Shown here: piece after piece, positions 1 to 64,000 of the stretch | How positions within the stretch are numbered: position 1 is the first letter of the stretch | How the letters are laid out: each line of letters begins with the position of its first letter | Virus record (IMG/VR): IMGVR_UViG_3300031368_000001 | Coordinates: 32,001 to 96,000 of that record | Source: a virus | Length of the DNA: 64,000 bases | Direction: 5' to 3' (one strand) | Notes under the pieces: model-generated | What the model was told of the DNA's origin: nothing | The model's input: only the letters and a program-made list of their open reading frames with translations | The model's database searches: none | Position numbers and translations under genes: made by a program

Positions 1-37
1 TTGATCGGTACCGGGTACAGGTTGAAAGGAAAAAATA

Positions 38-1631
38 ATGAAAATAGTAAAAGTCGATAATTTTGATAGAGAAAATACATCTGATGTATTGATAGCAAAT
101 AACGTCCATAATTTTTATGCAGAATATATCGCTGAAGCCCTCAACAAAAAATTTAGCCCAGGAGACCACTCACCAGATTTTTTCAGAGCAGTCGAGAATG
201 ATTATAAACCGTACAAATTTGAGCCATAAAGGGAGATGATATGAGTGACAACCCTGAAAAACAAAGTTCAACATCGTCTTAATCCCCTACATGTTTATTG
301 TAGATTGACACATCTCTGCGGTAAGAAAATCGCGCGAAAGATTTGCATGTTTTATCAGAAACACTTTTGGTTTATATTGTATTAGAAAATATATTGTATT
401 AGAAAAAAAGGTAGTTATGAATAAGATAAAGAGAAAACTCAACAAGCTGGAATATACGAAAAGAACGATGACTGAAATAGAGGACAGAATAAAAATCATG
501 GTAGCAACAGAAGTAAGAAAAACTCATCCAGATATTAAGTCCCTTGATATTCATTGTCCCTTCCAATGGGAATGTAAAAAAAGTCCTTTCGGTTATTGTG
601 TCTATGATACCTGGAAAGATTCAGCTATGAACAACTGTATCTACTGCGGTGAACCTTATGAGAGAAAATAGTGAAAAACCTATTCTTTAAATACTATTTC
701 ATTCCAGCTCTAAAACTCTTTTTACATCCACATTATAGAAAACACGGCTTATGGAAAGCTTGCTTGGTGTTTGAAATTAAAAGATTACTAAAAAGGAACA
801 ACCGTGAAAAAACAAAAATCCTACCCTGTTGTAATTTATGAATGGCCCTGGTCACAGAACTGTATGGACTGTAAATACGGAGAATACATGTATTCAGAAA
901 CTTATAGTACAAATTGCTACCTATGCCATCTATGCTGTGAAAAAAATGACGGAGAGTATTGTCCGAGAAAGGAGAAAAATAAATATGGCCATGCATACAA
1001 TCATCGAACTTAATCATGATCTTTCACACACATGGTTGAATGAAAAATTTGCTTACAATCTATACCATGCTCTTATCGGATCATTCTTTAAAGACAATGT
1101 CGTAGATCAGAATGAGCGGATACTAAGAAACTACGGTATCAAAATCCTAAGCCAGCACCACAGCAGTAGGATATTTGAACTGACAGAAAAGACACCATGA
1201 GAAAATATATCTACATCGGCATATTTCTTGCGTGTGTTCTTCCTATAGCCTGGCCAACAAACTGGCCTATAATCTGGCCTGACGGATGGTGGAAATTCAC
1301 CATGCAGCTCCCATCAGGAAAACCCGCAGAAGAACTTATAAAAAGAAAGAGGCCTCTTCCAAAACTTAAACTTGGAGAGGCTATGCTTCACATAGACCCT
1401 TTCGATAGAATGACATTCGGAAAAATTATTCGGATCCAGAGATTCCCGTCGGGGGATAACACATCGAGGGGTAAAACATCGGGGGATAAACCCGAAATTT
1501 TTATCCTTGTTTATTTGAAGAGTGAAAAAAGTATTAAGAAGATCCCAGCCAATCATGGAACCTGGATCAGCATTGAAGAAATTCTAAGAAAGGAATATCT
1601 GGAAAATGAGACTAAGTTAGGTTGGGAGTAA
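38..1631 (+). other. Cluster of small hypothetical phage ORFs (38-229, 417-671, 804-1013, ~982-1200, 1197-1631), several Cys-rich
   Basis: Tightly packed co-oriented ORFs with SD-like motifs; no recognisable family. Confidence 0.6.
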
Positions 1632-1968
1632 ATATTATGAGAAAGATTAAGTACGATATTTTAGTAATTACCTTAGGATCTATTTCAATCAGTTTCGGTC
1701 TTGGTTTGTGTGTCGGTGTAGGAATCTGGCTTATCGCATTAACCATATATTCCAAATAAATAAGAAAACCCAGAAAGAAAGGGATCGTCTCTGTGCTGTC
1801 GTATCCAGAGACGATTCCAACTATGAATTAAACAATACAAAGAGAAAAGGCCATCTCCCTGTGAAGGATACAGGGAGTGATGGCCAGGAAGAGATAGTGT
1901 ATTCAGGGACCCAGCACTAACCGCCTGGTTACCTTGAAAATCCATAATGGAAAGGAGGTGAACCACCT

Positions 1969-2298
1969 ATGCGGAAGTTCTTAATCGTGCTGAGCATTAT
2001 CTGCATGCTCTTCATCGTAAGCGTCGCCCAAGCAGCTGACGTGGTTATCACGGCAAAGATCCAGAGCGTAACTACTGCCATTGATAAAAATGGCAATCCG
2101 TACGTCCGGTTCATAGTCGATGAAACTCGTAAGATGCAAGGAGTCGAGTACGAGGTAGGAGTAGCAGTAATGGCCTTCAGAGGTACAGTCAAGGAAGCAA
2201 AGACTCTTAAAGACGGAGATGTTCTTAAAGCTATCTGTAGCGAGAAAGAGTATCAAGGTCGGAAGTCTTACACTATCCTGAAGCTGTTGCCTAAGTAA
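1969..2298 (+). CDS. Secreted/periplasmic OB-fold-like protein (moron-like)
   Basis: Signal peptide MRKFLIVLSIICMLFIVSVAQA; beta-rich body (DKNGNPYVRFIV...LKDGDVLKAIC); strong SD AAGGAGGTG; own terminator. Confidence 0.7.
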   Translation: MRKFLIVLSIICMLFIVSVAQAADVVITAKIQSVTTAIDKNGNPYVRFIVDETRKMQGVEYEVGVAVMAFRGTVKEAKTLKDGDVLKAICSEKEYQGRKSYTILKLLPK

Positions 2299-2307
2299 GG
2301 CAAACCT

Positions 2308-2371
2308 GGAAGGGGAGATTCGGTCTCAGATCTCTTGATTGAGACAAAGACTGAATCTTCCCTTTTTTTTT
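2308..2371 (+). terminator. Intrinsic terminator, possibly bidirectional
   Basis: GGAAGGGGAGATTCGGTC...GACTGAATCTTCCCTTTT stem followed by a T9 run. Confidence 0.8.
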
Positions 2372-2392
2372 ATGTATTGATAGTTTTTATTA

Positions 2393-2429
2393 GTTTCAAT
2401 CCTTGTTTTAGTAGACCCCCGCCCTTCAC
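2393..2429 (-). CRISPR. Solitary CRISPR repeat unit (37 bp)
   Basis: Minus strand GTGAAGGGCGGGGGTCTACTAAAACAAGGATTGAAAC; 37 nt ending in the AAAACAAGGATTGAAAC tail typical of Cas6-processed type I/III repeats; single copy, no cas genes in window. Confidence 0.75.
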
Positions 2430-2441
2430 AGGTTTTTTATT

Positions 2442-2470
2442 ATTATAACATAGACAAAAGGAGAAAGCAA
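2442..2470 (-). promoter_or_regulatory. Sigma70 promoter reading into the solitary repeat
   Basis: TTGCTT (2470-2465) - 17 bp - TATAAT (2447-2442), with extended -10 TGn. Confidence 0.7.
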
Positions 2471-2472
2471 GC

Positions 2473-3681
2473 ATGCAACACACACTTGGAAAATTACGAA
2501 TCAATGATATGCCTTTACCAGCCAGAGGGCATATTGAAATCAATGGTGATAAAGTAAGATTAATTATGAAAGACCTTCGCCGAGGTAAACATTACACCAT
2601 GAGTGACTCAATGGCTTCCGATGCCCAGCGCATAGTCGATTGCGTCAACGGCTGTATAGGAATCGAAAATCCGGGAGCGATAATGGAGGCTGTGGAAGCA
2701 TTAAAGTTAGCTGATGGAATAGCCAGCACACTCATGGATGAACTCGTCGGTATCAAGGCTACAAACTGGAGCATCGTTAATGGTGGCCTTGTAAGAATAG
2801 GCAATGCTCTTAAAAATATCCAGAAGGAATAAAATCATGATCGACATATACACTAAAGTAATTCTAACTATCATAGGCATAACACTTATCGGTCTTCTAT
2901 TACAGCCGATAATAATGCCTAAACCAAGTATAGCAGATGGAATCGTAGCAGTCGATCTCGTCCGCATCAATGGCTACTATGTTCAGAATCCGCTGGAAGT
3001 GAAGGTGGTGAAAAGATAATTGTGATAGAGAAGGGTAACCATGTTCTACATAGGATTAACAGTTGGAATATTTATCGGATTTGTAATCGCAGCACTGATG
3101 GTTATGGGTAGAAAGGAATCATGAAAATCCAAGACATCCTGGCTTCCCTGGAAAAAAAATCAAAGCTGAATACCTTCCTGAAGATATTCTTTGCATACGT
3201 AACTCTTTGCGGCCTAACCATGTTCCCTTGTTTCATCATGGAAGAATCAATTCAGATGACAACTTTTGGGACATGGCCAGCGAAGGATGCAAAAAATTGG
3301 AGCCTAGTATTAAAAGGCTGCGACACAATAAACAAAATTAATCTTTCTTTAAAGATCATAAATTATTCGGTTGGGTGGGTTCAACCACTTGCCTTTTTTT
3401 CATATCGATCATTTTCACATGGAACCGATTACTACGTTAAAAGTTTAAAAACCCTTGCATTCGCCAAATCCCCAGAAAGCTTCGATGGCAGAAAGATTGA
3501 ATTCACGTTTACTCCTCAGAGAATAATTCAGGAAGGCGGAAAGGTAATCTTAGTAAATAGAACCATTAGAGTAATCGTAGATAAGGTCCCCATTGAGAAG
3601 TCAGTAAAAGTGAAAGGGATTGTTAAAGTAGAAAATAATTTAGTGATAGTGGAGGATGAAGATGGACATAACAGGAATTGA
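2473..3681 (+). other. Hypothetical ORFs 2473-2832, ~2836-3019 (TM), 3121-3681 (TM)
   Basis: ORF track; hydrophobic N-terminal segments. Confidence 0.6.
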
Positions 3682-4186
3682 GCTACATTATAAACATCCA
3701 GATTTTTTAGGAATCAAATGGATTCTGAGAGCTATAGATAAAAAGAATCGCAATCACATTCTAAGAAACATAATCTTCGATTCCGGTAAATGGGTGGGAA
3801 CAGATGAAAGCCGGATCCATATCTATGAAAGCCAAGGGAGATCTTTTAAAGAAGGCTTGTATGAATCTGTAATAAATAACAATGAAAAGCTTATTCTAAA
3901 ATTTGTTTCAAATGATCTAAACAAATATCCAGAGTGGGAAAATATCTTTCCCGATCCCTCGAAAGCTTCACTGGAACTTAAAATCAATTCTGTCTCTAAT
4001 CCCTCAGTTGAATATACTAAAATCATTCGATGCATGGAGGTATCAGTCACTTTGAATTTTCGATTCTTTAAGGATTTACTAAAAGGAACTTCCAGTCCCT
4101 GGACAGTACATATTTATGAAAAATTAGATCCTGTTTACTTTATGAATGAACGAAAGACAGGAATGATTTCGCCGATACATGTGTAA
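3656..4186 (+). CDS. DNA polymerase III beta-clamp-like protein (partial clamp fold)
   Basis: WVGTDESRIH (cf. vATDghRl), KYPEWENIFP, LNFRFFKDLL, C-terminal MISPI (cf. imP). Confidence 0.6.
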   Translation: MKMDITGIELHYKHPDFLGIKWILRAIDKKNRNHILRNIIFDSGKWVGTDESRIHIYESQGRSFKEGLYESVINNNEKLILKFVSNDLNKYPEWENIFPDPSKASLELKINSVSNPSVEYTKIIRCMEVSVTLNFRFFKDLLKGTSSPWTVHIYEKLDPVYFMNERKTGMISPIHV

Positions 4187-4471
4187 TAGTAACAAGTGAG
4201 GTGAAAAAAAAATGGGGGAAGAAAGAAAAAATATTGAATGTCCCTTTGCTAATGAAATTAAAGAACTTCGGGACAAAGCCGAAAACAGAGATTACTGGAG
4301 AGAATTATACTTTGAGGAAGAAAGAAAAAATGATGAATGGTGTGAAACACAAACCGAAATCGTTAAAAATTTACTCAATACTGAATCATCGAAGAGCCTT
4401 CACGATCTTCTTCAAGAGTTATATATAGAATTTAGGTATCTTCAACAACCACTGAAAGGAGGTGATACATA

Positions 4472-4861
4472 ATGTTAAACGTAGCAGCGTTAGAGGTAAG
4501 ACTAGGACGAAATCCAGAACTCAGGTACACTCCAGATGGAACTGCGGTGTGTAATTTATCCGGAGCGAACAACTTCAGATATAACGGAAAAGAGCGTACA
4601 GACTGGTTTTCATTTGTCTTCTGGAATAAGCTCGCTGAAATAGTTGCTCAGTACCTGAAGAAAGGTAGCCGCATCAACGTCAGTGGCAGACTCCAAAGCA
4701 GAACCTGGGAAGACAAGGATGGTAGCACGCGATATGTGACAGAGATCCGCGCCAATGATGTAAGCTTCCTCGATCCAAAAAGTGGAGATACGGTAGAAGC
4801 TAAAGATGAGGTTGGACCAGTCGCGGGGGAGAAGGATGATGATGGAGACATTCCTTTTTAA
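4472..4861 (+). CDS. ssb: Single-stranded DNA-binding protein
   Basis: GRNPELRYTPDGTAVCN, YLKKGSRINVSGRLQSRTWEDKDG, acidic tail DDDGDIPF. Confidence 0.95.
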   Translation: MLNVAALEVRLGRNPELRYTPDGTAVCNLSGANNFRYNGKERTDWFSFVFWNKLAEIVAQYLKKGSRINVSGRLQSRTWEDKDGSTRYVTEIRANDVSFLDPKSGDTVEAKDEVGPVAGEKDDDGDIPF

Positions 4862-4944
4862 CGGGAAGACTTTTTTAAGGTAACTAATTAGAGAGGAGGT
4901 AGCTGTTATCTCCTCTCTTTAAACAAAATATAAGGAAAAAAATT

Positions 4945-6282
4945 ATGGCTAAGGCTTTAGGAATAAAACAAATCGAAATGTACGAACACATGATCATCGA
5001 AGACTTTGCACCATTAATTACCATTTTAGAAAGCAGGACTGCAGGAATCCAGGATAGCGTCACAAAACAGGTTAAGAAAGATATGGGAATATATGAGCTG
5101 CTGGCAGAAAAAGCAGCGCTGAAAGAAAGAATTAAAGAGATTGAATCAAAAACTGAACGGCTCACAAAAGATACATACCATAGGGATCCTGATGGTAATA
5201 ATACCTGGATCTCTGAATTAAGTTCAGAGACAAATCGCAGACTGGAAGAACTAAATGAACCTCTCTCTACTGCCACTGAAGCGAAAAAAGAAATAGTCAG
5301 AGAAATCCGGTTATCGAGCGTTCCCACTGATATCAAAACAATTTTTGCCAGGAGCGGAAAAATTATCAAACAACTCAGCAAAGAAGTAGCGAAACTCCCG
5401 GCAATAAATATCGGGGTTGTGCCTGAGTTGGAAGATCTGTAAAGGAATAATATCTTGTAAGGAGATAATCATGAAAGAAATATTTTACTTCATTCGAGAC
5501 AAAGATCACAAGCCGGTTATCTCAGTTTGCTTATTGGCAACAACCGATGATTCACCCACAAAGATCGGAGCCCGCGGAGTTGCCATCTGCAGCGATAAGG
5601 ATACACCGTGCACCAAACTACATGCTCACCAAAGTAATGGACCTGGGATAGCTCGGAGGAGAGCATGGAAAGCGTGGAAGAGTGGTGGAGATAAACACGG
5701 AATTCATAGAGAAGAAGCATTTAAAATCCTGGATGCAGTCAGATTTAATAATTCAGAAATCTGGGAAGATATTGCATTTCCTCAGATGTTTGCGTGTAAG
5801 GCTTTTTACTCTCCCATCCCCAGTCCCAAAGAAACACGCATACTAATAAAGGTGAAACGATGAACTTATATCTACATCCAAAACATGGAGTCAATCCAAC
5901 TATGGATACTTGTTTTTATTGCGGAGAAGCAAAAGACATACTGCTTGTTGGAAGCCACACGCAGAGGTTTCAAGAAGAAAGCCTTGCCGATAGCACTGGC
6001 AAAATGAATACACAGATTGGTGTGACAAACATGGAACCCTGTAATAAATGTGCTAAGTATATGAAACAGGGTATCATCCTTATTTCAACTAAAAATGAAA
6101 TTAGTGATGAACCATATAGAACCGGCGGGTGGATCGTAATCAAAGAAGAGGCTTTAAAAAGAATGGTAAACATAGAACTCTTCGAACAGATTAGAAAGAA
6201 ACGTTTTGCCTTTGTTCCTGACGCAGTATGGGATAAATTAGGCTTACCAAGAGGAGAGGTAGAAGGAATACCATCATCATGA
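4945..6282 (+). other. Hypothetical phage proteins 4945-5442 (coiled coil), ~5471-5863, 5860-6282 (CxxC motifs)
   Basis: ORF track; SD motifs and coupled start/stop codons. Confidence 0.65.
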
Positions 6283-6644
6283 AATTTCTCTACTATGCAC
6301 ATTCAAAATTATCTTATGGGACCCGAAAAGAAAAACGGGAACTGAGGTTAATTAGAAAAGAGTTCCCTGAATATGAGATCATAAATCCGGGTACGGTTAA
6401 TTTTGTGAGCTTATACGAAAATGACATCATGGATGAATGCAAAAGTATTGTTCGACAAGTTCATATAGTAGTTGCATCAGAATATAATAAACACATAGGC
6501 CGAGGGGTATTCGAAGAACTATCAGAAAAAACCAGAGCCAGGAAATTCTTATTAAGAAATAAAGAGTTTATAAAAAACTTCTCTGTGAGAATAGTAGATA
6601 AAGAAGATTGGAGTGTGAAATATGGGAAATGTGAGGAGGTGTAA
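6279..6644 (+). CDS. Nucleoside 2-deoxyribosyltransferase-like protein
   Basis: YYAHS...EIINPG...CKSIVRQVHIVV...IGRGVFEEL pattern. Confidence 0.55.
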   Translation: MKFLYYAHSKLSYGTRKEKRELRLIRKEFPEYEIINPGTVNFVSLYENDIMDECKSIVRQVHIVVASEYNKHIGRGVFEELSEKTRARKFLLRNKEFIKNFSVRIVDKEDWSVKYGKCEEV

Positions 6645-6718
6645 GGAGGTATGAGATGTGAGGAGGTGTGAGATGTAAGGAGGCATGAGGTGTGAAGCGT
6701 AAGGAGGTGTGAGGTATG
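6631..6718 (+). repeat. Degenerate tandem repeat containing five AGGAGG motifs
   Basis: AGGAGG at ~6634, 6644, 6661, 6678, 6702; derived from the upstream gene end (CEEV*). Confidence 0.85.
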
Positions 6719-6886
6719 GGAAAATATTGGAAGATAAAAATATGGATCGAGGTAGATGAAGAAATACCAGATGTATGGAATAATAAATCTGAGTGTATAA
6801 CAGAAAGCAAGCATCTACAATCTATACAACCAGAAAATAAGTATGAGTGTATAGAATGTGATGAGAACGGAGAGGAGCTATGACCT

Positions 6887-9800
6887 ATGGGCGATAAATG
6901 CTGGATACAAATGATATTCAGGAAAGAAGACCAGGGGAAGTTTGAGAAGATACTCGGAGATTGCTGGGACAACACAGACGAAGAAAATGGCGTAATGACC
7001 GGGAATGCCTATGAAGTAAACTATGGCCTCTATGAAGAAAGAGAAGAACTTGCTGAAACAGGCCTTACATTTTATGGGCATCATGGAGCTGGAGGAGACT
7101 ACAATGATTGTGTCTTTGCCTGTCATAATAAACATCACGTTGAATCCAATGCAGACTTTGATGGCAGACCGGTAGTTGCTATAAATACAAAAACCGGTGA
7201 AATATCTCAAATAGATCTCAGTATATTCTACAACTATCGAAGAGTTTACTTAGATGCTAAGGAATATATCGAGAGAGGAACATAAACTATGAAACAAGAA
7301 GACATAGATAAATATATAAATCATCGCGGACTTCACTGTCCATATTGCAATAGTCCAGAAATTGAAGGTAACTATGTAAATGTTGATGCTGGATTTGCAT
7401 GGCAAAAAATAAAATGTCTGAACTGTGATAAATCATGGATTAATATTTATAAACTAGTAAATATAGAGGAGGAATTTTGAAAATTAAACACATCAACGTA
7501 ATAGTCTCTAAAGCAATAGAGAAAAAAACCTGGCACGACAATCTATCCAAAGGAAGCAGGTGGGGCTTAACTTATGGCGCTGATGCTGACCTGAGCAGGC
7601 GGGATGACCCGATAGATTCCATTATAAGTTTAGATAACCAGCTGAGGGAGTTGATAGCGGAGAGGCTGGAGGGACCAGGAGGAAATAATGTGGACAAAAA
7701 AGTGGCCTGAAGAAAGAGGATTTTACTGGTTTTATGGACGACCATATAATTCTAATGGAATCTCATACTCTGATAAAGAAGAACTCTTCGTTGTTGAAGT
7801 AGTGAGAATCCACAAAAATTTCGTGATATGCATTAATCTTTCTGATGATACTACTGAATATGGTGAAAGCTTAATATCTGAAGAAAAAACACAGGGAATG
7901 TGGCAAAAGATACAGCCTCCAAAACTACCTGGGGATTACTATGACACTCACTGAATATCTCCATCAGAGAAAAATAAAGATTATATCTGACATCAAACGA
8001 GATAATAAAATCGATGCAGACAATTATCATAATGTTGGATTGCTGAAAGAAATTGAGAAGGTGATAGCTATAGCTGAGAAGTGATAATAGCTAGAAAATG
8101 GTAGTAGCTGCTGAGAAAAATGGAGAAATATGATAGGATAAAGCTATGAAAAAAAAATTAGTCTGTGATGAGTGCGGTGAAACAAATGATGTAATAACCT
8201 CAACTGTTTGGTGGACTGCATGGGGAAGAAATACCTTTGATCTCGCCTGGCAAAAAAATAAAGGCAAACTCTTTCTATGTGAAAAATGTGAAGAAGAAAA
8301 CTGGACTGTTTGCTGTGATTGTCAAGCTCTTATTGAAAATGATCATTATGGTCTTGGGTATCTATTAGGTGAAGAAATATACGGCGATAGTTTATGTCCA
8401 GAATGTGCAGAAAAGCGGGGCCTTAAAAGAACTTGCAGAATTGCAAATTATACAAAATAACAAACAACAATTTACCAGCTGTAAACAAACAACAAATTAC
8501 CAAAGGAGGTAAAAATGTTTGAAGTATTATTCTTTAACAATGGAAGTTCTGCTTGTCTGAAAGATGGAAAACAGGTACTAGAATTACAGGAATCATGGCT
8601 TTTGTTATATGTAAAATTCCTAGAAGAAAAAGGGATTGATCCTACTGATGGCATTTTCAGTATGCCAGGAGGGGAAGAAGTAAAAGTTTTCAAAACCGGT
8701 AGTGACTATAACTGGAGATTTCTATCAAAATCATGAAAATACATCTCAAAGTAAACAGTTCAAACCTACGACACACACGCTTCACAGTCTTTACTAACGG
8801 CGCGAATTGTGGCACACTTATAATGACGAATGAAGAGTTTAAGAGGTTTTGTGATTTGCTGAGGAAAGGCGCTGGGAATAATGTGGACTTGACCGCATCC
8901 GGGACAATATATACTGAGGAAGACAGGAGAGGAAGATGATAATAGAAGGAACCTGGCCAAAAGATGATTTACGAAGAGCTTTCGTAGCTGGCGCGAAATG
9001 GTGGGAGTATCATCAAACTAACTTTACTATGTGGCCGAGTGATCGAAAACTCGCAGAGACTAAAGCGGAAAAACTGTACCCCTCTGGCGAACCTAGAACT
9101 AAGGAGCAATAACTATGTCTGACTTTACCTGTCGTAACGGTCATCTCATGAGCATCAAAGATAAATTCTGCCCAATCTGTGGTCTACCAGTTAGATATGA
9201 AGATAGAAGAATAGATTATATAACCTATGAAGAGTATGTAAGAGAGTGGAAAAAAAAAGAACAACCATGCTCTTTATTCCAGGAGCCATTTATTTTAGAT
9301 GAGAGATATTCGCATCAAACAAGATACCATAACAGATGAAATCAGAGTCTCAACTGCCGCAATATATAGGGAAGAAGTATTTTATGATGGCCTTCATAAA
9401 TACTGGCTTATTGAAACCTGGTGTTTTAGCAAGGACCCAAAACAAAAAAGTTTTCAGGTTATATATGGCACACCAAGTTTTCTATATGATCAGATCAGAT
9501 GGAAGGCACGAAAAGTTCATGGATATATTGTAGAAAATTTAAGGAGAAATCATGACAGAAAGAACTCTCCGTAAACTAATCATAATCTTCTTAATTTTAG
9601 GAAGCATAGTAATCTTGGTAAAGATATTATAAGGAAAGAGAGGAATAGTAATGCTTGATATTAAAACAATACCAGACGATAGGCTCAAACAAGATTTAGA
9701 TGACAGCTATAAAGATATCATGGATTGCACAACAGCATTAAAAGTTGGAGTAACTCAGTATAGTGGCGGTTCAATCGAGGAACGCTTAAATAAGAATAAA

Positions 9801-10228
9801 CATTTTGTGAAAGTTATTACGGCTGAAATTAAACGTAGAAAAATGTTCCATGGTAAATCTATACACTCTGATCCTTGTTTAGGCGAACGGAATTTAGAGG
9901 CAGATAATTAAAATATTATGATCTCTCTCATCTCAACTATACTTACTTTAATCTGGCTTTGTCATAAGCCTGCTTTAATTAAAGTTTTTATCGGCCTCGG
10001 TATGATGTTGATAGATTTGATAATTATAGGGAAGGGATTGCCGTGAAAAACTTCGATTGGAATGTAGATAAAATTAGCGATGTAGAAGCAAGACTTAATG
10101 CTGCTCAGAAACTATGGAACATGCAAACATTCCTTAAGCCTACTCAAAAAAGACGCATAGAGATTCTCAGTTTGTTTAACCAGACTGTAACAGATCTTGA
10201 ATCTATTATAACTGAGTTAGAGGAATAA
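6887..10228 (+). other. Run of small hypothetical ORFs, several Zn-ribbon (7289-7480, 8146-8460, 9115-9339)
   Basis: ORF track; CxxC pairs; coupled starts and stops. Confidence 0.65.
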
Positions 10229-10384
10229 AAAGAAAGGACGCCCCTGCCAGATTACGGCCAAATCTAACAGGGACGCTTAAAGGAGGATAATGAAAAGAGA
10301 ACTGTCTTTCCTTCTATCCTACCTTTGAAATATTGTCAAGTGATTTATTTTTATAAGTGAAAAAAAATATAATGAGGTGAACCT

Positions 10385-11344
10385 ATGGCAACTAAGGGCC
10401 TAGCAAACAAAGCTATGTTGGTAAGTTTAGTTATATCACAATGGCTTACCAGAATAGTTGATAAGTCGATTACATGGCAAATTGCCAATGATCATAAAGC
10501 AAGCAAAGATGCAGGCACATACCGCAAACGTCTATTAGCAAACAAAGGCGCTGTAGCTAGAGTGCAGACTGCAGTAAGCGCGCTCAGAAGATATCATGGG
10601 CAGATGACTCTTCCTTGGACTAAGGGAATAGGAATTCTTGCGAGCTCAAAGTATACAGAGTACTCAGCTAAAATGAGAGGACTCATCAATGAATTCAAGG
10701 CAGCTGTCCTGGAGCTTCTTAATGAATATCCTATTTTAAAAGATGATGCAAAGTATGATCTTGGTGATATGTGGAAAGATGATGACTATCCAACAGAGAA
10801 ATGGCTTAAAGCAAAGTTCGATGTAAGGATTGATGTTTTTCCTGTTCCTCAAGCTGGAGACTGGAGGGTAGAGCTTACAGACAAAGAAATGGAAAAACTT
10901 AATAAAGAAATTGAGAAGCGCGAAGAAGAACGCACCAAGGAAGCCATGAATAAACTATGGGAGCGCCTGTATAAACCGGTAAAGCATATGGTTGAAGTTC
11001 TCAACAAAGATAATCCTAAGATCTTCAAGACACTTACTTCAAATATTATGAATCTCACAGAAATCCTGCCTGATCTTAACTTCACTGAAGATCCGAAGCT
11101 CGAGGATCTCAGAAAAGAGGTCCAGGATAAACTTTGTGAAATCTCAATAGACGAACTGAAAGAATCCAAATACTTTAGAGAAACTATAGCCGGAAAAGCC
11201 GAGGAGCTACGCCAGAAAATTAAGGAAGGTGGGGATATAACAGATGATGATGTTCTAGAAATGATGGATGGATATGTAGGAAATGAAATCATAGAAGAAT
11301 TTGGTCCACCTGTTGTTGGACAGAAAAAAATAAAGGGGGTGTGA
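10385..11344 (+). CDS. DUF3150-like phage protein
   Basis: AMLVSLVISQW...TLPW...DDYPT...F pattern; sits upstream of AAA+/VWA genes, as is typical. Confidence 0.6.
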   Translation: MATKGLANKAMLVSLVISQWLTRIVDKSITWQIANDHKASKDAGTYRKRLLANKGAVARVQTAVSALRRYHGQMTLPWTKGIGILASSKYTEYSAKMRGLINEFKAAVLELLNEYPILKDDAKYDLGDMWKDDDYPTEKWLKAKFDVRIDVFPVPQAGDWRVELTDKEMEKLNKEIEKREEERTKEAMNKLWERLYKPVKHMVEVLNKDNPKIFKTLTSNIMNLTEILPDLNFTEDPKLEDLRKEVQDKLCEISIDELKESKYFRETIAGKAEELRQKIKEGGDITDDDVLEMMDGYVGNEIIEEFGPPVVGQKKIKGV

Positions 11345-11762
11345 GTAGATGATTAGTTTATCTGCAAAAGAATATAGAATAGATTTAATCTGGCAGTGCC
11401 CAAAATGCAAAAAAACAGTAACATCCTGTATTGATGAACCTATCGAGAATGGATGGCCTTTATGTACCTGTAGCAAAGAACCGTTTCCAGAAATGAACTT
11501 AGTTACTTACCTTTTATCAAATAATAACATCGAATGAACCACACACAGACTTCCGCACTATCTTTTCTTCACAACCAAATGGATGATCTGCTCGCAGATT
11601 ACGCCAATGCCAAAATCAATGCCGCCTTTTTTATTAACCAGATCAATGACTTACTTAACAAACTTGAAGTCTTTATTAAAGAAAATAAATCTTCTGATGT
11701 TTCATATGAAAGAAGCATCCAGATACATAAATCATTTTTCAGAGTGAAGAACGGAGGATAAC

Positions 11763-12809
11763 ATGAAACCATCACAACTCTTAGATGTCCTTAAAACAGG
11801 CATACCTTTACAGCGAGCCTTCTTACTTACCGGCGGCCCGGGAGTTGGAAAAACTGATGTCAGCAAACAAGCTGCTAAATTGGCCAACTATGAATGTCAG
11901 ATATTTCATCCGGTATGGAGTGATCCAACAGATCCTAAAGGAATGCCATGGGTTTATGTTCCAAAAGAATCCGATGCGCCTAAGGCAGAATTCATTCCGT
12001 TCGGTGATCTAAGAAGATTACTCGAGGCCACTGTTCCAACTTTAGCGGTACTTGATGATTTAGGCCAGGCAGCTCCATTGGTACAAGCATCATATATGCC
12101 ATGGCTTCTGGAACGCAGAATCAACGGAAGAAAGTTTCCTGATTTTATTACATTTCTTGCATGCACCAACAGGAGAGAGGACAAAGCCGCAGTATCAGGA
12201 ATTCTTGAACCCGTAAAATCCAGATTTATGAGTATACTCAATTTTGATGTTGATGTTGAAGACTGGATACAGTGGGCAATTATAAATAACATTCATCCCG
12301 TCATGAGAGCATTCATCAGAGCAAGACCAAAATTACTCTTTGACTTTAGGCCTACTGGAGATATGACCAATTCTCCAACACCGCGGACGGTCGCTCATGT
12401 AGGAAGATTATACGCAGATAAATATTCTACAGAGACAGAGTATGAACTTTACTCAGGCGCTGCAGGCGAAGGCTTTGCCGTAGAATTCCTGGCATTTTCA
12501 AAGATCTTTAGAAAGCTTGTCAGCCCTAAGAAAGTTATTCAGGACCCTGATAGCTTTGTTATCCCTTCTGAGCCTGATGTACTCTACGCACTCTGCGGAG
12601 CAGTAGCTAATCTTTCAAGCGAAGATACTATGAAGAGTATAGTTAAATTTGCAGAGAGATTAGCGGATAGCAATAACTTTGATAATGGAACAGCCAGGTC
12701 TGAATTTGCAGTGTTGCTAATTAGAGACAGCTGTAACCATGATAATGAATGTAGGAATACACGAGAATATATAGAATGGCAGACACAGAATCCAGATATC
12801 GTGGTGTAG
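11763..12809 (+). CDS. MoxR-like AAA+ ATPase
   Basis: Walker A GGPGVGKT, Walker B VLDDLGQA, ACTNRREDKA, VKSRF, PTPRT. Confidence 0.9.
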   Translation: MKPSQLLDVLKTGIPLQRAFLLTGGPGVGKTDVSKQAAKLANYECQIFHPVWSDPTDPKGMPWVYVPKESDAPKAEFIPFGDLRRLLEATVPTLAVLDDLGQAAPLVQASYMPWLLERRINGRKFPDFITFLACTNRREDKAAVSGILEPVKSRFMSILNFDVDVEDWIQWAIINNIHPVMRAFIRARPKLLFDFRPTGDMTNSPTPRTVAHVGRLYADKYSTETEYELYSGAAGEGFAVEFLAFSKIFRKLVSPKKVIQDPDSFVIPSEPDVLYALCGAVANLSSEDTMKSIVKFAERLADSNNFDNGTARSEFAVLLIRDSCNHDNECRNTREYIEWQTQNPDIVV

Positions 12810-13211
12810 GAAATGATGGTATAAGCCGCAGGGGAGTACTATGAAAAAGAAAAAACTATATTATGCTACAAAGGATAATTTTACAGAACTAACATGGAAT
12901 CCAGAACTTTTTGATAATTTTAGAGAAGCAAGCTCTCATGAAATCACATTAGAGCAGCTAGCAGACATGTTCGACCAGCACGCGGAAAGTATTAATGCGC
13001 ATGACTTCGTTACTACTCACCGTGCATTAGCAGCATTGCTTTATAAAAACTTTGGCAGGGAAATAGCAACCAAAGTATTAATATCACTTGTAGATTTTGA
13101 AGGTCTGCATGGTCTTACCGGGGTCGGTGGCAAAACAAATCCAGATGAACATGAAAAAGAATTACATGTACCATTGAATAACTGGAAAGATTGGAGCTTA
13201 GGAATATAATT

Positions 13212-14615
13212 ATGAACCAAGACATTCTTACTAAAATAACCACAGCCCAAAAAATTCTCATTCTCGATTATTCATTCTGGGGAAGTCTCGCTCTGCGTCT
13301 TACTCTAAAAGAGGACGAAACCTGTAAGACCGGTTGGACTGATGGAGTTACTCTTGGGTATAATCCACACTGGATCGAGACTCTCTCACACAAAGGAACC
13401 GTGGCCTGGTGCGCTCATGAAGTATGCCATCCAATGTGTCAGCATCATACAAGAAGAGCTGGAAGAAATCATAGGTTATGGCAAACGGCTGCTGATTATG
13501 TGGTTAACAGTATACTTGTAAAAGAAAAATTTGATTTACCCGGCCAGCCTCTCTACGATCCACGCTTCAATGGTATGAGTACAGATGAGGTATATAGTAT
13601 TTTAGAGAAAGAAATGGAGGAGGAAAGGGAAAATAGAAGGAAAGAAATCAATGAAAAAAATAAAAGTGAAAATAAAGGAGTTAAAGGAAATAACTTACCT
13701 GATAGCTCTACTGATCCTGGCAACGAGCCTATGGATGACAATTCAGATGATGGGAATGCTGGGAATGATAGAGACACCAACGATAATGGTAAAGATGATG
13801 AAAAGAATCAAAAAGACAGCGGAGGTGATTTAGGGAATAACGCCAATAAGAGCAAAGATGATCCTGATGATAACGATCCTGATAATAATGATCCTGATCC
13901 TGGCAACTGCGGAGAAGTAAGAGACTATCCAGGCAAGGATAATGACCCCTCCCCTTCTGACATGAAACAGCAAGAACAAGATTGGAAAATAGCAACTGTG
14001 CAAGCTGCAACACAAGCTAAACAACATGGCAACATGCCCGCAGGTCTCGATGCTGAAATTCAAAACATAGTAGAACCAAAAGTAGATCCGCGAGATTTAT
14101 TACAAAAATTTGTGGCCATGTCTGCTAAGAATGACTTCACGTGGTCCATGCCAAATAGAAAATATATTCCTCATGGATTATACCTACCCAGTATGAAGAG
14201 TGAAGAACTGGGAACTGTGGTTTTAGTTTTAGATACATCGATTAGTATCGGTCAGAAAGAACTGGATAATTTTTCAGCGATCGTCTCAGCTATTCTGGAA
14301 ACGTATATTATAGATGCGATTGTTCTTTACTGTGACACGAAAATATACGAACCTGAGTATTTCAAGAGAGAAGATTTACCCCTGAAACTAAAAATGAAAG
14401 GACGGGGTGGAACGAATTTTGCGCCACCTTTCTTGTTCGTAAAAGAACATGACATAGATCCGGTATGCCTGATTTATTTAACAGATCTTGAATGTAATGA
14501 CTATCCAGATTTTGAACCAAGTTATCCGGTGATGTGGATATGTACGGACCCACCGGAATATGTATATGATATACCACCATTCGGGGAAATAATATATATA
14601 GATTTAGAGAAGTGA
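13212..14615 (+). CDS. Metallopeptidase-like (DUF2201 N) + VWA domain protein
   Basis: TGWTDG, HEVCH (HExxH), D/N-rich linker, MIDAS DTSIS, GRGGTNF, YLTD; ATG at 13212 more likely than TTG at 13191. Confidence 0.9.
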   Translation: MNQDILTKITTAQKILILDYSFWGSLALRLTLKEDETCKTGWTDGVTLGYNPHWIETLSHKGTVAWCAHEVCHPMCQHHTRRAGRNHRLWQTAADYVVNSILVKEKFDLPGQPLYDPRFNGMSTDEVYSILEKEMEEERENRRKEINEKNKSENKGVKGNNLPDSSTDPGNEPMDDNSDDGNAGNDRDTNDNGKDDEKNQKDSGGDLGNNANKSKDDPDDNDPDNNDPDPGNCGEVRDYPGKDNDPSPSDMKQQEQDWKIATVQAATQAKQHGNMPAGLDAEIQNIVEPKVDPRDLLQKFVAMSAKNDFTWSMPNRKYIPHGLYLPSMKSEELGTVVLVLDTSISIGQKELDNFSAIVSAILETYIIDAIVLYCDTKIYEPEYFKREDLPLKLKMKGRGGTNFAPPFLFVKEHDIDPVCLIYLTDLECNDYPDFEPSYPVMWICTDPPEYVYDIPPFGEIIYIDLEK

Positions 14616-15159
14616 TGATGCCTAAATATAAAGTAGTTTTGTTGTCGCCAATGCTAACCTGGGAGAAAGTAGATGCTGAATCAACTGAAAAGGCTGAAGA
14701 AGAATGTTGGAATGATCCATGCCTTGATCGAATAGATTTGACAGACGGGCCATTTTATATGGCCGCAGAGGAAATTGAGGAGGATGAAATTGAGTAAACC
14801 TAATCTCCTTGTAGTTACCTTCTTATATCTTTACTTTGTTGTCCGCGCGTAACCTTTTTTTTAGAAATACTACCTAAAGAAAGAGAGAAAGAATAAATGA
14901 AAATAGCCATAGTTAGCTCAAAAGACCTTGGCCTCAACTGCTGGTCACCAAAAAGATTTCTTGGATCCTGTGATCAGTGTGATAAAGTAATGAAATGTAA
15001 ATTACCAGAAGCCCGAGCAGGGAGAATTAAGTTACTAAATGGTAAAATTACTGAAGCTCATAAAATAGTGAAAAAATTAGAAGAGCAGAGATTCCAGGAA
15101 GTGAAAGAAGGGTTGAGGGAAGAGAGTAAATTGTAATTTGTTTATATACAGATATTTTT

Positions 15160-15182
15160 CTGGTTAATACTGTGCGTTATAC
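15160..15182 (+). mobile_element. Right half of an attC site (L'-R')
   Basis: CTGGTTAA-TACTGTGC-GTTATAC. Confidence 0.6.
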
Positions 15183-15200
15183 GCAAAAGGAAACTTAAAT

Positions 15201-15392
15201 ATGAAATATATATATGCTGTACTCAGGGAGACAGGTGGAGCACACAAAAGTATGGACGTAATGAGCGTGTGGACAAACAAAAAACTCGCCCAGAAAGAGG
15301 CTAATAAATTGAATGTATTAGCATCGGAGGGCTATGAATGTGAAGTGCGTAGATGGATTGTAAATGAAACTGGTGATACAATTAACTGGTAG
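15201..15392 (+). CDS. Cassette 1 hypothetical protein
   Basis: Bounded by GTTATACGC (15176) and its exact reverse complement GCGTATAAC (15392). Confidence 0.75.
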   Translation: MKYIYAVLRETGGAHKSMDVMSVWTNKKLAQKEANKLNVLASEGYECEVRRWIVNETGDTINW

Positions 15393-15393
15393 C

Positions 15394-15452
15394 GTATAAC
15401 CATGCCCCTGAAGCCAACAGCAAATAGCTGCGGCTTACCGGCGGCGTTAGGA
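15394..15452 (+). mobile_element. attC site (59 bp)
   Basis: GTATAAC...T(G)AAGCC...GGCTTA...GTTAGGA; imperfect palindrome with extrahelical base. Confidence 0.8.
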
Positions 15453-15459
15453 GTCAACA

Positions 15460-15729
15460 ATGAGTGTTGTCACAGATATTATTTTGGTTACTGCTATTGA
15501 GGATGGCGCATATAGACCATCATTCGACTTAGTTAAAGTCGACCAATACGCAGGCGGAGGCAAGGCGGTACAGTGCGATGTGTTTATGTCAGCCGTTAAC
15601 TACTTGGTTTTAGAGGATTTACTTGATTGGTTCAAGTCTGTAAGATGGGAATATCCAGAACAGGTGCAACTTTTTGTTAAAGGCGAACACGACGACAAGT
15701 TTGCTGTGTACTGCCCTGAAAACTCCTAA
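15460..15729 (+). CDS. Cassette 2 hypothetical protein
   Basis: Bounded by GTTAGGAGT (15446) and ACTCCTAAC (15722); stop TAA lies inside R''. Confidence 0.8.
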   Translation: MSVVTDIILVTAIEDGAYRPSFDLVKVDQYAGGGKAVQCDVFMSAVNYLVLEDLLDWFKSVRWEYPEQVQLFVKGEHDDKFAVYCPENS

Positions 15730-15790
15730 CCAATCGTTCAACAACCGACCGCCGATACAGCCCTGTGGCGGGTTAACTCAAACGTTAGGT
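15724..15790 (+). mobile_element. attC site (67 bp)
   Basis: TCCTAAC-CAATCG-TT(C)AAC...CCGCC/GGCGG...GTTAA-CTCAAAC-GTTAGGT. Confidence 0.85.
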
Positions 15791-15954
15791 GGCAAGCATG
15801 AGAAAGCCTTTGACAGGGCATAGGCCATATCCGAGTGAAAGGATAGTACAGCCCATGGATAAGGCATCACACATGCAAGTCTGGTTGGCTATAACTATTA
15901 TTGGCAATTAGCATTGCTGGTAGTTTAGGCAGTTCGATTCTGCCATTGCCACCT
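15788..15954 (+). ncRNA. tRNA-like RNA with expanded D-arm region (cassette 3)
   Basis: GGTGGCAA/TTGCCACC terminal stem; T-arm GGCAG-TTCGATT-CTGCC (15928-15944); long hairpin before it; no + strand ORF in the track. Confidence 0.6.
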
Positions 15955-16012
15955 AATAAATCCCTGAACCAGACGCCATAAAGCTCGGCGCTGGTTAGCT
16001 CAAGCGTTAAGG
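15951..16012 (+). mobile_element. attC site (62 bp)
   Basis: ACCTAAT-AAATCC-CT(G)AACCAG(A)CGCC...GGCG-CTGGTTAG-CTCAAGC-GTTAAGG; two extrahelical bases at canonical positions. Confidence 0.85.
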
Positions 16013-16021
16013 AGGAAAAAA

Positions 16022-16180
16022 ATGAAAATGTCAGTAAAAGAGTTTGATTCATTGACAAAGAGAGATTTTGACAATGGAGCGGTTAGGGATGCTATTCGCA
16101 ATAGCTTAAAAGAGTGTGAAAAATTGCTTGCCTCCCAACAAGTCGTTGAAGCAGACCGCGCTAATCGCACGACTGATTAA
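16022..16180 (+). CDS. Cassette 4, 52-aa ORF reading into its attC
   Basis: SD AAGGAGG; MKMSVKEFDSLTKRDFDNGAVRDAIRNSLKECEKLLASQQVVEADRANRTTD*; below the ORF-track cutoff. Confidence 0.6.
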   Translation: MKMSVKEFDSLTKRDFDNGAVRDAIRNSLKECEKLLASQQVVEADRANRTTD

Positions 16181-16194
16181 CTCAGGCGTTATAA
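16133..16194 (+). mobile_element. attC site (62 bp)
   Basis: TCCCAAC-AAGTCG-TT(G)AAGCAG(A)...CTGATTAA-CTCAGGC-GTTATAA. Confidence 0.85.
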
Positions 16195-16207
16195 TTTAAG
16201 AGGAAAA

Positions 16208-16456
16208 ATGAAAGAAGAAAAAAAAATATGCGACATGATTTTAAGTACTGTTTCACGCTTCAATGATGCTCAAAGTATTGGGATTGAGGTTCTAGAGAAA
16301 TATAAGAACATGGATAAAGGCATAGTTCCAGAGTTGCAAGAAATCGCTTTTCATGTTCAGAGTTTAGCACGAGGCTGGCGTTCTCAGCAAGATCGGGCAG
16401 ATGAGTGTTATGAGAAATATGCTGCATATAAAAAATATTGCAATGAAAATCTATAA
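16208..16456 (+). CDS. Cassette 5 hypothetical protein (attC deleted after R'')
   Basis: Starts after GTTATA (16188); ends in CTATAAC (16451-16457). Confidence 0.7.
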   Translation: MKEEKKICDMILSTVSRFNDAQSIGIEVLEKYKNMDKGIVPELQEIAFHVQSLARGWRSQQDRADECYEKYAAYKKYCNENL

Positions 16457-16474
16457 CAATAAGGAGGAAAAACC

Positions 16475-16744
16475 ATGCCAGGAGTAATTAATTACACAAA
16501 GCTCCCAGAAAGTCTAAGAGGGGGAGCACAAAGATGGATAGAAAATGGAATAGTTCCAGGAAGTTTTCTCACAGCAGTGATCCGTAATGATCTAACAGAA
16601 AGCTTTGCACAAGCTGATTATATTAATATCACTAAATTACAAGATATTGTGCACTTCTTTTACTGGGAAGCTCCAAGCCAGTGCTGGGGCTCAAAGGAAA
16701 AGATGATTGCATGGGGGAAAAAATTTAATGAGATAAGACCATGA
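16475..16744 (+). CDS. Conserved phage hypothetical protein
   Basis: PGSFLTAVIRNDL...AD...APSQCWGS motif. Confidence 0.75.
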   Translation: MPGVINYTKLPESLRGGAQRWIENGIVPGSFLTAVIRNDLTESFAQADYINITKLQDIVHFFYWEAPSQCWGSKEKMIAWGKKFNEIRP

Positions 16745-17000
16745 ATATGAGAAGCGCTATGGCCAGCGCAAGAGCGAGAACTTTAAATGAAAAATTCCAT
16801 AAAAGTGCTGAAAACACTGTAAATAGATTACTAACAAGCCCCACACATTCAGCAAGAGTCTCTACAAAGTTAGCTAAACATATTTTGATACAACATGAAA
16901 CTCTCTTATATAATGGAATAGTATATTCTACTCACGTAAGAAATATAGGCGCTGGTGTAAAGGAATTATATTTAAAGGAATTTCATGAGGAGATAAGACC

Positions 17001-17345
17001 ATGACTGATAATGATGCCATGACCGACAATAACACCATCCGTGATGTAAACACCGTCCGTGATGTAAACACCGTCCGTGATGTAAACACCGTCCGTGATG
17101 TAATAAAATTTAAAGTACATGTGATAAGAACAGGCTGGGCAAGTTTGGATATTGCTATCGCTGCAAAAGATAAGGATAGTGCAAAAACAAAAATTATGGA
17201 TACTATTGGAGACTATGAATTCTCAGAATATGATGCTGAGTATGAAATAGAATCTATGGAGATAATACCATGACTGACAATACTATGACTGATAATACCA
17301 TGACCGATAATAATATGACTGATAATAACACCGTCCGTGATGTAA
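17001..17345 (+). repeat. 18-bp (NTVRDV) and 15-bp (MTDNT) coding tandem repeats shared by ORFs 17001-17273 and 17270-17497
   Basis: AACACCGTCCGTGATGTA x4; ATGACTGAYAATA units. Confidence 0.9.
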
Positions 17346-17506
17346 TGAAAGATCGTATCCGGGATCTGTTGGCTGGATATTTTAGGATAGATAATTTAGA
17401 TGTAGACGCTGATCTCGTAGCCAATATAGCTGATGAAGCTTTTTCGGTGACAGGGATAAGTGAGAAAGAACAGGATGAGGAGTGGAAAATTTTATAGAGG
17501 TTAGCT

Positions 17507-17577
17507 AATACAGGCAGTGATTATAAAGAGCCCCAAGAAGGAACCTGGTGTGGTTTTAATCATTGCCTGTATTTTTA
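17507..17577 (+). terminator. Long-stem hairpin, probable terminator
   Basis: AATACAGGCAGTGATTA/TAATCATTGCCTGTATT 17-bp stem followed by T residues. Confidence 0.6.
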
Positions 17578-18087
17578 TGTCTGGGTTTTCTCTTGTTCTA
17601 AGAGATCAAAAATGAAAAATAAAAGCCGGTCCTTTAGGAAATCCTTAATGGTTGTGAGAAAAAGTAGCTGTGAGAAAAAAAAAGAAAATATCATGAATAC
17701 TTACATAGGCACTTACCAGGATATGATAGAAAGAACTGTAGAGCTGATCCTTGCCGCGGCAGAAAAAATTCATAATAAAGATGCTATAAGTCGGATTTAC
17801 ACGGCCAACAGAGAGGTTGACACAAAAATTGGCAATATTATGGAGAATATCAGAAAGAAGAAGAGATCATGACTAAACAGGAAAAGCGTAAGTACTGCAT
17901 CGGCTGTAGAGACAATTTCTACAACGGCAATAATCCATATGGCATTAAGGAATGCTGGAATCTTAAAGATGCAAAATTCGTGAAAAGAAAAAAGATTCCT
18001 ATAGATTTGAGCCCACCTTATGATCATATAAAAAAACAGAAAGTTTTGAGCTGCTATGGCCAAAAGGGGTATGTATATTGGTAGTTA

Positions 18088-18182
18088 GGTGGTAAATGCT
18101 GCTTATAAGCAGAGGGTCAGCTTGTATCTGACGTTTGATAGTAAACAAAACTATCATGCAGGGTTAAATCTGTATACCACCT
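18088..18182 (+). ncRNA. Non-canonical tRNA-like cloverleaf, anticodon TGT, long variable arm (cassette)
   Basis: Acceptor GGTGGTA/TACCACC; D-arm CTGCT-TATA-AGCAG; anticodon arm GTCAG-CTTGTAT-CTGAC; variable arm TGATAGT/ACTATCA; T-arm TGCAG-GGTTAAAT-CTGTA. Confidence 0.65.
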
Positions 18183-18236
18183 AACCAACCCACTAAGCTC
18201 GATAGCTAAAATTGCTGGTTAATTCAAGCGTTAGAT
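18179..18236 (+). mobile_element. attC site (58 bp, degenerate L'')
   Basis: ACCTAAC...CTGGTTAA-TTCAAGC-GTTAGAT; right arm nearly identical to that of attC 15951-16012. Confidence 0.7.
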
Positions 18237-18253
18237 TCATCAAGGAGGTAAAC

Positions 18254-18451
18254 ATGGAAATAGACGAAATTATAAATAACTTGGGCAAAAAAATATCAAC
18301 TCCAAAAGGAAATCAATTATTAGCTGGTTTTCAAATTGCAGTGTTAATGGAAAACAATAAATTAAAAGCATATCCTCAATCAATATCATTAATCTGTTGG
18401 TCAGATAATGGTGGAAAATATATGCATTGGGCAATTGATTGTAAAAAATAA
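18254..18451 (+). CDS. Cassette hypothetical protein
   Basis: SD AAGGAGG then ATG at 18254; stop inside R''-like AAATAAC. Confidence 0.65.
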   Translation: MEIDEIINNLGKKISTPKGNQLLAGFQIAVLMENNKLKAYPQSISLICWSDNGGKYMHWAIDCKK

Positions 18452-18506
18452 CAAGCCGGTTGAGTCTAACGCTCATAAACTCGCGTGTCTTACCTCACCA
18501 TTATAC
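18446..18506 (+). mobile_element. Degenerate attC (crossover G>A)
   Basis: AAATAAC-AAGCCG-GTTGAG...CTTAC-CTCACC-ATTATAC. Confidence 0.5.
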
Positions 18507-18662
18507 ATCCTAATAGCGTCTTAACGAAAGGAAAATACCATGAAAGTAGACCTAATAGCTATTGGCTATGAATGGATCTGTCTGAAGTGTGGACATCTTA
18601 ATAATGAGTTCGAGATATTAAAAGAAGTTACCTGCGTAGAATGCGGTGAGATTTATGAAGTA

Positions 18663-18750
18663 GGTGAGACAGAACATGCGTGTGGGTGAGACAGAACATG
18701 CGTGTGGGTGAGGCAGAACATGCTTATAGGTGAGACAGAACATACTTATA
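18663..18750 (+). repeat. 22-bp tandem repeat x4
   Basis: GGTGAGACAGAACATGCGTGTG and variants; duplicates the 3' end of a Zn-ribbon ORF (18540-18689). Confidence 0.9.
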
Positions 18751-19229
18751 GATAAAAAAGCAAAATAGAGGAGGTGAGTATACATGAATAACACAATTTT
18801 CATATCGATAAAGGGCGGAGTTATCCAGAGTATCAATGTTACGGATGACCTGGATAGTATAAAAGCTGTGGTTATTGATTTTGATGTTCAAGGAATAGAG
18901 GATTCAACGCTCAATCTTGTGGATGGTCAGTGGGCAGTAATTTTTAATTACGGAGTAGAAAAAATAGCGGACGGAGATGTGGAGCATTTTGAGGGGATAG
19001 TGAAGAAGGGGACTAAGGGATGATTTTTTAGTAATGACAGCTAGATTTACTTGGATACTGTTTTTTGAGAAACTGTTTTCTTTGAAGATTTTCTATGTCG
19101 CTTCTTTTTATAATTCTCCAGACTTCTGATAAAATCCGGGTCAAAGTAAAGTGGTTTCTTTTTAGGCAGTAAATTCTTACCAAAGTCTCCAAAGTTAGTC
19201 ATTATAATTTTTCCCTATAACTCTTCCTT

Positions 19230-19990
19230 CTTTTTTAGCTTAAATTATATCATATTTATCAACTAAAAGCTAATATTATTTTAGACATATAGAAAAAATG
19301 TGGAAAATAGTAAAAATAAATAAGAACTTAGGAAAACACAGCAATTTAAAGCAATTTAAAGCATTTCAAAGCAATCCATCAGATCGGATATTTGGGGCCA
19401 TCAAAAATCAACAAAAATTTTTATTAATGATTCTATATACTTATATTAAAAATGATGGGGATGATTTTTTCTGATTCTTAAAAATCTCTGCAAAATTTTT
19501 CCTGGATAATCACGGAAAATAGCAAAAAGGTTTTTTGGGTAGTAACACTATCTTATTTAGAGTACCCGGTAAGTACCTGAAATTACTCAAAGAGTAACGG
19601 CAGAAAACCTTGGTGTTACTGGCCTAAGGGGTTGAAATAACTAAAAAAAACCCCTATATGGTAACGGGTACACCTGTTTTGAAAACTTTTTCTTGGAATT
19701 TTTAGCGTACCAGAAAAGTTTTATTTTTTATAATTCAGCCGTTACTGTTACCGGGGACGTCTAGCATTTAGTACTCTAAGTTATTGAAATGACTGAAGAA
19801 AAAAGGTTACAAACAGCGAAAACAGCGATTTTTTGAAAAGCTGAGAGCTACGTGATTTCAGGTACTTACGTCAACTAGTTAATAGTAACGTTTAACTATT
19901 TCTGGAGTACCTGTTTCAATGATTTCAGGTACTTAGCAGTACACGGCTGATTTTCTGCCGTTACTGTGTAAGTTATACTGTAAGTGTTGT
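19230..19990. other. Putative replication origin
   Basis: ~750 bp without an ORF, close to the 3' end of the primase gene; AT-rich block, AGCAATTTAAA-like x3, ATTTCAGGTACTTA x3 (one inverted), many GTAAC/GTTAC iterons. Confidence 0.6.
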
Positions 19991-20264
19991 AAGTTAGACC
20001 AAAAAAGTACTGGTGAGGAGGTTAAAAATGGCAACTAAACGTAATGTGGGTTTTATCCCTATATTTAGAAAGAAGGATGGTGCTGTGTATTGCAGACCCT
20101 CTCCTATTTTTAGTGATAAGCGATCGGCCAGGATAGGTGTAGCAAAAAAAGGATGGTTGGACAAAGATAATTTTTTAACTATAGGCAAGGTGGTATTCAG
20201 AACGGAGGCAGAAAATAGTGCGGAGGGTTAACGTATAAAAAATGCTCGAATTATGAACTATGAA

Positions 20265-21608
20265 TTATGAACTGAACGACTCTCTCCACACTGCATCGAA
20301 AGAGCGATACCAGACGCGGAGATGCATTTGCTTGACAGTTCTAAGTTCGTTACGAAAACCAAGGGTTCTTAATATTCGGCCTACATCCTTACGAGTAATC
20401 CTTTCTTTCTCTGCATTAGCCATATTAAGAAGAGTCTCCATACGAAGATAAATAACTTCACCATTCACCACAATTCTACTACCTATCCATTTGATATCCT
20501 TCATCACACCTTCTGAATAAACTTCTGAATTAATTAATCTTAAAATTAATCCAGTTAATGTCTCATCCATGGTAAGCTGAATAATTTCAGCTTCAGCCAA
20601 AGCTTTATTAACCATGTTTTCCCATGTTAGCTGTTTTACTGGTTTTGGAATCCTACCGGCTAGCTCACAAAATTTAATTTTAAACATGGAAAAAATAACC
20701 AATTCGTTTGTATTCATCTCAACTGATTCATCACTATGATTAGCTAAAAAAACTCTATATTTTCTTGCGCTATCGGGTGGAGGATATTTCAAAATTTGAA
20801 TTTTACTAATCTTTTCACCAACAGTTTTCCCCATTGCTTCTCGACCTTCTCGATCAGCAACTGATTTTATAGTACGTTTAATTTCTTTCCAGTCTAAAGG
20901 AGGAGTATTTCTTTCATTCCAATTCTCAAGAATTATTTCAGTTTGTGTAATATCACCATTAAAAATTCGTAAATAATAACCAGCAAGCTTGGTACAAACA
21001 GCATTTCGACTACCTTCCTTTACGCCCATAAGAGCTTCCTGTACCCAACCTTCAGGATTTTTTGAAACTCCGGTTATTCCCTGATCGGCTACAAGCTTAT
21101 CCTTAACATCACTTGGCAAATCCATAAGATCATCAAGGTCCATCTCAATAGGATCAATATCCCATTTATACTGAGTGCCATTAGGATGAATAGAAGGAGC
21201 TACTACAATATATCCTCCATCAGCACGAACATCCACATCAGGGAATAAACCAACTCTATTCTGATATTTTTGGTCTCGAGGATGTTTAAATAAAAGATGA
21301 AGAGATCCTTTTTTGCCTGTGGTTTGAGTAATAGTACCGTGAAGGTCGCCAAAGGCCGCAATATAATTCTCACGACCTATTTGTGAATCTAAATCTAATA
21401 CAATAAGATCCGAAACAAAACCAGTAACAAGACCAATATTAGCATCAGGCCATTTTTTCCACCAATGTTTTATTTGATCATCTGTTGCTTTCTCTTTTTG
21501 AAATTTTTCCCATGTTTTTAGCATAGGACTTTTTTCTCCAGGCCGAATTGGAAAAACAGACCATCCCAAACGAGCATATGCTAAAGCATACTCAGCTAAA
21601 GTTTTCAC
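20265..21608 (-). CDS. Bifunctional DNA primase/polymerase (Prim-Pol + PriCT-1)
   Basis: GWSVFPI, WPDANIGLVTG, LIVLDLD, HLLF, VDVRADGGYIVVAPSIH, EGSRN. Confidence 0.92.
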   Translation of the reverse strand: MKTLAEYALAYARLGWSVFPIRPGEKSPMLKTWEKFQKEKATDDQIKHWWKKWPDANIGLVTGFVSDLIVLDLDSQIGRENYIAAFGDLHGTITQTTGKKGSLHLLFKHPRDQKYQNRVGLFPDVDVRADGGYIVVAPSIHPNGTQYKWDIDPIEMDLDDLMDLPSDVKDKLVADQGITGVSKNPEGWVQEALMGVKEGSRNAVCTKLAGYYLRIFNGDITQTEIILENWNERNTPPLDWKEIKRTIKSVADREGREAMGKTVGEKISKIQILKYPPPDSARKYRVFLANHSDESVEMNTNELVIFSMFKIKFCELAGRIPKPVKQLTWENMVNKALAEAEIIQLTMDETLTGLILRLINSEVYSEGVMKDIKWIGSRIVVNGEVIYLRMETLLNMANAEKERITRKDVGRILRTLGFRNELRTVKQMHLRVWYRSFDAVWRESFSS

Positions 21609-22101
21609 AGATCCTCCTTGATTTTCCCGAACAAAAAAATGAGGTTTTAAATAATTGAATATATTGAATTATTTAGAACTATAAATTTCTTTCGAGTAGA
21701 AAAAACTATTTCAGAAATTCTTTTTTAGCTTTTGCCAACTCCTCTGGATCATTAGATTTGTATAGAGCCCGTGGCATAGCTATTGAAATTAACGAATGAT
21801 TTATCTCTAAAATACTTTTGTTTTGCTTAAGAATTTCTTTTGATAATTCCATTAAATCTTGATCTGGTCTAATTTGTTCAATTTCCATCTAATCCTCCAA
21901 AAAAAATTGCCGCTTCTCTCAGACTACGCTCGAAGCTGGGCACTCCGCCCCGTGCCTCACGACATAGGGAATCTAAAAGAAAGCGGCAAAATGTATTTGA
22001 TTCTTACCTCACCCAGCTCTTGGCGTTTTATACTCATTTAACTTATAATCTATTTATTAAAGTCCAATTATTACATTTTTTTAATTCATTATCCATGTTT
22101 T

Positions 22102-22425
22102 TTAATTCATTATCCATGTTTTTTTTAATTCACTGTCCATATCCTTTATCAATTTTTTTGTATCATCCAAGGATCTACCAACTATAGCTTTTCCCTCAGC
22201 TATTTTGACATCACGCATAAAGATAGCCTGGAGTTTACTTGGTTTATCATATCCTACTTTAACTTCAATAGACCCAAATAAACTCCGATAACAAAAAATA
22301 ATATCTATTACTCCACGATTTCCCCAGGGACCAGGATAAACGGGAAAGGCCTTGCAGAAAGAAAGAGAGTTAAGAAACTTTAAAGTGTCTCTTACAAGAT
22401 CAGTATGTTTGGTGCTTCTAGCCAT
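22102..22425 (-). CDS. VRR-NUC (PD-(D/E)xK) nuclease/resolvase
   Basis: GVIDIIFC...SIEVKVGYDKPSKLQ. Confidence 0.85.
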   Translation of the reverse strand: MARSTKHTDLVRDTLKFLNSLSFCKAFPVYPGPWGNRGVIDIIFCYRSLFGSIEVKVGYDKPSKLQAIFMRDVKIAEGKAIVGRSLDDTKKLIKDMDSELKKTWIMN

Positions 22426-22936
22426 GAATAATCTCCTGCGATGTACACTTCAGTGCAGTCGCTATTTTTTGAGCCGTGAAAAGAGATGTTTGTTGTTTTA
22501 TAAATAAAAAAGATATGCTCTGACGAGTAAGTCCTATTTTCTCCGCTAGCCTACTTTGATTATATTTTAAAAGAATCATTTCTTGTTTAATTTTATCAAC
22601 ATCTATCTTAGTTTTAAATTTATTAACAGATTCTTTTGCAACAGAGAGCTCGTAAATAATATCAGAAATATGGTAGAATCCTTTATTCTTAAGATTCCGA
22701 ATAAAAATTTTTATATCCCGAGTAGAGGTAAACCATCCTGTTTTTTTTACCCTTGAATTGTTGAAAAATAAATAGATTTTTTGTTTTGCTGTATGATCGT
22801 TCTCTGTGTTGATAATCTTTAGACAAAGCAGTTTCTTTGAAGAACCAGCTTGAAGCTTTTGAATTCGTGCATCAATATTTGTAGCAATCCCAATTCTGAC
22901 GGGTGTACCTCGTTGTTGTTTGATAAAATAAATCAT
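22418..22936 (-). CDS. GIY-YIG/T5orf172-like domain fused to an XRE-type HTH
   Basis: MIYFIK...VRIGIATNIDARIQKLQAG; C-terminal QSRLAEKIGLTRQSIS. Confidence 0.7.
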   Translation of the reverse strand: MIYFIKQQRGTPVRIGIATNIDARIQKLQAGSSKKLLCLKIINTENDHTAKQKIYLFFNNSRVKKTGWFTSTRDIKIFIRNLKNKGFYHISDIIYELSVAKESVNKFKTKIDVDKIKQEMILLKYNQSRLAEKIGLTRQSISFLFIKQQTSLFTAQKIATALKCTSQEIIHG

Positions 22937-22942
22937 GAATAT

Positions 22943-23023
22943 AGAATAAACCTAAAAAAAAATGAAGTCAAGTCATTTTTTATACATTTTTTTGTTGACA
23001 TTCATTTTCTAATAAAATATACT
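22943..23023. promoter_or_regulatory. Back-to-back sigma70 promoters
   Basis: Plus: TTGACA (22995)-17-TATACT (23018); minus: TTGACT (22971)-17-TATTCT (22948-22943). Confidence 0.8.
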
Positions 23024-23107
23024 GTATTCGACTAAGTAAAAAACTCTGTCAAGCAAAGAAAGAGAAAATAAAACATCAAGGAATGAAACATCAAGGAAAA
23101 AGGCACT

Positions 23108-24721
23108 ATGGAAATAAGCATCAAGGAATCTAAAAAAAAGGATAGACACCTCATTCTTCAATTTGACTATGATCCAGATATAATTTCTCAAGTGAAATCC
23201 ATCGGGATGAGATGGAGCCCGGCTAAAAAAATCTGGCATAGTAAAATCACCAAGCTTTTTGTTAGTTCCTTCCTTAAATTATTTCCTGAATTTCAAGATG
23301 AGTTAGAAGGATATGCTTTACAACCAGCCATAAACACTAATTATTTACCTTCAGAATATCTCAGGAATCATCAAAGAGAATCAGCTGCTTTAGAAAATCC
23401 GAGATACGGTGTATGGCACGATATTGGCTGTGGAAAGACCGTTTTGGCCATAGAGCTAATGAAACAGAAGGATGTAAAGACTATGGTAGTTTGTCCACTA
23501 TCTATCATTGAAACAACTTGGTTAGAGCTAATAGAAAAATTTGATCCTGAACGTTTTAAGTATACAATAAATCTCTGGGCACTAAAACAAAAAAATTCAC
23601 CAGCTGGAAGACGGGCTTATGAAGAAGGCTTAAAAAATTGTAAAACCGCACTTATAAATTTTGAGTCTTTTAGGACTATTCAAAAAGATTTAGAACAAGC
23701 AGACTTTCGGATGCTGCTGATTGACGAATCAACCTACTGTAAAAACCCTCGCTCCAAAATTACCGAGGCATTACTAGATTTTGGAGAAAATATGGATTTT
23801 GCATATCCTCTTTCTGGCAACCCTGCACCTAATTCTGAAATGGAATATTGGTCACAGACTCAGTTAATAGATCCAACTTTATTCGGAACTAACTTTTACG
23901 CTTTCAGAGCTCGTTATTTCTATAGCCATGGTTATGGAAATTTTAAGTGGTCAATGAAAAAAGATAAGCGAGAGGATTTTCTGGGAAAATTAGCTGGTAT
24001 ATCTGAAGCGGTACGAAAAGAAGATGTACTTGATTTACCTGAGAAGACAGAAAATGTTAGAAAGATATATTTGAATGTCACTGAGAGAAAAGCTTATGAA
24101 GATATGAAGAAGCATCTGGTTATCGAGTTCGGCGATCAAGAAATTATTGCCGCAAATGCTGCGGTTAAACTTATGAAGTTAAGAGAAGGTACAAGTGGTT
24201 TCTACTTAGATCAAGAAAAAAACGCAATTCATGTTGGAGACTCAAAGCTAAATGAACTTGAAAAATTACTAGAAGAAGCAAGAAATAATCAGATGATTAT
24301 CTGGACACATTTTCATTATGAAGCAGATCAAATTGAAAGACTATTCCGAAAAATATTGAAACAAAGATCAATAACCTGGGGTCGGGTTGATGGAACAATC
24401 AATAAGCAAGAGACTAAAAATCAGACGATTAAAGAATTCAAGGAAGGGAGACTCCAGTATTTAGTAGCTCATCCAGGTTCCCTTGGTCGCGGACAAAACC
24501 TATACAATTGTTCTTACATGACATTTTTCAGCCTCAGTCATAGCTATGACTTATTCGATCAGTGTGGAGGACGAATATATCGAGATGGCCAAGTAAACAA
24601 ATGTTCTTACTATTTTTTAATCGCTGATCGTTCTGTGGATGAAGTAATTATGAAAGCATTATTAGAGAAAGGTAAAGTGGTTGAGGCGGTATTTGAATAT
24701 ATTAAGAAGGGAGGGAAATGA
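23108..24721 (+). CDS. SNF2-family DNA helicase
   Basis: HDIGCGKT, DEST, LSGNP, QCGGRIYRDGQ. Confidence 0.92.
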   Translation: MEISIKESKKKDRHLILQFDYDPDIISQVKSIGMRWSPAKKIWHSKITKLFVSSFLKLFPEFQDELEGYALQPAINTNYLPSEYLRNHQRESAALENPRYGVWHDIGCGKTVLAIELMKQKDVKTMVVCPLSIIETTWLELIEKFDPERFKYTINLWALKQKNSPAGRRAYEEGLKNCKTALINFESFRTIQKDLEQADFRMLLIDESTYCKNPRSKITEALLDFGENMDFAYPLSGNPAPNSEMEYWSQTQLIDPTLFGTNFYAFRARYFYSHGYGNFKWSMKKDKREDFLGKLAGISEAVRKEDVLDLPEKTENVRKIYLNVTERKAYEDMKKHLVIEFGDQEIIAANAAVKLMKLREGTSGFYLDQEKNAIHVGDSKLNELEKLLEEARNNQMIIWTHFHYEADQIERLFRKILKQRSITWGRVDGTINKQETKNQTIKEFKEGRLQYLVAHPGSLGRGQNLYNCSYMTFFSLSHSYDLFDQCGGRIYRDGQVNKCSYYFLIADRSVDEVIMKALLEKGKVVEAVFEYIKKGGK

Positions 24722-25432
24722 ATGAAGAAAACATATTGTGATATCTGTGATAAGGAAATTCGAGGTGAAGATAATCGGAGTACTATATACATTAAGGAAA
24801 GGGATGCTTATTCAGGCGAAATTCTTTTTTCTGAAGTTTGTAGTACTTGTACAAGGAAAGTAATAGATTTTATAAACGAGATTACGGAACATCGACGGGA
24901 GAAAAAATAACAATGACAAAAATTCAGTACTTAGGTCTTTTTCTATTATTCCTTGCACATTATTTCAACCACTGGCCTTACTTTAAAAAGAATGAATTTT
25001 CTTGTAGATTGATAGCTTGGATCTGTTTTACTGGTGCTAGTTTATGCTTAGGATTTGTTTTATTTGGTTAACAAGGATTAGAACAATGACTGATATTGAT
25101 ACCATCGAACTCTCAGGCGAAATAACAGCCGATACGGATCTGGCTATCCTATTCACTGACAGCATAACCGAAGCATGGATAGCGAGATCTTTGATTGAGA
25201 TTGAAACTGACTTTTACAAATTCGGAGAACCAATAACGATAATTATGCCGAGATGGGTAGCAGAAAAAGAAGGATTTATATGAATTCAAAAGAAGCTATA
25301 AAAGAAATACAGAAAGAAATGAATGAATTGGAACTTCAAACTGAATTAGTCTGGATACTTATAGCAGTTTTAACAGTTTTATATTTTATCTACCCTTTAT
25401 TTATTATCTAAAAACTTTAACAAGGAGGAATT

Positions 25433-25876
25433 ATGACCGAAGAAAAAGATCTAACCAAATTATTCACCGAAGAAAAAAAATCTACCCCGGAGCTTCAGCA
25501 GCACGTAAAAGAGTTTTATGACCTTGTTATAAAAGAACGCGCTCTCAAGAAAGACCTCGATGAATTACAGGAAAAGCGTATGGCAGCTGAGGAGACTCTC
25601 TACAGCAGTTTAGAAGATGCTAACTTTGAACTCATAAGAACCGAGAACGGAACTTTTTCCAGACGAATCGATCTCTATGCCAACTTCGAGCCTGGAAAAA
25701 AAGAAGAGGGTTTTGCATGGCTTAAAGAACAGGGTTTTGGAGATCTGATCTACGAGACCGTAAACTCGAGAACATTCTCTGCATTTATTAAAGATTTTAA
25801 GAAAGATGAAATGGCGGAGTTACCGGAGTTTGTGAATACTTCGATTAAGAAGAAAATAGGTTTTAGGAAGAAGTAA
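25433..25876 (+). CDS. Phage replication-module coiled-coil protein (gp33-like)
   Basis: AFAWLKEQG-like motif (GFAWLKEQGFGDLIYETVNSRTFSAFIK). Confidence 0.6.
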   Translation: MTEEKDLTKLFTEEKKSTPELQQHVKEFYDLVIKERALKKDLDELQEKRMAAEETLYSSLEDANFELIRTENGTFSRRIDLYANFEPGKKEEGFAWLKEQGFGDLIYETVNSRTFSAFIKDFKKDEMAELPEFVNTSIKKKIGFRKK

Positions 25877-25887
25877 GGAGATTAATC

Positions 25888-26163
25888 ATGCCAAAACTCT
25901 ACACACACAAAGTGCATGTTTCACCTCTCAGTGGTACTTTTACACCTTTCCCTATTGATATGTTGAGATATGATTGTCTGTGTCCGAATTCAGAGGAAGA
26001 TTCTGGAAAAATTATAGAAAATTTTAGTGTTCCATGGGATTTCATGAAAGCAAGAGAAAGTCTTATCATCACTCTCGAGCGTGAAGGCTGGAAAACCTGG
26101 GAACCAACTTATGAAAGATGGAAAAGTTTTTCGTGGACAGTTGTAGGGCATGAGGTAATTTAA
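25888..26163 (+). CDS. Conserved phage protein
   Basis: FPIDMLRYD...ERWKSFSW motif. Confidence 0.65.
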   Translation: MPKLYTHKVHVSPLSGTFTPFPIDMLRYDCLCPNSEEDSGKIIENFSVPWDFMKARESLIITLEREGWKTWEPTYERWKSFSWTVVGHEVI

Positions 26164-27065
26164 TGCCCGCACCATCTCACGCAAAAACTTTATTAAGCAT
26201 TAACAAAACTTGGAGTGAATCTAAACTGAGGTTTAAATGCACAAACTGTGGTTATAAAGGTCATGTCAGTGAGCTATTATGTGTGGACGAAGAAAAAACT
26301 TTATGGTGTCCGAGATGTTCAACAGCAAATACTGTGTGGGAAAGAGATTTGATAGAAGAGGGGGGAATGAAAAATGGAGCTCAGCGAAATCATAGAAAAA
26401 GAACTTTGGGGAAAGAAAGTAAAGATAAAACCATGGCAATACTGTAAATGTCAAATCTGTACACAGAGATTTGGTTTTATAGATAGCATAGAGAGACCTT
26501 CACTTTGGAAAAGAAACCACGGACCGCAAGAAGACATAATTTATGTAAGATCTTCCTCTGAACCTAATGGAGAAATACAGGGATTTCTGACTGATCGTGT
26601 AGAGCTTTTATAACAAAAAAAAGAGTGAGATAATAATTAAAAAGAACGGGGAATGAGGTAATGATGAAAACAACAAAATGGATACCAAAAGTAGAATATT
26701 CATCTCGTGAAGATATGCTTGATTTTTTTTCTTTAGATAAAAGCGAGAATGAAAATTTAGGTGAGTTTGATAAATACAACGAAGTAGAAGTAGCTGTAAT
26801 CAGAGAGGATAATAAAATAGGATTCGAGTCAGCTGGTTGGAACAGTAAAGATAAAATAATTTTATTTAGTTGCGATTTAGGTATGAAAGTTTCTAGTGAC
26901 GAAGAAGCTGATAAAGATATTGAATGGTGGAGAAAAGTTGCAAACGTAATAGCAGATGCATTAAATAAAGAAAAACTATAGTTAAATGAATAAAAATAAA
27001 GGAGGTGAATATTAAGCTAGGGGATTCAAAGTAATAATAACCTTAACATACAAGGACAAAAAACA

Positions 27066-27788
27066 ATGAATACAAAAAACAAAGAATTAGCAACCAAAGA
27101 ACAAAGTGAAGAAAATCTCCCGGCAGAGCTCAAAGCTAAATTTGACCTCAAGCAAAACATGGAAGGGGTCACACCGAGACTTCCACAAATTTCCATCGTA
27201 CATCAAGCTCAATTATTCACTTTTCCAGATGAGACTCAGGTAAAAAAGTTTGAAGGGATTATTCTGGACACTAGTCGAATAAATGCCTGGTGGGAACAAA
27301 GTTATGATGAGACTGGAGGCGGAACTCCACCTGATTGTTTTTCTATGAATGGAGTTGAACCTGATCTTAACTGTAACATGCCACAAGCCAAAAGGTGTGC
27401 AGAGTGTGAGAAGAATAAATTCGGAAGCGATGGTCGTGGTAAGGCTTGTAAGAACATGAAACGGGTGCATATCATGCTCGAAGATGAAATGTTGCCCCTT
27501 AGACTTACACTTCCACCCTCAAATTTGAAAGCAATCGATATGTACATTTCTTTGCTGACTTCTAAAGGAATGCCGTACCAATTGGTTGTTACAAATTTTA
27601 AGCTTAAGAAAACTCAAAACAAGGACGGAATTGCCTTTTCAGAAATTAATCCAGAAAAGGTGAGGATCATAACAGATCCAGAAAAGGCTGAATTCTTGAG
27701 TAAAATGCTGAAAGAATTTAAACCTGTGATGAGAGGACAGGAAATTGTGATGGAGGAATATGGTAGTTCGGATACGGAAGAGATGTAG
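27066..27788 (+). CDS. Putative Zn-binding ssDNA-binding protein
   Basis: PPDCFSMNG..P...CAECEKNKFGS...GKACKN; located in the replication module. Confidence 0.6.
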   Translation: MNTKNKELATKEQSEENLPAELKAKFDLKQNMEGVTPRLPQISIVHQAQLFTFPDETQVKKFEGIILDTSRINAWWEQSYDETGGGTPPDCFSMNGVEPDLNCNMPQAKRCAECEKNKFGSDGRGKACKNMKRVHIMLEDEMLPLRLTLPPSNLKAIDMYISLLTSKGMPYQLVVTNFKLKKTQNKDGIAFSEINPEKVRIITDPEKAEFLSKMLKEFKPVMRGQEIVMEEYGSSDTEEM

Positions 27789-28179
27789 ATAGCTGGGAAG
27801 TTATCAGTGAATTCAAGCCTGCCCTGTGCATATAGCACAAGAGGAAAATTAAACTCATTCAGAACAACCTCTTAGGGCAGGCTAACTAAAAAAAATTGGC
27901 TGCTGGGGACAGTGGTAAAAAGAGGAGAAAAGGACAAATTTATGCGGTGTATATTCTGCCAGCTCCCAGAATTTCAGTTTGATTATTTATCTCAACAAAT
28001 CAAAGAAGCTAAATGCGCTAATGATGTCACTGAGATAATTTGTTCAAATTGTGTACAGAAAATTTTTAGTTTAAGCAAAGAACGTTTACAGGAGTTTCAA
28101 GAATTAAACCGGAGGAAGGAAAAGGCAAAAGCAGTAGACTACATTCAAAAAATATTATCTAGTGAAAAGGAGAAAATTG

Positions 28180-28395
28180 ATGAACCGGGAAAAAGATCAC
28201 CTCACTCGAGATTTCCTAAAAGAAAAAAAAGTGCTTGAATTACTGGGAATCGTTGAAGGAACTCTTGAGAGGCTCATAAGAGAAAAGGATTTTCCGCACA
28301 TAAAAATTGGCCAAGGAAGGCTATTTTATGAGCAGGATGTGATAAAGTGGCTGAGACTTCAAAAACGTGGGTACAATTCTAAGAAAAATGTATAA
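28180..28395 (+). CDS. Excisionase/MerR-like HTH protein
   Basis: FLKEKKVLELLGI...DFPHIKIGQGRLFYEQDVIKWL. Confidence 0.75.
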   Translation: MNREKDHLTRDFLKEKKVLELLGIVEGTLERLIREKDFPHIKIGQGRLFYEQDVIKWLRLQKRGYNSKKNV

Positions 28396-29507
28396 GTTTT
28401 GTGTAAGTTTCGAAGAAGTTTGATTTGTTTTCAGTATAGTTTCGTAGGATTTTTTTTTAGCTAATGTCATCCTACCCACAAAAATTGAAAGTCGCTCCAC
28501 AGCGCTAAAAAAGGGCTTAAAGAGGAAATGGGATTTTTGAAAGGAGACAAGATGAAACAAGAGCTTAAAATCGTTACTCCAACAGGCACTGGAACCGTAC
28601 AGTATGGAGAGTTTATGCTTAACGATGGACGGAAAAAGAAATTCCATTGCTGGTGGAACGGGAGTGGCATAGGTGGCGATAGTGATACCATAGAGGAGGC
28701 GAGAAAACATCTCATTGAATTTATCAAAATCAGATTAGCATCTGAACTTAATCAGCTTGAAGAACAATCAGCAAATATTCGATTGTTTTTGAGAGAAATA
28801 TAATAATGGCGTTGAATCCAATGCCTAAGAATTAGTGCAGCTATGGAAATAATCTTAAAACTAACCATACCGGATAAAACTATCAAGAATCTAGATGAAG
28901 CTTCGGAGAAACTGGGCTGGGGTCAAGATATATGCTGGTGGGACATAGTAGAGAGAAATGTTGATGAGGTAGTTGAGAGATTGGGAGGGACCTGGAGATT
29001 TATGAAGATAATCTCAAAGAAGAGAAGATGGAGATTTTTTAGGTGGTAAGAAGATGAAGATATTAGCAACAATCAGTGATAATCCACTAGCACAATAGAA
29101 AAAGAACCCGAATTAGTTAAAGCTTTTGATGTTACATCGTGCCTGACAATATTCTATCAACTCAAAGAAATTGCGGATCTAGTGAATTCTTCTCCAAGTA
29201 GCTACTGTGAAGCAGCAAACCATATGGCTTATCTGATAAATCAAATAGAGAAATATATAAGATAATTTTTTTCAAAAGGAGGAAAATCAATGTTAGAACT
29301 TAAAATCGAAATCAAAGATAGTGAAACCGGATACGCTGTCACAAAAATCAAAAATCTTTCACTTGGTACTGGAACAACTTTTCGATTTGATACTGTTAGG
29401 CAGACATTATTAAATATAGTGGAGATGATTGTTCCAGCTTGTGAAAATCTCAAAGAAAAGTAATTTTTTAATTTGATATTTTTTGTATGATGTAGTAAAC
29501 TTACCTC

Positions 29508-29699
29508 ATGGATAAAAAAACTATGAGCAACAAAATTACAGGCAACAAATTTCAAACTATAAAAATCTGGGAAAAAACATTCAAACTATTATACTTTGTC
29601 AGAGCATATACTGGAGAATCTATCGTAGCTCTTTTTGATAGATTAGTGAATGAAGAATTAATTAGAGTACAAAGAGGGGATAAGCCATACAAGAAATAA
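29508..29699 (+). CDS. Ribbon-helix-helix-like DNA-binding protein
   Basis: FQTIKIWEKTFKLL...TGESIVALFDRLV; TTGATA-17-TAAACT promoter ends 7 nt before the ATG. Confidence 0.55.
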   Translation: MDKKTMSNKITGNKFQTIKIWEKTFKLLYFVRAYTGESIVALFDRLVNEELIRVQRGDKPYKK

Positions 29700-29757
29700 A
29701 TTTAAATGGATTGAGAGAGCCAATTGCTGCAACTGATTTGTAACGTTAAGCAACAAT

Positions 29758-30081
29758 ATGAGAATATCAGAACAAACAATAAAAAAGATTTTAGAAGATA
29801 ATTTAGATCTATCAGATTTTCTACAAGATTATGATGAGTTGAAATATCGAATAGGGAATATGGGACGTGGTAAGACAAAAGGAAAATCAAAATTCAAAGG
29901 AGTTGATTTTGATATCTGCAAAAAACAATGGAGGGCGCGAATCACAGAAAATTATTCTAGAAAATTTCTTGGTTATTTTGATTCTGAAGTAGAAGCAGCT
30001 AAAAAATATGATCAAGCGGCTCTATTGATATTTGGAAGATATGCTAGACTAAATCGTGAAATTTTTCCAGGTGAGTTTTAA
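29758..30081 (+). CDS. AP2-domain DNA-binding protein
   Basis: SKFKGV...WRARI...LGYFDSEVEAAKKYDQAA. Confidence 0.85.
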   Translation: MRISEQTIKKILEDNLDLSDFLQDYDELKYRIGNMGRGKTKGKSKFKGVDFDICKKQWRARITENYSRKFLGYFDSEVEAAKKYDQAALLIFGRYARLNREIFPGEF

Positions 30082-30380
30082 TTGGTAAATTATCTTATAG
30101 GAAGAAACTATGAATCTCCTTCTCACACTACTTATAATTATCTTAGTCCTTGAAGGCATTAGCAGAACCGAAATCACTGTTCACTGTTGCATCACGGACT
30201 GTAACAATATAACAACATGGACACTGACTTACTGGCTTATAGCCTGTTTTTTTACCGTCAGTTGGCATCCTTATGTATGTGGAAAACATTGGGAACTTTT
30301 TGAAGAAATAGGAAAAGAGGATGAGGTGAAACTTAGAGAAAAAGTGGAGAAGAAATAATAAACAAAGCAAGGAAAATTTA

Positions 30381-30755
30381 ATGTATGGTATTTCTATAAA
30401 ACAACCTTGGGCGAGCCTAATAATTACAGGAATAAAACCTATTGAAAACAGAACTTGGTCTACATCTTATCGGGGGCCTCTCTTAATTCACGCTTCAAAA
30501 AAATGGGATAAGGATGGGGCTGAATTTATCACTGAATCACATCCAGAATTAAAAAATTTGGTTCAAACCAGCAGAAATCTTACTGGAGTATTTCTTGGAC
30601 AAGTTTTAATGATCGATTGTGTTCAGAAACATAGTTCTGAATGGTTCTTTGGACCTTATGGATTTGTATTTATGCATTCCAGAGAATTTTATAAACCTAT
30701 TCCATACAAAGGTCACCTAAGAATTTTTAGTGTGCCTGATAATGTTTTGTACTAA
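30381..30755 (+). CDS. ASCH domain protein
   Basis: ISIKQPWASLIITGIKPIENRTWSTSYRGPLLIHAS. Confidence 0.92.
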   Translation: MYGISIKQPWASLIITGIKPIENRTWSTSYRGPLLIHASKKWDKDGAEFITESHPELKNLVQTSRNLTGVFLGQVLMIDCVQKHSSEWFFGPYGFVFMHSREFYKPIPYKGHLRIFSVPDNVLY

Positions 30756-30787
30756 AAATACAGGCTAAAAATACAGGCTAAAAATAC

Positions 30788-33700
30788 ATGAATCTCCCCA
30801 ACTCTGAATCGATCAGTTACTGGAAAACAAGTCAATCTTCTCCGGATAAATGGATTGAACGAGCTAGTAGAGTTATCGAACAATATGACGGTAAGGTGCT
30901 TGCTGAAGGATTTGGTAGCAACGCTAACAGCCATGCTGCGTATATGATTGGTTTTGAGATGCATGGTGAAAAATTCAAGGCAGTCTGGCCTGTACTTCCG
31001 TCAGATACGAAAAATGAAAGAGCAGCTAGGATTCAGGCAGCTACTTTGCTTTACCACGACATAAAAGCTAAGTGTATCTCAGCTACGGTGCTAGGAGCCA
31101 GGGTAGCATTTTTTAGTTATCTTATGTTACCAGATGGAAGAACTGCTGGTGAGGCTACGGAGAAAGAATTGCTGGAAGGGATCCCGAAACAAATATTGTT
31201 GACAGAGATATGAGGAAAAGAGATGGAAGCTCGCATTAAAACAATTATATTTATTGGTTGGTTTTTGATTACAATAAGTTCTTCTATTTGTGTCATGATA
31301 GAAGTATGGCGATGTAGGTGGATAGAATGTTTTCTGTACCTGGCATTAATTTTTATAATTAATGCTACTCTTAGAATTATCTCTAAAAAAAAGATAAAAC
31401 AGAATGGCAAATAAAACAATCAAAACCATAGATCAATTTAGGAAGACATATTTTCCTAAAGAATATGAAAGACAGAAATTGAGTGAGATGTCATCCACAG
31501 AGCTTGGAGAGGACCTGGCAAAAAAGTTTATAATTAAGATCAGGAAAAAATATGGAAAAGAGATAAAATGTTCTTCATTAAAGGTTACCACAACATAAAA
31601 TTTGGTAAAGTTATTAAACCTAAGAAGGGTTTACCATATATCAAAATCATTTTGCTAAAACCAGGCGCACCGGATAAAACCATAGAAGCAGGCTCTGTGA
31701 TCTGGGATCTCAAGAAAAAACAGTGGGAGTTGAGAACACGGAAAGAAACGGATGAATTAGTGAAAGAGATGGGGGGGGAGAGATGACCTTCTTTTTTAAA
31801 CAAAAAAATATATAGGCTTCGATCAGAAGGCGAAATTATCCCCCCGTGGTATTTTAGTCTTGTTTATATAGATTATATGCACAGAAAAGATATCTGGTGT
31901 CCAATTCCTTTGAATTATATTCTCAGAGCTATGAAATTTATAGAATACTCTTGGATAAATTTCGTTCAAAGCCTACATGGATAGACAAAAGAGTCGAAAA
32001 GTATATAAGCAAAATTAATAAAGGAAGGAAAAACTAATGTCTCGACCAAAAATAGACTGGGATGAGCTACTTGATGGTTATAATGAAATGTATGATTTTC
32101 ACTTTAACACCATAGAAGAGTTTGTAAAGAGTTTGTATGATATTCATCGAATCGAGGAAGCCGCAAAAATTCTCGGAGTTTCTACATCAGTATTTCAGGA
32201 GAAAATGGCTGAACTAAAAATTCCTCGGGAACCAAAAGGACATCGAAAACCAACTAAGCTTGATAAGTTTAAGGCCTTAGATGATAACGAAGCTTTTAAG
32301 TTACCTCTTGGAGAAACAGCTAAGTTAGTCAATGTTTCAGATAACCATGCACAGGTACTGCGATCATTGCGGAAAAGAGGATACGAATATTATGAAGGTC
32401 AGAAAAGAAAGAAGAAAAATGCTAGTTTTTCAAGATCCTGAAAAACAAAAAAGGCTTGAGTGGATAGTAAACTATTTGGTTGAAGAAAATTTTCTACCTG
32501 AGCATTTAGATGCTATCATCAAAATAATCGGATTATTTAATGATTGTGAGGAATCAGAAACAGAAATATTTGAATTTGTTGATAAATTAGAAACGAAATA
32601 CTCAGAATAAAGGGAGGACACAATATGTCTGAACCAATTAAAAGTATAACTAAGTGTGAATTTTGCGGAGCTTCTATAGAAATAGTAAGTCCGCCACTGC
32701 ACGAATATTATGAAGCTGGTCAAATTCAAATAGAAAAAGGAACAATTCTGCTGTCAGAGAAGATAATCAAAGCTCATCATAAAGATGGATATTCAGATAG
32801 CCATTGTAAGCATATCGATGGATATTATTGTAATACTGCTTGTTTGATGGCAAAACTGAGAGAGATCTTGGTTTAACACGAGTATAAACCACTCACGAGT
32901 TAATTCAGGTATAGGAACAATTATGTATAAAATTACCGATGAAAAAATCAAGAAAGCCAAGCGGAAACTTGCAAAAATGTCTAAAGAAAAAAAGTGGGAT
33001 TTAATAGAAAAATCTTTTGGGATGTGGGCAGATAATTCTCATACAGATGGGAACGCCGATTGGGATGGTTCTTTTCTAACAATTAACTCAGTAAGCGTGA
33101 GGTGTGCTGAAACTCAATAATTAAAAGAAAAAAATGAACTAAAGATATCATAAGAATAGGAGGAAATTCAAATAATGCTTAATGAAGAAAAACGATTTCA
33201 GTCAGTAGAACTAGAGGCCTTGAAATTTAAGATTGAAAAAACTTTTCCTACTATTCAGGAAGTGGATCCTAAATTCAGATTTGATAGTATTTTACAACAA
33301 GGAATACTTGAACTCCAAACAAAAATTTGGGCTGAGTGTTTACAAACCAAGTCAAAAGTTGTAACCCATGAATTCTGCTTTCCAAGAACCTGGTGGCAAC
33401 ATCTCAAAAAAGAAAAATTTCCTGGGTGGCTTCTTAAAAAATTTCCTATCGACTTTAAAAAAGAAATTCAGAAAACGCGGATTAGATTTCAGCAATATGC
33501 AAAATTTCCGAGCTTTAATTATAAATCTGACAAAAAATTTGAAAAGTTTGTCATTGAAGAGATTATGGACGCTAAAGAAATTCTATCCGAGCATAAAATT
33601 GATAAGATCAAGTAGGTTCACTCTTCGTAAAACTTACGCTTGGTAAAAAGCGTTATGTGGAATTACTTTAAACAAAATTGGAAGCAAATAATTCATATCC

Positions 33701-33897
33701 TTTTTAGCACATACTATTTTGGAGTGAATAATAAGTGGTGGAGTTATTTTCCATCTATGTTTGGTATTCCTATCTGGAAAAGAAATCCAAACCGAATCTG
33801 GAAGAATTATGAAGGAGCTAAGTTTCGAGCATTACATTGTTATTTTATACGTTCCAAAACAGCAAAGAAAATATTTCCGACTAACTTCCGAGAATAA
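30788..33897 (+). other. Further small hypothetical ORFs
   Basis: ORF track, co-oriented. Confidence 0.6.
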
Positions 33898-33904
33898 TAA
33901 CTAA

Positions 33905-34381
33905 TCACTCTTTCTTCTCCCCTGGTCCCGCACTCTTCTTCCATACCCATAAATCGGAATGATCTTGACGTGAAAGAGTAAAAAGTCCTTTCAGATGTTT
34001 ACTATTCAATAAAAATTTCCAGAAATCATTCATGATGTAGAAAGTGGCCTTGCCTGATGTAAGTTGTCTCAGGTGCGAAGGAGTAGCTTTTGATATATTC
34101 CACCATCCTTTAGGATCAGGTTCCAGGTAGCTCTTATCCTCTTTTTCCTTTCCCCTCTCAAGCGCTCTCTCATCTGGGCATGGCGTCCATGATGCTGAGA
34201 TTTCTTTATTCTCGATGGGATTGGAAGTCAGGGCAAAGGAGGTGATGGGATGATTTCTATCTACTGATAAATCAAAAAACACTCTCCAGAGAATGCGTGA
34301 AGCGCCTTCACGAATTACGTGTTGACCACGAAAAGTTTGTACGACTAAGCTAAAATTTACAGATTTTTCAGGAAGCTCCAT
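33905..34381 (-). CDS. Degenerate LigD phosphoesterase-like domain protein
   Basis: FSLVVQTFRG...GKATF...KFLLNSKHLKGLFTL...WVWKK resembles the PE beta-barrel; catalytic His residues not evident. Confidence 0.4.
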   Translation of the reverse strand: MELPEKSVNFSLVVQTFRGQHVIREGASRILWRVFFDLSVDRNHPITSFALTSNPIENKEISASWTPCPDERALERGKEKEDKSYLEPDPKGWWNISKATPSHLRQLTSGKATFYIMNDFWKFLLNSKHLKGLFTLSRQDHSDLWVWKKSAGPGEKKE

Positions 34382-34393
34382 GATTACTCTCCT

Positions 34394-37300
34394 TTATTCT
34401 TTACTGCTAAGTTCATCCAAAATAGCTATATGCATATTATAAATATCTTGCCAGCTCCTCTGTAGCCACATTCCTGACAGAAATCCAATCCCTGCTTTCT
34501 GTGCTTCCCAGGCTCGATACATTTGTTCAGCCTTTGCTCTTTTTACTTTCTTCGCAAGCTCATCCAATGATTTTCCTTCTTTCTCAGATTGAGGCATTTT
34601 TTTAATTTCTTCATCAATCATTTCTTTAGTTGGAAGTCCTCTGCTTTCCATAATACCATAGATGTAATGAATCTTTTGTGGACCCGGCGAGGTAACTGTT
34701 CCTACAAATTCTTTAAACATCCAGGAAGATACAGCATCAACCAATTGACCTTGTGGAATCACTGTTCTCCATTCTTCTTTTTCTGCTAATTGTAGCGGTG
34801 CGAGGACATATTTTTTCCATATAGGAAGCAAACCCAGCCAGTCATCTAAAAAATCGACTGTAACTTTTGCCCATGTAACCTTTTGTCGATCTAAATAATC
34901 CTGCATATTCTTGATTTTTGCTCTTGAAAAAATTCTTGTTCTATTCTCAACAGGAATTTTTTCCATCATTTTAATTTGTCCTTTTATATTCGCATCTTGA
35001 GCTTCCCTCCATTTTGGCTCTCCATGATACTTTGTAAAGACTTTTATATATTTATAAGCAGAAAGCCAGGAAAGTGGGTTGAAATAAGTTCCAGGAATCA
35101 AATACACTGGAACCATGGTCTTTATTGAAAAATTAACATTGCTTCCTGTCCGCTTGCTCCACCAGTTCCATACACCTCGAATAGCGCCTAATTTCCATGG
35201 ATGGTACATAAAATCTTTTAGCCAGTAGGCGTTATTGCGAATGTTAAAGGTAAAGAAGGGAAAAATTCTCTCAAGTGAAACCTCAACCGCCATCTTATTT
35301 TTATAATCAAAGAATACACGGTTCACTTCTTTGATTCCTTTTTCTCTCATTATTTCTGCAAAGTCATCCAGGATTTTTCCCTGTTTAAATAACTTTTTAG
35401 CATAAGCATCCACATAACCTGAAAAATACCATTCTCGTGCTTTTGTCTCCGGGCCTCCTAAAAGGGCTTCGTACAATACATTTCTATGAGTTTGATACCA
35501 GTTTGTCTTTCCAAGCACCTCACTAAGTTCTGCTTCAGTTTTTACAAAAAAACTACCGCTGACTTCTTTTGGAATCGGGATAATCGGTGTTCCTCGCTTC
35601 CTCATTAGTGGCCAGAAAAACTCTCCTCTGAAAAATGAATTAAGTGATTCATTCATTGCTTTTAAAGTATTGTCAGCCATGTTGCGAATAGATACCCCAG
35701 GTGCATAGATAAGAACACAATCTTTCCAGAAAGACTTGAAATAATCTACTTCATCCAAAATAAATTTTCCAGCTTTAAGAGTATCATAATTCATTTGTCC
35801 TTTGAATGTATCTATATTTGCCAATGCAGCTGTAATTCTATCTGCCAAGGTTTTACTTCGGAGAACTCTGGCTGAATAAAAACATGAATTGATTATTCTT
35901 CTGAAAATTCCTGGCTCATATGGAGTTTGCATTTTTCCGCTTGGAAATAAGCCAATTTTGCTCTCTGGCACTACGCCCACATCCCCTATTCTTTTTGGTA
36001 GTTTTGTAAAAATTTTTAAAGCTTTGATTTGTGAAGCAAGCAGATTAAAAAAAAGTTTCGTTATTGGCTTAACAAAATTTAGAGTAACAACTTCTAAGAT
36101 TAAATTTTTCATTCCACTTAATTGTTCTTCGACTTCAAGTACCTGACCTTCATTTAGGAGTCTTACAGCAATAGCATCTGCTTTAGCCATTAGGGGAGCT
36201 CTTTTTTTAGGGTTTAATGCAATCATTTCAAGCAGCGATAAATCTGCTGATTTTAAAACTTCCCGGACTGCTTGTTCATAAGCAACTATAAAATCTTTGA
36301 CTAATGGCTGTCCAGCCCAGATCATGAAAGCTTTATCTACCACATTCATATTACCAGTATCTACAACTAGGCTTTTTAATAACTCCTTGTATTCTAATAA
36401 TAAAGAATGAACTACTCCCCACATAGATTTTATCTTCACATTTTTTTTATCTTTAATTAAAAGATTAGTAGCAGCATCGATCACCCATTGTGATTTATAT
36501 AAATTTTTATCTTTCACAGGCAGAAATACATAATGTCTTCCTTCGCCTTTTTTTTCCCCGGGAAATTCTACTTCAAGTGATGGATGGTCAGCTCCCTTGC
36601 ATAAAATTTTTCCTTCTCCGGGATAAGTTGGAAGAGTATCTATGTTGAACGGTGATTTTGAGGCGAGATACAAACAATCGGGACAATGATTCCAAATAAT
36701 TTTTTCTTTCTTATCTTTCCCACCATAAGTACCCTTCCCGGGATTCCACCAAAATCTCAGGCTTTTTGGAGGATCATAGAATAAAGTAGATTTAATTTTA
36801 GAAAGTACCGATTTCGAAGGAACTTTAACCTTATCTATTTTTACTTCCCATGGGGTAACTACTCCTCCTATCGTAGTTTTCATCTCAGGTTTTTCTTTTC
36901 TTATATAGCTTAGGTGTCCTCGTGCAGCAAATTGTTCTGCATACTCTAATGCTACTTCTTTCTTTTTAATAGCATCTATCAATTCATCTCTAATTTTATG
37001 AGCTTTCGATTGTTCCTTAATCTTCCAGTATTGATATTCAGAAGGGATTTGACTTCTGATTTTTTTGGGGAGGGCAGAAATTTCAGCAGGCGGATACCAG
37101 TGTTTTTTCAGAGCGCGGGGATCAAGGACATAAGGACCGGGATCGGCGAAGAAGGACATCCAGACTGTGTAGCCTTTTCCAGTTTTACTTTCAGCACCCT
37201 CTCCAATTGATTGCTGTCGCCATACGTTAGGAAGTAGGCGGAACGTTAGTCTGCCACTAAGTTTTTTGCCGGTAAGAAAATATTCAAAGAAATGAGGTTT

Positions 37301-37675
37301 GCGCGTGCCAAATTCTACAAATCCTTTATCAACAATTCCCATGTAGCCTTTTAAATTTTTTGTTGCTCCAATTGTTCCTTCAGGAAAGGTAGCCTTATCA
37401 ATGGTAAGCCATTCCATTGGCTCAAGACTTTTTTTCTCAGAAACTGTTTTTTTCGTAGGATCAAGTAGAAGTTTAATCGCAGAATTTAACTTTTTCTCTA
37501 TAAGTTTTTCTGCATCTGAGTAATTTTTAGGATCAGATTCTATCGATAAAATCCAATTCAGGGTCCAGCCTTCTAGTCTTTGAGAGTCAATCTGAAGTCG
37601 AAGATCTCCGTGAACTGAGTTAAGACCGGCCCCTAGAATGCCATTGGAGCACCCATCTCCACTTTTTATTTTCAT
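34394..37675 (-). CDS. Large putative virion/injected protein: LigD-PE-like N-terminus + MuF-type Cys motif + helical C-terminal domain
   Basis: VHGDLRLQ..LEGWTL...EPMEWL...DKGFVEFG...EYFLTGKKLSGR; HCPDCLYLASKSPF..LPTYPGEG; VFFDY...ERIFPFFTF. Confidence 0.6.
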   Translation of the reverse strand: MKIKSGDGCSNGILGAGLNSVHGDLRLQIDSQRLEGWTLNWILSIESDPKNYSDAEKLIEKKLNSAIKLLLDPTKKTVSEKKSLEPMEWLTIDKATFPEGTIGATKNLKGYMGIVDKGFVEFGTRKPHFFEYFLTGKKLSGRLTFRLLPNVWRQQSIGEGAESKTGKGYTVWMSFFADPGPYVLDPRALKKHWYPPAEISALPKKIRSQIPSEYQYWKIKEQSKAHKIRDELIDAIKKKEVALEYAEQFAARGHLSYIRKEKPEMKTTIGGVVTPWEVKIDKVKVPSKSVLSKIKSTLFYDPPKSLRFWWNPGKGTYGGKDKKEKIIWNHCPDCLYLASKSPFNIDTLPTYPGEGKILCKGADHPSLEVEFPGEKKGEGRHYVFLPVKDKNLYKSQWVIDAATNLLIKDKKNVKIKSMWGVVHSLLLEYKELLKSLVVDTGNMNVVDKAFMIWAGQPLVKDFIVAYEQAVREVLKSADLSLLEMIALNPKKRAPLMAKADAIAVRLLNEGQVLEVEEQLSGMKNLILEVVTLNFVKPITKLFFNLLASQIKALKIFTKLPKRIGDVGVVPESKIGLFPSGKMQTPYEPGIFRRIINSCFYSARVLRSKTLADRITAALANIDTFKGQMNYDTLKAGKFILDEVDYFKSFWKDCVLIYAPGVSIRNMADNTLKAMNESLNSFFRGEFFWPLMRKRGTPIIPIPKEVSGSFFVKTEAELSEVLGKTNWYQTHRNVLYEALLGGPETKAREWYFSGYVDAYAKKLFKQGKILDDFAEIMREKGIKEVNRVFFDYKNKMAVEVSLERIFPFFTFNIRNNAYWLKDFMYHPWKLGAIRGVWNWWSKRTGSNVNFSIKTMVPVYLIPGTYFNPLSWLSAYKYIKVFTKYHGEPKWREAQDANIKGQIKMMEKIPVENRTRIFSRAKIKNMQDYLDRQKVTWAKVTVDFLDDWLGLLPIWKKYVLAPLQLAEKEEWRTVIPQGQLVDAVSSWMFKEFVGTVTSPGPQKIHYIYGIMESRGLPTKEMIDEEIKKMPQSEKEGKSLDELAKKVKRAKAEQMYRAWEAQKAGIGFLSGMWLQRSWQDIYNMHIAILDELSSKE

Positions 37676-37721
37676 TTGGATATGAAGATACGGAACCGAT
37701 AAATCATCACCTCCTTTCCCA

Positions 37722-37958
37722 CTACCCTCTAATCAATAACGTTGTTAATGTTGCGCAGGCTGCAAATAATATACTGATAACTACTGTAACCACCCAGGGA
37801 GGCCTGGAATAAACTAATTGACTAATTTCATCCTGTCTATTACAAATTTGTATAATTTTAGTATCAATCCGTTTTTGAAAACCCGAAAATTCATTCTCCA
37901 TAGATTTGACTTTTTGTACAACTCCAGCAACTTGTCTTCCAAGTTCATCATTGTCCAT
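37722..37958 (-). CDS. Holin-like small membrane protein
   Basis: Coiled coil plus single C-terminal TM segment; adjacent to endolysin. Confidence 0.5.
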   Translation of the reverse strand: MDNDELGRQVAGVVQKVKSMENEFSGFQKRIDTKIIQICNRQDEISQLVYSRPPWVVTVVISILFAACATLTTLLIRG

Positions 37959-37964
37959 AATGGT

Positions 37965-38534
37965 TTACCTCTTGGATAGTTCTATTCTCTTAGCCCAACC
38001 TCGCGCATACTTTTCTTGCAAAGAACTTTTTTTCATAATTTTAATAAAACGCATTCCTTGAAAAACATTCATCCAGATCAGTAAATTTTCTGAACTATCT
38101 TTTTTGAGATAAGCCTCTAATGCACTCAGAGTTTTTGGGCCAATCACACCATCTTCTACGAGATCTAAAAACAAGAATTCATTACGATTTAATAAGTTCA
38201 ATGATTGCTGTAAAATTATAATTGCCTGATGATTTCCCATATTAACTGCTGTGTCAAAAAGTTCTTGTGCTACATCGAATGAAGAAATTTTATTACCCAT
38301 AATTTCATCCCAAAACTTGAGACGATAAAATTTTTTGACAACATGAAATAATCTTTCCTCGAACTTGGCAGAAAACGGTGGGGTATAAGAATCAATTACT
38401 TTCCATCCAGGCCAGCTGGGATGTTTGTTTCTAGAAATTCCCTTATAGGTCTCACCCCCAAAATCATCTGGGTCGTTTGAGTATAAACCCTCGTGTTTTA
38501 AAGTATTAGTTAAAATTTTTGTGAAGCTGTTCAT
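37965..38534 (-). CDS. Endolysin, glycoside hydrolase family 108
   Basis: HEGLYSNDPDDFGGETYKGIS, FDTAVNMG, DGVIGPKTL, YARGWAKR. Confidence 0.92.
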   Translation of the reverse strand: MNSFTKILTNTLKHEGLYSNDPDDFGGETYKGISRNKHPSWPGWKVIDSYTPPFSAKFEERLFHVVKKFYRLKFWDEIMGNKISSFDVAQELFDTAVNMGNHQAIIILQQSLNLLNRNEFLFLDLVEDGVIGPKTLSALEAYLKKDSSENLLIWMNVFQGMRFIKIMKKSSLQEKYARGWAKRIELSKR

Positions 38535-38551
38535 GATTTAATCTAATCTGG

Positions 38552-39196
38552 CTATATTTTAATCCCAAGCGATAAAATTACTGATAGTTCATTTTTTTCG
38601 TCAGTCTCTGGTCTCGATCTGTATTGATCAGTAAGTGATAATTTCAGTGATAAGCGTGCAGCAATTTTTTGCTTAATTGAAGCCTCTCCGGTAAAGATGT
38701 AGTCATCCAAATCTTCAAGATTTGGTTGGTAGAAAATCACTGCTTTGAATGATTTTACTTTACCTTTGAGTCTAAGTGAGAGTCGGTTTATATCCAAAGT
38801 ATCACTCTCAATTTTTTGATGATGTTGTAAATAACCAATTGAGACAGAAAAGTTTTTACAGAAACTATATTTTGGACCACCTCCAAAGAAGTTTTCAAAA
38901 TCTATTTTTCTGAGTTTATTATATCCAGCCTGGTCAAAAAACCAGAGAGACCATTTATCATTGAGCTTCGGATCGTATCCTAAACGTAAGAAAGCTTTAT
39001 TCTCGATTTCTAAGTCATTCCGCTCACCATAGTTTAGTTTACTCACCAAACTAATTTCCTTGATTTTAGTATCGAGTCCGAGGTAGAATGATTGTGAATC
39101 TGTAATTCCAGATTTAGCAGACAAGCCTATATCAAGATCTCCAGCGAGGGTCTGGAGTGGAAAAAATAAAATTAAAAATATTAGAAATCTTTTCAA
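38552..39196 (-). CDS. DUF481-family outer-membrane beta-barrel
   Basis: Signal peptide; alternating beta strands; GGGPKY; terminal LSLGIKI. Confidence 0.7.
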   Translation of the reverse strand: MKRFLIFLILFFPLQTLAGDLDIGLSAKSGITDSQSFYLGLDTKIKEISLVSKLNYGERNDLEIENKAFLRLGYDPKLNDKWSLWFFDQAGYNKLRKIDFENFFGGGPKYSFCKNFSVSIGYLQHHQKIESDTLDINRLSLRLKGKVKSFKAVIFYQPNLEDLDDYIFTGEASIKQKIAARLSLKLSLTDQYRSRPETDEKNELSVILSLGIKI

Positions 39197-39637
39197 TTGC
39201 TTTGTCCTGGCGGAACAATATTTCTTGGTTTTGGCATGATCTTTATACGATTTGAGAGATTAGTTCCAGAAAAGAGAAATTCAGGAATCATGACACAATC
39301 ATATTGTTCAAGAATCGTATTAATCTCAGCTAAACATTTACTGGTTCTAACTTTATCATCACCCTCGATAAATTTGACATTATTATGTTTTAAATTTTTG
39401 AGTTGGCTCTTTACACTTTTCATAAATATTTTTCCTTATTTAAAGGTTTATTTTTCTTGAATTATTCTTAAAATTTTGTTTTTTCCAGCAGAAGTACAAA
39501 GATAGTTTTTAATTTCTTCAAAATCGGTAGAATTTTCGATAACTATAAACCTATCTGGAATGGGCTTTCTTTTTTTAATAAATTCCTGGATACATTTTTT
39601 GAAACAGTCTATTGGTATTATCGACATTATATCTTTC

Positions 39638-42600
39638 CTATTTAAAAATCACATTTTTTGGTAGGATCCACGCTTGAATCCCCTGTGGAACTTCTACTTC
39701 TCTCACTGGATCAAATTTCTCTATTACTTCAACTTCATACAAATATAAAGGATGCTGTTCATCCCACCACTCAATTCTTTCATAGTTCTCCACAAGATGC
39801 TCCTCATATCTTTCCTCAAATTCTTTCTGATTAATTTCTTTTGGTTCGGAAAGTTTAATAATTCCCCAGCAGTCTTTATCAGAAATTAAGTAGAGAGGTT
39901 CATTGATGTGTTCAGTAAATTTTTTGGATTTTATTATGGCTGTTTTACTGCCATCCCAGATGTATTCAGAGTGTGGAGAAACTAGATATAGCCCGGCTAT
40001 CTCCTGATCTTTCTTAGCTTCGCCAATTTTTTGCAGAGTTTCGGGAAGTTTTTCTCTCACCAGACCATATAATTCTTTTGAAGTTTCCTTCATTTTTTCT
40101 GGTGAGAATGTGTAGTTCATCTTATCACTTTTAACTCGTTCTTTAATTTCTTTTATGATTTTTGTTGCATTCTCAAGTATTTGTTCTTTGGTAAATTTAA
40201 TGCCTTTACCCTCAGTCTTCTTCCATGTAGAAAAATGCGCGCACACTATTCTAAAATCATCCCCAAGAACTTTATTGTCTACTCTAGATGGATCATAAGG
40301 AGTTTCATAAAAATTATCGTTTCTATAAAAATCATCGGGAAAGTTTTCTGCACTTTCTTCCTTTATTGTCTCGTTATAGGCAGTGAGAATTTTTTCTGCG
40401 AGTGAGTTCCACCATGTACTCCATTTTTCACCCTGATCGTTTCTTATTTTCCCAGCCACGCAGATTCTTGGTCTATTTCCCTGACCAATATCGAATCCAA
40501 CAAATAGATCAGATTGTTTTTTTAAGTTCGATACCATCTGTTCGTGAAGATCGTCATATTTTTCTGGCATTCTGAGCACGACAAACGCAGGTCTGGATTC
40601 GCTTTTGCCTTCATCTGTTGATCTTATCTCAACTGGTAAATTATTGAGTTCCTCTAACCATTTTTCTTTGAGGCCTTCATCGACAGCTCTCCCTCTCCAC
40701 ATTTTTTTCGGAGCATCCGTTCTGCCAGACAAAAATTCTGCTGGTTTCTTATTATAGACTGTCTGATAAGCAAATGTTGGTGCATTTATTTTTTCGCTGA
40801 ATTCTTCTTCATTCTCAAATTTTTCCTCAAACTCTTCCTCCAGATCTATCTCTCCCCATTCTTCTCCTTCACTCGCTTCTTTTTTTTGTTGCAGCCATTC
40901 CCAGATTTTTTTCTGTTGTTCATTAGCAGTTCCGGCCTCGATATCTTTTTCAAGATTATCCATGTCTTTCCAGAGTAATCCTAGATCAATTGCTTCAAAA
41001 ATTGGTAATATTCCAGGCACAACTTTTAGAGTTCCTTTTAAAAACTTTGTGAGATTACCCAGGTGTTTTATTTTTAGCTTATTCATTATTTGTTTAAGCA
41101 ATCTTGCATTTAATTTTTCATCAATTTGTTTAACTGGAATTTCTTTTTTAAGTGCAGCATTAATGGAATGTTGTGTTCCTTTTGAGCCACCCTTTTGAAT
41201 TGCTGTCATAGCATCTGCCTTACCAACTATATCCTTATTTCTGGTAAAAGCAGCCTGGCCATAAGAAATTTCTGAGACAGCTTTACCTGTTTCTTTCGCA
41301 GCTCGTTTTACACCTGAATTTTCCACCACATTTGCTCCAAGATCTCTTACTTTTTTAAGAAGGGGCCTAACAGCAGCTGGCTGACTTTCGATAGTTTTTG
41401 GTAAATAAACAGTTAATTTTTTACAGGCATTCTGTCGTAAGACTTCTCTGATTGATTCTTCATCTACTCCTTTCGCTCCGCCAGTTACAATCCCCCAGCC
41501 AGCATCAAGAGCTTTTTTGGTTTGGTAGCGTGTAGCTTGTAACATATTTGAAGTAGTTTCACGGGAACCGACTATAGCCATAGTTTTTATGGATGATATT
41601 TTTTTAAGTCCTGCCTCTCGAACTTCTGCCAGAATTTTACCCAGTTGATTTTGTCCTTTCCCTCCGCTCTTTCCCCAAAAAGTATCTCCCCATGTATTAT
41701 TTTCAACAATATCAATTCCTTTAGTGGCAATTAATTTTTCCATTAATTTTGGATTACTTTCAAATTTAGTCCTGACAATTCTTTTCATTACATCAGTCTT
41801 AATTTTTTCCCAGTCAGATCGAAGCGGAATTTTCCTTGCATATCTTTTAGCATCTCCTGGAGTCCTTAACTTTCTAATGGTTTCTCTGATTTCTGAATCC
41901 AATGTTTTTGCAGCTTGATAAGCATGTTCAGAAGTTGGATACACTTTTCCCTCGAATGAAGTTGGTGCTGGATGGAAATTTGATAAAAAATCATACTGAC
42001 CACGGAAGGCTGAAGTCTCGGCAAAATCGTTGGTGAATTTTAATAGATCTTCAAACTCTTCACTACTCGATTCTGAGCTACTTGATTCTTCATCTTCTTC
42101 AATAGTACCACTACTACTACTCATTTCTTCTTCAATATTCTCATAATCCTCTTCAAACCCTTCCGGTCCCACTACATGTATTAATTCAACTTCTCCCTCT
42201 TCATGTTTCTCATAAATATAAATCGAGACATCGGCTGTCATTTTCTTGAGCCCCGGAATTGTCAGACCTCGACTCTTAAGAAAATTTTTCAGCTTAGCCA
42301 TATCCAAGGTTTCTTCAACCTTGATAAATCTTCCAAGTTTTTTCTTTTTGAGAGAATTAACCGCTGTTTTCTCGGAAACCACTTTGTAGTAAGCAGGAGT
42401 TCGCCTGAGAGAAAAGATATAACGAGTGGTTTCAACTTTCTTCATCCCAGTATCTTTAAGAACATCAGCCATAGCGCCCTGGATGGCTGAAATTTCTGAG
42501 TCCAGATCTTTGCGCGCCACTGGCGGGGTCTTGAAATAGTCCTCAAGTTTCTTCTTGGCTTTTCTCAGAGAGTCATGCAATGACTCGAGTTCTCTGAGTT

Positions 42601-42829
42601 TGGCTTTCGGAAGAATTTTCTTTTTTTCTTTTTTGACGAACTCGTCTATGTTGCCTTCAATAACATCATCAAACTTAGAAATATATTCTTCCCAGGGGAA
42701 GTCTGAGCTGATGGTTTCTGTTGGCTCTTGACCTATTGGCTCTTGATCTGTTGGCTCTTCGCTGAGAACTTCAAGGTCTTGTTTAAGTGAGGTTATAAGA
42801 TCTAACAAACGTTTTGCGAGATTTTTCAT
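39638..42829 (-). CDS. Polyvalent protein: Gp157/Gam-like + NADAR + SLOG (DprA-like) + unknown domain(s) + ASCH-like
   Basis: NADAR FLSNFHPA..YPTSEHAYQAAK..DTFWG..GQNQLGKIL; SLOG AIVGSR..VTGGAKGVD..RNKDIV..SKGT; ASCH GLYLVSPH..GSKTAIIK. Confidence 0.85.
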   Translation of the reverse strand: MKNLAKRLLDLITSLKQDLEVLSEEPTDQEPIGQEPTETISSDFPWEEYISKFDDVIEGNIDEFVKKEKKKILPKAKLRELESLHDSLRKAKKKLEDYFKTPPVARKDLDSEISAIQGAMADVLKDTGMKKVETTRYIFSLRRTPAYYKVVSEKTAVNSLKKKKLGRFIKVEETLDMAKLKNFLKSRGLTIPGLKKMTADVSIYIYEKHEEGEVELIHVVGPEGFEEDYENIEEEMSSSSGTIEEDEESSSSESSSEEFEDLLKFTNDFAETSAFRGQYDFLSNFHPAPTSFEGKVYPTSEHAYQAAKTLDSEIRETIRKLRTPGDAKRYARKIPLRSDWEKIKTDVMKRIVRTKFESNPKLMEKLIATKGIDIVENNTWGDTFWGKSGGKGQNQLGKILAEVREAGLKKISSIKTMAIVGSRETTSNMLQATRYQTKKALDAGWGIVTGGAKGVDEESIREVLRQNACKKLTVYLPKTIESQPAAVRPLLKKVRDLGANVVENSGVKRAAKETGKAVSEISYGQAAFTRNKDIVGKADAMTAIQKGGSKGTQHSINAALKKEIPVKQIDEKLNARLLKQIMNKLKIKHLGNLTKFLKGTLKVVPGILPIFEAIDLGLLWKDMDNLEKDIEAGTANEQQKKIWEWLQQKKEASEGEEWGEIDLEEEFEEKFENEEEFSEKINAPTFAYQTVYNKKPAEFLSGRTDAPKKMWRGRAVDEGLKEKWLEELNNLPVEIRSTDEGKSESRPAFVVLRMPEKYDDLHEQMVSNLKKQSDLFVGFDIGQGNRPRICVAGKIRNDQGEKWSTWWNSLAEKILTAYNETIKEESAENFPDDFYRNDNFYETPYDPSRVDNKVLGDDFRIVCAHFSTWKKTEGKGIKFTKEQILENATKIIKEIKERVKSDKMNYTFSPEKMKETSKELYGLVREKLPETLQKIGEAKKDQEIAGLYLVSPHSEYIWDGSKTAIIKSKKFTEHINEPLYLISDKDCWGIIKLSEPKEINQKEFEERYEEHLVENYERIEWWDEQHPLYLYEVEVIEKFDPVREVEVPQGIQAWILPKNVIFK

Positions 42830-42949
42830 GATAATGCCCTAGATTTTTTTTAGGTTGGAATCTAATTGAGGTAGATTATTCAGAATTTTTCAGAAAAGAT
42901 CAATCTTTTTTTTAGAACAAGTATAATAAAGACTGAGTTTATAGCTTAT

Positions 42950-43786
42950 TTACTGCTTTTTTTGTCTTCTCTGCTCTTTTTCAGCTCTTCGTTTTGCCTT
43001 CTCTTTTTCCTCAGCCTGCTTTTTTGCGGGAATAGTCTTATCCTTCAATTCCGTTGCCATTTGCGGATAGTATTTTCTGAGTAACCTTTCTAGTCTGATA
43101 GTTACAGCTATTTCTCCAATACCTTCTCTGTCGAGGCCGTGAATTTCCCAGGCAATTGAATTTTGAGGGTGGAAGTGTACAACTCGGATTGGTTTTAGGC
43201 TTCTTGTAAATCTAGGTATAAATCCCGAACATCCTGTATTGTAGGTAGAATTAAGTAGCGAGATTCTCTTAGCATATTTTTCTGAGTTAAAAACTTTATT
43301 AAGAAGGGGTTCTTCTTTAGCTGCCTTGTCTTTTTCTAGTTGCCTTACGATCTCATCAACAATGTCTTTCGAGGATGGCTTCCAGAAAATACTGCCTCCA
43401 TTCCATTTCGGATTGGAGTAGGAACAAGCCCCAACATCACCATCAAAAACTGGGCAATTAAACCATAAATTTTGCCACGTATCAATGTCAGCTGAATAGA
43501 TAACCTCATCAACTCTGTTGTTATCAAAAAGAAATTTTACCGCCCACATTTTCGAGCCAGAAAGACAAAAATCATTAAACTTTATCTTTTCAGCTTTTAT
43601 ACCCATAAACTCAAAATCAAAATTGGCTAAAAGAATAATATCTTGTTTTTTCCAGCCAACTTCTAATAGATTATGAATTTGAGCCCTAAGCATAAGCTTA
43701 AGTCTTTCTGGATTATATCTCGATTTGCTATTTGGCTGTAAATTAGCGGCTATTAGACGTTTCATGAATTCTTTCTTCCCATCCAT
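42950..43786 (-). CDS. Glycosyltransferase-like protein (GT-A, DxD)
   Basis: SKMWAV...SADIDTWQ...WNGGSIFW...LNSTYN...VVHFHP. Confidence 0.6.
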   Translation of the reverse strand: MDGKKEFMKRLIAANLQPNSKSRYNPERLKLMLRAQIHNLLEVGWKKQDIILLANFDFEFMGIKAEKIKFNDFCLSGSKMWAVKFLFDNNRVDEVIYSADIDTWQNLWFNCPVFDGDVGACSYSNPKWNGGSIFWKPSSKDIVDEIVRQLEKDKAAKEEPLLNKVFNSEKYAKRISLLNSTYNTGCSGFIPRFTRSLKPIRVVHFHPQNSIAWEIHGLDREGIGEIAVTIRLERLLRKYYPQMATELKDKTIPAKKQAEEKEKAKRRAEKEQRRQKKQ

Positions 43787-44169
43787 ATTGCTGCTAATTT
43801 TAGATCAACAAAGACCTGTCCGCCATTATTTCTAACCATCCTTGCTACAGCGCCAAAGGATTTCCACTGACCGTCATTAAATTTTTCTTTACCATCATAA
43901 CGAAGCATAACAAAGACAGTTTTTTCAGGTCGTTTATTGCTATCGTCTACAGTTTCAGCTAAGCTATAGACACCAGTCATTTTTGGTGTAATAGTATAAA
44001 GAACAAAATCACAAGTTTCACGTTCTCTTAGTTCATTTTTTTGAGCTTCTTCATTCCAATCATCAACGACTGGATCGAACCATTCTAGTCCTTCATCATG
44101 CAGAAATATTATCATATGTTTGCGCCATATTGATTCATTGCATGTTCCTCCGAGGTAGACCTTTTTCAT
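43762..44169 (-). CDS. Nucleoside 2-deoxyribosyltransferase-like protein
   Basis: KVYLGGTCNESIWR...FDPVVDDW...GVYSLAE. Confidence 0.8.
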   Translation of the reverse strand: MKKVYLGGTCNESIWRKHMIIFLHDEGLEWFDPVVDDWNEEAQKNELRERETCDFVLYTITPKMTGVYSLAETVDDSNKRPEKTVFVMLRYDGKEKFNDGQWKSFGAVARMVRNNGGQVFVDLKLAAIWMGRKNS

Positions 44170-44173
44170 AATT

Positions 44174-44340
44174 TTACCTCTTCACTAGTTTAAAGCGTAT
44201 AACTTTTTCACCTTCAAAATCTGCACCAATTACTCCAAGACCATTTTCATCAACACCGAAAAGCTCATTTAAAATTCCAACAAAACCTACTACTGGAAAG
44301 TTTTAGCTAACAAACCAACTTGTACAGTAGAATGGTATTA
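44174..44340 (-). pseudogene. Frameshifted remnant of a small phage gene
   Basis: HSTVQVG and VGFVGILNELFGVDENGLGVIGA in different frames; no start codon. Confidence 0.4.
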
Positions 44341-44343
44341 TCT

Positions 44344-45225
44344 CTATCCCTGAATTCCCGTTTCTATCTCCTCTGTAAAGTTCTTAACTAATTTAGCCTT
44401 CCCCCAGACTTTCTCTTCATTTGCTTTAAACCTTCCCAAAAGTAAATTTGAATAAGAAATAAATCTGTTTCTTCCTTCTGACTGCCACCAGGCTTCTGGA
44501 TAATTTCCTTCTTGATGTTTTTTATGATCTGAAGTTCCTCTACTGAAATTTCCACCTTTTTGAAATGACATCATAGTAAAGCCTAACTCCCAAGCTCGGT
44601 TCATCAAATCCACGTCATCTGAGCCATAGTGACGTAAATCTTCGTTGTATCCACCAAGCAGATCAATAAACTCTTTTTTGTAATACCCCTGTCTTCCTCG
44701 TAATAACTGTCTACTCTTTGCAAATATAACTTTCTCAGATAATTGATTAGCAAGCTTATTGATATAAATAACGAAACCTCTATTGGTAAATCCATCGGCA
44801 TCTACATTATTCACAATATCTCCAGAGGCAGCCTGAAAAGCAATATTCCGTGAGTGACCCATTTCAAAGTATTTGGGTTCGTCTGTCCTGATAAAAACAA
44901 GAATGCCTTTCTCAATGTATTCCATCATCTCTGATTTAATCCAGCCACCAATATCATCTATTTTACTTCCGTAGTCTATTACCACAAACTCCACATTGGG
45001 ATACTCGAGATTATCTTTGATATTCTGAGGAAGAGTCACTTTAAGATCTTTAAGTCTATCCATACAAGTTGTACAGATAGAAATTTTATAGTTCTTTGTA
45101 ACCGGATTAGAATACTTCCCATCCCAAAATTTCATCTTTGGTAATCTGGCGCCACCCCAGGCAAATTCAAGTGGTCTGGCTAAAACCTTAAAATCGATTT
45201 CGCATTCAGGATATTTTCTCGACAT
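44344..45225 (-). CDS. Glycosyltransferase family 2
   Basis: ISICTTCMDR, VVIDYGS, NVDAD, GGYNEDLRHYGSDD. Confidence 0.88.
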   Translation of the reverse strand: MSRKYPECEIDFKVLARPLEFAWGGARLPKMKFWDGKYSNPVTKNYKISICTTCMDRLKDLKVTLPQNIKDNLEYPNVEFVVIDYGSKIDDIGGWIKSEMMEYIEKGILVFIRTDEPKYFEMGHSRNIAFQAASGDIVNNVDADGFTNRGFVIYINKLANQLSEKVIFAKSRQLLRGRQGYYKKEFIDLLGGYNEDLRHYGSDDVDLMNRAWELGFTMMSFQKGGNFSRGTSDHKKHQEGNYPEAWWQSEGRNRFISYSNLLLGRFKANEEKVWGKAKLVKNFTEEIETGIQG

Positions 45226-45244
45226 GGTTCCTCCTTACTTTTAG

Positions 45245-45817
45245 TTAATTCTTTCTCATCACTAACAGTGAGCCTTTAAACCACTTTCTCTCAGCAGCCT
45301 TCCTTAAAAACTTTGTCTTTTTTCTCTCAAGCCTGAATCCTCTTTTAATAAATTCAGCTATTACATACTCATTTGGCTGTTCGTTAAAATGTCCTGTTCC
45401 TCCCTGTCCTGGGATTCCCCAGCTCAATATCAAATTACTTTTAGCAAATTCAGAGACATTGTTAATAAAGACTTGTTCGTATTTTTTTGGGATGTGTTCA
45501 CCGACTTCGAGGGAGATTACGAGATCGTAATAAATTTCTACCCATCTCCTTTTGGTAAGATCAAGAGTCATAATATCATTATAGACAGCAATTTCTTGAA
45601 TATTTGGTGTGCCTTCATAGCCATGGACTATTGGAATACCTTTTTCCTTCAGATATTTGCAGTAGTCTCCTTTGCCGCACCCAAGATCTGCAACTGATTT
45701 AACAGATTTGTACATTGTAGCTATGTATTTTGCTAATTCTGGATCATATCTATGTCGTTTTTTTGCGGTCTCTAAATTCCAAATTCCGGTTTCAGCACAA
45801 ATTGAGTTCTTTTTCAT
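45245..45817 (-). CDS. Class I SAM methyltransferase
   Basis: VADLGCGKG, SLEVGEHIP, PGQGGTGHFNEQ. Confidence 0.9.
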   Translation of the reverse strand: MKKNSICAETGIWNLETAKKRHRYDPELAKYIATMYKSVKSVADLGCGKGDYCKYLKEKGIPIVHGYEGTPNIQEIAVYNDIMTLDLTKRRWVEIYYDLVISLEVGEHIPKKYEQVFINNVSEFAKSNLILSWGIPGQGGTGHFNEQPNEYVIAEFIKRGFRLERKKTKFLRKAAERKWFKGSLLVMRKN

Positions 45818-45905
45818 ATTGCTTTTTACCCATTATAAATATCCTATTCCAACCGCTAATTTTTTTCACCGCCCAACAAAAACTTATACCTCTTTTCATA
45901 TCTCA

Positions 45906-46565
45906 TCATTTCTTTCTTATACAATAATGTCCATATCCCCCATCCATATTATAAGTATGGAAAGATATAATATGATTATTAAAAATTTTTTTTATCCAAT
46001 TATCATAATCGCTAAAACTTAACCAATCATCAAATGGGGTTTTTTGGGACTTGAAATGAATTTCCATACCAATATGCTGGGCATTTATCACTATTTCCTC
46101 TGACTTTTTATCCCCGATAATATACTTTTCTCCGCCCTCACAATCAAGTTTAATAAGATACCTATCACTTAATTTACAATTATATTTTTCAAATAAAGAT
46201 ATTAAAGAAATAGATTCAACACTATAAGAATCTCCTTCACGCTTTGGCACGAACATGGAATCAAGAATATGCCCTCTGCTTAAAAGAAAAAATCTTTCGC
46301 CATTTCCTAAAGCCTTTTCTTCAAGTTCAATATTTAACATATTAATATTTTGTCTAAGATAATTACACACTTCTATACTAGGTTCAACAGCTACAATTCT
46401 AGTATATGGATGCTTCATTCTCATATAGACAGAAAAAAATCCTATATTTGCTCCTATATCAAATATAATATCAAAATAATTACTTTGATATTCTTTGACC
46501 CCATACAGATCCTTTGCAACTATATGTTTAAATTCATTTCCTTGGTTTTTATAATTACTTATCAT
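45906..46565 (-). CDS. FkbM-family methyltransferase
   Basis: FDIGANIGFFS, AVEP, IKLDCEGGE. Confidence 0.9.
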   Translation of the reverse strand: MISNYKNQGNEFKHIVAKDLYGVKEYQSNYFDIIFDIGANIGFFSVYMRMKHPYTRIVAVEPSIEVCNYLRQNINMLNIELEEKALGNGERFFLLSRGHILDSMFVPKREGDSYSVESISLISLFEKYNCKLSDRYLIKLDCEGGEKYIIGDKKSEEIVINAQHIGMEIHFKSQKTPFDDWLSFSDYDNWIKKIFNNHIISFHTYNMDGGYGHYCIRKK

Positions 46566-47293
46566 TTTAGATGCTCCTCTATAAGGATTTTATTCAAATA
46601 AGTATACCCATTCGAACTCTGTGGTTGGCAATTATTTCTCTTATAACAAACTTCTAAAACCCTTGGATGTTTCATCGCCTCAGCGAGAGCAAAACAAAGC
46701 GATTGATTTCCAATAAAAAGTTTTGATCCCTTTATAGCTTGTGCGATCTCAAAAGCATCACGGCATTGATACCATTGTACAGAAAGCATCTTAGAAAATT
46801 CTTTATACTCCCATTTATTACCAATAAAAGCTACAACTTCCTGATAAGGTTCTAACAATTTCCAATCTATCTCTTCTTTATCATGATGTCGTAAAGTCCT
46901 ATTAACAATTATAGATGTTATTGAATTAGATACTACTTCCGAAATCCATGATTGAGATAAGTCAAACTCAAGACCAAAAATATCCAAATGGTACTGTGCT
47001 AGATGTCTAACTCTTCCTGCTAAATGTCCCATCTTTTCCAGATGACGATATCTATCTAAATTACTTACTTTTTTGCCATCAGGAAGAACGACATTTTCAG
47101 CTCTACCATATTGCCACCTAGTACGAATAGAAGGAAATACATCAGAAATATACGGTTGTCGAGTTAAAAGATCTCTTAATATCTCAGAATGATCGGATTT
47201 CAAATACAATCCTCCGCCTCCTAGAGTTATAATAGCAGGAAGTGAATAAATAATGTCTCCTAATGAACCACTGTGCCAAAACTCTAATTCCAT
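46562..47293 (-). CDS. GT9 (heptosyltransferase)-like protein
   Basis: HSGSLGDIIYSLP; LFIGNQS...AEAM. Confidence 0.75.
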   Translation of the reverse strand: MELEFWHSGSLGDIIYSLPAIITLGGGGLYLKSDHSEILRDLLTRQPYISDVFPSIRTRWQYGRAENVVLPDGKKVSNLDRYRHLEKMGHLAGRVRHLAQYHLDIFGLEFDLSQSWISEVVSNSITSIIVNRTLRHHDKEEIDWKLLEPYQEVVAFIGNKWEYKEFSKMLSVQWYQCRDAFEIAQAIKGSKLFIGNQSLCFALAEAMKHPRVLEVCYKRNNCQPQSSNGYTYLNKILIEEHLK

Positions 47294-47300
47294 AAAATAT

Positions 47301-47445
47301 TTATACCCTTTTCATCCAGACCGTTTCTTCTAATAACTCTATGTTAGTCTGTCCAAAAACATCATTTACAGCTCTTTCGATATCTGGATACTTCTTATTT
47401 CCATAATCATGACCGCAAAGTATGCATCTCACTAATATATTTCAT
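47301..47445 (-). pseudogene. Internally deleted Methyltransf_24 paralog
   Basis: SD+ATG out of frame with C-terminal ILCGHDYGNKKYPDIERAVNDVFG...VWMKRV*. Confidence 0.75.
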
Positions 47446-47472
47446 ATTTCTCCTATCCAATTATAACTTAAT

Positions 47473-48036
47473 CTAAACCCCATTCAATCTTTTAACCCAA
47501 ACTGATCCAGGGTGTATGACCTCAATATTATCTCTGCCATAAATTTCATCAACTGCTTTTATCACTTCTTTTTCACGAGAAGCATAATCATGTCCACACA
47601 TAATTCCACCCTTTTTCACTAAAGGTTCCCATGTTAATATATCTCGTTTAACACTTTCATAGTCATGCTCTGCGTCTATAAAAACAAGATCAAAATATTT
47701 TTCATTAACATATTTTTTATAATGATAAAAAAGTTTCGATGCCTCAACAGAAGTCATTCTAATTATTTTAAGTTGTGGAAAAAAACACACATATCTATAA
47801 ACATTCCAAGCTTCTTTATCAAAAAAATTCTGGTCTCTGCCTCCGATCCTATTGCACTCCGAATCTCTTGCATGCTTAGTACTCCAAGGATCTACCGCCC
47901 AATATTCTTTAATTATATTAGAACAATTTGATCTTAGTATTTCCCTTGTAGTTCTTCCACGTCCTACACCAATTTCAGCTACACGTTCCGCTTGTTGTTC
48001 CTTAATAAGATCTATCAGTATATTAGCTCGCCCCAT
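47473..48036 (-). CDS. Methyltransf_24-type SAM methyltransferase
   Basis: AEIGVGRG, AVDPW, FDLVFIDAEHDY, CGHDY. Confidence 0.9.
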   Translation of the reverse strand: MGRANILIDLIKEQQAERVAEIGVGRGRTTREILRSNCSNIIKEYWAVDPWSTKHARDSECNRIGGRDQNFFDKEAWNVYRYVCFFPQLKIIRMTSVEASKLFYHYKKYVNEKYFDLVFIDAEHDYESVKRDILTWEPLVKKGGIMCGHDYASREKEVIKAVDEIYGRDNIEVIHPGSVWVKRLNGV

Positions 48037-48048
48037 TATTCCATCTCC

Positions 48049-48270
48049 TTACATTCTTTTCATCCATACAGTACTTTTTAATAACTCTATATTATCCGCA
48101 CCAAAAATTTCATCAACAGTTTTTTTAATCCCAGGAAATCTTTTATTACCATAGTCATGTCCTGTTAACAAACCATCTTTTTTAACCAAAGTTTTCCATG
48201 AATAAATATCTTCTTTAACAGCATCATAAAAATGATCCGAATCTATAAATACTAAATCAAAATATTCTTT
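48049..48270 (-). pseudogene. Headless Methyltransf_24 paralog (C-terminal half)
   Basis: KEYFDLVFIDSDHFYDAVKEDI...TGHDYG...VWMKRM*; no in-frame start; overlaps the end of the upstream GT gene. Confidence 0.8.
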
Positions 48271-49184
48271 GCACTTAATTCTCCTTCCACTATTTCTGTA
48301 AATTCTTTGACTCTTTGTTCAGTGCTGTGATATTTTCTAACAAATTCCATCCCGTTTTTTGCAATTCCTTCTCTTTCATTTTCATTTTTAAGAAAATATT
48401 TTATTTTGTCTTCCAAATCACTAAAATCATTTTTATAAAGAACTAAATGCTCCCCATCTTTGTAACCAAGTCTTTCAAGGTCATCCGGTCTAGTTGTTAA
48501 TAGAAAGGTTCCACAAGCCATTACTTCAGTATACTTACCGCTTAATTCATTATCCTCAGCGTTATATGTCACAAAAATTTTCGATTCATTAATTTTTCTA
48601 ACATATTCTTCAAACCAAACTTTTTCAAAAAAACTGTTTACATCCATTTCATGAATTATTTTTTTTAACTTTTTACGATTCGCAGCCTTATAACTTATTT
48701 GAAACGACGCCATAACATCAATGTTTTTCTCAATATAAAGTTTATGATGTTTATTAATATCAACAGACCACGGCAAAATATAATACTTACTACCTATACC
48801 ACGACTTTCCAAACTTCTCATTTGTGCTTTATATCTAGGAATTATAATATCATAACCAACTTTATTTAAATGACTGTCATAAATTTCAAAAGATTTTTCA
48901 TTATAATCACCGCCAAAAATATGCACCTTTAAAACATTTTCCACATCCTCAAGCCCAGGCGATAAAGACTTATCTCTAAATTCATAATGCGTTAACACAA
49001 CATCTGTGTCTGGATACATAGTTAGAACATCCGGTACTGTTAATCTAGAATTATATCCCTCGTATCCAACACCAAAAAATATAACATCTTGTTGTCTAGC
49101 TAATTCTCTTCGAAACAATTCATGTTGCCAATTTCCTTTTTTTTTCCGCCCCATACGATTCCATGCTACAAGCAATATTTTCAT
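48252..49184 (-). CDS. Glycosyltransferase (GT-B, CgeB-like)
   Basis: LPWSVD, KYTEVMACGTFLLT, DGEHLVLY, IAKNG. Confidence 0.85.
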   Translation of the reverse strand: MKILLVAWNRMGRKKKGNWQHELFRRELARQQDVIFFGVGYEGYNSRLTVPDVLTMYPDTDVVLTHYEFRDKSLSPGLEDVENVLKVHIFGGDYNEKSFEIYDSHLNKVGYDIIIPRYKAQMRSLESRGIGSKYYILPWSVDINKHHKLYIEKNIDVMASFQISYKAANRKKLKKIIHEMDVNSFFEKVWFEEYVRKINESKIFVTYNAEDNELSGKYTEVMACGTFLLTTRPDDLERLGYKDGEHLVLYKNDFSDLEDKIKYFLKNENEREGIAKNGMEFVRKYHSTEQRVKEFTEIVEGELSAKNILI

Positions 49185-49199
49185 AATTTTTCAATCTCT

Positions 49200-49769
49200 T
49201 TATAATTCTTTAATCCATACACTATCACGTGCTTTTATTATTCCATCAAAACATTCTGTTATTGCTTTTACAACACCAGGATGATGTTTATTACGATCAT
49301 GTCCCATTATTAATCCGCCTTCTTTAATCAACGGCGACCAAGTTTTAATATTAGCCATTACAGATTCGTATTTATGATCAGCGTCTATAAATACTATATC
49401 AAAATATTTTTCAGGAAATAATCTAGCTGCTTCAAGAGAAGACATTCTTACAACACAAAGCTGAGGATACCAACGCATAAATTTACATGCGTAAGCATAT
49501 AACTCATCCCATTTCTCCATTGGTACATCTACATATGATGAATGATTACTAGGTTGCCAAAAATCTATTGCCCAATATTGCGATATAATATCACCACAAT
49601 CTTCTAAAACTCGTTTCATATTCGTAGAATCCCAAATACCTATTTCAGCTATTTTTAAATCTTTTCTATTAAAACTTTTCAAGAGGGCTGGTATTATATC
49701 CCAACGCCACCTAGTATTTTCTATAATCTTTAATATTTCTTCTTTAGTTCGCATCATCTTCTTCAACAT
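49200..49769 (-). CDS. Methyltransf_24-type SAM methyltransferase
   Basis: AEIGIW, FDIVFIDADHKY, GHD. Confidence 0.9.
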   Translation of the reverse strand: MLKKMMRTKEEILKIIENTRWRWDIIPALLKSFNRKDLKIAEIGIWDSTNMKRVLEDCGDIISQYWAIDFWQPSNHSSYVDVPMEKWDELYAYACKFMRWYPQLCVVRMSSLEAARLFPEKYFDIVFIDADHKYESVMANIKTWSPLIKEGGLIMGHDRNKHHPGVVKAITECFDGIIKARDSVWIKEL

Positions 49770-50446
49770 CCTCCATACTGTCCTAACTCAACAGCTATTT
49801 CATTAAATTCATTTAACGATGGAAAATCATTGTCTTTGACTTTTAATATAGTCACATATGTAAAATTCTTTCTCCCTGGTATATTACTAGGCCAATATTT
49901 CTGTGTCATTTCCCTCACATCGACTATTTTGTATTTACAAAGTCTAGAAAGTTTTGTATAGAAAGCATGAGTATAATGAAATAGTCCATGATGTTTAGCA
50001 GGATTCCCGCCACTATATCTATCTGAAGGATTAGATCGTATTATAATACCACCAACTTTACATAAATTATGTATATTCTTGTTTAATTCATATTGATTTT
50101 CTACATGTTCAGCTGTACCAAAATCGATTATAAAATCAAATTTACCTATCTTAGATGTAATAGGTTTAGCTAAATCGTATCGTAATATAGTCTTTTTAGT
50201 GCGCTTTTCTGATTTTACAATGTCTTCATTTCCTATGCCTAAATCTATAACACTGACTTCAAAACCTTTACTCTCAAAATACTGACTAGCCAAACGATGA
50301 GGCATATAATTATGTAGATCTAACCTAATCCATAAATCACCAAACTCGCACAATCTTAAACCATCAAAACTTCCAATGTATTCTTTATGTTTTAACCAAT
50401 CAGTAATTTCTTCAAAATATTTTATATCTTTGAAATGTAGTCCCAC
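49763..50446 (-). CDS. SAM methyltransferase
   Basis: CEFGD, FDFIIDFGTAEHV, KVGG. Confidence 0.8.
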   Translation of the reverse strand: MGLHFKDIKYFEEITDWLKHKEYIGSFDGLRLCEFGDLWIRLDLHNYMPHRLASQYFESKGFEVSVIDLGIGNEDIVKSEKRTKKTILRYDLAKPITSKIGKFDFIIDFGTAEHVENQYELNKNIHNLCKVGGIIIRSNPSDRYSGGNPAKHHGLFHYTHAFYTKLSRLCKYKIVDVREMTQKYWPSNIPGRKNFTYVTILKVKDNDFPSLNEFNEIAVELGQYGGC

Positions 50447-51087
50447 TAAATTTCCTCGGTAGATAATATTGTTAATTTCTTAATAATATGGTTTTTAGCA
50501 TGCCCTATCAATGCTACTCTAAGCTCTTTTTCTTCCTCTATAAGTTCCTTGCATCCTAAATCTATGAATTTCTTAGCCCAATATTCTCTAGTTTTTCCAG
50601 CATTAAGGTGCATATAACTAAAACTATACGCTGCGGTAAGTACTATTAGCCTAGAAGAAGCATTAATCATATTTGCAACAAAGATGTCTTCTTCTTCTGG
50701 CAACAGATGCTCTGCAGCTTCTATAGAAAGAGCGCAATCCCATTTTCCATAATCAAGTTTTCTACCAATATGTCCTTTCTTAACAAATCCACGTACACGC
50801 TTCGGAATACACTCTCTTGCAATATCGGCTCCTATATCTATGCCTAACACTTTTTTAGTTTTCGCTTCAAGAGCACCTTCAATATACGACCCTAACCCGC
50901 AACCAAAATCAATTATAGATTCCAGATTAAGCATATCAGATAAAATTTTACCTGATCTCATTTCCCAATCCCTCATTTTTATTCTTTTACAACAGTAATG
51001 TTTACTATAAATATTTAACGGGTTTTCTTTATATAATTCCTGCACAGCAGGAATATCTTTTTTCCATCTTTCTTCAGTCCATCCCAT
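50446..51087 (-). CDS. SAM methyltransferase
   Basis: IDFGCGLG, SIEAAEHL. Confidence 0.85.
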   Translation of the reverse strand: MGWTEERWKKDIPAVQELYKENPLNIYSKHYCCKRIKMRDWEMRSGKILSDMLNLESIIDFGCGLGSYIEGALEAKTKKVLGIDIGADIARECIPKRVRGFVKKGHIGRKLDYGKWDCALSIEAAEHLLPEEEDIFVANMINASSRLIVLTAAYSFSYMHLNAGKTREYWAKKFIDLGCKELIEEEKELRVALIGHAKNHIIKKLTILSTEEI

Positions 51088-51090
51088 CTA

Positions 51091-51636
51091 TTAAAGCCTC
51101 CCTATTTTTTTTACCCATACACTTGCGTCTAATAGTTCTATATTATCCGAGCCGAAAATTTCATCTACCGCTTGCTTAACACCAATTTTCTTACCGCCAT
51201 AATCATGTCCTGTCAGTAATCCTTCATACCCAACTAGCGGAAGCCAAGCTGTAATATCATTCAAAACAGATTCGTATTTATGATCAGCATCTATAAAAAC
51301 CAAATCGAAATATTTTTCAGGAAATAATCTAGCTGCTTCAAGAGAAGACATTCGTAAAATATGTAATTGTGGAAACCAGCGCATCAGTCTACATGCTTTA
51401 AGATAACACGCATCCCAGAATTCGTGTGTACGAGATCTATAATTCCAATGGCTAGTAAATTCCCAAAAATCGATTGCCCAATATTGAGAAATAATATCTT
51501 TACATGTGCTTAAAACTCGTTTCGTAGTACTTGATTTCCAAATTCCTATCTCTGCGATTATCAAATCTTTTTTATTAAACTCTTTCAAAAGATCTATCAA
51601 AACTTCTGCTTGATTCTTATATTCTTTTTTTTCCAT
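51091..51636 (-). CDS. Methyltransf_24-type SAM methyltransferase
   Basis: AEIGIWK, FDLVFIDADHKY, TGHDYG. Confidence 0.9.
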   Translation of the reverse strand: MEKKEYKNQAEVLIDLLKEFNKKDLIIAEIGIWKSSTTKRVLSTCKDIISQYWAIDFWEFTSHWNYRSRTHEFWDACYLKACRLMRWFPQLHILRMSSLEAARLFPEKYFDLVFIDADHKYESVLNDITAWLPLVGYEGLLTGHDYGGKKIGVKQAVDEIFGSDNIELLDASVWVKKIGRL

Positions 51637-51807
51637 TTTACATCCTCACCACAAAAATGTTACAAAAGAAAGGTTTTTATTTCTTTCAGGGTCAAATATT
51701 TCACTACATCTCATTATAAGCTCTATTTGGATCCATCTTCATTACCATAGTTAGTCCACAATTCATAGCTGTACTTCCAATAAAATCCTCAGAGCCCGTT
51801 ACTAAGA

Positions 51808-52665
51808 TCATGATAACTCCGCATAGTCATTTTTTGATGTTGCTCCCTTAATCTCTTCCCAATCTCTGACTTCTCTAACTCGCTGATTAACTTTTTCAGC
51901 AGCTCGAGCCATATCTACTTCAAGATTGTGTTCTTCTGCCCATCTTATGAAAGCATTAATATCTTTAGGAAAACATTTACCGCCCCAACCACGATAGGAA
52001 TCAAATCCAGGAACATCAGTATGGCTATTACCAATTCTAAAATCTGCTAACCACATATTTCTCAGTTCATCGTAAGGCACACCAATACTTTTTGTAATAT
52101 CATACATTTCATTAAGAAACGAAATCTTAACAGAAAAGAAAATATTTGCCATGTATTTTACAACCTCAGCTCCTTCCCATGTTGTTCTGAATATCGGTGT
52201 ATGCGAAAATCTAGTTCTGTATACTTCTTCAAGTTTTCCCAAAACATAATTATCATTTCCTCCAATAATGATTCTTGAAGTATTAATGAAATCAAGCTTT
52301 GCAGAACGTTCAGTTAGGAACTCAGGATTAAAAATAAGTATATGATTTTTATATTTTTCAGCATAAGAACGGGTAGTTCCTGGTACTACAGTACTTTTAA
52401 TTACTATATTTTTCTGACTGAAAGCTACTCTATTAATTTCTTCAATGGTACTATCTATACTGGATAAATCTTGACTTCCATCTAAATTCATTGGAGTGGG
52501 AAGACAAAGAAATAAAAAATCTGACTCATTCACAGTTACATAAAATGGATCATAAAAATCTGAATATTTATCAAAAATTTTAATATCAGCATGCAGAGCA
52601 AAGCCATGACTGATTGCTGAACCAACAAAACCAAAACCGATTATTCCAATTCTGGGTTTTTTCAT
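51808..52665 (-). CDS. ugd: UDP-glucose/GDP-mannose 6-dehydrogenase (short form)
   Basis: GFGFVG, LPTP, IKSTVVPGTT, NPEFL, KYMAN, GGKCFPKD. Confidence 0.9.
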   Translation of the reverse strand: MKKPRIGIIGFGFVGSAISHGFALHADIKIFDKYSDFYDPFYVTVNESDFLFLCLPTPMNLDGSQDLSSIDSTIEEINRVAFSQKNIVIKSTVVPGTTRSYAEKYKNHILIFNPEFLTERSAKLDFINTSRIIIGGNDNYVLGKLEEVYRTRFSHTPIFRTTWEGAEVVKYMANIFFSVKISFLNEMYDITKSIGVPYDELRNMWLADFRIGNSHTDVPGFDSYRGWGGKCFPKDINAFIRWAEEHNLEVDMARAAEKVNQRVREVRDWEEIKGATSKNDYAELS

Positions 52666-52927
52666 ATTTTCTCCTCTATCCTTGTAATTCTACAATTTCT
52701 TTACCACTTCTTTTTGCTTCATCTTCACTCAACAATTTACCAGTGCCAGAATCAATGTCTTCTATCGCTCCACAATCAGCACATTTCATGAGTTTTCCTT
52801 TCATACGATTATCAAAAGCTTTTATCTCTTGATCCATCTCATTACCATCAGCCATTCCACCAGCTAACGGACTACCACATTTCATACAAAAAACATCCCA
52901 AGGCATTATGCTGCCTCCTTAATGATT

Positions 52928-53332
52928 TTAAATGTATGATTCATATCTTTTCATTAAATCAGGATCAGCCTTTCCGCTAAATTCTCCTAGTAATCTGTAA
53001 GAATCTTCCTCAAAATGTTGAGTAGAAATTTCTAGGATTTTAGCATGTGTTAGTCCTGTGAAACGATGTAAAAGAAATGGACGTATTCTAACTACATCGC
53101 CTTCTTGAATTACTTTAATAAGATTATCTAAGTATATATTACTACTTAATTCCATAATAATCTTACCTTCCAAAATATAGAATGTTTCATCTTTAATTTT
53201 GTGATAATGTAGACTACATCTCCGACCTTTATTTAGATAGAGAATTTTACCACAATACAAAGAAGTGTTAACAATCCATTTTTCATAACCCCAAACTTTC
53301 TTGTGGATTTCACTCATATGAATGAAAATCAA
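52928..53332 (-). CDS. Cupin (sugar isomerase-like)
   Basis: KVWGYEKWI...CSLHYHKIKDETFYIL...HRF...EIST. Confidence 0.85.
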   Translation of the reverse strand: MIFIHMSEIHKKVWGYEKWIVNTSLYCGKILYLNKGRRCSLHYHKIKDETFYILEGKIIMELSSNIYLDNLIKVIQEGDVVRIRPFLLHRFTGLTHAKILEISTQHFEEDSYRLLGEFSGKADPDLMKRYESYI

Positions 53333-53352
53333 TAAATTCTAATGTAATTTTT

Positions 53353-55962
53353 TTAGGCATTTAAACACAACCTCTCAATTTCCTCTACCCACCTTGTTGG
53401 ATCATAGTTTTTCCGCATATGTTCCTTTGCAGCAGCACCCATGCTATAACATAGATCAGTCTTACGTTCAAGAGTCTTCAGATGAAGAAGAATTTCGTCA
53501 TAATGGCAGAAATAAAAACCCGTCTTGCCATGTTGCACCCGATCAGCAGGCCCATCACGATTTTCCACTATGGGACATAAACCCGTTGCCATTCCTTCTA
53601 TCAGCCCCCTTGGAAGATTATCACGCCAAGCATTTGAAGTTCTGTAAAAATATACATGTCCACGTTCTAAAAAATGTTCTACGCTCATCGAATCCCATTT
53701 ATGGAAAACCATTTGGGGATTATTCGGAAAAGCATTCACTAGTTCTTTATGAGCTTCCATAAACTCAAAACGCACATTGTTTTTTAGGTCTTTTAATAAT
53801 CGTTTATAGAGTTTTTTATCGGTTTCTTTGTCGAACTTCTTTTGCCACAAATGTATTTTTTTACCCTGATTCACACTTTCCTCTGTTGTATATTTCCTAT
53901 AATCTGGCATGCAATGTTTCAAAATAACAAATGGATCTCCTTTTTCTCGTTTTTGAACAGTTAATTCTAGATAGCGATTTATATCCACAGCTCCAAAGAG
54001 AACTATCAGTTCCGTCCCTACTTGTTCGCCGAGCTGGTCTTTTATATACTCATTTTTCTTTTCTTCATTCTGAAAAATCACCGCTCTCAACTTCCCACTC
54101 TTATGCAACCACCTACATTTTGGTAATCCAGCATTAATATAGTTAATCCCTACAATCAGCATCGAACTCTTTCCAACAATTTCCTCTCCTTGTTCCAAAA
54201 ACCTTCCAATCTGATCATTAGCATAGAAAAGAAGCGGTACATTATTTACCATATTTTTTAGCATTCCGCCTTTAGCCACAATTTTATCTCCAATATTTTT
54301 ACTTTCAATATATTGTCTAAAAGTATATTTACTTTTCTTGATACTTTTATAATTTTCATGCACAGGTCCCCAAGGATAAAAATTAACTTTCCAGCCAGCT
54401 TTTCTTAAAAGCTTAACAATCATACACGCACTTTGTTCTCCGCCTCCCTTACTACTAAGCGAGGCGAGCACATTAATTTCTTTCTCCACACTTCTCTCTA
54501 CCACCTTACTTTTCACCAATTCAACTTTAGTCTTTTTCGATGTTACTGGATTCATATAGGTGTAGATATCACCATCATAATATTTCTCGATGGCTCGAAT
54601 AACATCCTTGGCCGTTATAGAATCCATACAAGCAGGAATGGTTCGTCCTTCTACTGTTACCGGAAGTTTACAAAATCTTTTGTTCCTAGATGGATTCGTC
54701 TGGAGTGGCGTTACGCGAGATTCCCAACAACCCCCATTATCACAACAGCTCCAAGCCCCATTCGTATGCAAAACCTGATGGTTACAATAAGCCGTAAAAG
54801 AAGTTGGCTCCCGTCCACCATAAATGGCTACACATGGTTTTCGTTCTAATCTCCATCTTGGTGGAACTGCCGCAGCTAAATGCATAAGAAAAGTTACACC
54901 TGATACACACCCCTCTGCATGATAAACAAGAGGAAACATTCCTCTAACATCATTATTAAACTTATCAGTTAAATCTATTACGTTTTTGAGTTTTTCTATT
55001 ATGTGATCACTTCGTCCAATTACCACAAATTTTATCATTCCCTCGAAATAATCTATAACTTCCTGAAATCTTCGGTAATCCCAAATTTTACAAGTACAGT
55101 CTGACTTACCACCGGGAGCTACAATCCAGTATTTTATGTTCTCCCCATAAATATCAGTTATCATATTATAAGATTTTTCTTTTTCGGTGAGGTGAATATC
55201 TCCGCGCTGACGAGCAAATACACTACAGAATTTATCATTCTTACCAAAGACATCCTGAAGTTTCCGAGGTAGCCAATCAAGGCCTCCGGATGGTTTACGC
55301 TTGCTGTATTTAGCCAACCAATTTTTTACTTTTTCTGATTCCTCAGAATTCTTATCAGAGACCCCTAAATCATAATCTCCTACTTCTCCTCCGGAAAATG
55401 TAGCGGTAAATTCTCCGATGGACATAGGTAATGATTCATGAGCATCTACATCTGCAATCATGTTGAGAAGAAAACCCATTGTAAAATGGGTATAGGAGTT
55501 ATTTGAATTATTGATAATGGGATAGCCAACCTTGTAGAATTCTACTCCTGGATCGTCTTTTTTTAAAGATGTGTCAATATATGGATTATTTTCCCAGACA
55601 GCAGGGAAATTATTTTCTATGTTGATTTGGATATCAGGAAATAATAATTTAAAGTCGCGGACCCCCGCAGAAAACATGAGAGCATCGCCTATGGCACGGC
55701 CATGACCGAAGACAATTTTTCGTGGTGGGATAGATTTTATTTTGATATTTTTTAGAAGACCTAGTGGATCTACAGGAATTGGAATGTTAGGGGTTGGAAC
55801 ATCAGGGGTTGGAACATCAGGGGTTAGAATGTCAGGAAGTTCTTTTTTCCCGATGGATTTAACCTTGATAAATTTTATTTCGGTAGGTTTATTTCCGACT
55901 TGTACTTTTTCCAAGGACTCAGGATGCTTCGTTCCCGCTGTCCTCTTCATTTTCAATTTCAA
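53353..55962 (-). CDS. GT9-like + GT-B fusion glycosyltransferase
   Basis: AIGDALM, KIWDYRRFQ, VIDLT, MHLAAA, Cys cluster CCDNGGCW..C..CM; second domain GGGEQS...DNLPRGLIEGMATG..GPAD. Confidence 0.85.
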   Translation of the reverse strand: MKLKMKRTAGTKHPESLEKVQVGNKPTEIKFIKVKSIGKKELPDILTPDVPTPDVPTPNIPIPVDPLGLLKNIKIKSIPPRKIVFGHGRAIGDALMFSAGVRDFKLLFPDIQINIENNFPAVWENNPYIDTSLKKDDPGVEFYKVGYPIINNSNNSYTHFTMGFLLNMIADVDAHESLPMSIGEFTATFSGGEVGDYDLGVSDKNSEESEKVKNWLAKYSKRKPSGGLDWLPRKLQDVFGKNDKFCSVFARQRGDIHLTEKEKSYNMITDIYGENIKYWIVAPGGKSDCTCKIWDYRRFQEVIDYFEGMIKFVVIGRSDHIIEKLKNVIDLTDKFNNDVRGMFPLVYHAEGCVSGVTFLMHLAAAVPPRWRLERKPCVAIYGGREPTSFTAYCNHQVLHTNGAWSCCDNGGCWESRVTPLQTNPSRNKRFCKLPVTVEGRTIPACMDSITAKDVIRAIEKYYDGDIYTYMNPVTSKKTKVELVKSKVVERSVEKEINVLASLSSKGGGEQSACMIVKLLRKAGWKVNFYPWGPVHENYKSIKKSKYTFRQYIESKNIGDKIVAKGGMLKNMVNNVPLLFYANDQIGRFLEQGEEIVGKSSMLIVGINYINAGLPKCRWLHKSGKLRAVIFQNEEKKNEYIKDQLGEQVGTELIVLFGAVDINRYLELTVQKREKGDPFVILKHCMPDYRKYTTEESVNQGKKIHLWQKKFDKETDKKLYKRLLKDLKNNVRFEFMEAHKELVNAFPNNPQMVFHKWDSMSVEHFLERGHVYFYRTSNAWRDNLPRGLIEGMATGLCPIVENRDGPADRVQHGKTGFYFCHYDEILLHLKTLERKTDLCYSMGAAAKEHMRKNYDPTRWVEEIERLCLNA

Positions 55963-56158
55963 TATTTGATTCCTTTGCTATACTATTTATTTTTGCATTT
56001 ACAAAACATCCCACTAGAAAGCGATGGCCCAGATACACCTAGATCTGGGCATGAAATCTCTTTGATTCTATGACATTTTTCGCAGAGTATTATTTTGTAT
56101 CCATATCTTTCATAATAAGATTTGTAATATAAAATACCTTCCTCTGAATTAGCTTCCA

Positions 56159-57810
56159 TTAACTTGCCTCTTCTTCAATCTCAATATTTGATTCCTTTGC
56201 TATAACTTTAATAAACTCCGCCATTAATGATTGATTCTTAGTTGGTCCGTGTACATGAAAATGATTGTTTTTATCTAGAGTCACCACAAGGTGTTCCTGG
56301 AGCTGACTTTTTTTGTCAGGCTTGAGTTCTCTTTTATCTGAGCAAAAAGGACAGATCATAGTGTTAAATTTAGATGTTCAAGCTTTCTTCTGGTATTGTA
56401 TAAATTTTCATTCCCTGATCTGAATATGAAACAAGAGAAATTCCTGATACGTAATCCTTGACATTTATTATTCTACATTGAGTTAGTCTGAACATAGCAT
56501 GACATTTATTACATCGTATAAATATTTTTTCCTTGGTTTTATCCACCAATATTGTCATCCTATGTTCTCTATCATTACATATAGGACAAGCAATAGTTAA
56601 TTCTGGTAATTTCTCTTCCATGATTTCTTCCTCAACTACTGGTGGATCAGGCCATTCTTTTGGTCTCTTCATCTTTTTCTCCTTTCAGGATTCTCTTTCA
56701 TAATTCTTTTCCCTGATTTATTTTCAAATAGATTACAAAAATATTTTTTATATCCCATATTTTTTCTGTTAACCTAACAATAAAGCAAACAACTGGAAAA
56801 GTAATCGGAAAAAATAAGATACGAATGATTATTGTAATTATTTTACTTATAACCCTGACTTTTTTTTGATAGTATTTTTTCCACTCTCGAATAAGATATT
56901 TCATATCTTCTCCTCCTCTAAAAAACTACTTACTCACTACCTCCTCACCACTTTCTCCTGGCAAGTAATATTCTCTATCCTTTTCAATGATCTTAGTTCT
57001 CATTAGCTTAAATGTTCCACATTTATCACACTTTATAAAATAAGATTTTACAGAGTAGTCTTTCCCTTTTGCCTTATCCATAAATATCATCATCCTATGT
57101 TTTACATCATTACTCATAGAACATGGAATAAATAATTCTGGGAATTTTATTTCTGGTGGATCAGGCCAGGGATGCGGCCTTTCCATTTTTTCAGAGTTAA
57201 ATGTGTGCTCTTCCATGATCTTCCTTAAATTACGCTGTACCCTTTATAAACTTGTGATAACGATTGATACACCCTAACAAAGTTGAAGCCTTATTCCAAG
57301 CTCTATGTGTATTTGTTACAAAAATTATTTCTCCTTTAGAATTTTTTGATTTCCATACTGCAGGAGTTTCTTCACCATGAGGACCATGATGCCAGACAGC
57401 TTTTCTGTACATCACAATTTTTCGTTCTTCTTCAGTTAGTGGAATTTTGTTTTCTCTCAGGATTTGGTAGGAGGATTTAGGGACTGAAAAATTAAAATGA
57501 GTAGATTTAACTGCTGGTAAATCCTTCTGCATATCAGAATAGTTAGAGCCTGTGCTGATATCCTCGCTAAATGGTTTGATTTGTTCTACCATGGCATAAC
57601 CGATGGTGTTGATTTAGAAGTTGATCGAGCTTCAGCATAAATACATCCAAAATCTGGATCAATAAAAAATCCTTCGCAGTAGACAAGATGAATTAATCCA
57701 GATTCACCACGTATTTTGGGATTTATACAGTCCCATTTAGTATCAGGGTTTTTACCATCAGGGTCTGATAAATCATTTGACTTATAGAATCTACAATCCT
57801 TACATTTCAC
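56159..57810 (-). other. Small ORFs, including paralogs 56370-56672 and 56926-57216 (WPDPP...C..ND..HRM)
   Basis: ORF track and shared motifs. Confidence 0.65.
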
Positions 57811-60800
57811 TTACTTACTACCTCCTCACCGCTCTTTCCTGGCAAATAGTGTATCTTACCTTTTTTATCTATAATCTTTGCTTGAAATACATGATCTTTT
57901 ATGGCCTGCCGTTCTATCTCATCTATAGTCTGAGGTTTCTTGTTTGTTATCCCGAGCATCCTTGGCGCCCATGCACTTAAATCAAAAGTTTTACTTCTGG
58001 CGTCATACGTGACATTGATTGTCTCAGCCTCAATAAGAATTCCAGATCCTTCGGCTGGATTTTCTTTTGTACTAAACGATTTCCCTACATGTACAGCTTT
58101 TTTTCCATTAATTTCTCGAGTATCCTTTTCTTCAATAACTCTATTGCCAGCCAGGATACCATATTCAAGGTTATACACCTCTTTTGTTTTAGTTTCAAGT
58201 GAATTCAACACAGTTGCGGTAAAAATAGTACTTACATGATATTTTATCCAAAGATTCTTTCTCCTATTTTTCAGGTCATAGGAAGAGGAGGCCTGTTTTG
58301 CTACATTTCCTTCAGAACCGTCTAACTTCCTCAATCTTTCCGTCTCTTTTTTCAATTCCTCTCGATTTTCATTTTTTGTATGTGGAATCAAATTCCAATT
58401 ATGTTTCGGATCTGGAAGTTCAGTTTTTTGCGGAAAGTTTAATTTTTGCAGCAGCTCCCGGCGTTCTTCAAACGGGTTTTTATGAATATCTTTATCGTAA
58501 AAAATCATGTCATAGACATTAAGAATAATACCATCTTCATTAGGATTTATTTTATGGATATTACCAGCTGCAACTTCGCGAGGATAGTGCTGACCATCTT
58601 CCCACCATTCTGCTTCAGCTAAGAGAATCATATCATGCCCAGGAGATAACTTTTTGGCTTCTTCAATAGTCTGAGGGAAAGAACTAGTTTCGTCAACACC
58701 ATCCTCTGTATAAACTATTACTTTACCATCTTTCGAGATGTGCCATTCTGTGTTTATACCATCGGCCTTCCTGGAAGAATTATGCGCTATAACTCCAGGA
58801 ATATAACTTTCATCTTCAGTTTGGATGTTAAAAAGTTCTTCCTTATTTCTTGAAAGAAATTCGATGTCTAATATCGGAATCCAAAAATACTCTTCATCAT
58901 CCCACCATTTCTGATAAGATCTTAATGGAGGATCTTTGATTTCTGGCCATTTAATTCGTTCAATTTGTTTTCCAGTTACTACAACTTCCCATCCACCCAG
59001 AGAGCTACTTTTATAGCCATTCAGTTCAAAACTTTTAGGTGAAGTTCGATATTTTACAGCTAGAAGGTTTAATTGATTTAGTAGTACCAAAAGTTGATTA
59101 GCAATAGTTTCTGAATGAGTTGAAAAACGAAAACCCGAGGCATGTAATGCACCATCACCTCGCCAATATCCATATAGAAATGCTAAAAGTTGTTCTTTAG
59201 AGAGATGAAATACGAAATCTGGAATTTTTTTATTTCGAGCACCAGTATTAAACAATTTGGCAAACGCCCTTGAGAGAACTGTTGAATTAAGCTGTATTCT
59301 ACAAGCATGATCTAAATAATAAATCTTTGGAGAACGAAAATATTTCTCACATAAATAACTTGTTTCTTCAATTAAATCAGTTTCATGTAGACCAAATGAA
59401 AACCCAATACCTTTTCCTCCCCCTGCATCTCCTTCAGCTAAATATAAACCAAACAGCCTATAGAGATCAGATTCTCCGTGAATTCTAAAATTAAAAAAAT
59501 CAATAACTTCATTTTTTTGAATATAACCCTTGCCTCGAGTTAAACTTTTCAATCCAGATATTTTTGCGAAATTAAAAGAGAATTTTTTTATTTGATTCCT
59601 GATTTTTGGTATAGCAAGAAAATCACCAGTTTCAAGAGAATTAGCTTCTATCCACTTAGCTTTATAATTTTTATATCGATGCTGACATCCGTACTTCTGC
59701 TCACCACAATTTTTTCTACAGACAAGATGTTTACGATTAGACCATGAACATTTTTGAGATTTGATTGCCAAAAATTTGTGATCAGCAGAGCAGATAAGTG
59801 GATCTTGTTGATTTAATAATTTAATTTTTCGTAGAGAGCGATCATCTATAGTTGAAAATATCCCTAACACTTCTTGCAATTTTCCAGACTTGGAATAAAC
59901 TTTATCACCAATTTGTATCTCTTGAATTTTTTTGAATTTTTTGCCCCAGACTATTGTATCTCTATGAAAACAATATACAGGAAATTGGTCATCAGTCCAG
60001 AGTGAAAGAAAGGATTCAAGCGATTGAGCTTGACCTGGCAAAAATCCGCGTTTTGGCTTCATGGCTAAAATAAACTCATTAAAAGTAACTTTATCATTTT
60101 TTGCTGCTTTGTTTGCTTCAGCTTGTTGCTTATTAGTATTCTTTGTTCTTAGTTTTATCTCAGCTTTCACATCCAACTCTCCGACATCTAACTCTTCCAT
60201 CTTCACAATCTCTGCATCAGGAATTCTTTCCATGATTAGACGATAAAGTGGAAGATAGCTTGTAAACGGGCTCATCCCTCCTTTTTCTTCTGTAAGTAAT
60301 TGTAATCTATTTTGTAAATTTTTGGGAAACATTCGATGAATTCTAAATTCAATAATTCGTTTAAGTTCCTCTTCAGATGGAATAGTCAAGAGAATATCCG
60401 CATCATTCTTTGTTCCTTCCGGATGAGTAATTATTCCTCCGACTATCCATGATACTGGATCACATACCTCAAAATCTTTGAAGTAAGGTTCAATATCTTT
60501 AAGTTGTATTACCGTTCCTAATTTTTCTCCACTGGGACCAACCGGGGCGTACTCTGCATCTTTCTCCGGTAAAGGCAAAATTTCTTTAACTTTATCGTGG
60601 TTAATTTTTTCAATTTGGTAAATAGCTTTTTCTTTATGATTATCACACACTGGAATAAAAGCTCGTCCTTCTGCCCAAACAATTGCTAGTGTAGCAGACT
60701 TGCTGCAGTATTTGCATTTATGCGGTCTTTGCAAAGAACTCTCTCGAAATGTATGCTCAGTTGGAATAATTGGTAATGTCTTAATTTTCGCTATCTCACT

Positions 60801-61022
60801 CAGCATTTTTGCTTCAAGATCGAGATCAGTTTCTTTAAATGGCAAAGACTTTTTTCGTTTTTTGAGCTCTGCTTTAATTAACAGAAATTTATTTATAATT
60901 TTTTCATCCTGGGAATTAAGATGATCAGCTTTCCATTTAGTATAATCTTCACGGAGTTTCTCAACCTCTGCTCTTAGTTGGGTGACTGACTTTTTAGTGT
61001 CTGATAATTCATCAAGATTCAT
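57807..61022 (-). CDS. ATP-dependent DNA ligase with N-terminal extensions and an intein
   Basis: Motif I S-R-K-A-D-G, LLAEAE, VYDMIFY..PFEERRELL, EGNVAK, WIKY. Confidence 0.85.
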   Translation of the reverse strand: MNLDELSDTKKSVTQLRAEVEKLREDYTKWKADHLNSQDEKIINKFLLIKAELKKRKKSLPFKETDLDLEAKMLSEIAKIKTLPIIPTEHTFRESSLQRPHKCKYCSKSATLAIVWAEGRAFIPVCDNHKEKAIYQIEKINHDKVKEILPLPEKDAEYAPVGPSGEKLGTVIQLKDIEPYFKDFEVCDPVSWIVGGIITHPEGTKNDADILLTIPSEEELKRIIEFRIHRMFPKNLQNRLQLLTEEKGGMSPFTSYLPLYRLIMERIPDAEIVKMEELDVGELDVKAEIKLRTKNTNKQQAEANKAAKNDKVTFNEFILAMKPKRGFLPGQAQSLESFLSLWTDDQFPVYCFHRDTIVWGKKFKKIQEIQIGDKVYSKSGKLQEVLGIFSTIDDRSLRKIKLLNQQDPLICSADHKFLAIKSQKCSWSNRKHLVCRKNCGEQKYGCQHRYKNYKAKWIEANSLETGDFLAIPKIRNQIKKFSFNFAKISGLKSLTRGKGYIQKNEVIDFFNFRIHGESDLYRLFGLYLAEGDAGGGKGIGFSFGLHETDLIEETSYLCEKYFRSPKIYYLDHACRIQLNSTVLSRAFAKLFNTGARNKKIPDFVFHLSKEQLLAFLYGYWRGDGALHASGFRFSTHSETIANQLLVLLNQLNLLAVKYRTSPKSFELNGYKSSSLGGWEVVVTGKQIERIKWPEIKDPPLRSYQKWWDDEEYFWIPILDIEFLSRNKEELFNIQTEDESYIPGVIAHNSSRKADGINTEWHISKDGKVIVYTEDGVDETSSFPQTIEEAKKLSPGHDMILLAEAEWWEDGQHYPREVAAGNIHKINPNEDGIILNVYDMIFYDKDIHKNPFEERRELLQKLNFPQKTELPDPKHNWNLIPHTKNENREELKKETERLRKLDGSEGNVAKQASSSYDLKNRRKNLWIKYHVSTIFTATVLNSLETKTKEVYNLEYGILAGNRVIEEKDTREINGKKAVHVGKSFSTKENPAEGSGILIEAETINVTYDARSKTFDLSAWAPRMLGITNKKPQTIDEIERQAIKDHVFQAKIIDKKGKIHYLPGKSGEEVVSK
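58779..59972 (-). mobile_element. Intein with LAGLIDADG homing endonuclease (398 aa)
   Basis: N-terminal CFHRDT, block B CSADHKF, GLYLAEG and GYWRGDG motifs, C-terminal HN followed by Ser. Confidence 0.92.
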
Positions 61023-62659
61023 TATTTTTTTAACTCCTCCACTAATTGTTTTAATGCCTCACCAAAGACCTCCTCGATATTTTCAGGCTTAATCCTTACT
61101 TCTATATAGGTCTTGACTTTTTTTGCCAGTCTGAATGCTTTTTTATCATCAAATTTATCTTTTAGTATTTTTTTGATGGGGCCTACATTTATGGGCTCTG
61201 GAGATTGTTTTCTCTCATAATTTTTCAACACAGAACTCTTTACACGTTCAAAAGTTTTCTTAAGCTCTGCAGTAACTTCGGTTTCTTCTGGAACTATTTC
61301 CTTTTTTGGTTTTTCCGGAACTATCTTTTTTTCCGGAACTATCTTTTCTTCCGGAATTATTGGTGCACCTATTAGCTCTTCAGGAACTTCTTCAGGAACT
61401 TCTTCAGGAACTTCTTCAGGAATTGGTTCCGTTGGCTTTTCAGGAATCTTAGCTATCGGTACTTTCTTTCTAGCAATCTCTGTATCTTTTCCAGTAAATG
61501 TTTTCATTATAAACTGAGGATAGATATCGGTAACAAAATTGAAGTCAACGAGTCTCCTTACCAGTTGTTGCTGTATTACATCCGAAATTTCAACTACATC
61601 TGCCTCTACCCTCTCACGTCTGACTTCAGAGTGCGCCCTAGATAATGCATAAGAACCGCGCCTGCCTTCTTCCACGGTCTGAGTTGCACCAAGTATAGCT
61701 TTTGATATTTCAGCATTGCATGCATCGGCAAGATCTCGATAAGAAACAGTTCCTGCATGAGAAGCTTCCAGAAAAGAAATATTCATTCCATCTGGAATTA
61801 TTATTCCAGTCTCTTCCTGAATTGTTTCTACTATATCAAGGAGTTTTGTTTGCTCCGAGGGCTTTGTACTCTTTGGATATTTTCCAACTGCAGTTGGTGT
61901 ACCATATTTATTAAGGAAAACAATCCAGGATTTCCATCCTTCTTTCTTAAACCAGTAAAAGTAATAACATGGTTTAAAAGCAGCTTTTCCATATAAATTA
62001 TCTTCAGCATCATAAGCAAAATGAATAATTTTTTCCCAGGGAACAGGTTTACCCCGCATTACCGAATCTCCAAAAAGAACTACGCTCTCATCAGATTTAT
62101 GCCAACGTTTATCTTTGAAAAACCAATATTTTTGTTTGTGAAAAAGTAGCTCATCAAGCATATACTTGCCTTTCCATCTTCCTTTTTCAACTAACTTCCA
62201 TACAATTTCCAGGATAGAAAATCCCTTACCAATTGCATCGAGAAGTTGTTTAATGTCCTCTGCAAAAGTACCTTTACAATCATCAATCGCGGTAAAAACA
62301 AAATCAGCAATTTCTCTTGCCCGATCACTATCATCACCAGGATAAATTTCCCATGGTGTCATTGCTATAGCAAGTTTACGAGTTTGATATACAGAATAAA
62401 CATGGGTATCCTTAGCCTCCATCTCATCATAAATTTTAACCCCTTGTTTTTTCAGGATTTCATCTGGATTTGCATCAGCAGCTCCCAGAATTCCAGCCAT
62501 GCTTTTTATGCTGGTAGTATCAATTGTATCTGTGGGAGGTTTCTTGATATCTGCTGTTTTATCAGATTTTGTTTTGTCAGATTCTTTGAATCGTGATAAT
62601 AATCCTTTTGATAATAGCCCCTTTGGTAAAAAATTCACAAACGTTGAGCGGAGTGTCAT
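61022..62659 (-). CDS. Portal protein (DUF935/Mu gp29-like)
   Basis: DAIGKGFSILEIVW, KYGTPTAVGKY, EISKAILGATQT, GSYALSRAH; Pro/Glu-rich tail. Confidence 0.92.
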   Translation of the reverse strand: MTLRSTFVNFLPKGLLSKGLLSRFKESDKTKSDKTADIKKPPTDTIDTTSIKSMAGILGAADANPDEILKKQGVKIYDEMEAKDTHVYSVYQTRKLAIAMTPWEIYPGDDSDRAREIADFVFTAIDDCKGTFAEDIKQLLDAIGKGFSILEIVWKLVEKGRWKGKYMLDELLFHKQKYWFFKDKRWHKSDESVVLFGDSVMRGKPVPWEKIIHFAYDAEDNLYGKAAFKPCYYFYWFKKEGWKSWIVFLNKYGTPTAVGKYPKSTKPSEQTKLLDIVETIQEETGIIIPDGMNISFLEASHAGTVSYRDLADACNAEISKAILGATQTVEEGRRGSYALSRAHSEVRRERVEADVVEISDVIQQQLVRRLVDFNFVTDIYPQFIMKTFTGKDTEIARKKVPIAKIPEKPTEPIPEEVPEEVPEEVPEELIGAPIIPEEKIVPEKKIVPEKPKKEIVPEETEVTAELKKTFERVKSSVLKNYERKQSPEPINVGPIKKILKDKFDDKKAFRLAKKVKTYIEVRIKPENIEEVFGEALKQLVEELKK

Positions 62660-62672
62660 GATAGTACCTCCA

Positions 62673-64000
62673 TTAATATTCTTCTAATCCAGCAAAAATT
62701 TCACGTTTTTTTCCAGTTGTTTGATATTCAATACTACTTTCAGCTGTTGACTGTAAAGCATCATTAGCGAGAGCGGTTGAAAATAAAAAGTCATCTTCAG
62801 CGCCTTCTTCTCCTGGTTTATGAACTGTCAGCAATTTTCCTTTTACTTCCTGTTCTGCATCAAGAAATTGTCTAATAAAATTTCTGGCTTCCGGACTCTC
62901 GTCATCAAAGTACTGAAATCTGGAAGGCACTGCTGTTATCTCTGTATGAAGATTTGTAAAAATCTTATCTTTGTAAGGTGCAGACATAAATTTATGGTGA
63001 ACCACATCATCTCCAAATTCTGCTGCTAATCTTGTTGTTAAAGGATCTCCAGAACCAGTTGACTCAGAGAAAATTGTTTGAATATTAGGATATTCATTTA
63101 AAAATGGAATTATATATTGAAACTGATAATCCCAATCGCCTTTAATCTCAAATAAATCTACAACAGCCGCAAGTTCTTGTTTACCTTCAAGTACAGTTAT
63201 CGTAGTTGCAGAAGTAACTTTACCCCAATCGACTCCAGCTACAAGTCGTCCACCATCAGAATTTCGCTTACCTGATCCTAGTTTTAGAAACTGAGCAAAG
63301 TCAATGAAATGTCCTTCTGCAATTAACCATTCAAGCAAATAATTCATCCTGAAGAATGGATTCTTTACTCCACCAGGCAGGCGATCAATCTCTGCGTCTA
63401 TATACGAAGCATAATCTTTCGAGTAGGGGATGACCCCAGTATAAGGAATTTCTTGATGGAGATGAGGGAATTTACGTTTATTGTAATCAATAGCAGTAAG
63501 GAAGGGACATTTCTTCCGTCCGGGTGTTCCGGTAAGGCTCAGAAGCCCATCAACGTGTGCAATCATTGGACTTAGTATCTTGTAGAGAGAGAAAGGACTC
63601 AGCAGACTTGCTTCGTCCACCAAAAGTATTTCAGCGCCTGGTCCTTCGTTAGCTGCTGTTTCAGAACCGCTAAAAGCAGTAGATGTCGAACCATTTGACA
63701 GTTCAAATTGAACTGAGTTTGAGGCGATTACCTGTAAATCTAACGAGTTAAGAATATCGGTAAATTTTTTTTGTCTAGCTTGTCTTCGCAGTCGAATAAA
63801 TGGAATTTTAGCTATACTTTCTTTCGGACCAGCAAAGGCTATATTTATCCCGTCTCTAAAAAGTTTTAGGCGTGGAAATTCTTTTGCCAGATAGGTCTTA
63901 GCAAGCTCAGGCAAAAGTGTCATTAGCGAAAGCATTGTGGCTTTAAGCATCTCGCTCTTCCCACTTTTTCTCGACCAAAGCGTTGACCATTGTCCGGGCT
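62673..64000 (-). CDS. terL: Terminase large subunit (5' end outside window)
   Basis: Walker A SRKSGKS near the window edge, LLVDEA, LTGTP, nuclease AGVDWG, EDDFLFSTALA. Confidence 0.9.
   Translation of the reverse strand, partial: PGQWSTLWSRKSGKSEMLKATMLSLMTLLPELAKTYLAKEFPRLKLFRDGINIAFAGPKESIAKIPFIRLRRQARQKKFTDILNSLDLQVIASNSVQFELSNGSTSTAFSGSETAANEGPGAEILLVDEASLLSPFSLYKILSPMIAHVDGLLSLTGTPGRKKCPFLTAIDYNKRKFPHLHQEIPYTGVIPYSKDYASYIDAEIDRLPGGVKNPFFRMNYLLEWLIAEGHFIDFAQFLKLGSGKRNSDGGRLVAGVDWGKVTSATTITVLEGKQELAAVVDLFEIKGDWDYQFQYIIPFLNEYPNIQTIFSESTGSGDPLTTRLAAEFGDDVVHHKFMSAPYKDKIFTNLHTEITAVPSRFQYFDDESPEARNFIRQFLDAEQEVKGKLLTVHKPGEEGAEDDFLFSTALANDALQSTAESSIEYQTTGKKREIFAGLEEY

Follow-up and report, generated by a model that had tools for sequence, protein, structure and literature searches.

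Locus and source

A single CRISPR repeat unit was located in a 174-nt gap between two small plus-strand genes (1969-2298 and 2473-2832) in the genome of an uncultured salt-marsh phage, where it lies intergenic in the early arm, antisense to the genes around it and directly behind a predicted promoter. All positions refer to the window, which is the whole stretch of 64,000 nucleotides analysed here, and the window corresponds to bases 32001-96000 of the virus record IMGVR_UViG_3300031368_000001 (108,285 bases, estimated 77% complete). Its sequence is near-identical in several salt-marsh metagenome runs. The phage has a GC content of ~36%, and the first ~20 kb of the window are tiled by plus-strand ORFs; the neighbouring genes are indeed all on the plus strand, as the first-pass annotation of this DNA had described for the antisense repeat. 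The letters and distances given in that annotation all proved correct, and each element was found exactly where it had been placed. The features of the locus are as follows.

1969-2298, plus strand: upstream gene, 109 aa, no Pfam match and no meaningful PDB match
2308-2366: hairpin, part of a plus-strand terminator element (2308-2371) that includes nine T
2371-2363, minus strand: run of nine A
2392-2372, minus strand: AT-rich spacer-like segment of 21 nt, directly after the handle
2393-2429, minus strand: solitary CRISPR repeat unit, single copy, with a 25-nt exact array match and an alignment to positions 13-37 of Rfam CRISPR-DR7
2393-2417, minus strand: 3′ part of the repeat, with a weak 4-bp stem, a loop and the 8-nt ATTGAAAC handle (2393-2400)
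2441-2430, minus strand: gap of exactly 12 nt from the -10 element to the repeat
2442-2470, minus strand: predicted sigma-70-type promoter with extended -10, read directly from the letters
2447-2442, minus strand: -10 element TATAAT
2450-2449, minus strand: TG extension
2470-2465, minus strand: -35 element TTGCTT, followed by a 17-nt spacer
2384-2443, no strand: strain-variable piece of ~60 nt that carries the repeat, with the 9-nt direct repeat TTTTTATTA at both edges
2473-2832, plus strand: downstream gene, 119 aa, first ~50 codons swapped in other strains

The two flanking proteins gave no Pfam, PDB or informative Atlas match and no sign of an Acr or Aca. No related viral contig was found through these two proteins and a nearby ATPase, and a blastn search with 3 kb had no match among 50,697 phage records; the portal protein has only distant relatives (~30%), which carry no host signal. 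Searches of the phage record yielded no Cas6 domain, no integrase (tyrosine integrases included) and no resolvase, which argues against a self-contained system and against use of the locus as an integration site.

Identity and extent of the repeat unit

The unit occurs once in the window and once in the whole 108,285-base record, so that its description as solitary holds at both scales. Its best single match is an array repeat of an archaeal MAG (L051), with 25 consecutive identical nucleotides (50.1 bits), and several further array repeats match over 23-24 nt (46-48 bits). The 18 nt at the 3′ end are identical to hundreds of repeats, without any substitution, and none of 100 control shuffles gave a match. 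In Rfam, the CRISPR-DR7 model (RF01320) matches with its positions 13-37 at 2417-2393, where each of the 25 bases is aligned with high confidence. Because the first 12 model positions have no counterpart, the match scores 21 bits, less than the gathering threshold of 37 bits, which leaves the unit outside formal membership. A scan of the whole window found no Rfam family at threshold. That the resemblance to a CRISPR repeat arose by chance, as the sub-threshold Rfam score might suggest, has a negligible probability in view of the 25-nt exact array match, the 18-nt exact match to hundreds of repeats and the 100 shuffles without a match. The locus is almost certainly a repeat-derived CRISPR unit.

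The 3′ 23-25 nt, with their short stem, A-rich loop and 8-nt handle, are certainly repeat-derived. The first 14 nt of the supposed 37-mer were compared with 86 distinct array 5′ parts and resembled them no better than shuffles did. Of the 37-nt repeat originally proposed, the coordinates 2393-2429 and the repeat-derived nature of the 3′ part thus stand, while the 5′ 14 nt do not rise above shuffle level, and the length of 37 nt rests on analogy. The stem comprises the pairs G-U, U-A, C-G and U-G, that is, two G-U pairs in a short stem, and its unusual T (TCTAY) is the regular repeat letter in the working-looking arrays L040 and L052. A short stem, an A-rich loop and an 8-nt ATTGAAAC handle define the 3′ end of the type I-B 37-nt repeat family, and the unit has all three.

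The definition used by SRUFinder (PMC10651486) calls a full match at a BLAST bit score of ≥41.1 with a coverage of ≥90%, and asks for an intergenic position, no second repeat more than 70% alike within 100 bp and no cas association. The unit reaches 50.1 bits, and ~25 of 36-37 nt align, which is below 90% coverage as measured against our own repeat sample, not SRUFinder's database. It is intergenic, and the best alignment in its flanks agrees with it in 24 of 40 columns (60%). No Cas6 domain is present in the 108-kb record (~77% complete), and no Cas families were found in the ten neighbouring ORFs.

Relatives in arrays and viruses

The conserved 3′ part is spread over many bacterial and archaeal phyla. 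Its 23-nt version with the stem T occurs in arrays of Methanosarcina, other Euryarchaeota, Cloacimonas, Clostridiaceae, Atribacterota, Desulfobacteraceae and an acidobacterium, and a looser pattern recovered 61 metagenome stretches, many of them with arrays of 10-80 repeats. The exact 25-mer had no match in the metagenome scan, and none of the arrays from the looser scans had the same full repeat or the same 5′ part. Because no array shares the full repeat and the 3′ part spans many phyla, no host is assignable in this way, and the expectation that matching the repeat to arrays would also predict the host was disappointed. No spacer against the phage was found in the ~120 fetched loci.

The subtype is indicated by L084, which is among the closest arrays and the only locus checked in this respect: its 55 repeats lie directly downstream of cas8b, cas7b, cas5b, cas3, cas1 and cas4, and this operon runs in the same direction as the repeat does when it is read to end in ...ATTGAAAC. 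The array of L084 is type I-B because of the adjoining cas operon. Therefore, the type I/III subunits first considered as partners of the repeat RNA can be narrowed to type I-B, on the basis of this one of the closest arrays.

Among viruses, the exact 18-nt 3′ end occurs in 38 viral-contig stretches, mostly as solitary copies and in a few cases as mini-arrays of 2-4 repeats (L004, L014, L025, L027 and L029), and many other viral solitary copies of this repeat family keep just the 3′ core. The window thus shares its repeat family with virus-borne mini-CRISPR arrays; unlike them, with their two or more clean repeats and true spacers, it holds one repeat.

A predicted promoter in sense orientation

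The predicted promoter (TTGCTT, 17 nt, TGt-TATAAT) stands 12 nt upstream of the repeat and in sense orientation to it. Its -10 element is perfect and has a TG extension, and its -35 element matches the consensus at only three of six positions, which is why the site was unlisted by a consensus promoter scan. The motif TGnTATAAT has six sites in the genome when both strands are counted (216 kb in all), and TTGnnn-N14-TGnTATAAT is unique to this site in the 108-kb genome; we estimate a chance of ~0.001 that one of the six TGnTATAAT sites would lie on the sense strand and no more than 40 nt upstream of the repeat. Transcription from here would start ~5 nt before the repeat unit on the minus strand. 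None of the public runs listed with the locus sequence is an RNA run. In a survey of 19 other solitary viral copies of the repeat family, the sense side did not exceed the antisense side in -10-like sites.

The other TGnTATAAT sites are likely promoters of the host RNA polymerase. They lie at genome positions 6812, 29958, 51252, 98023 (minus) and 26677 (plus), of which 51252 corresponds to 19252 in the window; the site at 6812 has a perfect TTGACA, and that at 51252 is ahead of a Shine-Dalgarno site and a start codon.

About half of the crude ORFs have a Shine-Dalgarno motif, and the phage has a bacterial-type SSB and T-rich intrinsic terminators. Based on these features and on the sigma-70-like promoters, we infer that the host is a bacterium that uses sigma-70 and Shine-Dalgarno motifs, not an archaeon or a member of the Bacteroidota.

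Strain variation

Contigs of four salt-marsh runs were aligned to the locus at 80% likeness to compare strains of the phage population. The X5 variant spans the whole locus and keeps the unit, with 20 differences in 2087-2333 and hardly any beyond, and the X7 variant reaches 2420 and covers most of the unit, so that the repeat unit is present in at least two diverged strains. The X6 contig leaves the window at 2370, and its next 30 letters align to 2375-2382 and 2444-2466; this variant is without ~60 nt (2384-2443), namely the repeat unit and its AT-rich flanks, and the two copies of TTTTTATTA at 2384-2392 and 2434-2442 form the edges of the piece. The repeat-less X6 allele has TGc-TATACT where the window has TGt-TATAAT, and it is the ~60-nt piece that supplies the last two bases making the -10 perfect. 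Because the promoter-like element is present in a strain without the repeat, it predates or outlives the repeat unit, and the promoter was not built for the repeat.

A further small contig of X5 (~150 nt, low depth) is otherwise unlike the window and has in common with it just 2363-2400, which comprises the A-run, the 21-nt segment and the 8-nt handle. As far as its 30-letter ends show, the homology breaks off precisely where Cas6 would cut, and the contig could carry a different repeat upstream of the handle. The sequence of this contig has no match in viral contigs or among the listed entries of the Racr supplement, and the three alternative allele sequences were not found in the viral contig scans.

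Some variation lies outside the repeat. In 2087-2333, variants in three runs differ at 20 sites (~8%), and X5 is near-identical to the window after 2333; this mosaic suggests a recombination joint inside the terminator hairpin. In the downstream gene, the first ~50 codons (2473-2625) are replaced by unrelated sequence in X6-X8, whose contigs have loose ends at 2626. Both alleles of this gene start with MQHT and have the C-terminal 79 aa in common at 80% identity (P0002), and the only database relative of the protein (80% over the C-terminal two-thirds) matches the N-terminal swap pattern of X6-X8.

These data bear on whether the unit is an inert relic, namely a piece of an array or of another phage's mini-array that was acquired by recombination and is drifting, with an incidental promoter and with any RNA from it idle. 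Such an origin would fit with the likeness to repeats in only the 3′ two-thirds, with the nature of the piece as an indel between strains that has AT-rich direct repeats at its edges, with the existence of the promoter-like element without the piece, and with the flanking genes, none of whose relatives carries the repeat, which leaves no evidence of conservation. However, what has been retained is precisely the functional core, with its stem, its loop and its handle, and 18 nt of it are free of substitutions. It stands in sense orientation 12 nt behind one of six extended -10 sites on the two strands (216 kb); moreover, the solitary units of many other phages consist of this 3′ core alone, and the piece is present in the diverged strains X5 and X7. 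We consider an inert relic rather unlikely, though still deserving of serious attention.

The hairpin belongs to the upstream gene

The strong hairpin at 2308-2366 does not serve the minus-strand repeat RNA as its own terminator, and it belongs to the plus-strand gene. The upstream gene's stop codon is followed directly by this sequence, which on the plus strand folds into a 19-bp stem with nine U behind it, and the fold is stronger there (-33.8 kcal/mol) than on the minus strand (-26.4 kcal/mol), on which no U-run follows the hairpin. The strain SNPs at 2310, 2321 and 2322 all keep the plus-strand pairing, two of them via G-U wobble, whereas on the minus strand the helix would be disrupted by two of the three. 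Based on the stronger plus-strand fold, the nine U and the SNPs that preserve plus-strand pairs, the hairpin is the intrinsic terminator of the upstream gene and not a dedicated one of the repeat RNA. The minus-strand RNA is without a canonical terminator, and the hairpin may stall exonucleases there.

A 14-nt imperfect inverted repeat (2302-2315 and 2422-2435) brackets the terminator and the repeat unit, and in a long-range fold of the minus strand the 5′ part of the repeat pairs with 2302-2315 (-40.7 kcal/mol, z -3.8). This fold was rejected as a conserved structure, as two of the three strain SNPs in that arm break the pairing.

The terminator also weighs on a possible role of the plus strand, on which all neighbouring genes lie. 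The mRNA leader of the downstream gene would contain a perfect 25-nt anti-repeat that could pair with the repeats of host pre-crRNA, or alternatively with the phage's own minus-strand RNA, and in doing so it would mask handle and Cas6b site or attract double-strand RNases, blocking crRNA maturation by antisense and not by protein sequestration. Since there is no convincing plus-strand promoter between the terminator and the next gene, and since the gap from terminator to gene is only ~25 nt in the repeat-less strain, this gene is probably reached by read-through, as an anti-repeat leader would demand. Nevertheless, a strong terminator of -33.8 kcal/mol with nine U stands in the way, no precedent was found in the literature consulted, and the promoter on the sense strand would be left unexplained, which makes an anti-repeat function very improbable.

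The spacer-like segment

Directly after the handle follow the 21 nt of low-complexity, AT-rich sequence and the nine A (2363-2392), which would form the body of a crRNA-like product. This spacer-like segment has no match above chance elsewhere in the genome or in 120 fetched loci and was not found in the viral contig scans, and its 21-nt part has no meaningful match in 0.8 Mb of fetched array loci. The 21 nt agree at 17 of 21 positions with a leader-side motif in L069 (~4975), L074 (781-801) and L096 (282-302), which is a conserved stretch of ~50 nt situated 200-240 nt from three I-B-family arrays, towards their leaders. As a target this motif was rejected, because the likeness is at chance level, has seed mismatches and does not extend. 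At 2362-2323, with 30 nt between it and the first repeat, is a weak candidate for a second, decayed one, which agrees with the first in 24 of 40 columns (60%). A score as high is reached by ~1% of shuffled sequences or random pieces of the genome, and the candidate falls on the plus-strand terminator.

Viral crRNA-like regulatory RNAs ("Cracr"), including predicted I-B ones, have been described and compete with crRNAs for Cas proteins; the definition of this class asks for a pair of degenerate repeats and for a known host target that is matched at 9 or more PAM-proximal positions (Liu et al., bioRxiv 10.1101/2024.10.29.618823). Like these RNAs and the host CreA/CreR elements, the window has a repeat-like element followed by a short spacer-like segment, here on a phage, while, unlike in Cracr, the second repeat is doubtful at 60% likeness. 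The locus might accordingly make a guide, whose processed RNA (handle plus ~30 nt) would load I-B Cascade and repress a host promoter via partial PAM-proximal pairing; the promoter of the cas genes, of a CRISPR-guarded toxin or of another defence system would be the targets in view, as for Cracr. A guide would have the same anatomy as a decoy, the weak second repeat at 2362-2323 would give it a repeat-spacer-repeat layout, and the published viral crlRNAs with predicted I-B members offer a precedent (bioRxiv 10.1101/2024.10.29.618823). The small X5 contig, which shares just 2363-2400, looks as if the handle and the spacer-like part were the conserved unit, but it is a single low-depth contig of ~150 nt seen through 30-letter ends. 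Likewise, the second "repeat" is also a palindromic plus-strand terminator and only 60% alike, the spacer-like segment is low-complexity and AT-rich, the 17/21 likeness to the leader motif of L069, L074 and L096 is no better than chance and mismatched in the seed, and no target can be named without a host. We therefore regard a guide as improbable.

A possible RNA decoy of type I-B systems

Solitary repeat units of viruses were first catalogued by Faure et al. 2019 (as cited in PMC10651486). Camara-Wilpert et al. (Nature 2023; PMC10651486) demonstrated that they are transcribed into small RNAs, which associate with Cas6 and Cas7 in aberrant complexes. Such RNA anti-CRISPRs (Racrs) have been validated for I-C, I-E, I-F and V-A and none for I-B, and the catalogue contains 2,103 viral units (PMC10651486). 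Among its listed entries, IMG/VR units with the same 18-nt 3′ end are labelled I-B or III-C, one same-family unit is our contig L020, and one solitary copy of this repeat family is given as a 26-nt unit; the unit of the window was not found among the entries listed (PMC10651486). Like the Racrs and other solitary units, the lone repeat of the window is intergenic, has no adjoining cas genes and stands directly behind a predicted promoter, and unlike the validated Racrs it is I-B-like and matches known repeats over ~25 of 37 nt, which is "partial" by the coverage rule of SRUFinder. As far as anatomy can tell, the unit resembles a Racr, and its decoy function is predicted. Because this anatomy agrees with what has been described for solitary repeat units of viruses, we favour a Racr-type RNA decoy aimed at type I-B systems as the best single explanation of the locus, with a probability of roughly 45%.

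Such a decoy could operate through the Cas6b processing known for this repeat family. In Clostridium thermocellum and Methanococcus maripaludis, Cas6b of the 37-nt-repeat I-B systems leaves an 8-nt AUUGAAAC 5′ tag, and a single repeat is sufficient for cleavage in vitro (Richter et al. 2012; PMC3479195). The unit of the window ends in the same 8 nt as this tag and, unlike the array repeats that stand beside cas genes in these two organisms, is a single phage copy with a different 5′ third and two G-U pairs. The first-pass statement that Cas6 cleavage of such repeats leaves an 8-nt handle is thus documented for a single 37-nt repeat of the family (PMC3479195), and the handle is intact in the window. 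The I-B crRNA of Haloferax needs only the 5′ handle and the spacer and no 3′ handle (PMC4326828). From single-repeat cleavage and the dispensable 3′ handle, it follows that one repeat followed by ~34 nt of anything would have a loadable I-B crRNA format.

We propose that the host RNA polymerase would produce a short RNA starting a few bases before the repeat, and that host Cas6b would bind the 3′ stem of the repeat and cut 8 nt before the repeat end. The downstream piece, consisting of the ATTGAAAC handle and the AT-rich body, would represent the minimal I-B crRNA format and could be taken up by Cas5 and Cas7, while Cas6b would stay occupied by the upstream piece. The useless complexes would rival the host's phage-targeting crRNAs, and interference would be weakened.

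Several lines of evidence support the decoy. The sequence identity is exact over 25 nt and 18 nt, the context of L084 is type I-B, the unit lies in sense orientation behind the one TTGnnn-N14-TGnTATAAT site of the genome, and the other TGnTATAAT sites look like true promoters. It is solitary, no Cas6, integrase or resolvase was found, the piece that carries it is a strain-variable accessory, and the stem T is regular in the arrays L040 and L052. The literature adds the single-repeat cleavage by Cas6b (PMC3479195), the dispensable 3′ handle (PMC4326828) and the catalogued units of the same family (PMC10651486). On the other side, the decoy is weakened by the lack of a host array with the full repeat, by a 5′ 14 nt that is not repeat-like and by a minus strand without a canonical terminator; by the promoter-like element in the repeat-less strain and the lack of a sense-side excess of -10-like sites among the 19 viral copies; and by the literature consulted, in which we found no validated I-B Racr, and the 120 loci, in which no spacer against the phage was found.

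Both mechanisms suggested by the first-pass annotation, Racr decoys (PMC10651486) and regulatory crRNA-like RNAs (bioRxiv 10.1101/2024.10.29.618823), are already published, and the locus therefore adds a candidate to a published class and not a new kind of system. Its interest lies in that it would be an I-B case, that it keeps the 3′ core only, and that it is polymorphic for presence and absence in one population. Type I-B is among the commonest subtypes in anaerobes and archaea, and the locus offers a compact I-B candidate of ~130 nt with a clear promoter, while the natural pair of alleles with and without the unit in one phage population is a ready-made field control. The locus also suggests that only the 3′ two-thirds of a repeat need be kept, which would help to tune searches that rely on near-full-length matches.

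Arrangements around other viral copies

Other viral members of the repeat family show two arrangements. In L018 (~2600-2700) and L012 (~8200-8290), a clearly decayed second repeat lies ~30 nt away from the first, and the layout is repeat-spacer-repeat, as in crRNA-like regulatory RNAs. In L007 and L028 (both ~1700-1800), L021 (~2700-2800) and L037 (~10400-10500), the non-conserved 5′ part of the repeat pairs with sequence 50-60 nt downstream, so that the conserved 3′ core comes to lie within the large loop of a hairpin; this hairpin is preceded by a TTGACA/TATGAT promoter and followed by a T-run in L007 and L028.

Follow-up and report, generated by a model that had tools for sequence, protein, structure and literature searches.

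Likely integron gene-cassette arrays in the early and accessory gene blocks of an uncultured salt-marsh tailed phage

Introduction

Integrons are usually seen as bacterial platforms that stockpile accessory genes, many of which are now known to be anti-phage defences. In phage genomes, those of virulent phages included, the closest described systems are CALINs, clusters of attC sites (the recombination hairpins of integrons) that lack an integrase. They were reported as short clusters in a few isolated phages by Qi, Rajabal, Ghaly, Tetu and Gillings (2023, Front Microbiol; PMC9892861), who surveyed 10,705 genomes of isolated phages at NCBI with a CALIN threshold of at least two attC sites. The phage attC sites were substrates of IntI1, and in one Shewanella prophage the same attI heads both an integron and a CALIN (PMC9892861). 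Published Vibrio prophages have captured pieces of host integrons. Moreover, IntI-mediated cassette insertion also takes place at 5′-GWT-3′ genome sites, the attG route, as found for IntI1-3 on the E. coli chromosome (10.1101/2022.09.11.507474).

Here, we analysed a window of 64,000 nt, positions 32,001-96,000 of the IMG/VR record IMGVR_UViG_3300031368_000001, in which a first-pass annotation had described an integron-type cassette array and presented it as a phage-borne cassette-exchange system. This overstated the novelty, because CALINs in virulent phages, with attC sites recombinable by IntI1, were published in 2023 (PMC9892861), and the locus is a large example of that kind.

Results

The phage contig and the layout of its cassette arrays

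The phage genome (G000) is a linear viral contig of 108 kb from an uncultured salt-marsh phage, with a completeness of about 77%. Portal protein and large terminase subunit are encoded in the window, and by its gene content the carrier is a tailed phage. The GC content of the cassette ORFs (0.370) equals that of the whole genome (0.369), and that of the attC sites is about 0.5. Two arrays were found, both running in the same direction as the neighbouring phage genes, so the cassettes are probably expressed by read-through from phage operons. No match to the array DNA was found among GenBank phages, and searches with two cassette products described below, an RNA ligase and an 89-aa protein, retrieved no viral loci. 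As a route to close relatives for synteny, a DUF2201/VWA neighbour was rejected, its relatives being just 28% identical, as was a 79-aa upstream ORF, whose two 40%-identical relatives have other flanks and no attC.

Sites were scored with two covariance models, R1 built from the phage sites and R2 built from bacterial array sites only (66 sites from 13 loci). Array 1 opens at 15140-16457 (window coordinates; all array 1 features are on the plus strand) with five cassettes behind a leader unit of 39 bp; its attC sites number four, of which one is degenerate and the others strong, and an R″ remnant is also present. Cassette 1 (15176-15400) runs from G|TT to the AAC of its own R″, has a 9-nt end complement and carries an ORF (15201-15392) for a 63-aa protein with no match in Pfam and PHROG searches; it is followed by attC A1 (59 bp, 15394-15452; R1 52.7 bits; R2 23.5 bits, E 0.0035). 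Cassette 2 (15446-15730), also with a 9-nt own-end complement, carries an ORF of 89 aa (15460-15729) that stops within R″ and whose protein has just 8 homologues in a search of 5.8 billion proteins; attC A2 (67 bp, 15724-15790) scored 45.8 bits with R1 and 50.2 bits with R2 (E 1.6e-9). An identical 89-aa protein is encoded by three other contigs. Cassette 3 (15784-15957), listed without an ORF, is strongly structured and RNA-like (RNA fold −64.3 kcal/mol, z −4.9), with its R″ mutated to AAT and an own-end complement of 11/12, and precedes attC A3 (62 bp, 15951-16012; R1 54.8 bits, R2 48.2 bits). The ORF of cassette 4 (16006-16139), 52 aa at 16022-16180, extends into its own attC, A4 (16133-16194), which is degenerate but complete and shares 81.8% identity across 55 nt with the attC that follows aadA2 in a class 1 integron. 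Cassette 5 (16188-16457) carries an 82-aa ORF (16208-16456) and ends in the R″ remnant TATAAC (16452-16457), beyond which the attC has been lost, with neither model matching downstream.

The first-pass annotation had thus been right about the five units and the R″ remnant. All four sites that it called complete are present, A4 in the degenerate form (24.6 bits with R1, 31.9 with R2), and the motif that it took for an isolated right half (15160-15179) is there, but as a part of the leader unit. Its array, placed at 15160-16457, is real but larger, with a further block at 18084-18512 and a second array beyond the window.

Between the two blocks of array 1, ordinary phage ORFs (16475-18084), four of which are translationally coupled through overlapping ATGA junctions, split the array; none of them is attC-bounded and neither attC model matches there. 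The array continues at 18084-18512 with two further cassettes. Cassette 6 (18084-18185), whose G|TT start overlaps the stop codon of the gene upstream, is ORF-less and folds as a cloverleaf-like RNA (z −5.3), with an 11-nt own-end complement; its attC A6 (58 bp, 18179-18236) scored 45.3 bits with R1 and 15.9 bits with R2 (E 0.24). Cassette 7 (18230-18512) carries an ORF of 65 aa (18254-18451) and a decayed terminal attC (R1 16.7 bits at 18446-18506), for which the likely R″, compared by eye, is GAGTCTAAC at 18463-18471 (8/9 match). Array 2 lies 59 kb away on the same contig, outside the window, on the minus strand (L001 6953-10399), and holds 11 cassettes, with a strong attC site, for example, at L001 9831-9894.

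Cassettes on the contig total 18, seven in the window (5 + 2) and 11 in array 2. In 15 of them there is a single small ORF that has a ribosome-binding site of its own; two lack an ORF and are structured, and the remaining one has a 40-aa ORF (15789-15911) as its sole ORF. One cassette encodes a full-length phage-type RNA ligase (phrog_14301). Rfam and ARAGORN searches of the window, ORF-less cassettes included, gave no tRNA or Rfam family. The attC sites are clustered in each of the three blocks (4, 2 and 11, against a threshold of at least 2) and an integrase is absent from the contig, which classifies the blocks as CALINs. Altogether 15 strong and 2-3 decayed sites were counted. Decay was seen at 16133-16194, 16452-16457, 18446-18512 and in site B9, where ATT replaces GTT; since several sites have decayed, part of the array may be frozen.

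Identity of the attC sites

Sites were judged by their outer boxes (RYYYAAC for R″, GTTRRRY for R′), by a length in the range of about 57-141 bp and by a variable stem-loop. TAAC...GAC...GTTA is invariant in an alignment of 15 sites, 58-72 bp long, and in 18 aligned sites TAAC and GTTA show hardly any variation, the exceptions being AAT in A3 and ATT in B9. The architecture of the sites runs from R″ (..TAAC) through an unpaired spacer of 5-6 nt, an L box containing an extra base and a variable stem-loop to L′-spacer-R′ (GTTA). Arm-to-arm alignment placed one bulged base in L″, on the R″-L″ arm, and a second bulged A 6 nt beyond it in the conserved GAC, as in the aadA2 attC. At least two attC subtypes are present, so the sites are heterogeneous; within a subtype, identity is 80-92% between the arrays and between this genome and an unrelated viral contig, G006.

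RNAalifold run on the raw MAFFT alignment returned no structure, the arms being offset by one column between subtypes, and this alignment was replaced by a hand-set structure with model-guided realignment. The proposed pairing was then formed in 82% of the alignment cells, compared with 28-45% for slid partners, the covariation score was 0.26 compared with 0.04-0.09, a value reached by 0/500 shuffles, and both-sided changes were observed in 10 of the 17 pairs. Plain MFE folding of single sites on both strands was not significant (z −0.6 to −1.6), a null that fits hairpins with an unpaired spacer and bulged bases; single-site MFE energy is therefore a poor test for attC.

The two models agree across the phage and bacterial sites. 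R2 detected 13 phage sites on the contig at E < 0.01 (23-54 bits), none of them outside the arrays, in agreement with the attC assignment of the first-pass annotation. Outside the arrays, the models gave one partial match of 14.5 bits (E 0.64) in the entire 108-kb contig and nothing more. The bacterial arrays matched by the attC model are spread over many phyla, IntI scored above the TIGR02249 cut-off in four of the five R2 source genomes tested, and in one source genome IntI and the array share a 6-kb contig. Conversely, R1 applied to the class 1 integron dfrA12-gcuF-aadA2 gave exactly three hits, one directly 3′ of each cassette gene, and the aadA2 attC scored 47.8 bits.

We considered that the repeats might belong to a phage-specific family of intergenic hairpins, serving as terminators or RNA-processing sites, since they follow nearly every small ORF and their single-site folding is unremarkable. 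This is scarcely credible, because a model of purely bacterial origin matches the repeats and the phage model matches class 1 attC sites, because of the 81.8% identity of A4 to the aadA2 attC, and because a terminator would have no use for complementary cassette ends. By box architecture, pairing and model match, the repeats are genuine integron-type attC sites, and their recombination by IntI is predicted.

Position of the crossover

Complementarity between the ends of one cassette is the footprint of circular cassettes inserted by an IntI-type recombinase that cuts at G|TT. In this genome, the 5′ end of a cassette and its own R″ form a perfect complement run of at least 9 nt in 8 of 17 cassettes, reaching up to at least 14 nt, whereas the same R″ compared with the adjacent downstream sequence never gives a run above 6 nt. 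The own-end complements pointed out in the first-pass annotation were recovered at 9/9, 9/9 and 11/12, and its GTTATA/TATAAC pair can be read from the sequence. Own-end complementarity places the crossover at G|TT; by this footprint, the crossover falls between G and TT, and the 3′ portion of R′ goes with the cassette that follows.

The leader unit

The leader unit (39 bp, 15140-15178) begins with GTTTATATAC and contains an L′-like box GGTTAAT, a 7-nt spacer and a terminal GTT (15176-15178), and its left edge is likewise a GTT. The head of array 2 (L001 10399-10361, minus strand) matches it at 36/39 positions, and the unit was also found in the metagenome contig L012 and in G006, heading both arrays of this genome and the array of L012 and standing mid-array in G006. 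Identity ends at the GTT in all four copies, and other contigs diverge from the leader at 15140 and 15178/15179. The leader gave no stable fold as a hairpin and no match with either attC model.

Exact and degenerate leader patterns searched across viral contigs had G006 as their sole match, the leader was absent from all fetched bacterial loci, and 10 of the 11 matches of a leader 20-mer in metagenomes were unrelated. No sigma-70-like promoter was found at the leader, with promoter-like counts at the shuffled expectation, for a consensus that may not be the host's. The leader is a candidate double-stranded docking (attI-like) site. Plain GTT triplets recur at array starts: besides the start at 18084 and the left edge of the leader, the G006 array begins within the 3′ end of a gene, at a GTT, and all three fit insertion outside attI or attC.

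Search for an integrase

Searches with TIGR02249 and PF00589 across the 108-kb contig (about 77% complete) gave no match, tblastn with four bacterial IntI proteins gave only noise, and no tyrosine recombinase of any type was found on the contig. The absence of an integrase that the first-pass annotation reported for the window thus holds for the entire contig. As no integrase is encoded on the recovered contig, a host enzyme is probably used for trading accessory genes, and we infer that the exchange takes place while the DNA is in the phage.

A complete phage-borne integron, with its own integrase in the unassembled 23% or so of the genome and the leader as its attI, would account for the same arrays. 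The contig is indeed linear and about 77% complete, array 2 lies less than 2 kb from its end, one leader type heads both arrays, and the published Shewanella prophage has an integrase and the same attI starting its integron and its CALIN. Nevertheless, we regard it as unlikely, because a classical intI abuts attI and no intI was found beside either leader, the ORFs in the 1.9 kb upstream of array 2 are all small (an RF-1 domain in one of them), and IntI is missing from G006 (50 kb) and from four other array-bearing viral contigs.

Cassette turnover and sharing between phages

Evidence for turnover comes from assembled metagenome contigs, not raw reads. In L012, other cassettes stand behind this leader, and a relative of about 91% identity has the same upstream gene and leader and a different first cassette. 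A population variant lacks 18084-18512, that is, both cassettes of the second block, with its left edge at 18084 and its right edge at 18512/18513. Salt-marsh contigs lose similarity at 15140, 15178/15179, 15396 and 15448-15451, so that related contigs break at G|TT, as would be expected under the first-pass reading, and beyond these breakpoints they continue into cassette starts absent from this genome. The loose-end sequences were compared by eye with the cassette starts of the genome; some of them represent cross-mapping from array 2 of the same genome, and others could come from different phages or bacteria with the same sites. Sharing extends to an unrelated phage contig, as G006 and G000 have no backbone genes in common and share attC types, the leader and one cassette-ORF homologue, namely a 54%-identical homologue of the cassette 4 ORF located after an attC. 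Taken at the contig level, there are signs that cassettes are replaced at the crossover point in the habitat.

These observations bear on two further explanations. One is that the arrays are an inert relic that exchanges nothing, carried passively since illegitimate recombination brought in a piece or two of a chromosomal integron from a host, in line with the missing integrase, the decay of several attC sites and the host integron pieces captured by the published Vibrio prophages. A passive relic is quite improbable, however, given three separate blocks that each start at a GTT, cassettes with the GC content of the phage (attC about 0.5), a full-length phage-type RNA ligase as one cassette, different cassettes behind the same leader in L012 and in the 91%-identical relative, a variant without the 18084 block, and an unrelated phage contig with the same sites and leader. 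The other is that cassettes once made by IntI are now exchanged between co-infecting phages by homologous recombination across the attC sites of about 60 bp and the leader. Contig data look alike for a site-specific and a homologous mechanism, the 80-92% identity within attC subtypes, between arrays and between G000 and G006, would provide the homology, and short homologies are generally usable by phage recombination systems. We consider this, too, unlikely: the breaks coincide with G|TT or lie within 1-3 nt of it and are not scattered over the 60-bp sites, and random crossovers inside attC would erode the own-end complementarity, which is kept in most cassettes and so counts against homologous recombination.

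Discussion

Overall, it is likely, judged from sequence features, that the repeats and their intervening units represent integron gene-cassette arrays (CALINs) built into the early and accessory gene blocks of a tailed phage. Under this explanation, a recombinase acting in trans, either a host integron integrase or the product of a gene in the missing 23% or so of the genome, would insert new cassettes at the conserved non-hairpin 39-bp leader ending in GTT, which would be attI-like, or alternatively at plain GTT triplets by the published attG route. Erosion of distal attC sites would fix older cassettes in place. The cassettes would be drawn from a pool common to unrelated phages of one habitat, which probably provides host-takeover or counter-defence functions and includes the phage-type RNA ligase.

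A broader proposal, which we put forward tentatively and hold with clearly less assurance, is that unrelated phages of one habitat might run an integron cassette economy of their own. It would combine a pool of phage-like composition (small proteins, RNA ligase and tRNA-like RNAs), a G|TT-bounded 39-bp docking unit that could seed arrays anywhere in a phage genome, and a host integrase, probably induced by infection, that would be commandeered in trans for loading and exchanging accessory or counter-defence genes. If true, such an economy would be the phage counterpart of the bacterial biobank of defence cassettes. More generally, if exchange occurs in phage DNA, integron recombination would be a route for trading host-takeover and counter-defence genes, and cassettes would also be carried from one bacterial lineage to another. 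Concrete substrates for bench tests are available in the strong attC sites and the leader.

Compared with known systems, the locus is closest to the published phage CALINs (PMC9892861), with which it shares attC-bounded, co-oriented, mostly single-ORF cassettes that have no assigned function and no accompanying integrase, and it operates the same machinery at scale in a large environmental phage, with about 18 cassettes in three blocks. What stands out is the scale, the non-hairpin leader common to an unrelated phage contig, the GC match and the RNA-like cassettes. Specifically, it differs from those CALINs in having three blocks in a single uncultured phage of >108 kb (15 strong sites, 2-3 decayed), a leader that heads the arrays with no integrase on the contig, cassettes that have the GC content of the phage and are in some cases RNA-like, and contig-level signs of cassette replacement in the habitat. 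Like class 1 and sedentary chromosomal integrons, it has the attC architecture and consensus, the G|TT crossover and promoterless cassettes with their own ribosome-binding sites, whereas, unlike classical integrons, it has no intI on the contig, no sigma-70-like promoter at the leader and a phage as its carrier, and its heterogeneous attC sites, of at least two subtypes, contrast with the homogeneous attC of sedentary chromosomal arrays. Finally, it resembles the attG route in that the second block of array 1 starts at 18084, at a bare GTT that overlaps a stop codon, the G006 array at a GTT inside a gene 3′ end, and the leader at a left-edge GTT; the attG work concerned the E. coli chromosome (10.1101/2022.09.11.507474), whereas the insertion into phage DNA proposed here is read from sequence alone.

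Phage contig and layout of its cassette arrays

The source contig is linear (108,285 bp), with a CheckV completeness of ~77%, and the runs in which 97-99% of the words sampled from the stretch were present are salt-marsh metagenomes from 2019. The window has genes for a portal protein and the large subunit of a terminase, and a Prim-Pol primase, an SNF2 helicase and a DUF2201/VWA protein are encoded near the first array; this gene content identifies the contig as a tailed phage.

Reading through positions 14800-16900 recovered every element listed in the first-pass annotation: attC sites of 59 bp (15394-15452), 67 bp (15724-15790) and 62 bp (15951-16012), a fourth that is degenerate yet complete (16133-16194), a right-half-like element (15160-15179) and an R'' remnant, TATAAC (16452-16457). 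These set apart five units, four of which carry one small ORF (63, 89, 52 and 82 aa) whose stop codon falls inside a site or just ahead of it. This array 1 continues at 18084-18512 with two more cassettes (block 1b), the two parts being separated by 1.6 kb of ordinary phage ORFs that are translationally coupled. Another eleven cassettes form a second array (array 2), which lies outside the window, near the contig end, on the minus strand of another stretch of the contig (L001, 6953-10399).

Several features adjoin the arrays. Four translationally coupled small ORFs at 16475-17497 have in common junctions that recur and coding repeats of 15-18 nt (TDN/RDV-type), and joints between these paralogues in salt-marsh contigs (16714 to 16988 and 16744 to 17085) point to unequal recombination independent of attC. 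Just past the end of block 1b (18650-18750), a ~24-nt unit (GTGAGACAGAACATGC-like) occurs in ~4 tandem copies. Directly upstream of the array 2 leader (L001 10425-10775, minus strand) lies a gene whose 116-aa product has an RF-1 domain and a GGQ motif and resembles an ArfB-type peptidyl-tRNA hydrolase.

The sites have attC geometry and match models in both directions

In an alignment of 15 sites from the phage with three on a metagenome contig, the common features were an invariant TAAC, a conserved GAC, and GGC..GTTA. When every left arm was aligned to its own right arm in reverse complement, paired R boxes were followed by an unpaired spacer of 5-6 nt, an L box carrying one additional base on the R''-L'' arm, six further pairs, a second bulged A (that of GAC) and a variable stem-loop. 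On the site alignment, 82% of the cells were paired, compared with 28-45% when the partners were slid; changes on both sides were found in ten pairs, and the covariation score was matched by none of 500 shuffles.

A covariance model built from the phage sites (R1) had matches confined to the two arrays when run on the whole contig, and also detected two degenerate sites left out of its seed. Bacterial loci were fetched by a 17-nt right-half pattern taken from the phage, a motif that most sites in those arrays lack; on these loci R1 found same-strand arrays with regular spacing, including at least 17 matches at one bacterial locus and 8 on a Thermomonas contig. Four of the five bacterial genomes tested encode an integron integrase that scores above the TIGR02249 cut-off, once on the array's own 6-kb contig. 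The reverse search used a model seeded with 66 of the bacterial sites and none from the phage (R2), which detected 13 phage sites at E < 0.01 (23-54 bits) with no other match on the contig, so that the attC reading of the first-pass annotation held under an attC model. When plasmids were searched with the array by BLAST, site 16133-16194 matched the aadA2-qacEdelta1 gap of a class 1 integron (81.8% over 55 nt), and on that locus R1 had exactly three matches, one behind each of dfrA12, gcuF and aadA2, which places the phage sites in one family with textbook attC sites.

The crossover footprint was evaluated by comparing the first bases of each cassette, counted from the G of the GTT before it, with those that end its own R''; the same R'' against the sequence downstream of its own site served as control. 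Complementary runs of at least 9 nt were found in 8 of the 17 cassettes of this phage (the longest at least 14 nt), and two more, in which the core has a point change, matched at 9/12 and 11/12, while control runs reached at most 6 nt. Complementarity bridging a whole cassette is the expected product of circular-cassette insertion at G/TT. The sites are true attC sites, and the units they bound are true integron cassettes.

The integrase, already noted as missing from the window, was absent from searches of the entire 108-kb contig (~77% complete): TIGR02249 and PF00589 gave no candidate, and tblastn with four bacterial IntI proteins gave only noise. IntI above the cut-off was likewise found in none of five other array-bearing IMG/VR contigs.

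Cassette cargo

The GC content of the cassette ORFs (0.370) is that of the genome (0.369), and that of the attC sites is ~0.5. Pfam and PHROG searches matched no cassette ORF but one, a full-length phage-type RNA ligase in cassette 7 of array 2 (L001 8144-8689, minus strand; phrog_14301, E 5e-58; Pfam RLIG1). This sole cassette of recognisable function might possibly counter tRNA-cleaving defences. The 89-aa protein has just eight homologues among 5.8 billion clusters.

Two cassettes (15784-15957 and 18084-18185) are without an ORF; their predicted RNA folds are very stable, branched and tRNA-like (z -4.9 and -5.3), and in each a hairpin resembles a T-arm and the cassette ends form the closing stem. 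ARAGORN and Rfam made no call anywhere in the window. The equivalent cassette of an unrelated 50-kb viral contig, G006 (locus L163, 1035-1161), scored 33.5 bits as an Rfam tRNA, above the threshold of 29, and contains an insert of 66 nt.

A shared leader heads the arrays

Both arrays are headed by a 39-bp leader, the copies being 36/39 identical, with unrelated flanking genes. It starts with GTTTATATA and includes GGTTAAT, with a GTT end seven bases further; the left edge of both copies is GTT. No stable fold was found on either strand, and neither R1 nor R2 detected it. In metagenome contig L012, a leader copy is followed by three other, well-formed cassettes, and G006 carries a ~80%-identical copy mid-array (L163 650-770), immediately after the GTT of a degenerate attC. 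This G006 copy is bounded by G/TT at both ends, like a 36-nt mini-cassette. As double-stranded DNA, the leader mimics the L and R boxes that a folded attC presents, minus the bulges, which is the look of an attI-type simple site, and it is a candidate docking site.

Sharing and cassette variants in the habitat

G006 has no backbone gene in common with this phage; common to both are only the attC subtypes, the leader and the cassette-4 ORF, whose homologue in G006 is 54% identical. On at least ten other IMG/VR contigs (loci L142-L157, retrieved by a single 17-nt attC motif), the bacterial model detects arrays of 2-10 attC sites; some of these contigs may be host DNA at prophage edges.

Logan contigs from four salt-marsh runs were placed on 14600-18700; being contigs rather than reads, they show the existence of variant forms, not their frequency or carrier genome. 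Leader-matching contigs diverged before 15140 and after 15178/15179, and those matching the attC at 15394-15452 diverged before 15396 and after 15448-15451. Some diverging tails were array 2 of the same genome, and at least four were cassette starts that, compared by eye, occur in neither array. One 1266-nt contig was ~91% identical across the upstream gene (14897-15136) and leader, then continued into another first cassette. A variant in two runs had 13 other letters in place of 18084-18512, its left edge being exactly the G of GTT. At contig level, the breakpoints at 15178/15179 and 18084 fall on cassette G/TT points or within 1-3 nt of them, as had been predicted for related sequences.

Comparison with known systems

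By definition, the arrays are CALINs, clusters of attC sites lacking an integrase, in a phage. CALINs in phages were published in 2023, together with the demonstration that IntI1 acts on attC sites of phages (PMC9892861); the present example is unusually large, and the leader, the sharing between unrelated phages, the phage-like cassette composition, the RNA cassettes and the cassette-precise habitat variants deserve follow-up. In a published prophage one attI sequence heads two arrays, but an integrase is present there (PMC9892861), whereas here the leader heads two arrays on a contig without one. Block 1b and the G006 array both begin at a bare GTT overlapping a gene end, which is compatible with attG, a published route of cassette insertion (10.1101/2022.09.11.507474).

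Follow-up and report, generated by a model that had tools for sequence, protein, structure and literature searches.

The window analysed here, a stretch of 64,000 nt (positions 32,001 to 96,000 of IMG/VR record IMGVR_UViG_3300031368_000001), belongs to an uncultured ~108-kb phage (record 108,285 bp, CheckV 77% complete) and holds, in an early plus-strand region, an array of five integron-type cassettes. The third of these is a short cassette with a highly structured body but no supported gene (Table 1), and the element discussed below, 15784-15957, is its cargo.

Table 1. Features of the gene-less cassette, its sister and the third element in a related phage (window coordinates unless stated otherwise)
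Feature	Position	Strand	Basis
Upstream cassette's attC	15722..15790	+	model R1, 50.1 bits; site among the 11 training sequences
Gene-less integron-type cassette, body and own attC, 222 bp	15785..16006	+	bounds from the two flanking attC sites
Closing helix, 8 bp	GGUGGCAA 15788-15795 with UUGCCACC 15946-15953	+	MFE fold
5' strand of closing helix: right half of R' and 5-nt extension, holding the SD-like AGGTGG	15784..15795	+	MFE fold
Irregular 80-nt arm, closed by GCAUG/CAUGC	15796..15876	+	MFE fold
37-codon ORF P0129 (rival coding reading)	15798..15911	+	ATG 15798 behind the SD-like AGGTGG
Small weak hairpin AGUC-UGGUU-GGCU, 4 bp, 5-nt loop	15878..15890	+	MFE fold
12-bp hairpin, four G.U pairs, loop UAGC	15897..15924	+	MFE fold
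T-arm-like hairpin GGCAG-TTCGATT-CTGCC	15928..15944	+	read from sequence; motif scan
3' strand of closing helix: extended R'' of the cassette's attC (ACCTAAT)	15946..15957	+	MFE fold, attC alignment
Cassette's own attC	15949..16012	+	model R1, 65.6 bits, E 7e-14; site among the 11 training sequences
Sister gene-less cassette body	18084..18183	+	fold, -39.2 kcal/mol, z -6.4
Sister cassette's attC	18177..18236	+	model R1, 47.7 bits; site among the 11 training sequences
Third gene-less cassette, related phage	L020:19224-19381		fold

When reading the upstream attC directly, R'' CCTAAC is followed after 5 nt by L'' GTTCAAC and then by L' GTTAACT, CAAAC and R', and the element's cassette starts at the G|TT crossover point within this R' (GTTAGGT, 15784-15790). 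The cassette's own attC has the layout R'', AAATC, L'' CCTGAAC, stem-loop, L' GTTAGCT, CAAGC and R', and aligns with 10 other attC sites of the same genome. The consensus from these 11 sites is R'' ..TAAC, 5 nt, L'' with an extra base, a stem-loop, L' GTTAGCT, CARGC and R' GTTRRRY; the R'' of the element's cassette has a T (TAAT) where the consensus has a C (TAAC). A covariance model, R1, built from the 11 sites recovers all of its training sites (46.6–66.9 bits) and revealed four extra sites past the end of the window (genome 102000-108285, minus strand), giving five sites inside the window and ten outside. The motif TTARYTCARRCGTTA is present in six copies in the 108,285-bp genome. Among related phages the model found one attC site in L011/L010 and six in L020, and it matched 29 of the 151 genomes sampled from a single bacterial class, a tally that counts the unpublished genomes G041 and G143. 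The element is therefore bounded by canonical attC sites (its own, a training site, at 65.6 bits), in agreement with the original prediction, made from the letters alone, that it is carried as a cassette. A MITE with inverted-repeat ends was ruled out because CCACCTAAY lies at the canonical 5-nt spacing from the L'' of a real attC, and no nested or degenerate attC was seen within the 164-nt body.

Integron crossover takes place at G|TT, so that a cassette opens with the right half of the R' it originally had and its 5' end is complementary to its own R''. In the element this complementarity extends over 11 of 11 positions (TTAGGTGGCAA with TTGCCACCTAA) and in the sister likewise over 11 bp, while in other cassettes it is about 9 bp, in one case gapped (overall range 9–12 bp). 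Since the pairing is present in every cassette, the terminal helix is a property of the cassette architecture and not specific to a tRNA.

Folding of the sense strand of the element gave a minimum free energy of -66.5 kcal/mol (z -4.9), a value equalled by none of 200 shuffles, compared with -56.2 kcal/mol (z -4.0) for the antisense strand, and the domain fold is kept when folded within a 301-nt context. With the R'/R'' ends removed the interior has z -2.4 in the sense direction (4 of 200 dinucleotide shuffles equal) and z -1.3 in the antisense direction (dinucleotide shuffles), and comparing -2.4 for the interior with -4.9 for the whole shows that much of the significance of the fold is due to the terminal helix. 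All parts of the structure originally described were recovered by folding: an 8-bp terminal stem, which can be extended through TTA/TAA to 11 bp plus one G.U pair, a large domain closed by GCATG/CATGC with two inner stems, a weak arm, a 12-bp variable-like hairpin and a textbook T-arm. The inner stems of the 80-nt arm are GCCUU/AAGGC and AUAUCC/GGAUAG, the latter forming the apical hairpin AUAUCC-GAGUGAAA-GGAUAG, and the arm has a GC content of 0.48 as against 0.37 for the genome. The weak arm, originally drawn with 3 bp and the loop CUGGUUG, can still be drawn so, the fold preferring 4 bp with a 5-nt loop, and its GG-containing loop could equally be read as D-loop-like or as anticodon-like. 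The 12-bp hairpin is complete only on the sense strand and is absent from the antisense fold. Between the T-arm and the 3' strand of the closing helix there is a gap of 1 nt, a single unpaired A. Genome-wide, five motifs of the T-arm type were found where 2.7 are expected, so the motif alone is not rare; the unusual point is that it immediately adjoins the closing helix in a cassette without a gene.

ARAGORN called neither a tRNA nor a tmRNA in the window, and Rfam, proposed from the start as a check, returned no match at gathering scores and, when 241 nt were searched with the cutoff relaxed to E<=10, still no tRNA. If the 80-nt arm is taken out in silico, ARAGORN reports a weak tRNA-Pro(tgg), at the 80% threshold only, which makes use of the weak hairpin. 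As a positive control the same kind of short-region search at E<=10 gave a tRNA-Sec match (17.4 bits, E 0.3) at L020:13070-13137. This intergenic, 68-nt tRNA-like gene (JGI contig Ga0315547_1001266), which ARAGORN misses, pairs its acceptor over 7 bp (GCGGGGA/TCCCCGC) and its D-stem over 3 bp, with GG in the D-loop; its anticodon loop is 9 nt long, and its T-arm, GCCAG-TTCGATT-CTGGT, has 13 nt in common with the T-arm of the element.

When comparing the element with a tRNA part by part, the T-arm has the 5-bp stem and the 7-nt TTCRANY loop, at 15928-15944. The acceptor of a tRNA, with 7 bp stacked on the T-stem, a discriminator and CCA, is lacking; the closing helix is 8 bp long and extends to 11–12, is separated from the T-stem by one unpaired A and followed by UAAU rather than NCCA, and coincides with the attC R-box. 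Together with the T-stem it makes up 14–17 bp, as against 12 bp in tRNA. The element has neither a D-arm bearing G18 G19 nor an anticodon arm of 5 bp with U33 in a 7-nt loop, the D position being taken by the 80-nt arm while the only candidate for an anticodon arm has 3–4 bp. The 8-bp helix, G-GUGGCAA/UUGCCAC-C, may be reminiscent of the acceptor with G-1:C73 in bacterial tRNA-His. For the antisense of the T-arm Rfam gave a weak Plastid-ycf2 match (14.9 bits), which we take to be an antisense-tRNA-like match. The element is not a decoding tRNA and not a tRNA gene, and the designation "tRNA mimic" goes beyond what the sequence shows: its acceptor is the R'/R'' pairing of all cassettes, it has no D-arm and only a weak anticodon-like arm, and ARAGORN and Rfam are both negative. 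As to the suggested resemblance to tmRNA and Y RNA, Rfam gave no tmRNA or YrlA match and ARAGORN no tmRNA. What survives as the core of the tRNA likeness is that a canonical T-loop hairpin adjoins the closing helix, a feature repeated in an independent third element (see below).

Searches for homologues of the element using blastn against phages and plasmids were negative, as were a pattern search of IMG/VR combining T-arm and acceptor and a pattern search of JGI metagenomes. Neither for the element nor for its sister or the third element was a homologue found in the collections searched, and consequently the fold has no support from covariation. A pattern anchored at the ends gave three matches in IMG/VR that were judged to be due to chance, one lying in an iteron origin that follows a primase gene (L006) and two being coding-like by eye (L007 and L008). 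The first of these regions, L006:2640-2980 (IMG/VR 3300021255_000599), is rich in iterons, with GCCACCCAAGA repeats both direct and inverted, lies just past a primase/VapE-like gene and is probably a replication origin.

A second gene-less cassette, the sister, lies further downstream in the window. Its body shows an 11-bp R'/R'' helix, three perfect hairpins (5, 5 and 7 bp) and a degenerate T-like hairpin; dinucleotide shuffles give P about 0.0005 for three perfect hairpins in 78 nt. The fourth hairpin, UGCAG-GGUUAAAU-CUGUA, looks like a degenerate T-arm. The hairpins, being perfectly Watson-Crick paired, are strand-symmetric, and the interior folds with z -2.7 in antisense against z -1.7 in sense. 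A 17-mer of the anticodon-like arm of the sister has no matches other than the variable arm of a tRNA-Ser and sequence judged by eye to be coding. The sister has an 11-codon ORF only, at the position matching the 37-codon ORF of the element. No attC immediately precedes the sister (window 18084), and the 5' junction tggtaG|TTAGGTGG follows directly after the stop of the ORF at 17869-18084, which suggests insertion at a GTT site that is not an attC. The R-box TTAGGTGG is common to the element and its sister and occurs in no other cassette here.

The third gene-less cassette was found in the related phage L020 and folds to -79.8 kcal/mol in sense (z -7.4) compared with -59.3 in antisense. It consists of a 10-bp R'/R'' helix, then a further 10-bp stem outside the attC and then three hairpins, of which the 3'-most, CCAGG-TTCAAGA-CCTGG, directly abuts the 3' strand of the stem. 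Here the helix beside the T-arm runs 10 bp past the R-box of the attC and is therefore not merely a by-product of the recombination site. Of the "family" originally proposed, the shared architecture of the element, the 18085 sister and the third element holds, whereas the three have no sequence homology to each other.

Coding and promoter readings of the cassette were also considered. The cassette starts with TTAGGTGGcaagcATG, in which the SD-like AGGTGG is followed after 5 nt by the ATG at 15798 (+14), and the coding cassettes of the array have a similar start with the ATG at +14 to +25. The original description of the element as ORF-less has to be qualified by this 37-codon ORF behind an SD-like sequence. 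A search of 1.84 billion representative proteins gave the 37-aa product one match, a repeat artefact, and no homologue, and Pfam gave no family for it or for the antisense 63-aa ORF. At this base composition the chance of a 37-codon open frame is estimated at roughly 9%. The frame ends 38 nt before R'' while those of the coding cassettes reach or enter R'', and its SD and start codon lie within the closing helix. The antisense ORF spans the attC and the cassette boundary and, having neither homologue nor Pfam family, was discarded as the conserved element that the original prediction had considered it might be. Within 15785-16006 no promoter-like site (by consensus scan only) and no terminator-like site was identified, and a promoter or terminator cassette was rejected since no such site lies inside the element.

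To compare cassettes with and without genes, one and the same test was applied to the short cassettes of three arrays, with the R'/R'' ends removed and mononucleotide shuffles. The 13 short coding cassettes gave z from -2.5 to +0.7, and the gene-less ones, defined for this purpose as cassettes without a cassette-filling ORF, gave -3.2 (element), -3.5 (sister) and -3.4 (L020:19225-19372); by this test the gene-less trio folds better than 12 of the 13 coding ones (-3.2 to -3.5 against a best coding value of -2.5). Two of the three exceed all other short cassettes in GC content (0.45 and 0.52), the sister at 0.39 being within the coding range of 0.30–0.43. The sense strand folds better in two of the three, the element and the L020 cassette. 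Hairpins resembling a T-arm (5-bp stem, TTCRANN loop) have a background of 3–4e-5 per nt per strand in these phages, so about 0.015 would be expected in the ~400 nt of gene-less bodies, and a T-arm beside the closing helix was found in two of the three; the Poisson P for two T-arms in this tRNA-like position is about 1e-4, in a test chosen after the data were seen.

No tyrosine recombinase (PF00589) was matched in the 108-kb record, 77% complete according to CheckV, from which it follows that the arrays are integrase-less (CALIN) and do not form a complete integron. INPHARED and IMG/VR hold no close relatives of the phage, but relatives are present in JGI metagenomes. In one of these, L011, the helicase is 73% identical and there is synteny on both sides of the array (window 14618-14761 matches L011 2313-2456 and window 16487-16629 matches L011 3186-3328), and between these points L011 has two ordinary overlapping ORFs and no attC. 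The absence of the array from the syntenic L011 indicates that the array is a recent acquisition and that the element lies outside the core of the lineage. Cassettes with the same attC type are found at L020:18234-20341 and L011:9854-9927 (helicases 57% and 73% identical, respectively). The phage lineage appears to have taken up integron cassettes repeatedly and at different genome positions.

The phage cassettes are unusually small, with bodies of 92–275 nt and ORFs of 52–89 aa, apart from three of about 565–690 nt (window 15177-16470 and 18085-18470, and genome 102950-106210, L055). The 22 cassettes from sampled bacterial arrays are all larger, 325–1398 nt, and among them there was no small gene-less cassette and none with a T-arm. 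A cassette protein encoded at window 15460-15729 has homologues of 50–55% identity on Marinicella chromosomes (genome bins), where the setting is not that of an integron, and the phage copy is without ~17 residues found in those homologues. Two further regions with repeats were seen: at window 16980-17350 the adjacent small ORFs 17001-17273 and 17270-17497 start with tandem peptide repeats (MTDN..., TVRDVN x4), and at genome 22576-22727, before the start of the window, there is a tandem array with a 21-nt unit (GAGGAACTTCGTTAGGTTCAT).

That the cassette bears a structured RNA with a tRNA-like minihelix is plausible, and the reading we prefer, in which this is a sense-strand RNA whose minihelix could be used by tRNA-processing enzymes for excision, is given a probability somewhat below one half (about 0.45). 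According to this reading the element would most likely be transcribed within the polycistronic RNA of the array and would there fold into a closed domain of several helices that is complete in itself. The closing helix would be supplied by the cassette architecture and carry the 80-nt arm, two hairpins and the T-loop hairpin, the last of which, stacked on the closing helix, would give the tRNA-like minihelix. RNase P, RNase Z and the CCA-adding enzyme may recognise this minihelix and excise a separate, stable RNA, which would also cut the transcript of the array. The case rests on three elements sharing a shape and not a sequence.

The same observations may be read differently. It is somewhat unlikely that the element is a neutral passenger, i.e. 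a gene-less or decayed cassette captured with its neighbours, in which the R'/R'' helix is joined by chance hairpins and the T-arm is a coincidence, with no function for the phage. The modest interior z of -2.4 with dinucleotide shuffles, the ~2.7 T-arm-like motifs per genome that chance alone would provide, the lack of homologues and the array being missing from the 73%-related L011 all agree with such a history, which on the other hand does not lead one to expect that three gene-less cassettes out-fold 12 of 13 short coding ones, that a T-arm recurs at the same place in the independent L020 element, that the fold favours the sense strand in both of these or that the sister has three perfect hairpins (P about 0.0005). 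A role at the level of DNA or in cis, with hairpins aiding recombination or priming, or with RNA structure tuning the translation or stability of neighbouring cassettes and no separate RNA being made, is judged unlikely. It would fit the sister, with its strand-symmetric hairpins and an interior that folds as well or better in antisense, and the location of the element directly upstream of an attC and of the SD of the next cassette; attC structures are reported (PMC11511950) to shape the expression of downstream cassettes. The element itself argues against it by having neither promoter nor terminator signature inside and by a 12-bp hairpin that needs its four G.U pairs, which are gone on the bottom strand. 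The bottom strand is the one recombined by integrons.

Translation of a 37-aa peptide from the ATG at 15798, in a small-protein cassette, is quite improbable: the SD-like AGGTGG and the +14 spacing are those of coding cassettes, but the peptide lacks both homologue and Pfam family, the frame has a roughly 9% estimated chance of being open anyway, its stop falls 38 nt short of R'' unlike in coding cassettes, its start is buried in the closing helix and in the sister only 11 codons are found at this place. The perfect T-arm and the weak tRNA-Pro(tgg) that ARAGORN reports without the 80-nt arm, at its 80% threshold only, are what an ordinary tRNA gene decayed by a ~80-nt insertion in its D region might leave behind. 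Such a decayed tRNA, a possibility raised in the original prediction as well, is nevertheless very improbable, with no match to the tRNA clan at E<=10, no blastn similarity to phage records, which include many tRNA genes, no D-arm and an "acceptor" that is the R-box of an attC.

Gene-less integron cassettes are common and mostly unexplained and, to our knowledge, only promoter activity has been shown for them experimentally. In Vibrionaceae superintegrons they have been described as promoter cassettes of 491–666 bp (Blanco et al. 2024, PMC11014356), and that report names small RNAs as a proposed role still to be tested. The element resembles these cassettes in being bounded by attC sites and in lacking a credible gene, but differs in its size (222 bp with a 164-nt body), in having no promoter-like site, in being highly structured, in its T-loop hairpin and in its location in a phage. 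CALINs in phage genomes have already been described (Qi et al. 2023, PMC9892861), in a paper whose main text mentions neither tRNA nor ORF-less cassettes; the array studied here is likewise an integrase-less attC array in a phage with co-oriented cassettes, and adds to that description that related phages (L011, L020) carry arrays of the same attC type. Phage tRNAs can act against tRNA-cleaving defences, as does the tRNA-Lys of T5 against PARIS (PMC11464382), and with such tRNAs and tRNA genes the element shares the phage setting, a T-arm beside the closing helix and a cloverleaf-like order of arms; it differs from tRNA genes by having no D-arm or convincing anticodon arm, a closing helix of 8–12 bp, no encoded CCA and negative ARAGORN and Rfam results.

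Among RNAs that are not tRNAs, tmRNA, the bacterial Y RNA YrlA and the T4 stable species 1 and 2 RNAs have tRNA-like domains, and the element may be comparable to them in placing a mimic of acceptor and T-arm on a non-tRNA body, but Rfam matches it neither to tmRNA or YrlA nor to another family. No paper that connects tRNA-like RNAs to integron cassettes came up in a full-text literature search. Both phage CALINs (PMC9892861) and cassettes without genes (PMC11014356) have been described before, and what seems to be new is the presence of tRNA-like features in a gene-less phage cassette.

A far-reaching extension, which we consider doubtful, is that there exists a class of integron cassettes with a tRNA-shaped RNA as cargo in which the R'/R'' pairing serves as the acceptor-like helix, making them mobile mimics collected by phages. 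Such mimics might act as decoys or substitutes against nucleases and toxins that target tRNAs, or as RNase P "punctuation" of the array transcripts. Every cassette transcript comes with a closing helix of its own, since the 5' end of a cassette complements its R'', and this is a ready-made scaffold for the evolution of closed RNA domains. If gene-less cassettes carry RNAs of this kind, integrons would move RNA genes besides protein genes, and the cassette arrays of phages would be a place to seek RNA-based modules for counter-defence or transcript processing.

Follow-up and report, generated by a model that had tools for sequence, protein, structure and literature searches.

CALINs, i.e. clusters of attC sites without an integrase, have been described in both virulent and temperate phages, and the attC sites of those from virulent phages have been shown to recombine with IntI1 (Qi, Rajabal, Ghaly, Tetu and Gillings 2023; PMC9892861). 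Integron cassettes carrying no gene have been documented as well, most of the tested gene-less cassettes of Vibrio superintegrons acting on downstream expression (PMC6557892; 10.1101/2023.11.21.568050). No report of a tRNA or a tRNA-like cargo in integron cassettes was found in full-text searches of the literature. The present study concerns a unit of 102 bases, located at positions 18084-18185 of the window—the whole stretch of 64,000 nucleotides that was analysed—which a preliminary description had taken for a mobile, non-coding cassette encoding a non-canonical tRNA-like cloverleaf. The window belongs to a virus record of 108 kb, 77% complete, which originates from salt-marsh metagenomes; the record encodes portal, primase, helicase and HNH genes, and an integron residing in a bacterium was rejected as the setting, the record being that of a phage.

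The record holds two attC cassette arrays without an integrase, with about 10 copies of a site of ~60 bp ending GGTTARCTCARGCGTTA, four of them lying between 15.4 and 18.2 kb on the + strand and six towards the end of the record on the - strand. No tyrosine recombinase or integron integrase (PF00589) was found in the 108 kb at the completeness of 77%, and the arrays, judged by their sequence, are CALINs and not a complete integron. The same right-hand 17-mer recurs in other viral contigs from IMG/VR, at roughly a dozen attC-like sites exhibiting the full attC layout, i.e. ..CTAAC, CTCAAC..GAC, a variable hairpin and then GGTTAGCTCARGCGTTAG. In bottom-strand folds, the attC sites neighbouring the unit show L-box stems with bulged bases, as is clear at 15949-16014 and also at L044:1183-1256 in another phage introduced below; the neighbouring sites are also visibly decaying. 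Concerning possible sources, BLAST comparison of the attC sites with plasmid integrons gave no significant match, the sites being too short for significance, and the motif found at the head of the arrays has six matches in bacterial genomes, all in unrelated contexts and fewer than chance predicts, with no host or integrase partner found among them.

The arrays resemble the CALINs described in phages (PMC9892861) in having small cassettes in the same orientation, imperfect palindromes of ~60-70 bp, RYYYAAC and GTTRRRY boxes and no phage integrase. They differ from them in that the swapping of cassettes at GTT is directly evidenced in the population, and in that one cassette—positioned behind a conserved phage gene with no attC upstream—is without any gene. 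A likeness can also be seen to the promoter-early stem-loops (PeSLs) of T4-type phages, which likewise recur between the small early genes of a hyperplastic region and promote gene shuffling. PeSLs, however, consist of a promoter and terminator-like hairpins and recombine by homology, whereas the sites studied here have R and L boxes, the end complements are specific to each cassette and the breakpoints fall at GTT.

The unit itself is bounded as the preliminary description had it. Its terminal sequences GTTAGGTGGTA and TACCACCTAAC are perfect complements and make up an 11-bp closing stem (18084-18094 / 18175-18185), leaving an inner part of 80 nt between the two strands. The 5' strand of the stem (18084..18094, + strand) coincides with the 5' end of the cassette, G|TTAGGTGGTA, and a contig joint lies at 18083/18084 in two metagenome runs; the 3' strand (18175..18185, + strand) contains ACCTAAC (18179-18185), which is the R'' box of the attC belonging to the cassette itself, so that the R boxes form the outer part of the stem, which had likewise been proposed. 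The attC-type site (18175..18236, + strand; ends GGTTAATTCAAGC-GTTAGAT) is one of about 10 members of its family in the record; its R'' box fits RYYYAAC and its R' box GTTAGAT (18230-18236) fits GTTRRRY, the crossover being presumed between G18230 and T18231. The boundary sites are thus of the integron type, in support of a non-coding cassette. It should be noted that in every intact cassette of these arrays the 5' end following G|TT perfectly complements the cassette's own R'' box, over 9, 9, 9, 9, 9 and 10 nt in the other intact cassettes, 11 nt in the unit and 12 nt, counting a terminal G-T, in the cassette E2 of the same array. Since such complementarity is generic to intact cassettes, the helix that had been read as an acceptor stem is no evidence of tRNA identity.

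With good confidence, the unit can be regarded as the cargo, together with both ends, of a small attC cassette that carries no gene. This cassette would measure 149 bp (18085-18230, through the G of the downstream GTT) and would belong to an integrase-less attC array in an accessory region of the salt-marsh phage. Its closing stem would arise from the pairing of the first bases after the G|TT crossover with the R'' box of its own attC; in the excised single-stranded circle, both pieces would form the R-box duplex to which an integron integrase binds, the recombination step being presumed and the integrase having to come in trans from a host. The following observations fit this explanation less well: no attC was found upstream of 18084, the bottom-strand fold of the unit's own attC is weak (-5.2 kcal/mol, z -0.8), and the record contains no integrase.

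As RNA, the + strand of the unit adopts a minimum free energy (MFE) fold in which the perfect 11-bp stem closes four hairpins with almost no linker between them, at -38.4 kcal/mol and a z of -5.8, none of 200 shuffles folding equally well. The cloverleaf-like shape with a long variable arm given in the preliminary description is also the predicted one. Hairpin 1, the former D arm (18099..18112, + strand), has 5 bp and a 4-nt loop UAUA; hairpin 2, the former anticodon arm (18113..18135, + strand), has 2+5 bp and a 7-nt loop CUUGUAU; hairpin 3, the former variable arm (18136..18156, + strand), has 7 bp and a 7-nt loop; and hairpin 4, a T-like arm without TTC (18157..18174, + strand), has 6 bp, two of them G-U pairs, and a 6-nt loop GUUAAA. 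The - strand folds more weakly (-34.1 kcal/mol) because each of the two G-U pairs in hairpin 4 is replaced there by an A-C mismatch. Compared with windows sampled over the whole phage record, the unit as a 102-nt window belongs to the lowest 0.07% of folding energies, whereas its inner 80 nt, with the closing stem removed, are only mildly unusual (lowest 2.3% of the record windows, z -2.6). The fold is real, though the closing stem supplies most of its strength. Perfect 11-bp inverted repeats with a gap of up to 120 nt were counted once in the window against a mean of 4.8 in block-wise single-base shuffles; such a repeat is not rare by chance, and the significance of the unit therefore rests on its context and on the whole fold.

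In canonical tRNAs the GG of the D loop and the T-Psi-C nucleotides of the T loop together form the elbow, and tRNA-Sec and allo-tRNAs are distinguished by acceptor/T-stem lengths of 8/5, 9/4, 8/4 or 9/3 along with a 6-bp D stem and a 4-nt loop. The unit shares with the class II tRNAs (Leu, Ser, Tyr), tRNA-Sec and allo-tRNAs the five-way junction, in which a closing stem is joined by three arms and a long extra one, as well as a 7-nt loop whose bases resemble U33 and the purine at position 37. That loop, CUUGUAU on a 5-bp stem, conforms to the anticodon-loop pattern (U33, purine 37), being nevertheless one short motif of little weight alone. The unit departs from all these tRNAs in lacking G18G19, T54-Psi55-C56 and CCA—the absence of a D-loop GG, of TTC and of an encoded CCA had been pointed out before and is confirmed in the sequence—and in the wrong lengths of its connectors. 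The loops at the D and T positions are UAUA and GUUAAA, the connectors AAUG (4 nt) and AGG (3 nt) stand against 2 and 1 nt in standard tRNAs, the D stem has 5 bp, and the stem/T-stem geometry is 11/6 (or 7/6) as opposed to 7/5, 8/5, 9/4, 8/4 or 9/3.

The search programs agree with this comparison. ARAGORN at default settings found no tRNA in the window, and its modes relaxed to 50%, with introns and mitochondrial, when run on the unit, yielded only poor and unrelated folds. Rfam at gathering score over the whole window gave no match for the unit, and neither did the tRNA, tRNA-Sec (RF01852) and tmRNA models at an E-value of 10 over 17900-18400, the unit thus lying below the threshold of every one of these models; RF00005 at the same E-value over the whole 108-kb record returned only a tRNA-Pro outside the window. 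On these scores the unit is not a detectable tRNA, tRNA-Sec or tmRNA. The elbow nucleotides of the D and T loops having been lost or never present, the unit is most likely neither charged nor decoded.

Among its relatives, a cassette from another phage, nearly identical to the unit at its ends, can be recognised as derived from a tRNA, which speaks in part for the preliminary interpretation. Arm-pattern scans with three gap ranges revealed a single true relative, L044 (IMGVR_UViG_3300031864_000003), a 50-kb viral contig whose array begins with the same head motif as the arrays of the present phage. The remaining candidates were discarded: L134 lies in an attC array but has a coding frame on the other strand, and in L135-L140 the flanking sequence inspected by eye contains no attC-type sites next to the match. 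The relative in L044, at 1056-1191, is a gene-less cassette, the second of its array, with the arms GTTATGTGGCAG/CTGCCACATAAC. Its cargo scores 33.5 bits on the Rfam tRNA model against a threshold of 29 and is called a tRNA by ARAGORN at default stringency with introns allowed; it has a D arm of the Leu type, a canonical T arm and the discriminator A, with a stretch of 66 nt replacing the anticodon arm, and its 5' 30 nt resemble annotated phage tRNA-Leu genes, albeit with a weak E-value (0.1-0.4). To judge from these features L044 carries a recognisable tRNA-derived gene, the predicted acceptor stem of which runs straight into the R boxes.

The unit and the cassette L044:1056-1191 have arms agreeing at 10 of 12 bases, both are gene-less cassettes of arrays with the same head motif, both have four hairpins in the same order, and their models are reciprocal best matches. 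The model built from the unit found L044 as the sole non-self match in 477 kb (E 0.029), and the cloverleaf model of L044, applied to 14500-19500, gave the unit as the best match, end to end (22.0 bits, E 1.8e-4), both scores coming mostly from the shared arms and the E-values of such models being rough. The latter match was obtained with the filters off on these 5 kb, while the default filters over the whole window gave no match. In the alignment, the four hairpins of the unit fall in turn on the D, anticodon, variable and T arms of L044; the - strand of the unit scores 15.9 bits and E2 only 5.3 bits. The two cassettes differ in that L044 has kept the Leu-type D arm and the canonical T arm and passes the Rfam threshold for tRNA, whereas the unit keeps neither arm.

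The third cassette to be considered is E2 (15784..15957, + strand), with the ends GTTAGGTGGCA...TGCCACCTAAT, a 12-bp closing stem and four internal helices; adjacent to the 3' strand is a T arm of canonical form (GGCAG-UUCGAUU-CUGCC). Its arms agree with those of the unit at 10 of 11 bases. The stems of the two, GGTGGTA/TACCACC in the unit vs GGTGGCA/TGCCACC in E2, differ by one base pair, and this difference is compensatory, which says nothing, however, as to whether selection acted at the level of DNA or of RNA. E2 was not called a tRNA by Rfam (E 10 included) or ARAGORN, its 40-codon frame has no homologue, and the interiors of the unit and E2 are no more alike in sequence than shuffles. 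The stem of the last hairpin of the unit resembles the T stem of E2.

Whether the four hairpins of the unit are the decayed remains of a tRNA-derived cassette like that of L044 would, on the present comparison, be put at about even odds. This estimate is based on the shared ends, a matching place in an array of like kind, a common order of hairpins and the E2-like stem of the last hairpin; it is tempered by the lack of interior sequence similarity and by the poor fit of E2 to the L044 model. The explanation preferred as a whole, which we hold with some reserve to be the probable one, is a gene-less CALIN cassette that is possibly a tRNA relic and most likely not charged or decoded. The + strand of the unit would be co-transcribed with the flanking small genes and would fold into a stable five-way junction, its four inner hairpins being ordered and spaced as in a class II tRNA with its long variable arm; at most, it would act as a passive structured spacer or as a processing signal in an early transcript. 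Considered by itself, the unit adds another gene-less cassette to the integrase-less attC arrays borne by phages, both kinds being already known. The tRNA-derived cassette of L044 and the possible decaying lineage appear, on the other hand, to be undescribed so far, with one clear example and two doubtful ones. If the unit, E2 and L044 do form a lineage, a structured RNA gene decays within a cassette while the part serving as the recombination stem is kept, and the question of whether tRNA-like RNAs are exchanged among phages in the form of cassettes could then be put to a concrete example.

One further copy of the unit was found, in the metagenome contig L047, 102/102 identical; no diverged homologue suitable for the analysis of covariation was seen. 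The unit has no homologues in phage isolates, the search of IMG/VR by both of its arms gave none, of the IMG/VR and metagenome contigs with a relative of the upstream gene L047 alone has it, there are no close HNH-gene relatives, and a model of the unit revealed no second copy in the record. Around the unit, the 700 nt of L047 differ at 26 sites (about 3.7%), and five substitutions fall in the right half of the attC. The chance of zero changes in 102 nt at this flank rate is about 2%, and the identity may be taken as weak evidence of constraint or of recent transfer. Perfect conservation in L047 could also mean selection on the RNA, which would speak against a relic.

This conservation bears on the possibility that the unit is a functional tRNA-like RNA, cut from the early transcript and matured to decoy anticodon nucleases, to bind a synthetase or T-box as their ligand, or to serve as an odd acceptor. 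Such a role would agree with the absence of changes in the 102 nt against about 3.7% in the flanks, with the cloverleaf order, the 7-nt loop having U at position 2 and A at position 6, the preference for the + strand in both the folds and the L044 model, and a sister cassette, L044-T1, that is truly tRNA-like. We consider it very unlikely in view of a 4-nt D loop without GG and a T loop GUUAAA, with which no elbow is possible, the connectors of 4 and 3 nt in place of 2 and 1, the lack of any tRNA, tRNA-Sec or tmRNA match even at E 10, the unrelated folds from relaxed ARAGORN and the explanation of the 11-bp stem by the cassette ends; the decoy, ligand and mis-charging roles put forward earlier are without support, nothing of them being measurable here. 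A broader version, according to which phage attC arrays circulate tRNA-derived non-coding cassettes (L044-T1, E2 and the unit) and the unit is still a working tRNA-shaped RNA, e.g. a processing signal or decoy, and not a relic, strikes us as rather unlikely. The tRNA acceptor stem would in that case have been co-opted as an extended R-box duplex, one helix serving both recombination as DNA and folding as RNA.

Concerning coding capacity, the preliminary description had stated that the unit has no ORF. It contains no credible gene, but two short frames do exist: one of 31 codons starting with GTG (18089-18184), without a ribosome-binding site, and one of 11 codons starting with ATG at 18096, preceded by AGGTGG at only 3 nt. 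Nothing supports either of them as a gene. The unit could still be the remnant of an ordinary coding cassette that has lost most of its gene, its hairpins being incidental: the layout GTTAGGTGG-TAA-ATG mirrors the starts of coding cassettes, e.g. GTTAGGAGTCAACAATG at 15446, the ATG frame is only 11 codons long, the folding energy of the inner 80 nt lies no lower than the 2.3rd percentile, and neighbouring attC sites are in visible decay. The four near-contiguous hairpins (z -2.6), their hairpin-by-hairpin alignment to the L044 cloverleaf and the full conservation of the unit in L047 nevertheless leave this origin with a low probability.

The gene-less cassette favoured above is flanked by two small genes. 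Upstream lies a Cys-rich phage gene of 71 aa (17869..18084, + strand, from the ORF list), the stop codon TAG of which ends with the G of the unit's GTT. This gene has homologues in about 95 phage and metagenome contigs, the unit being present downstream only in the contig L047, 96% identical. The absence of an attC upstream, together with the G of GTT lying in the stop codon of a widespread gene that is mostly without the unit, suggests that the unit was inserted at a secondary site immediately following a conserved phage gene. Downstream, the next cassette has an ORF of 65 aa (18254..18451, + strand) with no Pfam family, which is missing jointly with the unit in a variant allele, and a decayed attC (18463..18506, + strand) with the R'' box GAGTCTAAC and ATTATAC instead of GTT....

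The variant allele was found when the contigs of four other salt-marsh runs were compared with 15100-19100. A contig in two of these runs joins 18083 to 18513 with 13 other bases in between, 18084-18512 being missing. The unit and the following one-gene cassette thus appear to be absent together, and the left break falls at the first base of the unit; the joint is moderately reliable, with 30 matching bases on its shorter side found at 85% likeness. Other contigs leave the reference right after GTT/GTTA at 15178/9, 15448/9 and 16009 and continue with other sequences composed of a ribosome site plus a gene. These divergence points indicate, as far as sequence comparison goes, that an exchange of cassettes at the GTT crossover is under way in the phage array in a natural population.

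The joint presence or absence of the unit and the next ORF is what would also be expected of a regulatory gene-less cassette, in which a promoter or a signal of RNA processing or stability would set the expression of the 65-aa gene. The unit resembles the ORF-less integron cassettes (PMC6557892; 10.1101/2023.11.21.568050) in being an attC without a credible ORF located upstream of a cassette it could influence; sense promoters are common in gene-less cassettes according to the same sources, and a weak promoter-like match, CTGACG-18-TATCAT, is present at 18128-18157. That match reaches only 9/12, however, sites of this quality occurring in the number expected from shuffles, no terminator-like T run is seen, and the promoters of gene-less cassettes are not recognisable in silico (10.1101/2023.11.21.568050). 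The unit is much smaller than the ORF-less cassettes, with a cargo of 80 nt dominated by four hairpins and no convincing promoter motif, and it resides in a phage, not in a chromosomal superintegron. A regulatory role is rather unlikely.

The variable presence between strains could also be ascribed to a DNA element that has nothing to do with integrons, e.g. a miniature inverted-repeat element, a site of packaging or replication or a shuffling module of the T4 type (promoter/stem-loop). The perfect terminal inverted repeats of the unit would agree with this, and the repeated intergenic sites could in principle be regulatory. This is extremely improbable given that the record contains one copy only, that the ends GTT...AAC are those of every cassette here with an attC-type site adjoining, that divergence sets in at the GTT triplet, and that the other viral contigs with the arm pattern show no attC-type sites in the flanks examined by eye. 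Exchange of cassettes is also indicated by the second array, outside the window, a cassette ORF of which (72 aa) is 93% identical in an otherwise unrelated phage contig that has nothing else in common with it within the 10-kb locus compared.

Among the viral contigs compared, a gene-less cassette with a tRNA-like cargo is located in IMGVR_UViG_3300031864_000003 (L044:1056-1191), its cargo scoring 33.5 bits, above Rfam's threshold for tRNA. It combines a Leu-type D arm and a canonical T arm with an anticodon region that contains a long insert, and the R'/R'' boxes directly continue the acceptor stem. The literature searches found no description of attC cassettes with a tRNA as cargo. Concerning the phage itself, the E2 cassette (window 15784-15957; 174 nt) has the same ends as the gene-less cassette at 18084-18185 with its predicted cloverleaf-like fold; its closing stem comprises 12 bp, with a canonical T arm—GGCAG-UUCGAUU-CUGCC—adjoining the 3' strand of that stem. 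E2 was not identified as a tRNA by any tool (Rfam, ARAGORN). It also contains a frame of 37-40 codons, preceded by AGGTGG, for which no homologue was found.

The phage record carries two attC cassette arrays, one at window 15140-16460 and the other on the minus strand of the whole 108-kb record (G000:C1:103100-105900), both of them headed by the motif GGTTAATACTGTGCGTTA, which also starts the arrays in L044 and in two further viral contigs, L128 and L131. Behind the same GTT crossovers, i.e. the presumed recombination points, different cassettes are present in contigs from other salt-marsh runs. A cassette ORF of 72 aa in the second array (G000:C1:105315-105524) is 93% identical to its counterpart in L128 (6800-7018), and no other genes common to the phage and L128 were detected within the 10-kb L128 locus compared; the presence of this ORF in both would fit an exchange of cassettes between phages.

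As for standard tRNA genes, the only one in the record is a tRNA-Pro (UGG) of 61 bits on the minus strand (G000:C1:97369-97443), about 6 kb from the second array. In one distant relative, L011, a standard tRNA-His gene (3230-3305) directly follows the homologue of the Cys-rich 71-aa gene located upstream of the cassette at 18084-18185 (window 17869-18084, plus strand), so that RNA genes occupy this position in another phage, too.

Tandem repeats were observed at two places in the window. An ORF of 49 aa, zinc-ribbon-like, has four 22-nt units at its 3' end (18660-18765), and since contigs of three runs skip 87 nt there (18667 to 18755), having 20 other bases instead, the repeat number varies in the population. 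Two small neighbouring ORFs, 17001-17273 and 17270-17497, contain in-frame repeats of 15 and 18 nt (16989-17362); in this region, 273-340 nt are skipped by contigs from other runs. Finally, consecutive paralogous ORFs of roughly 180-310 aa each occupy 45200-51700 on the minus strand, with DNA segments 66-80% identical between the copies (repeat families D1, D2, D4 and D5); they are an expanded gene family of the phage.
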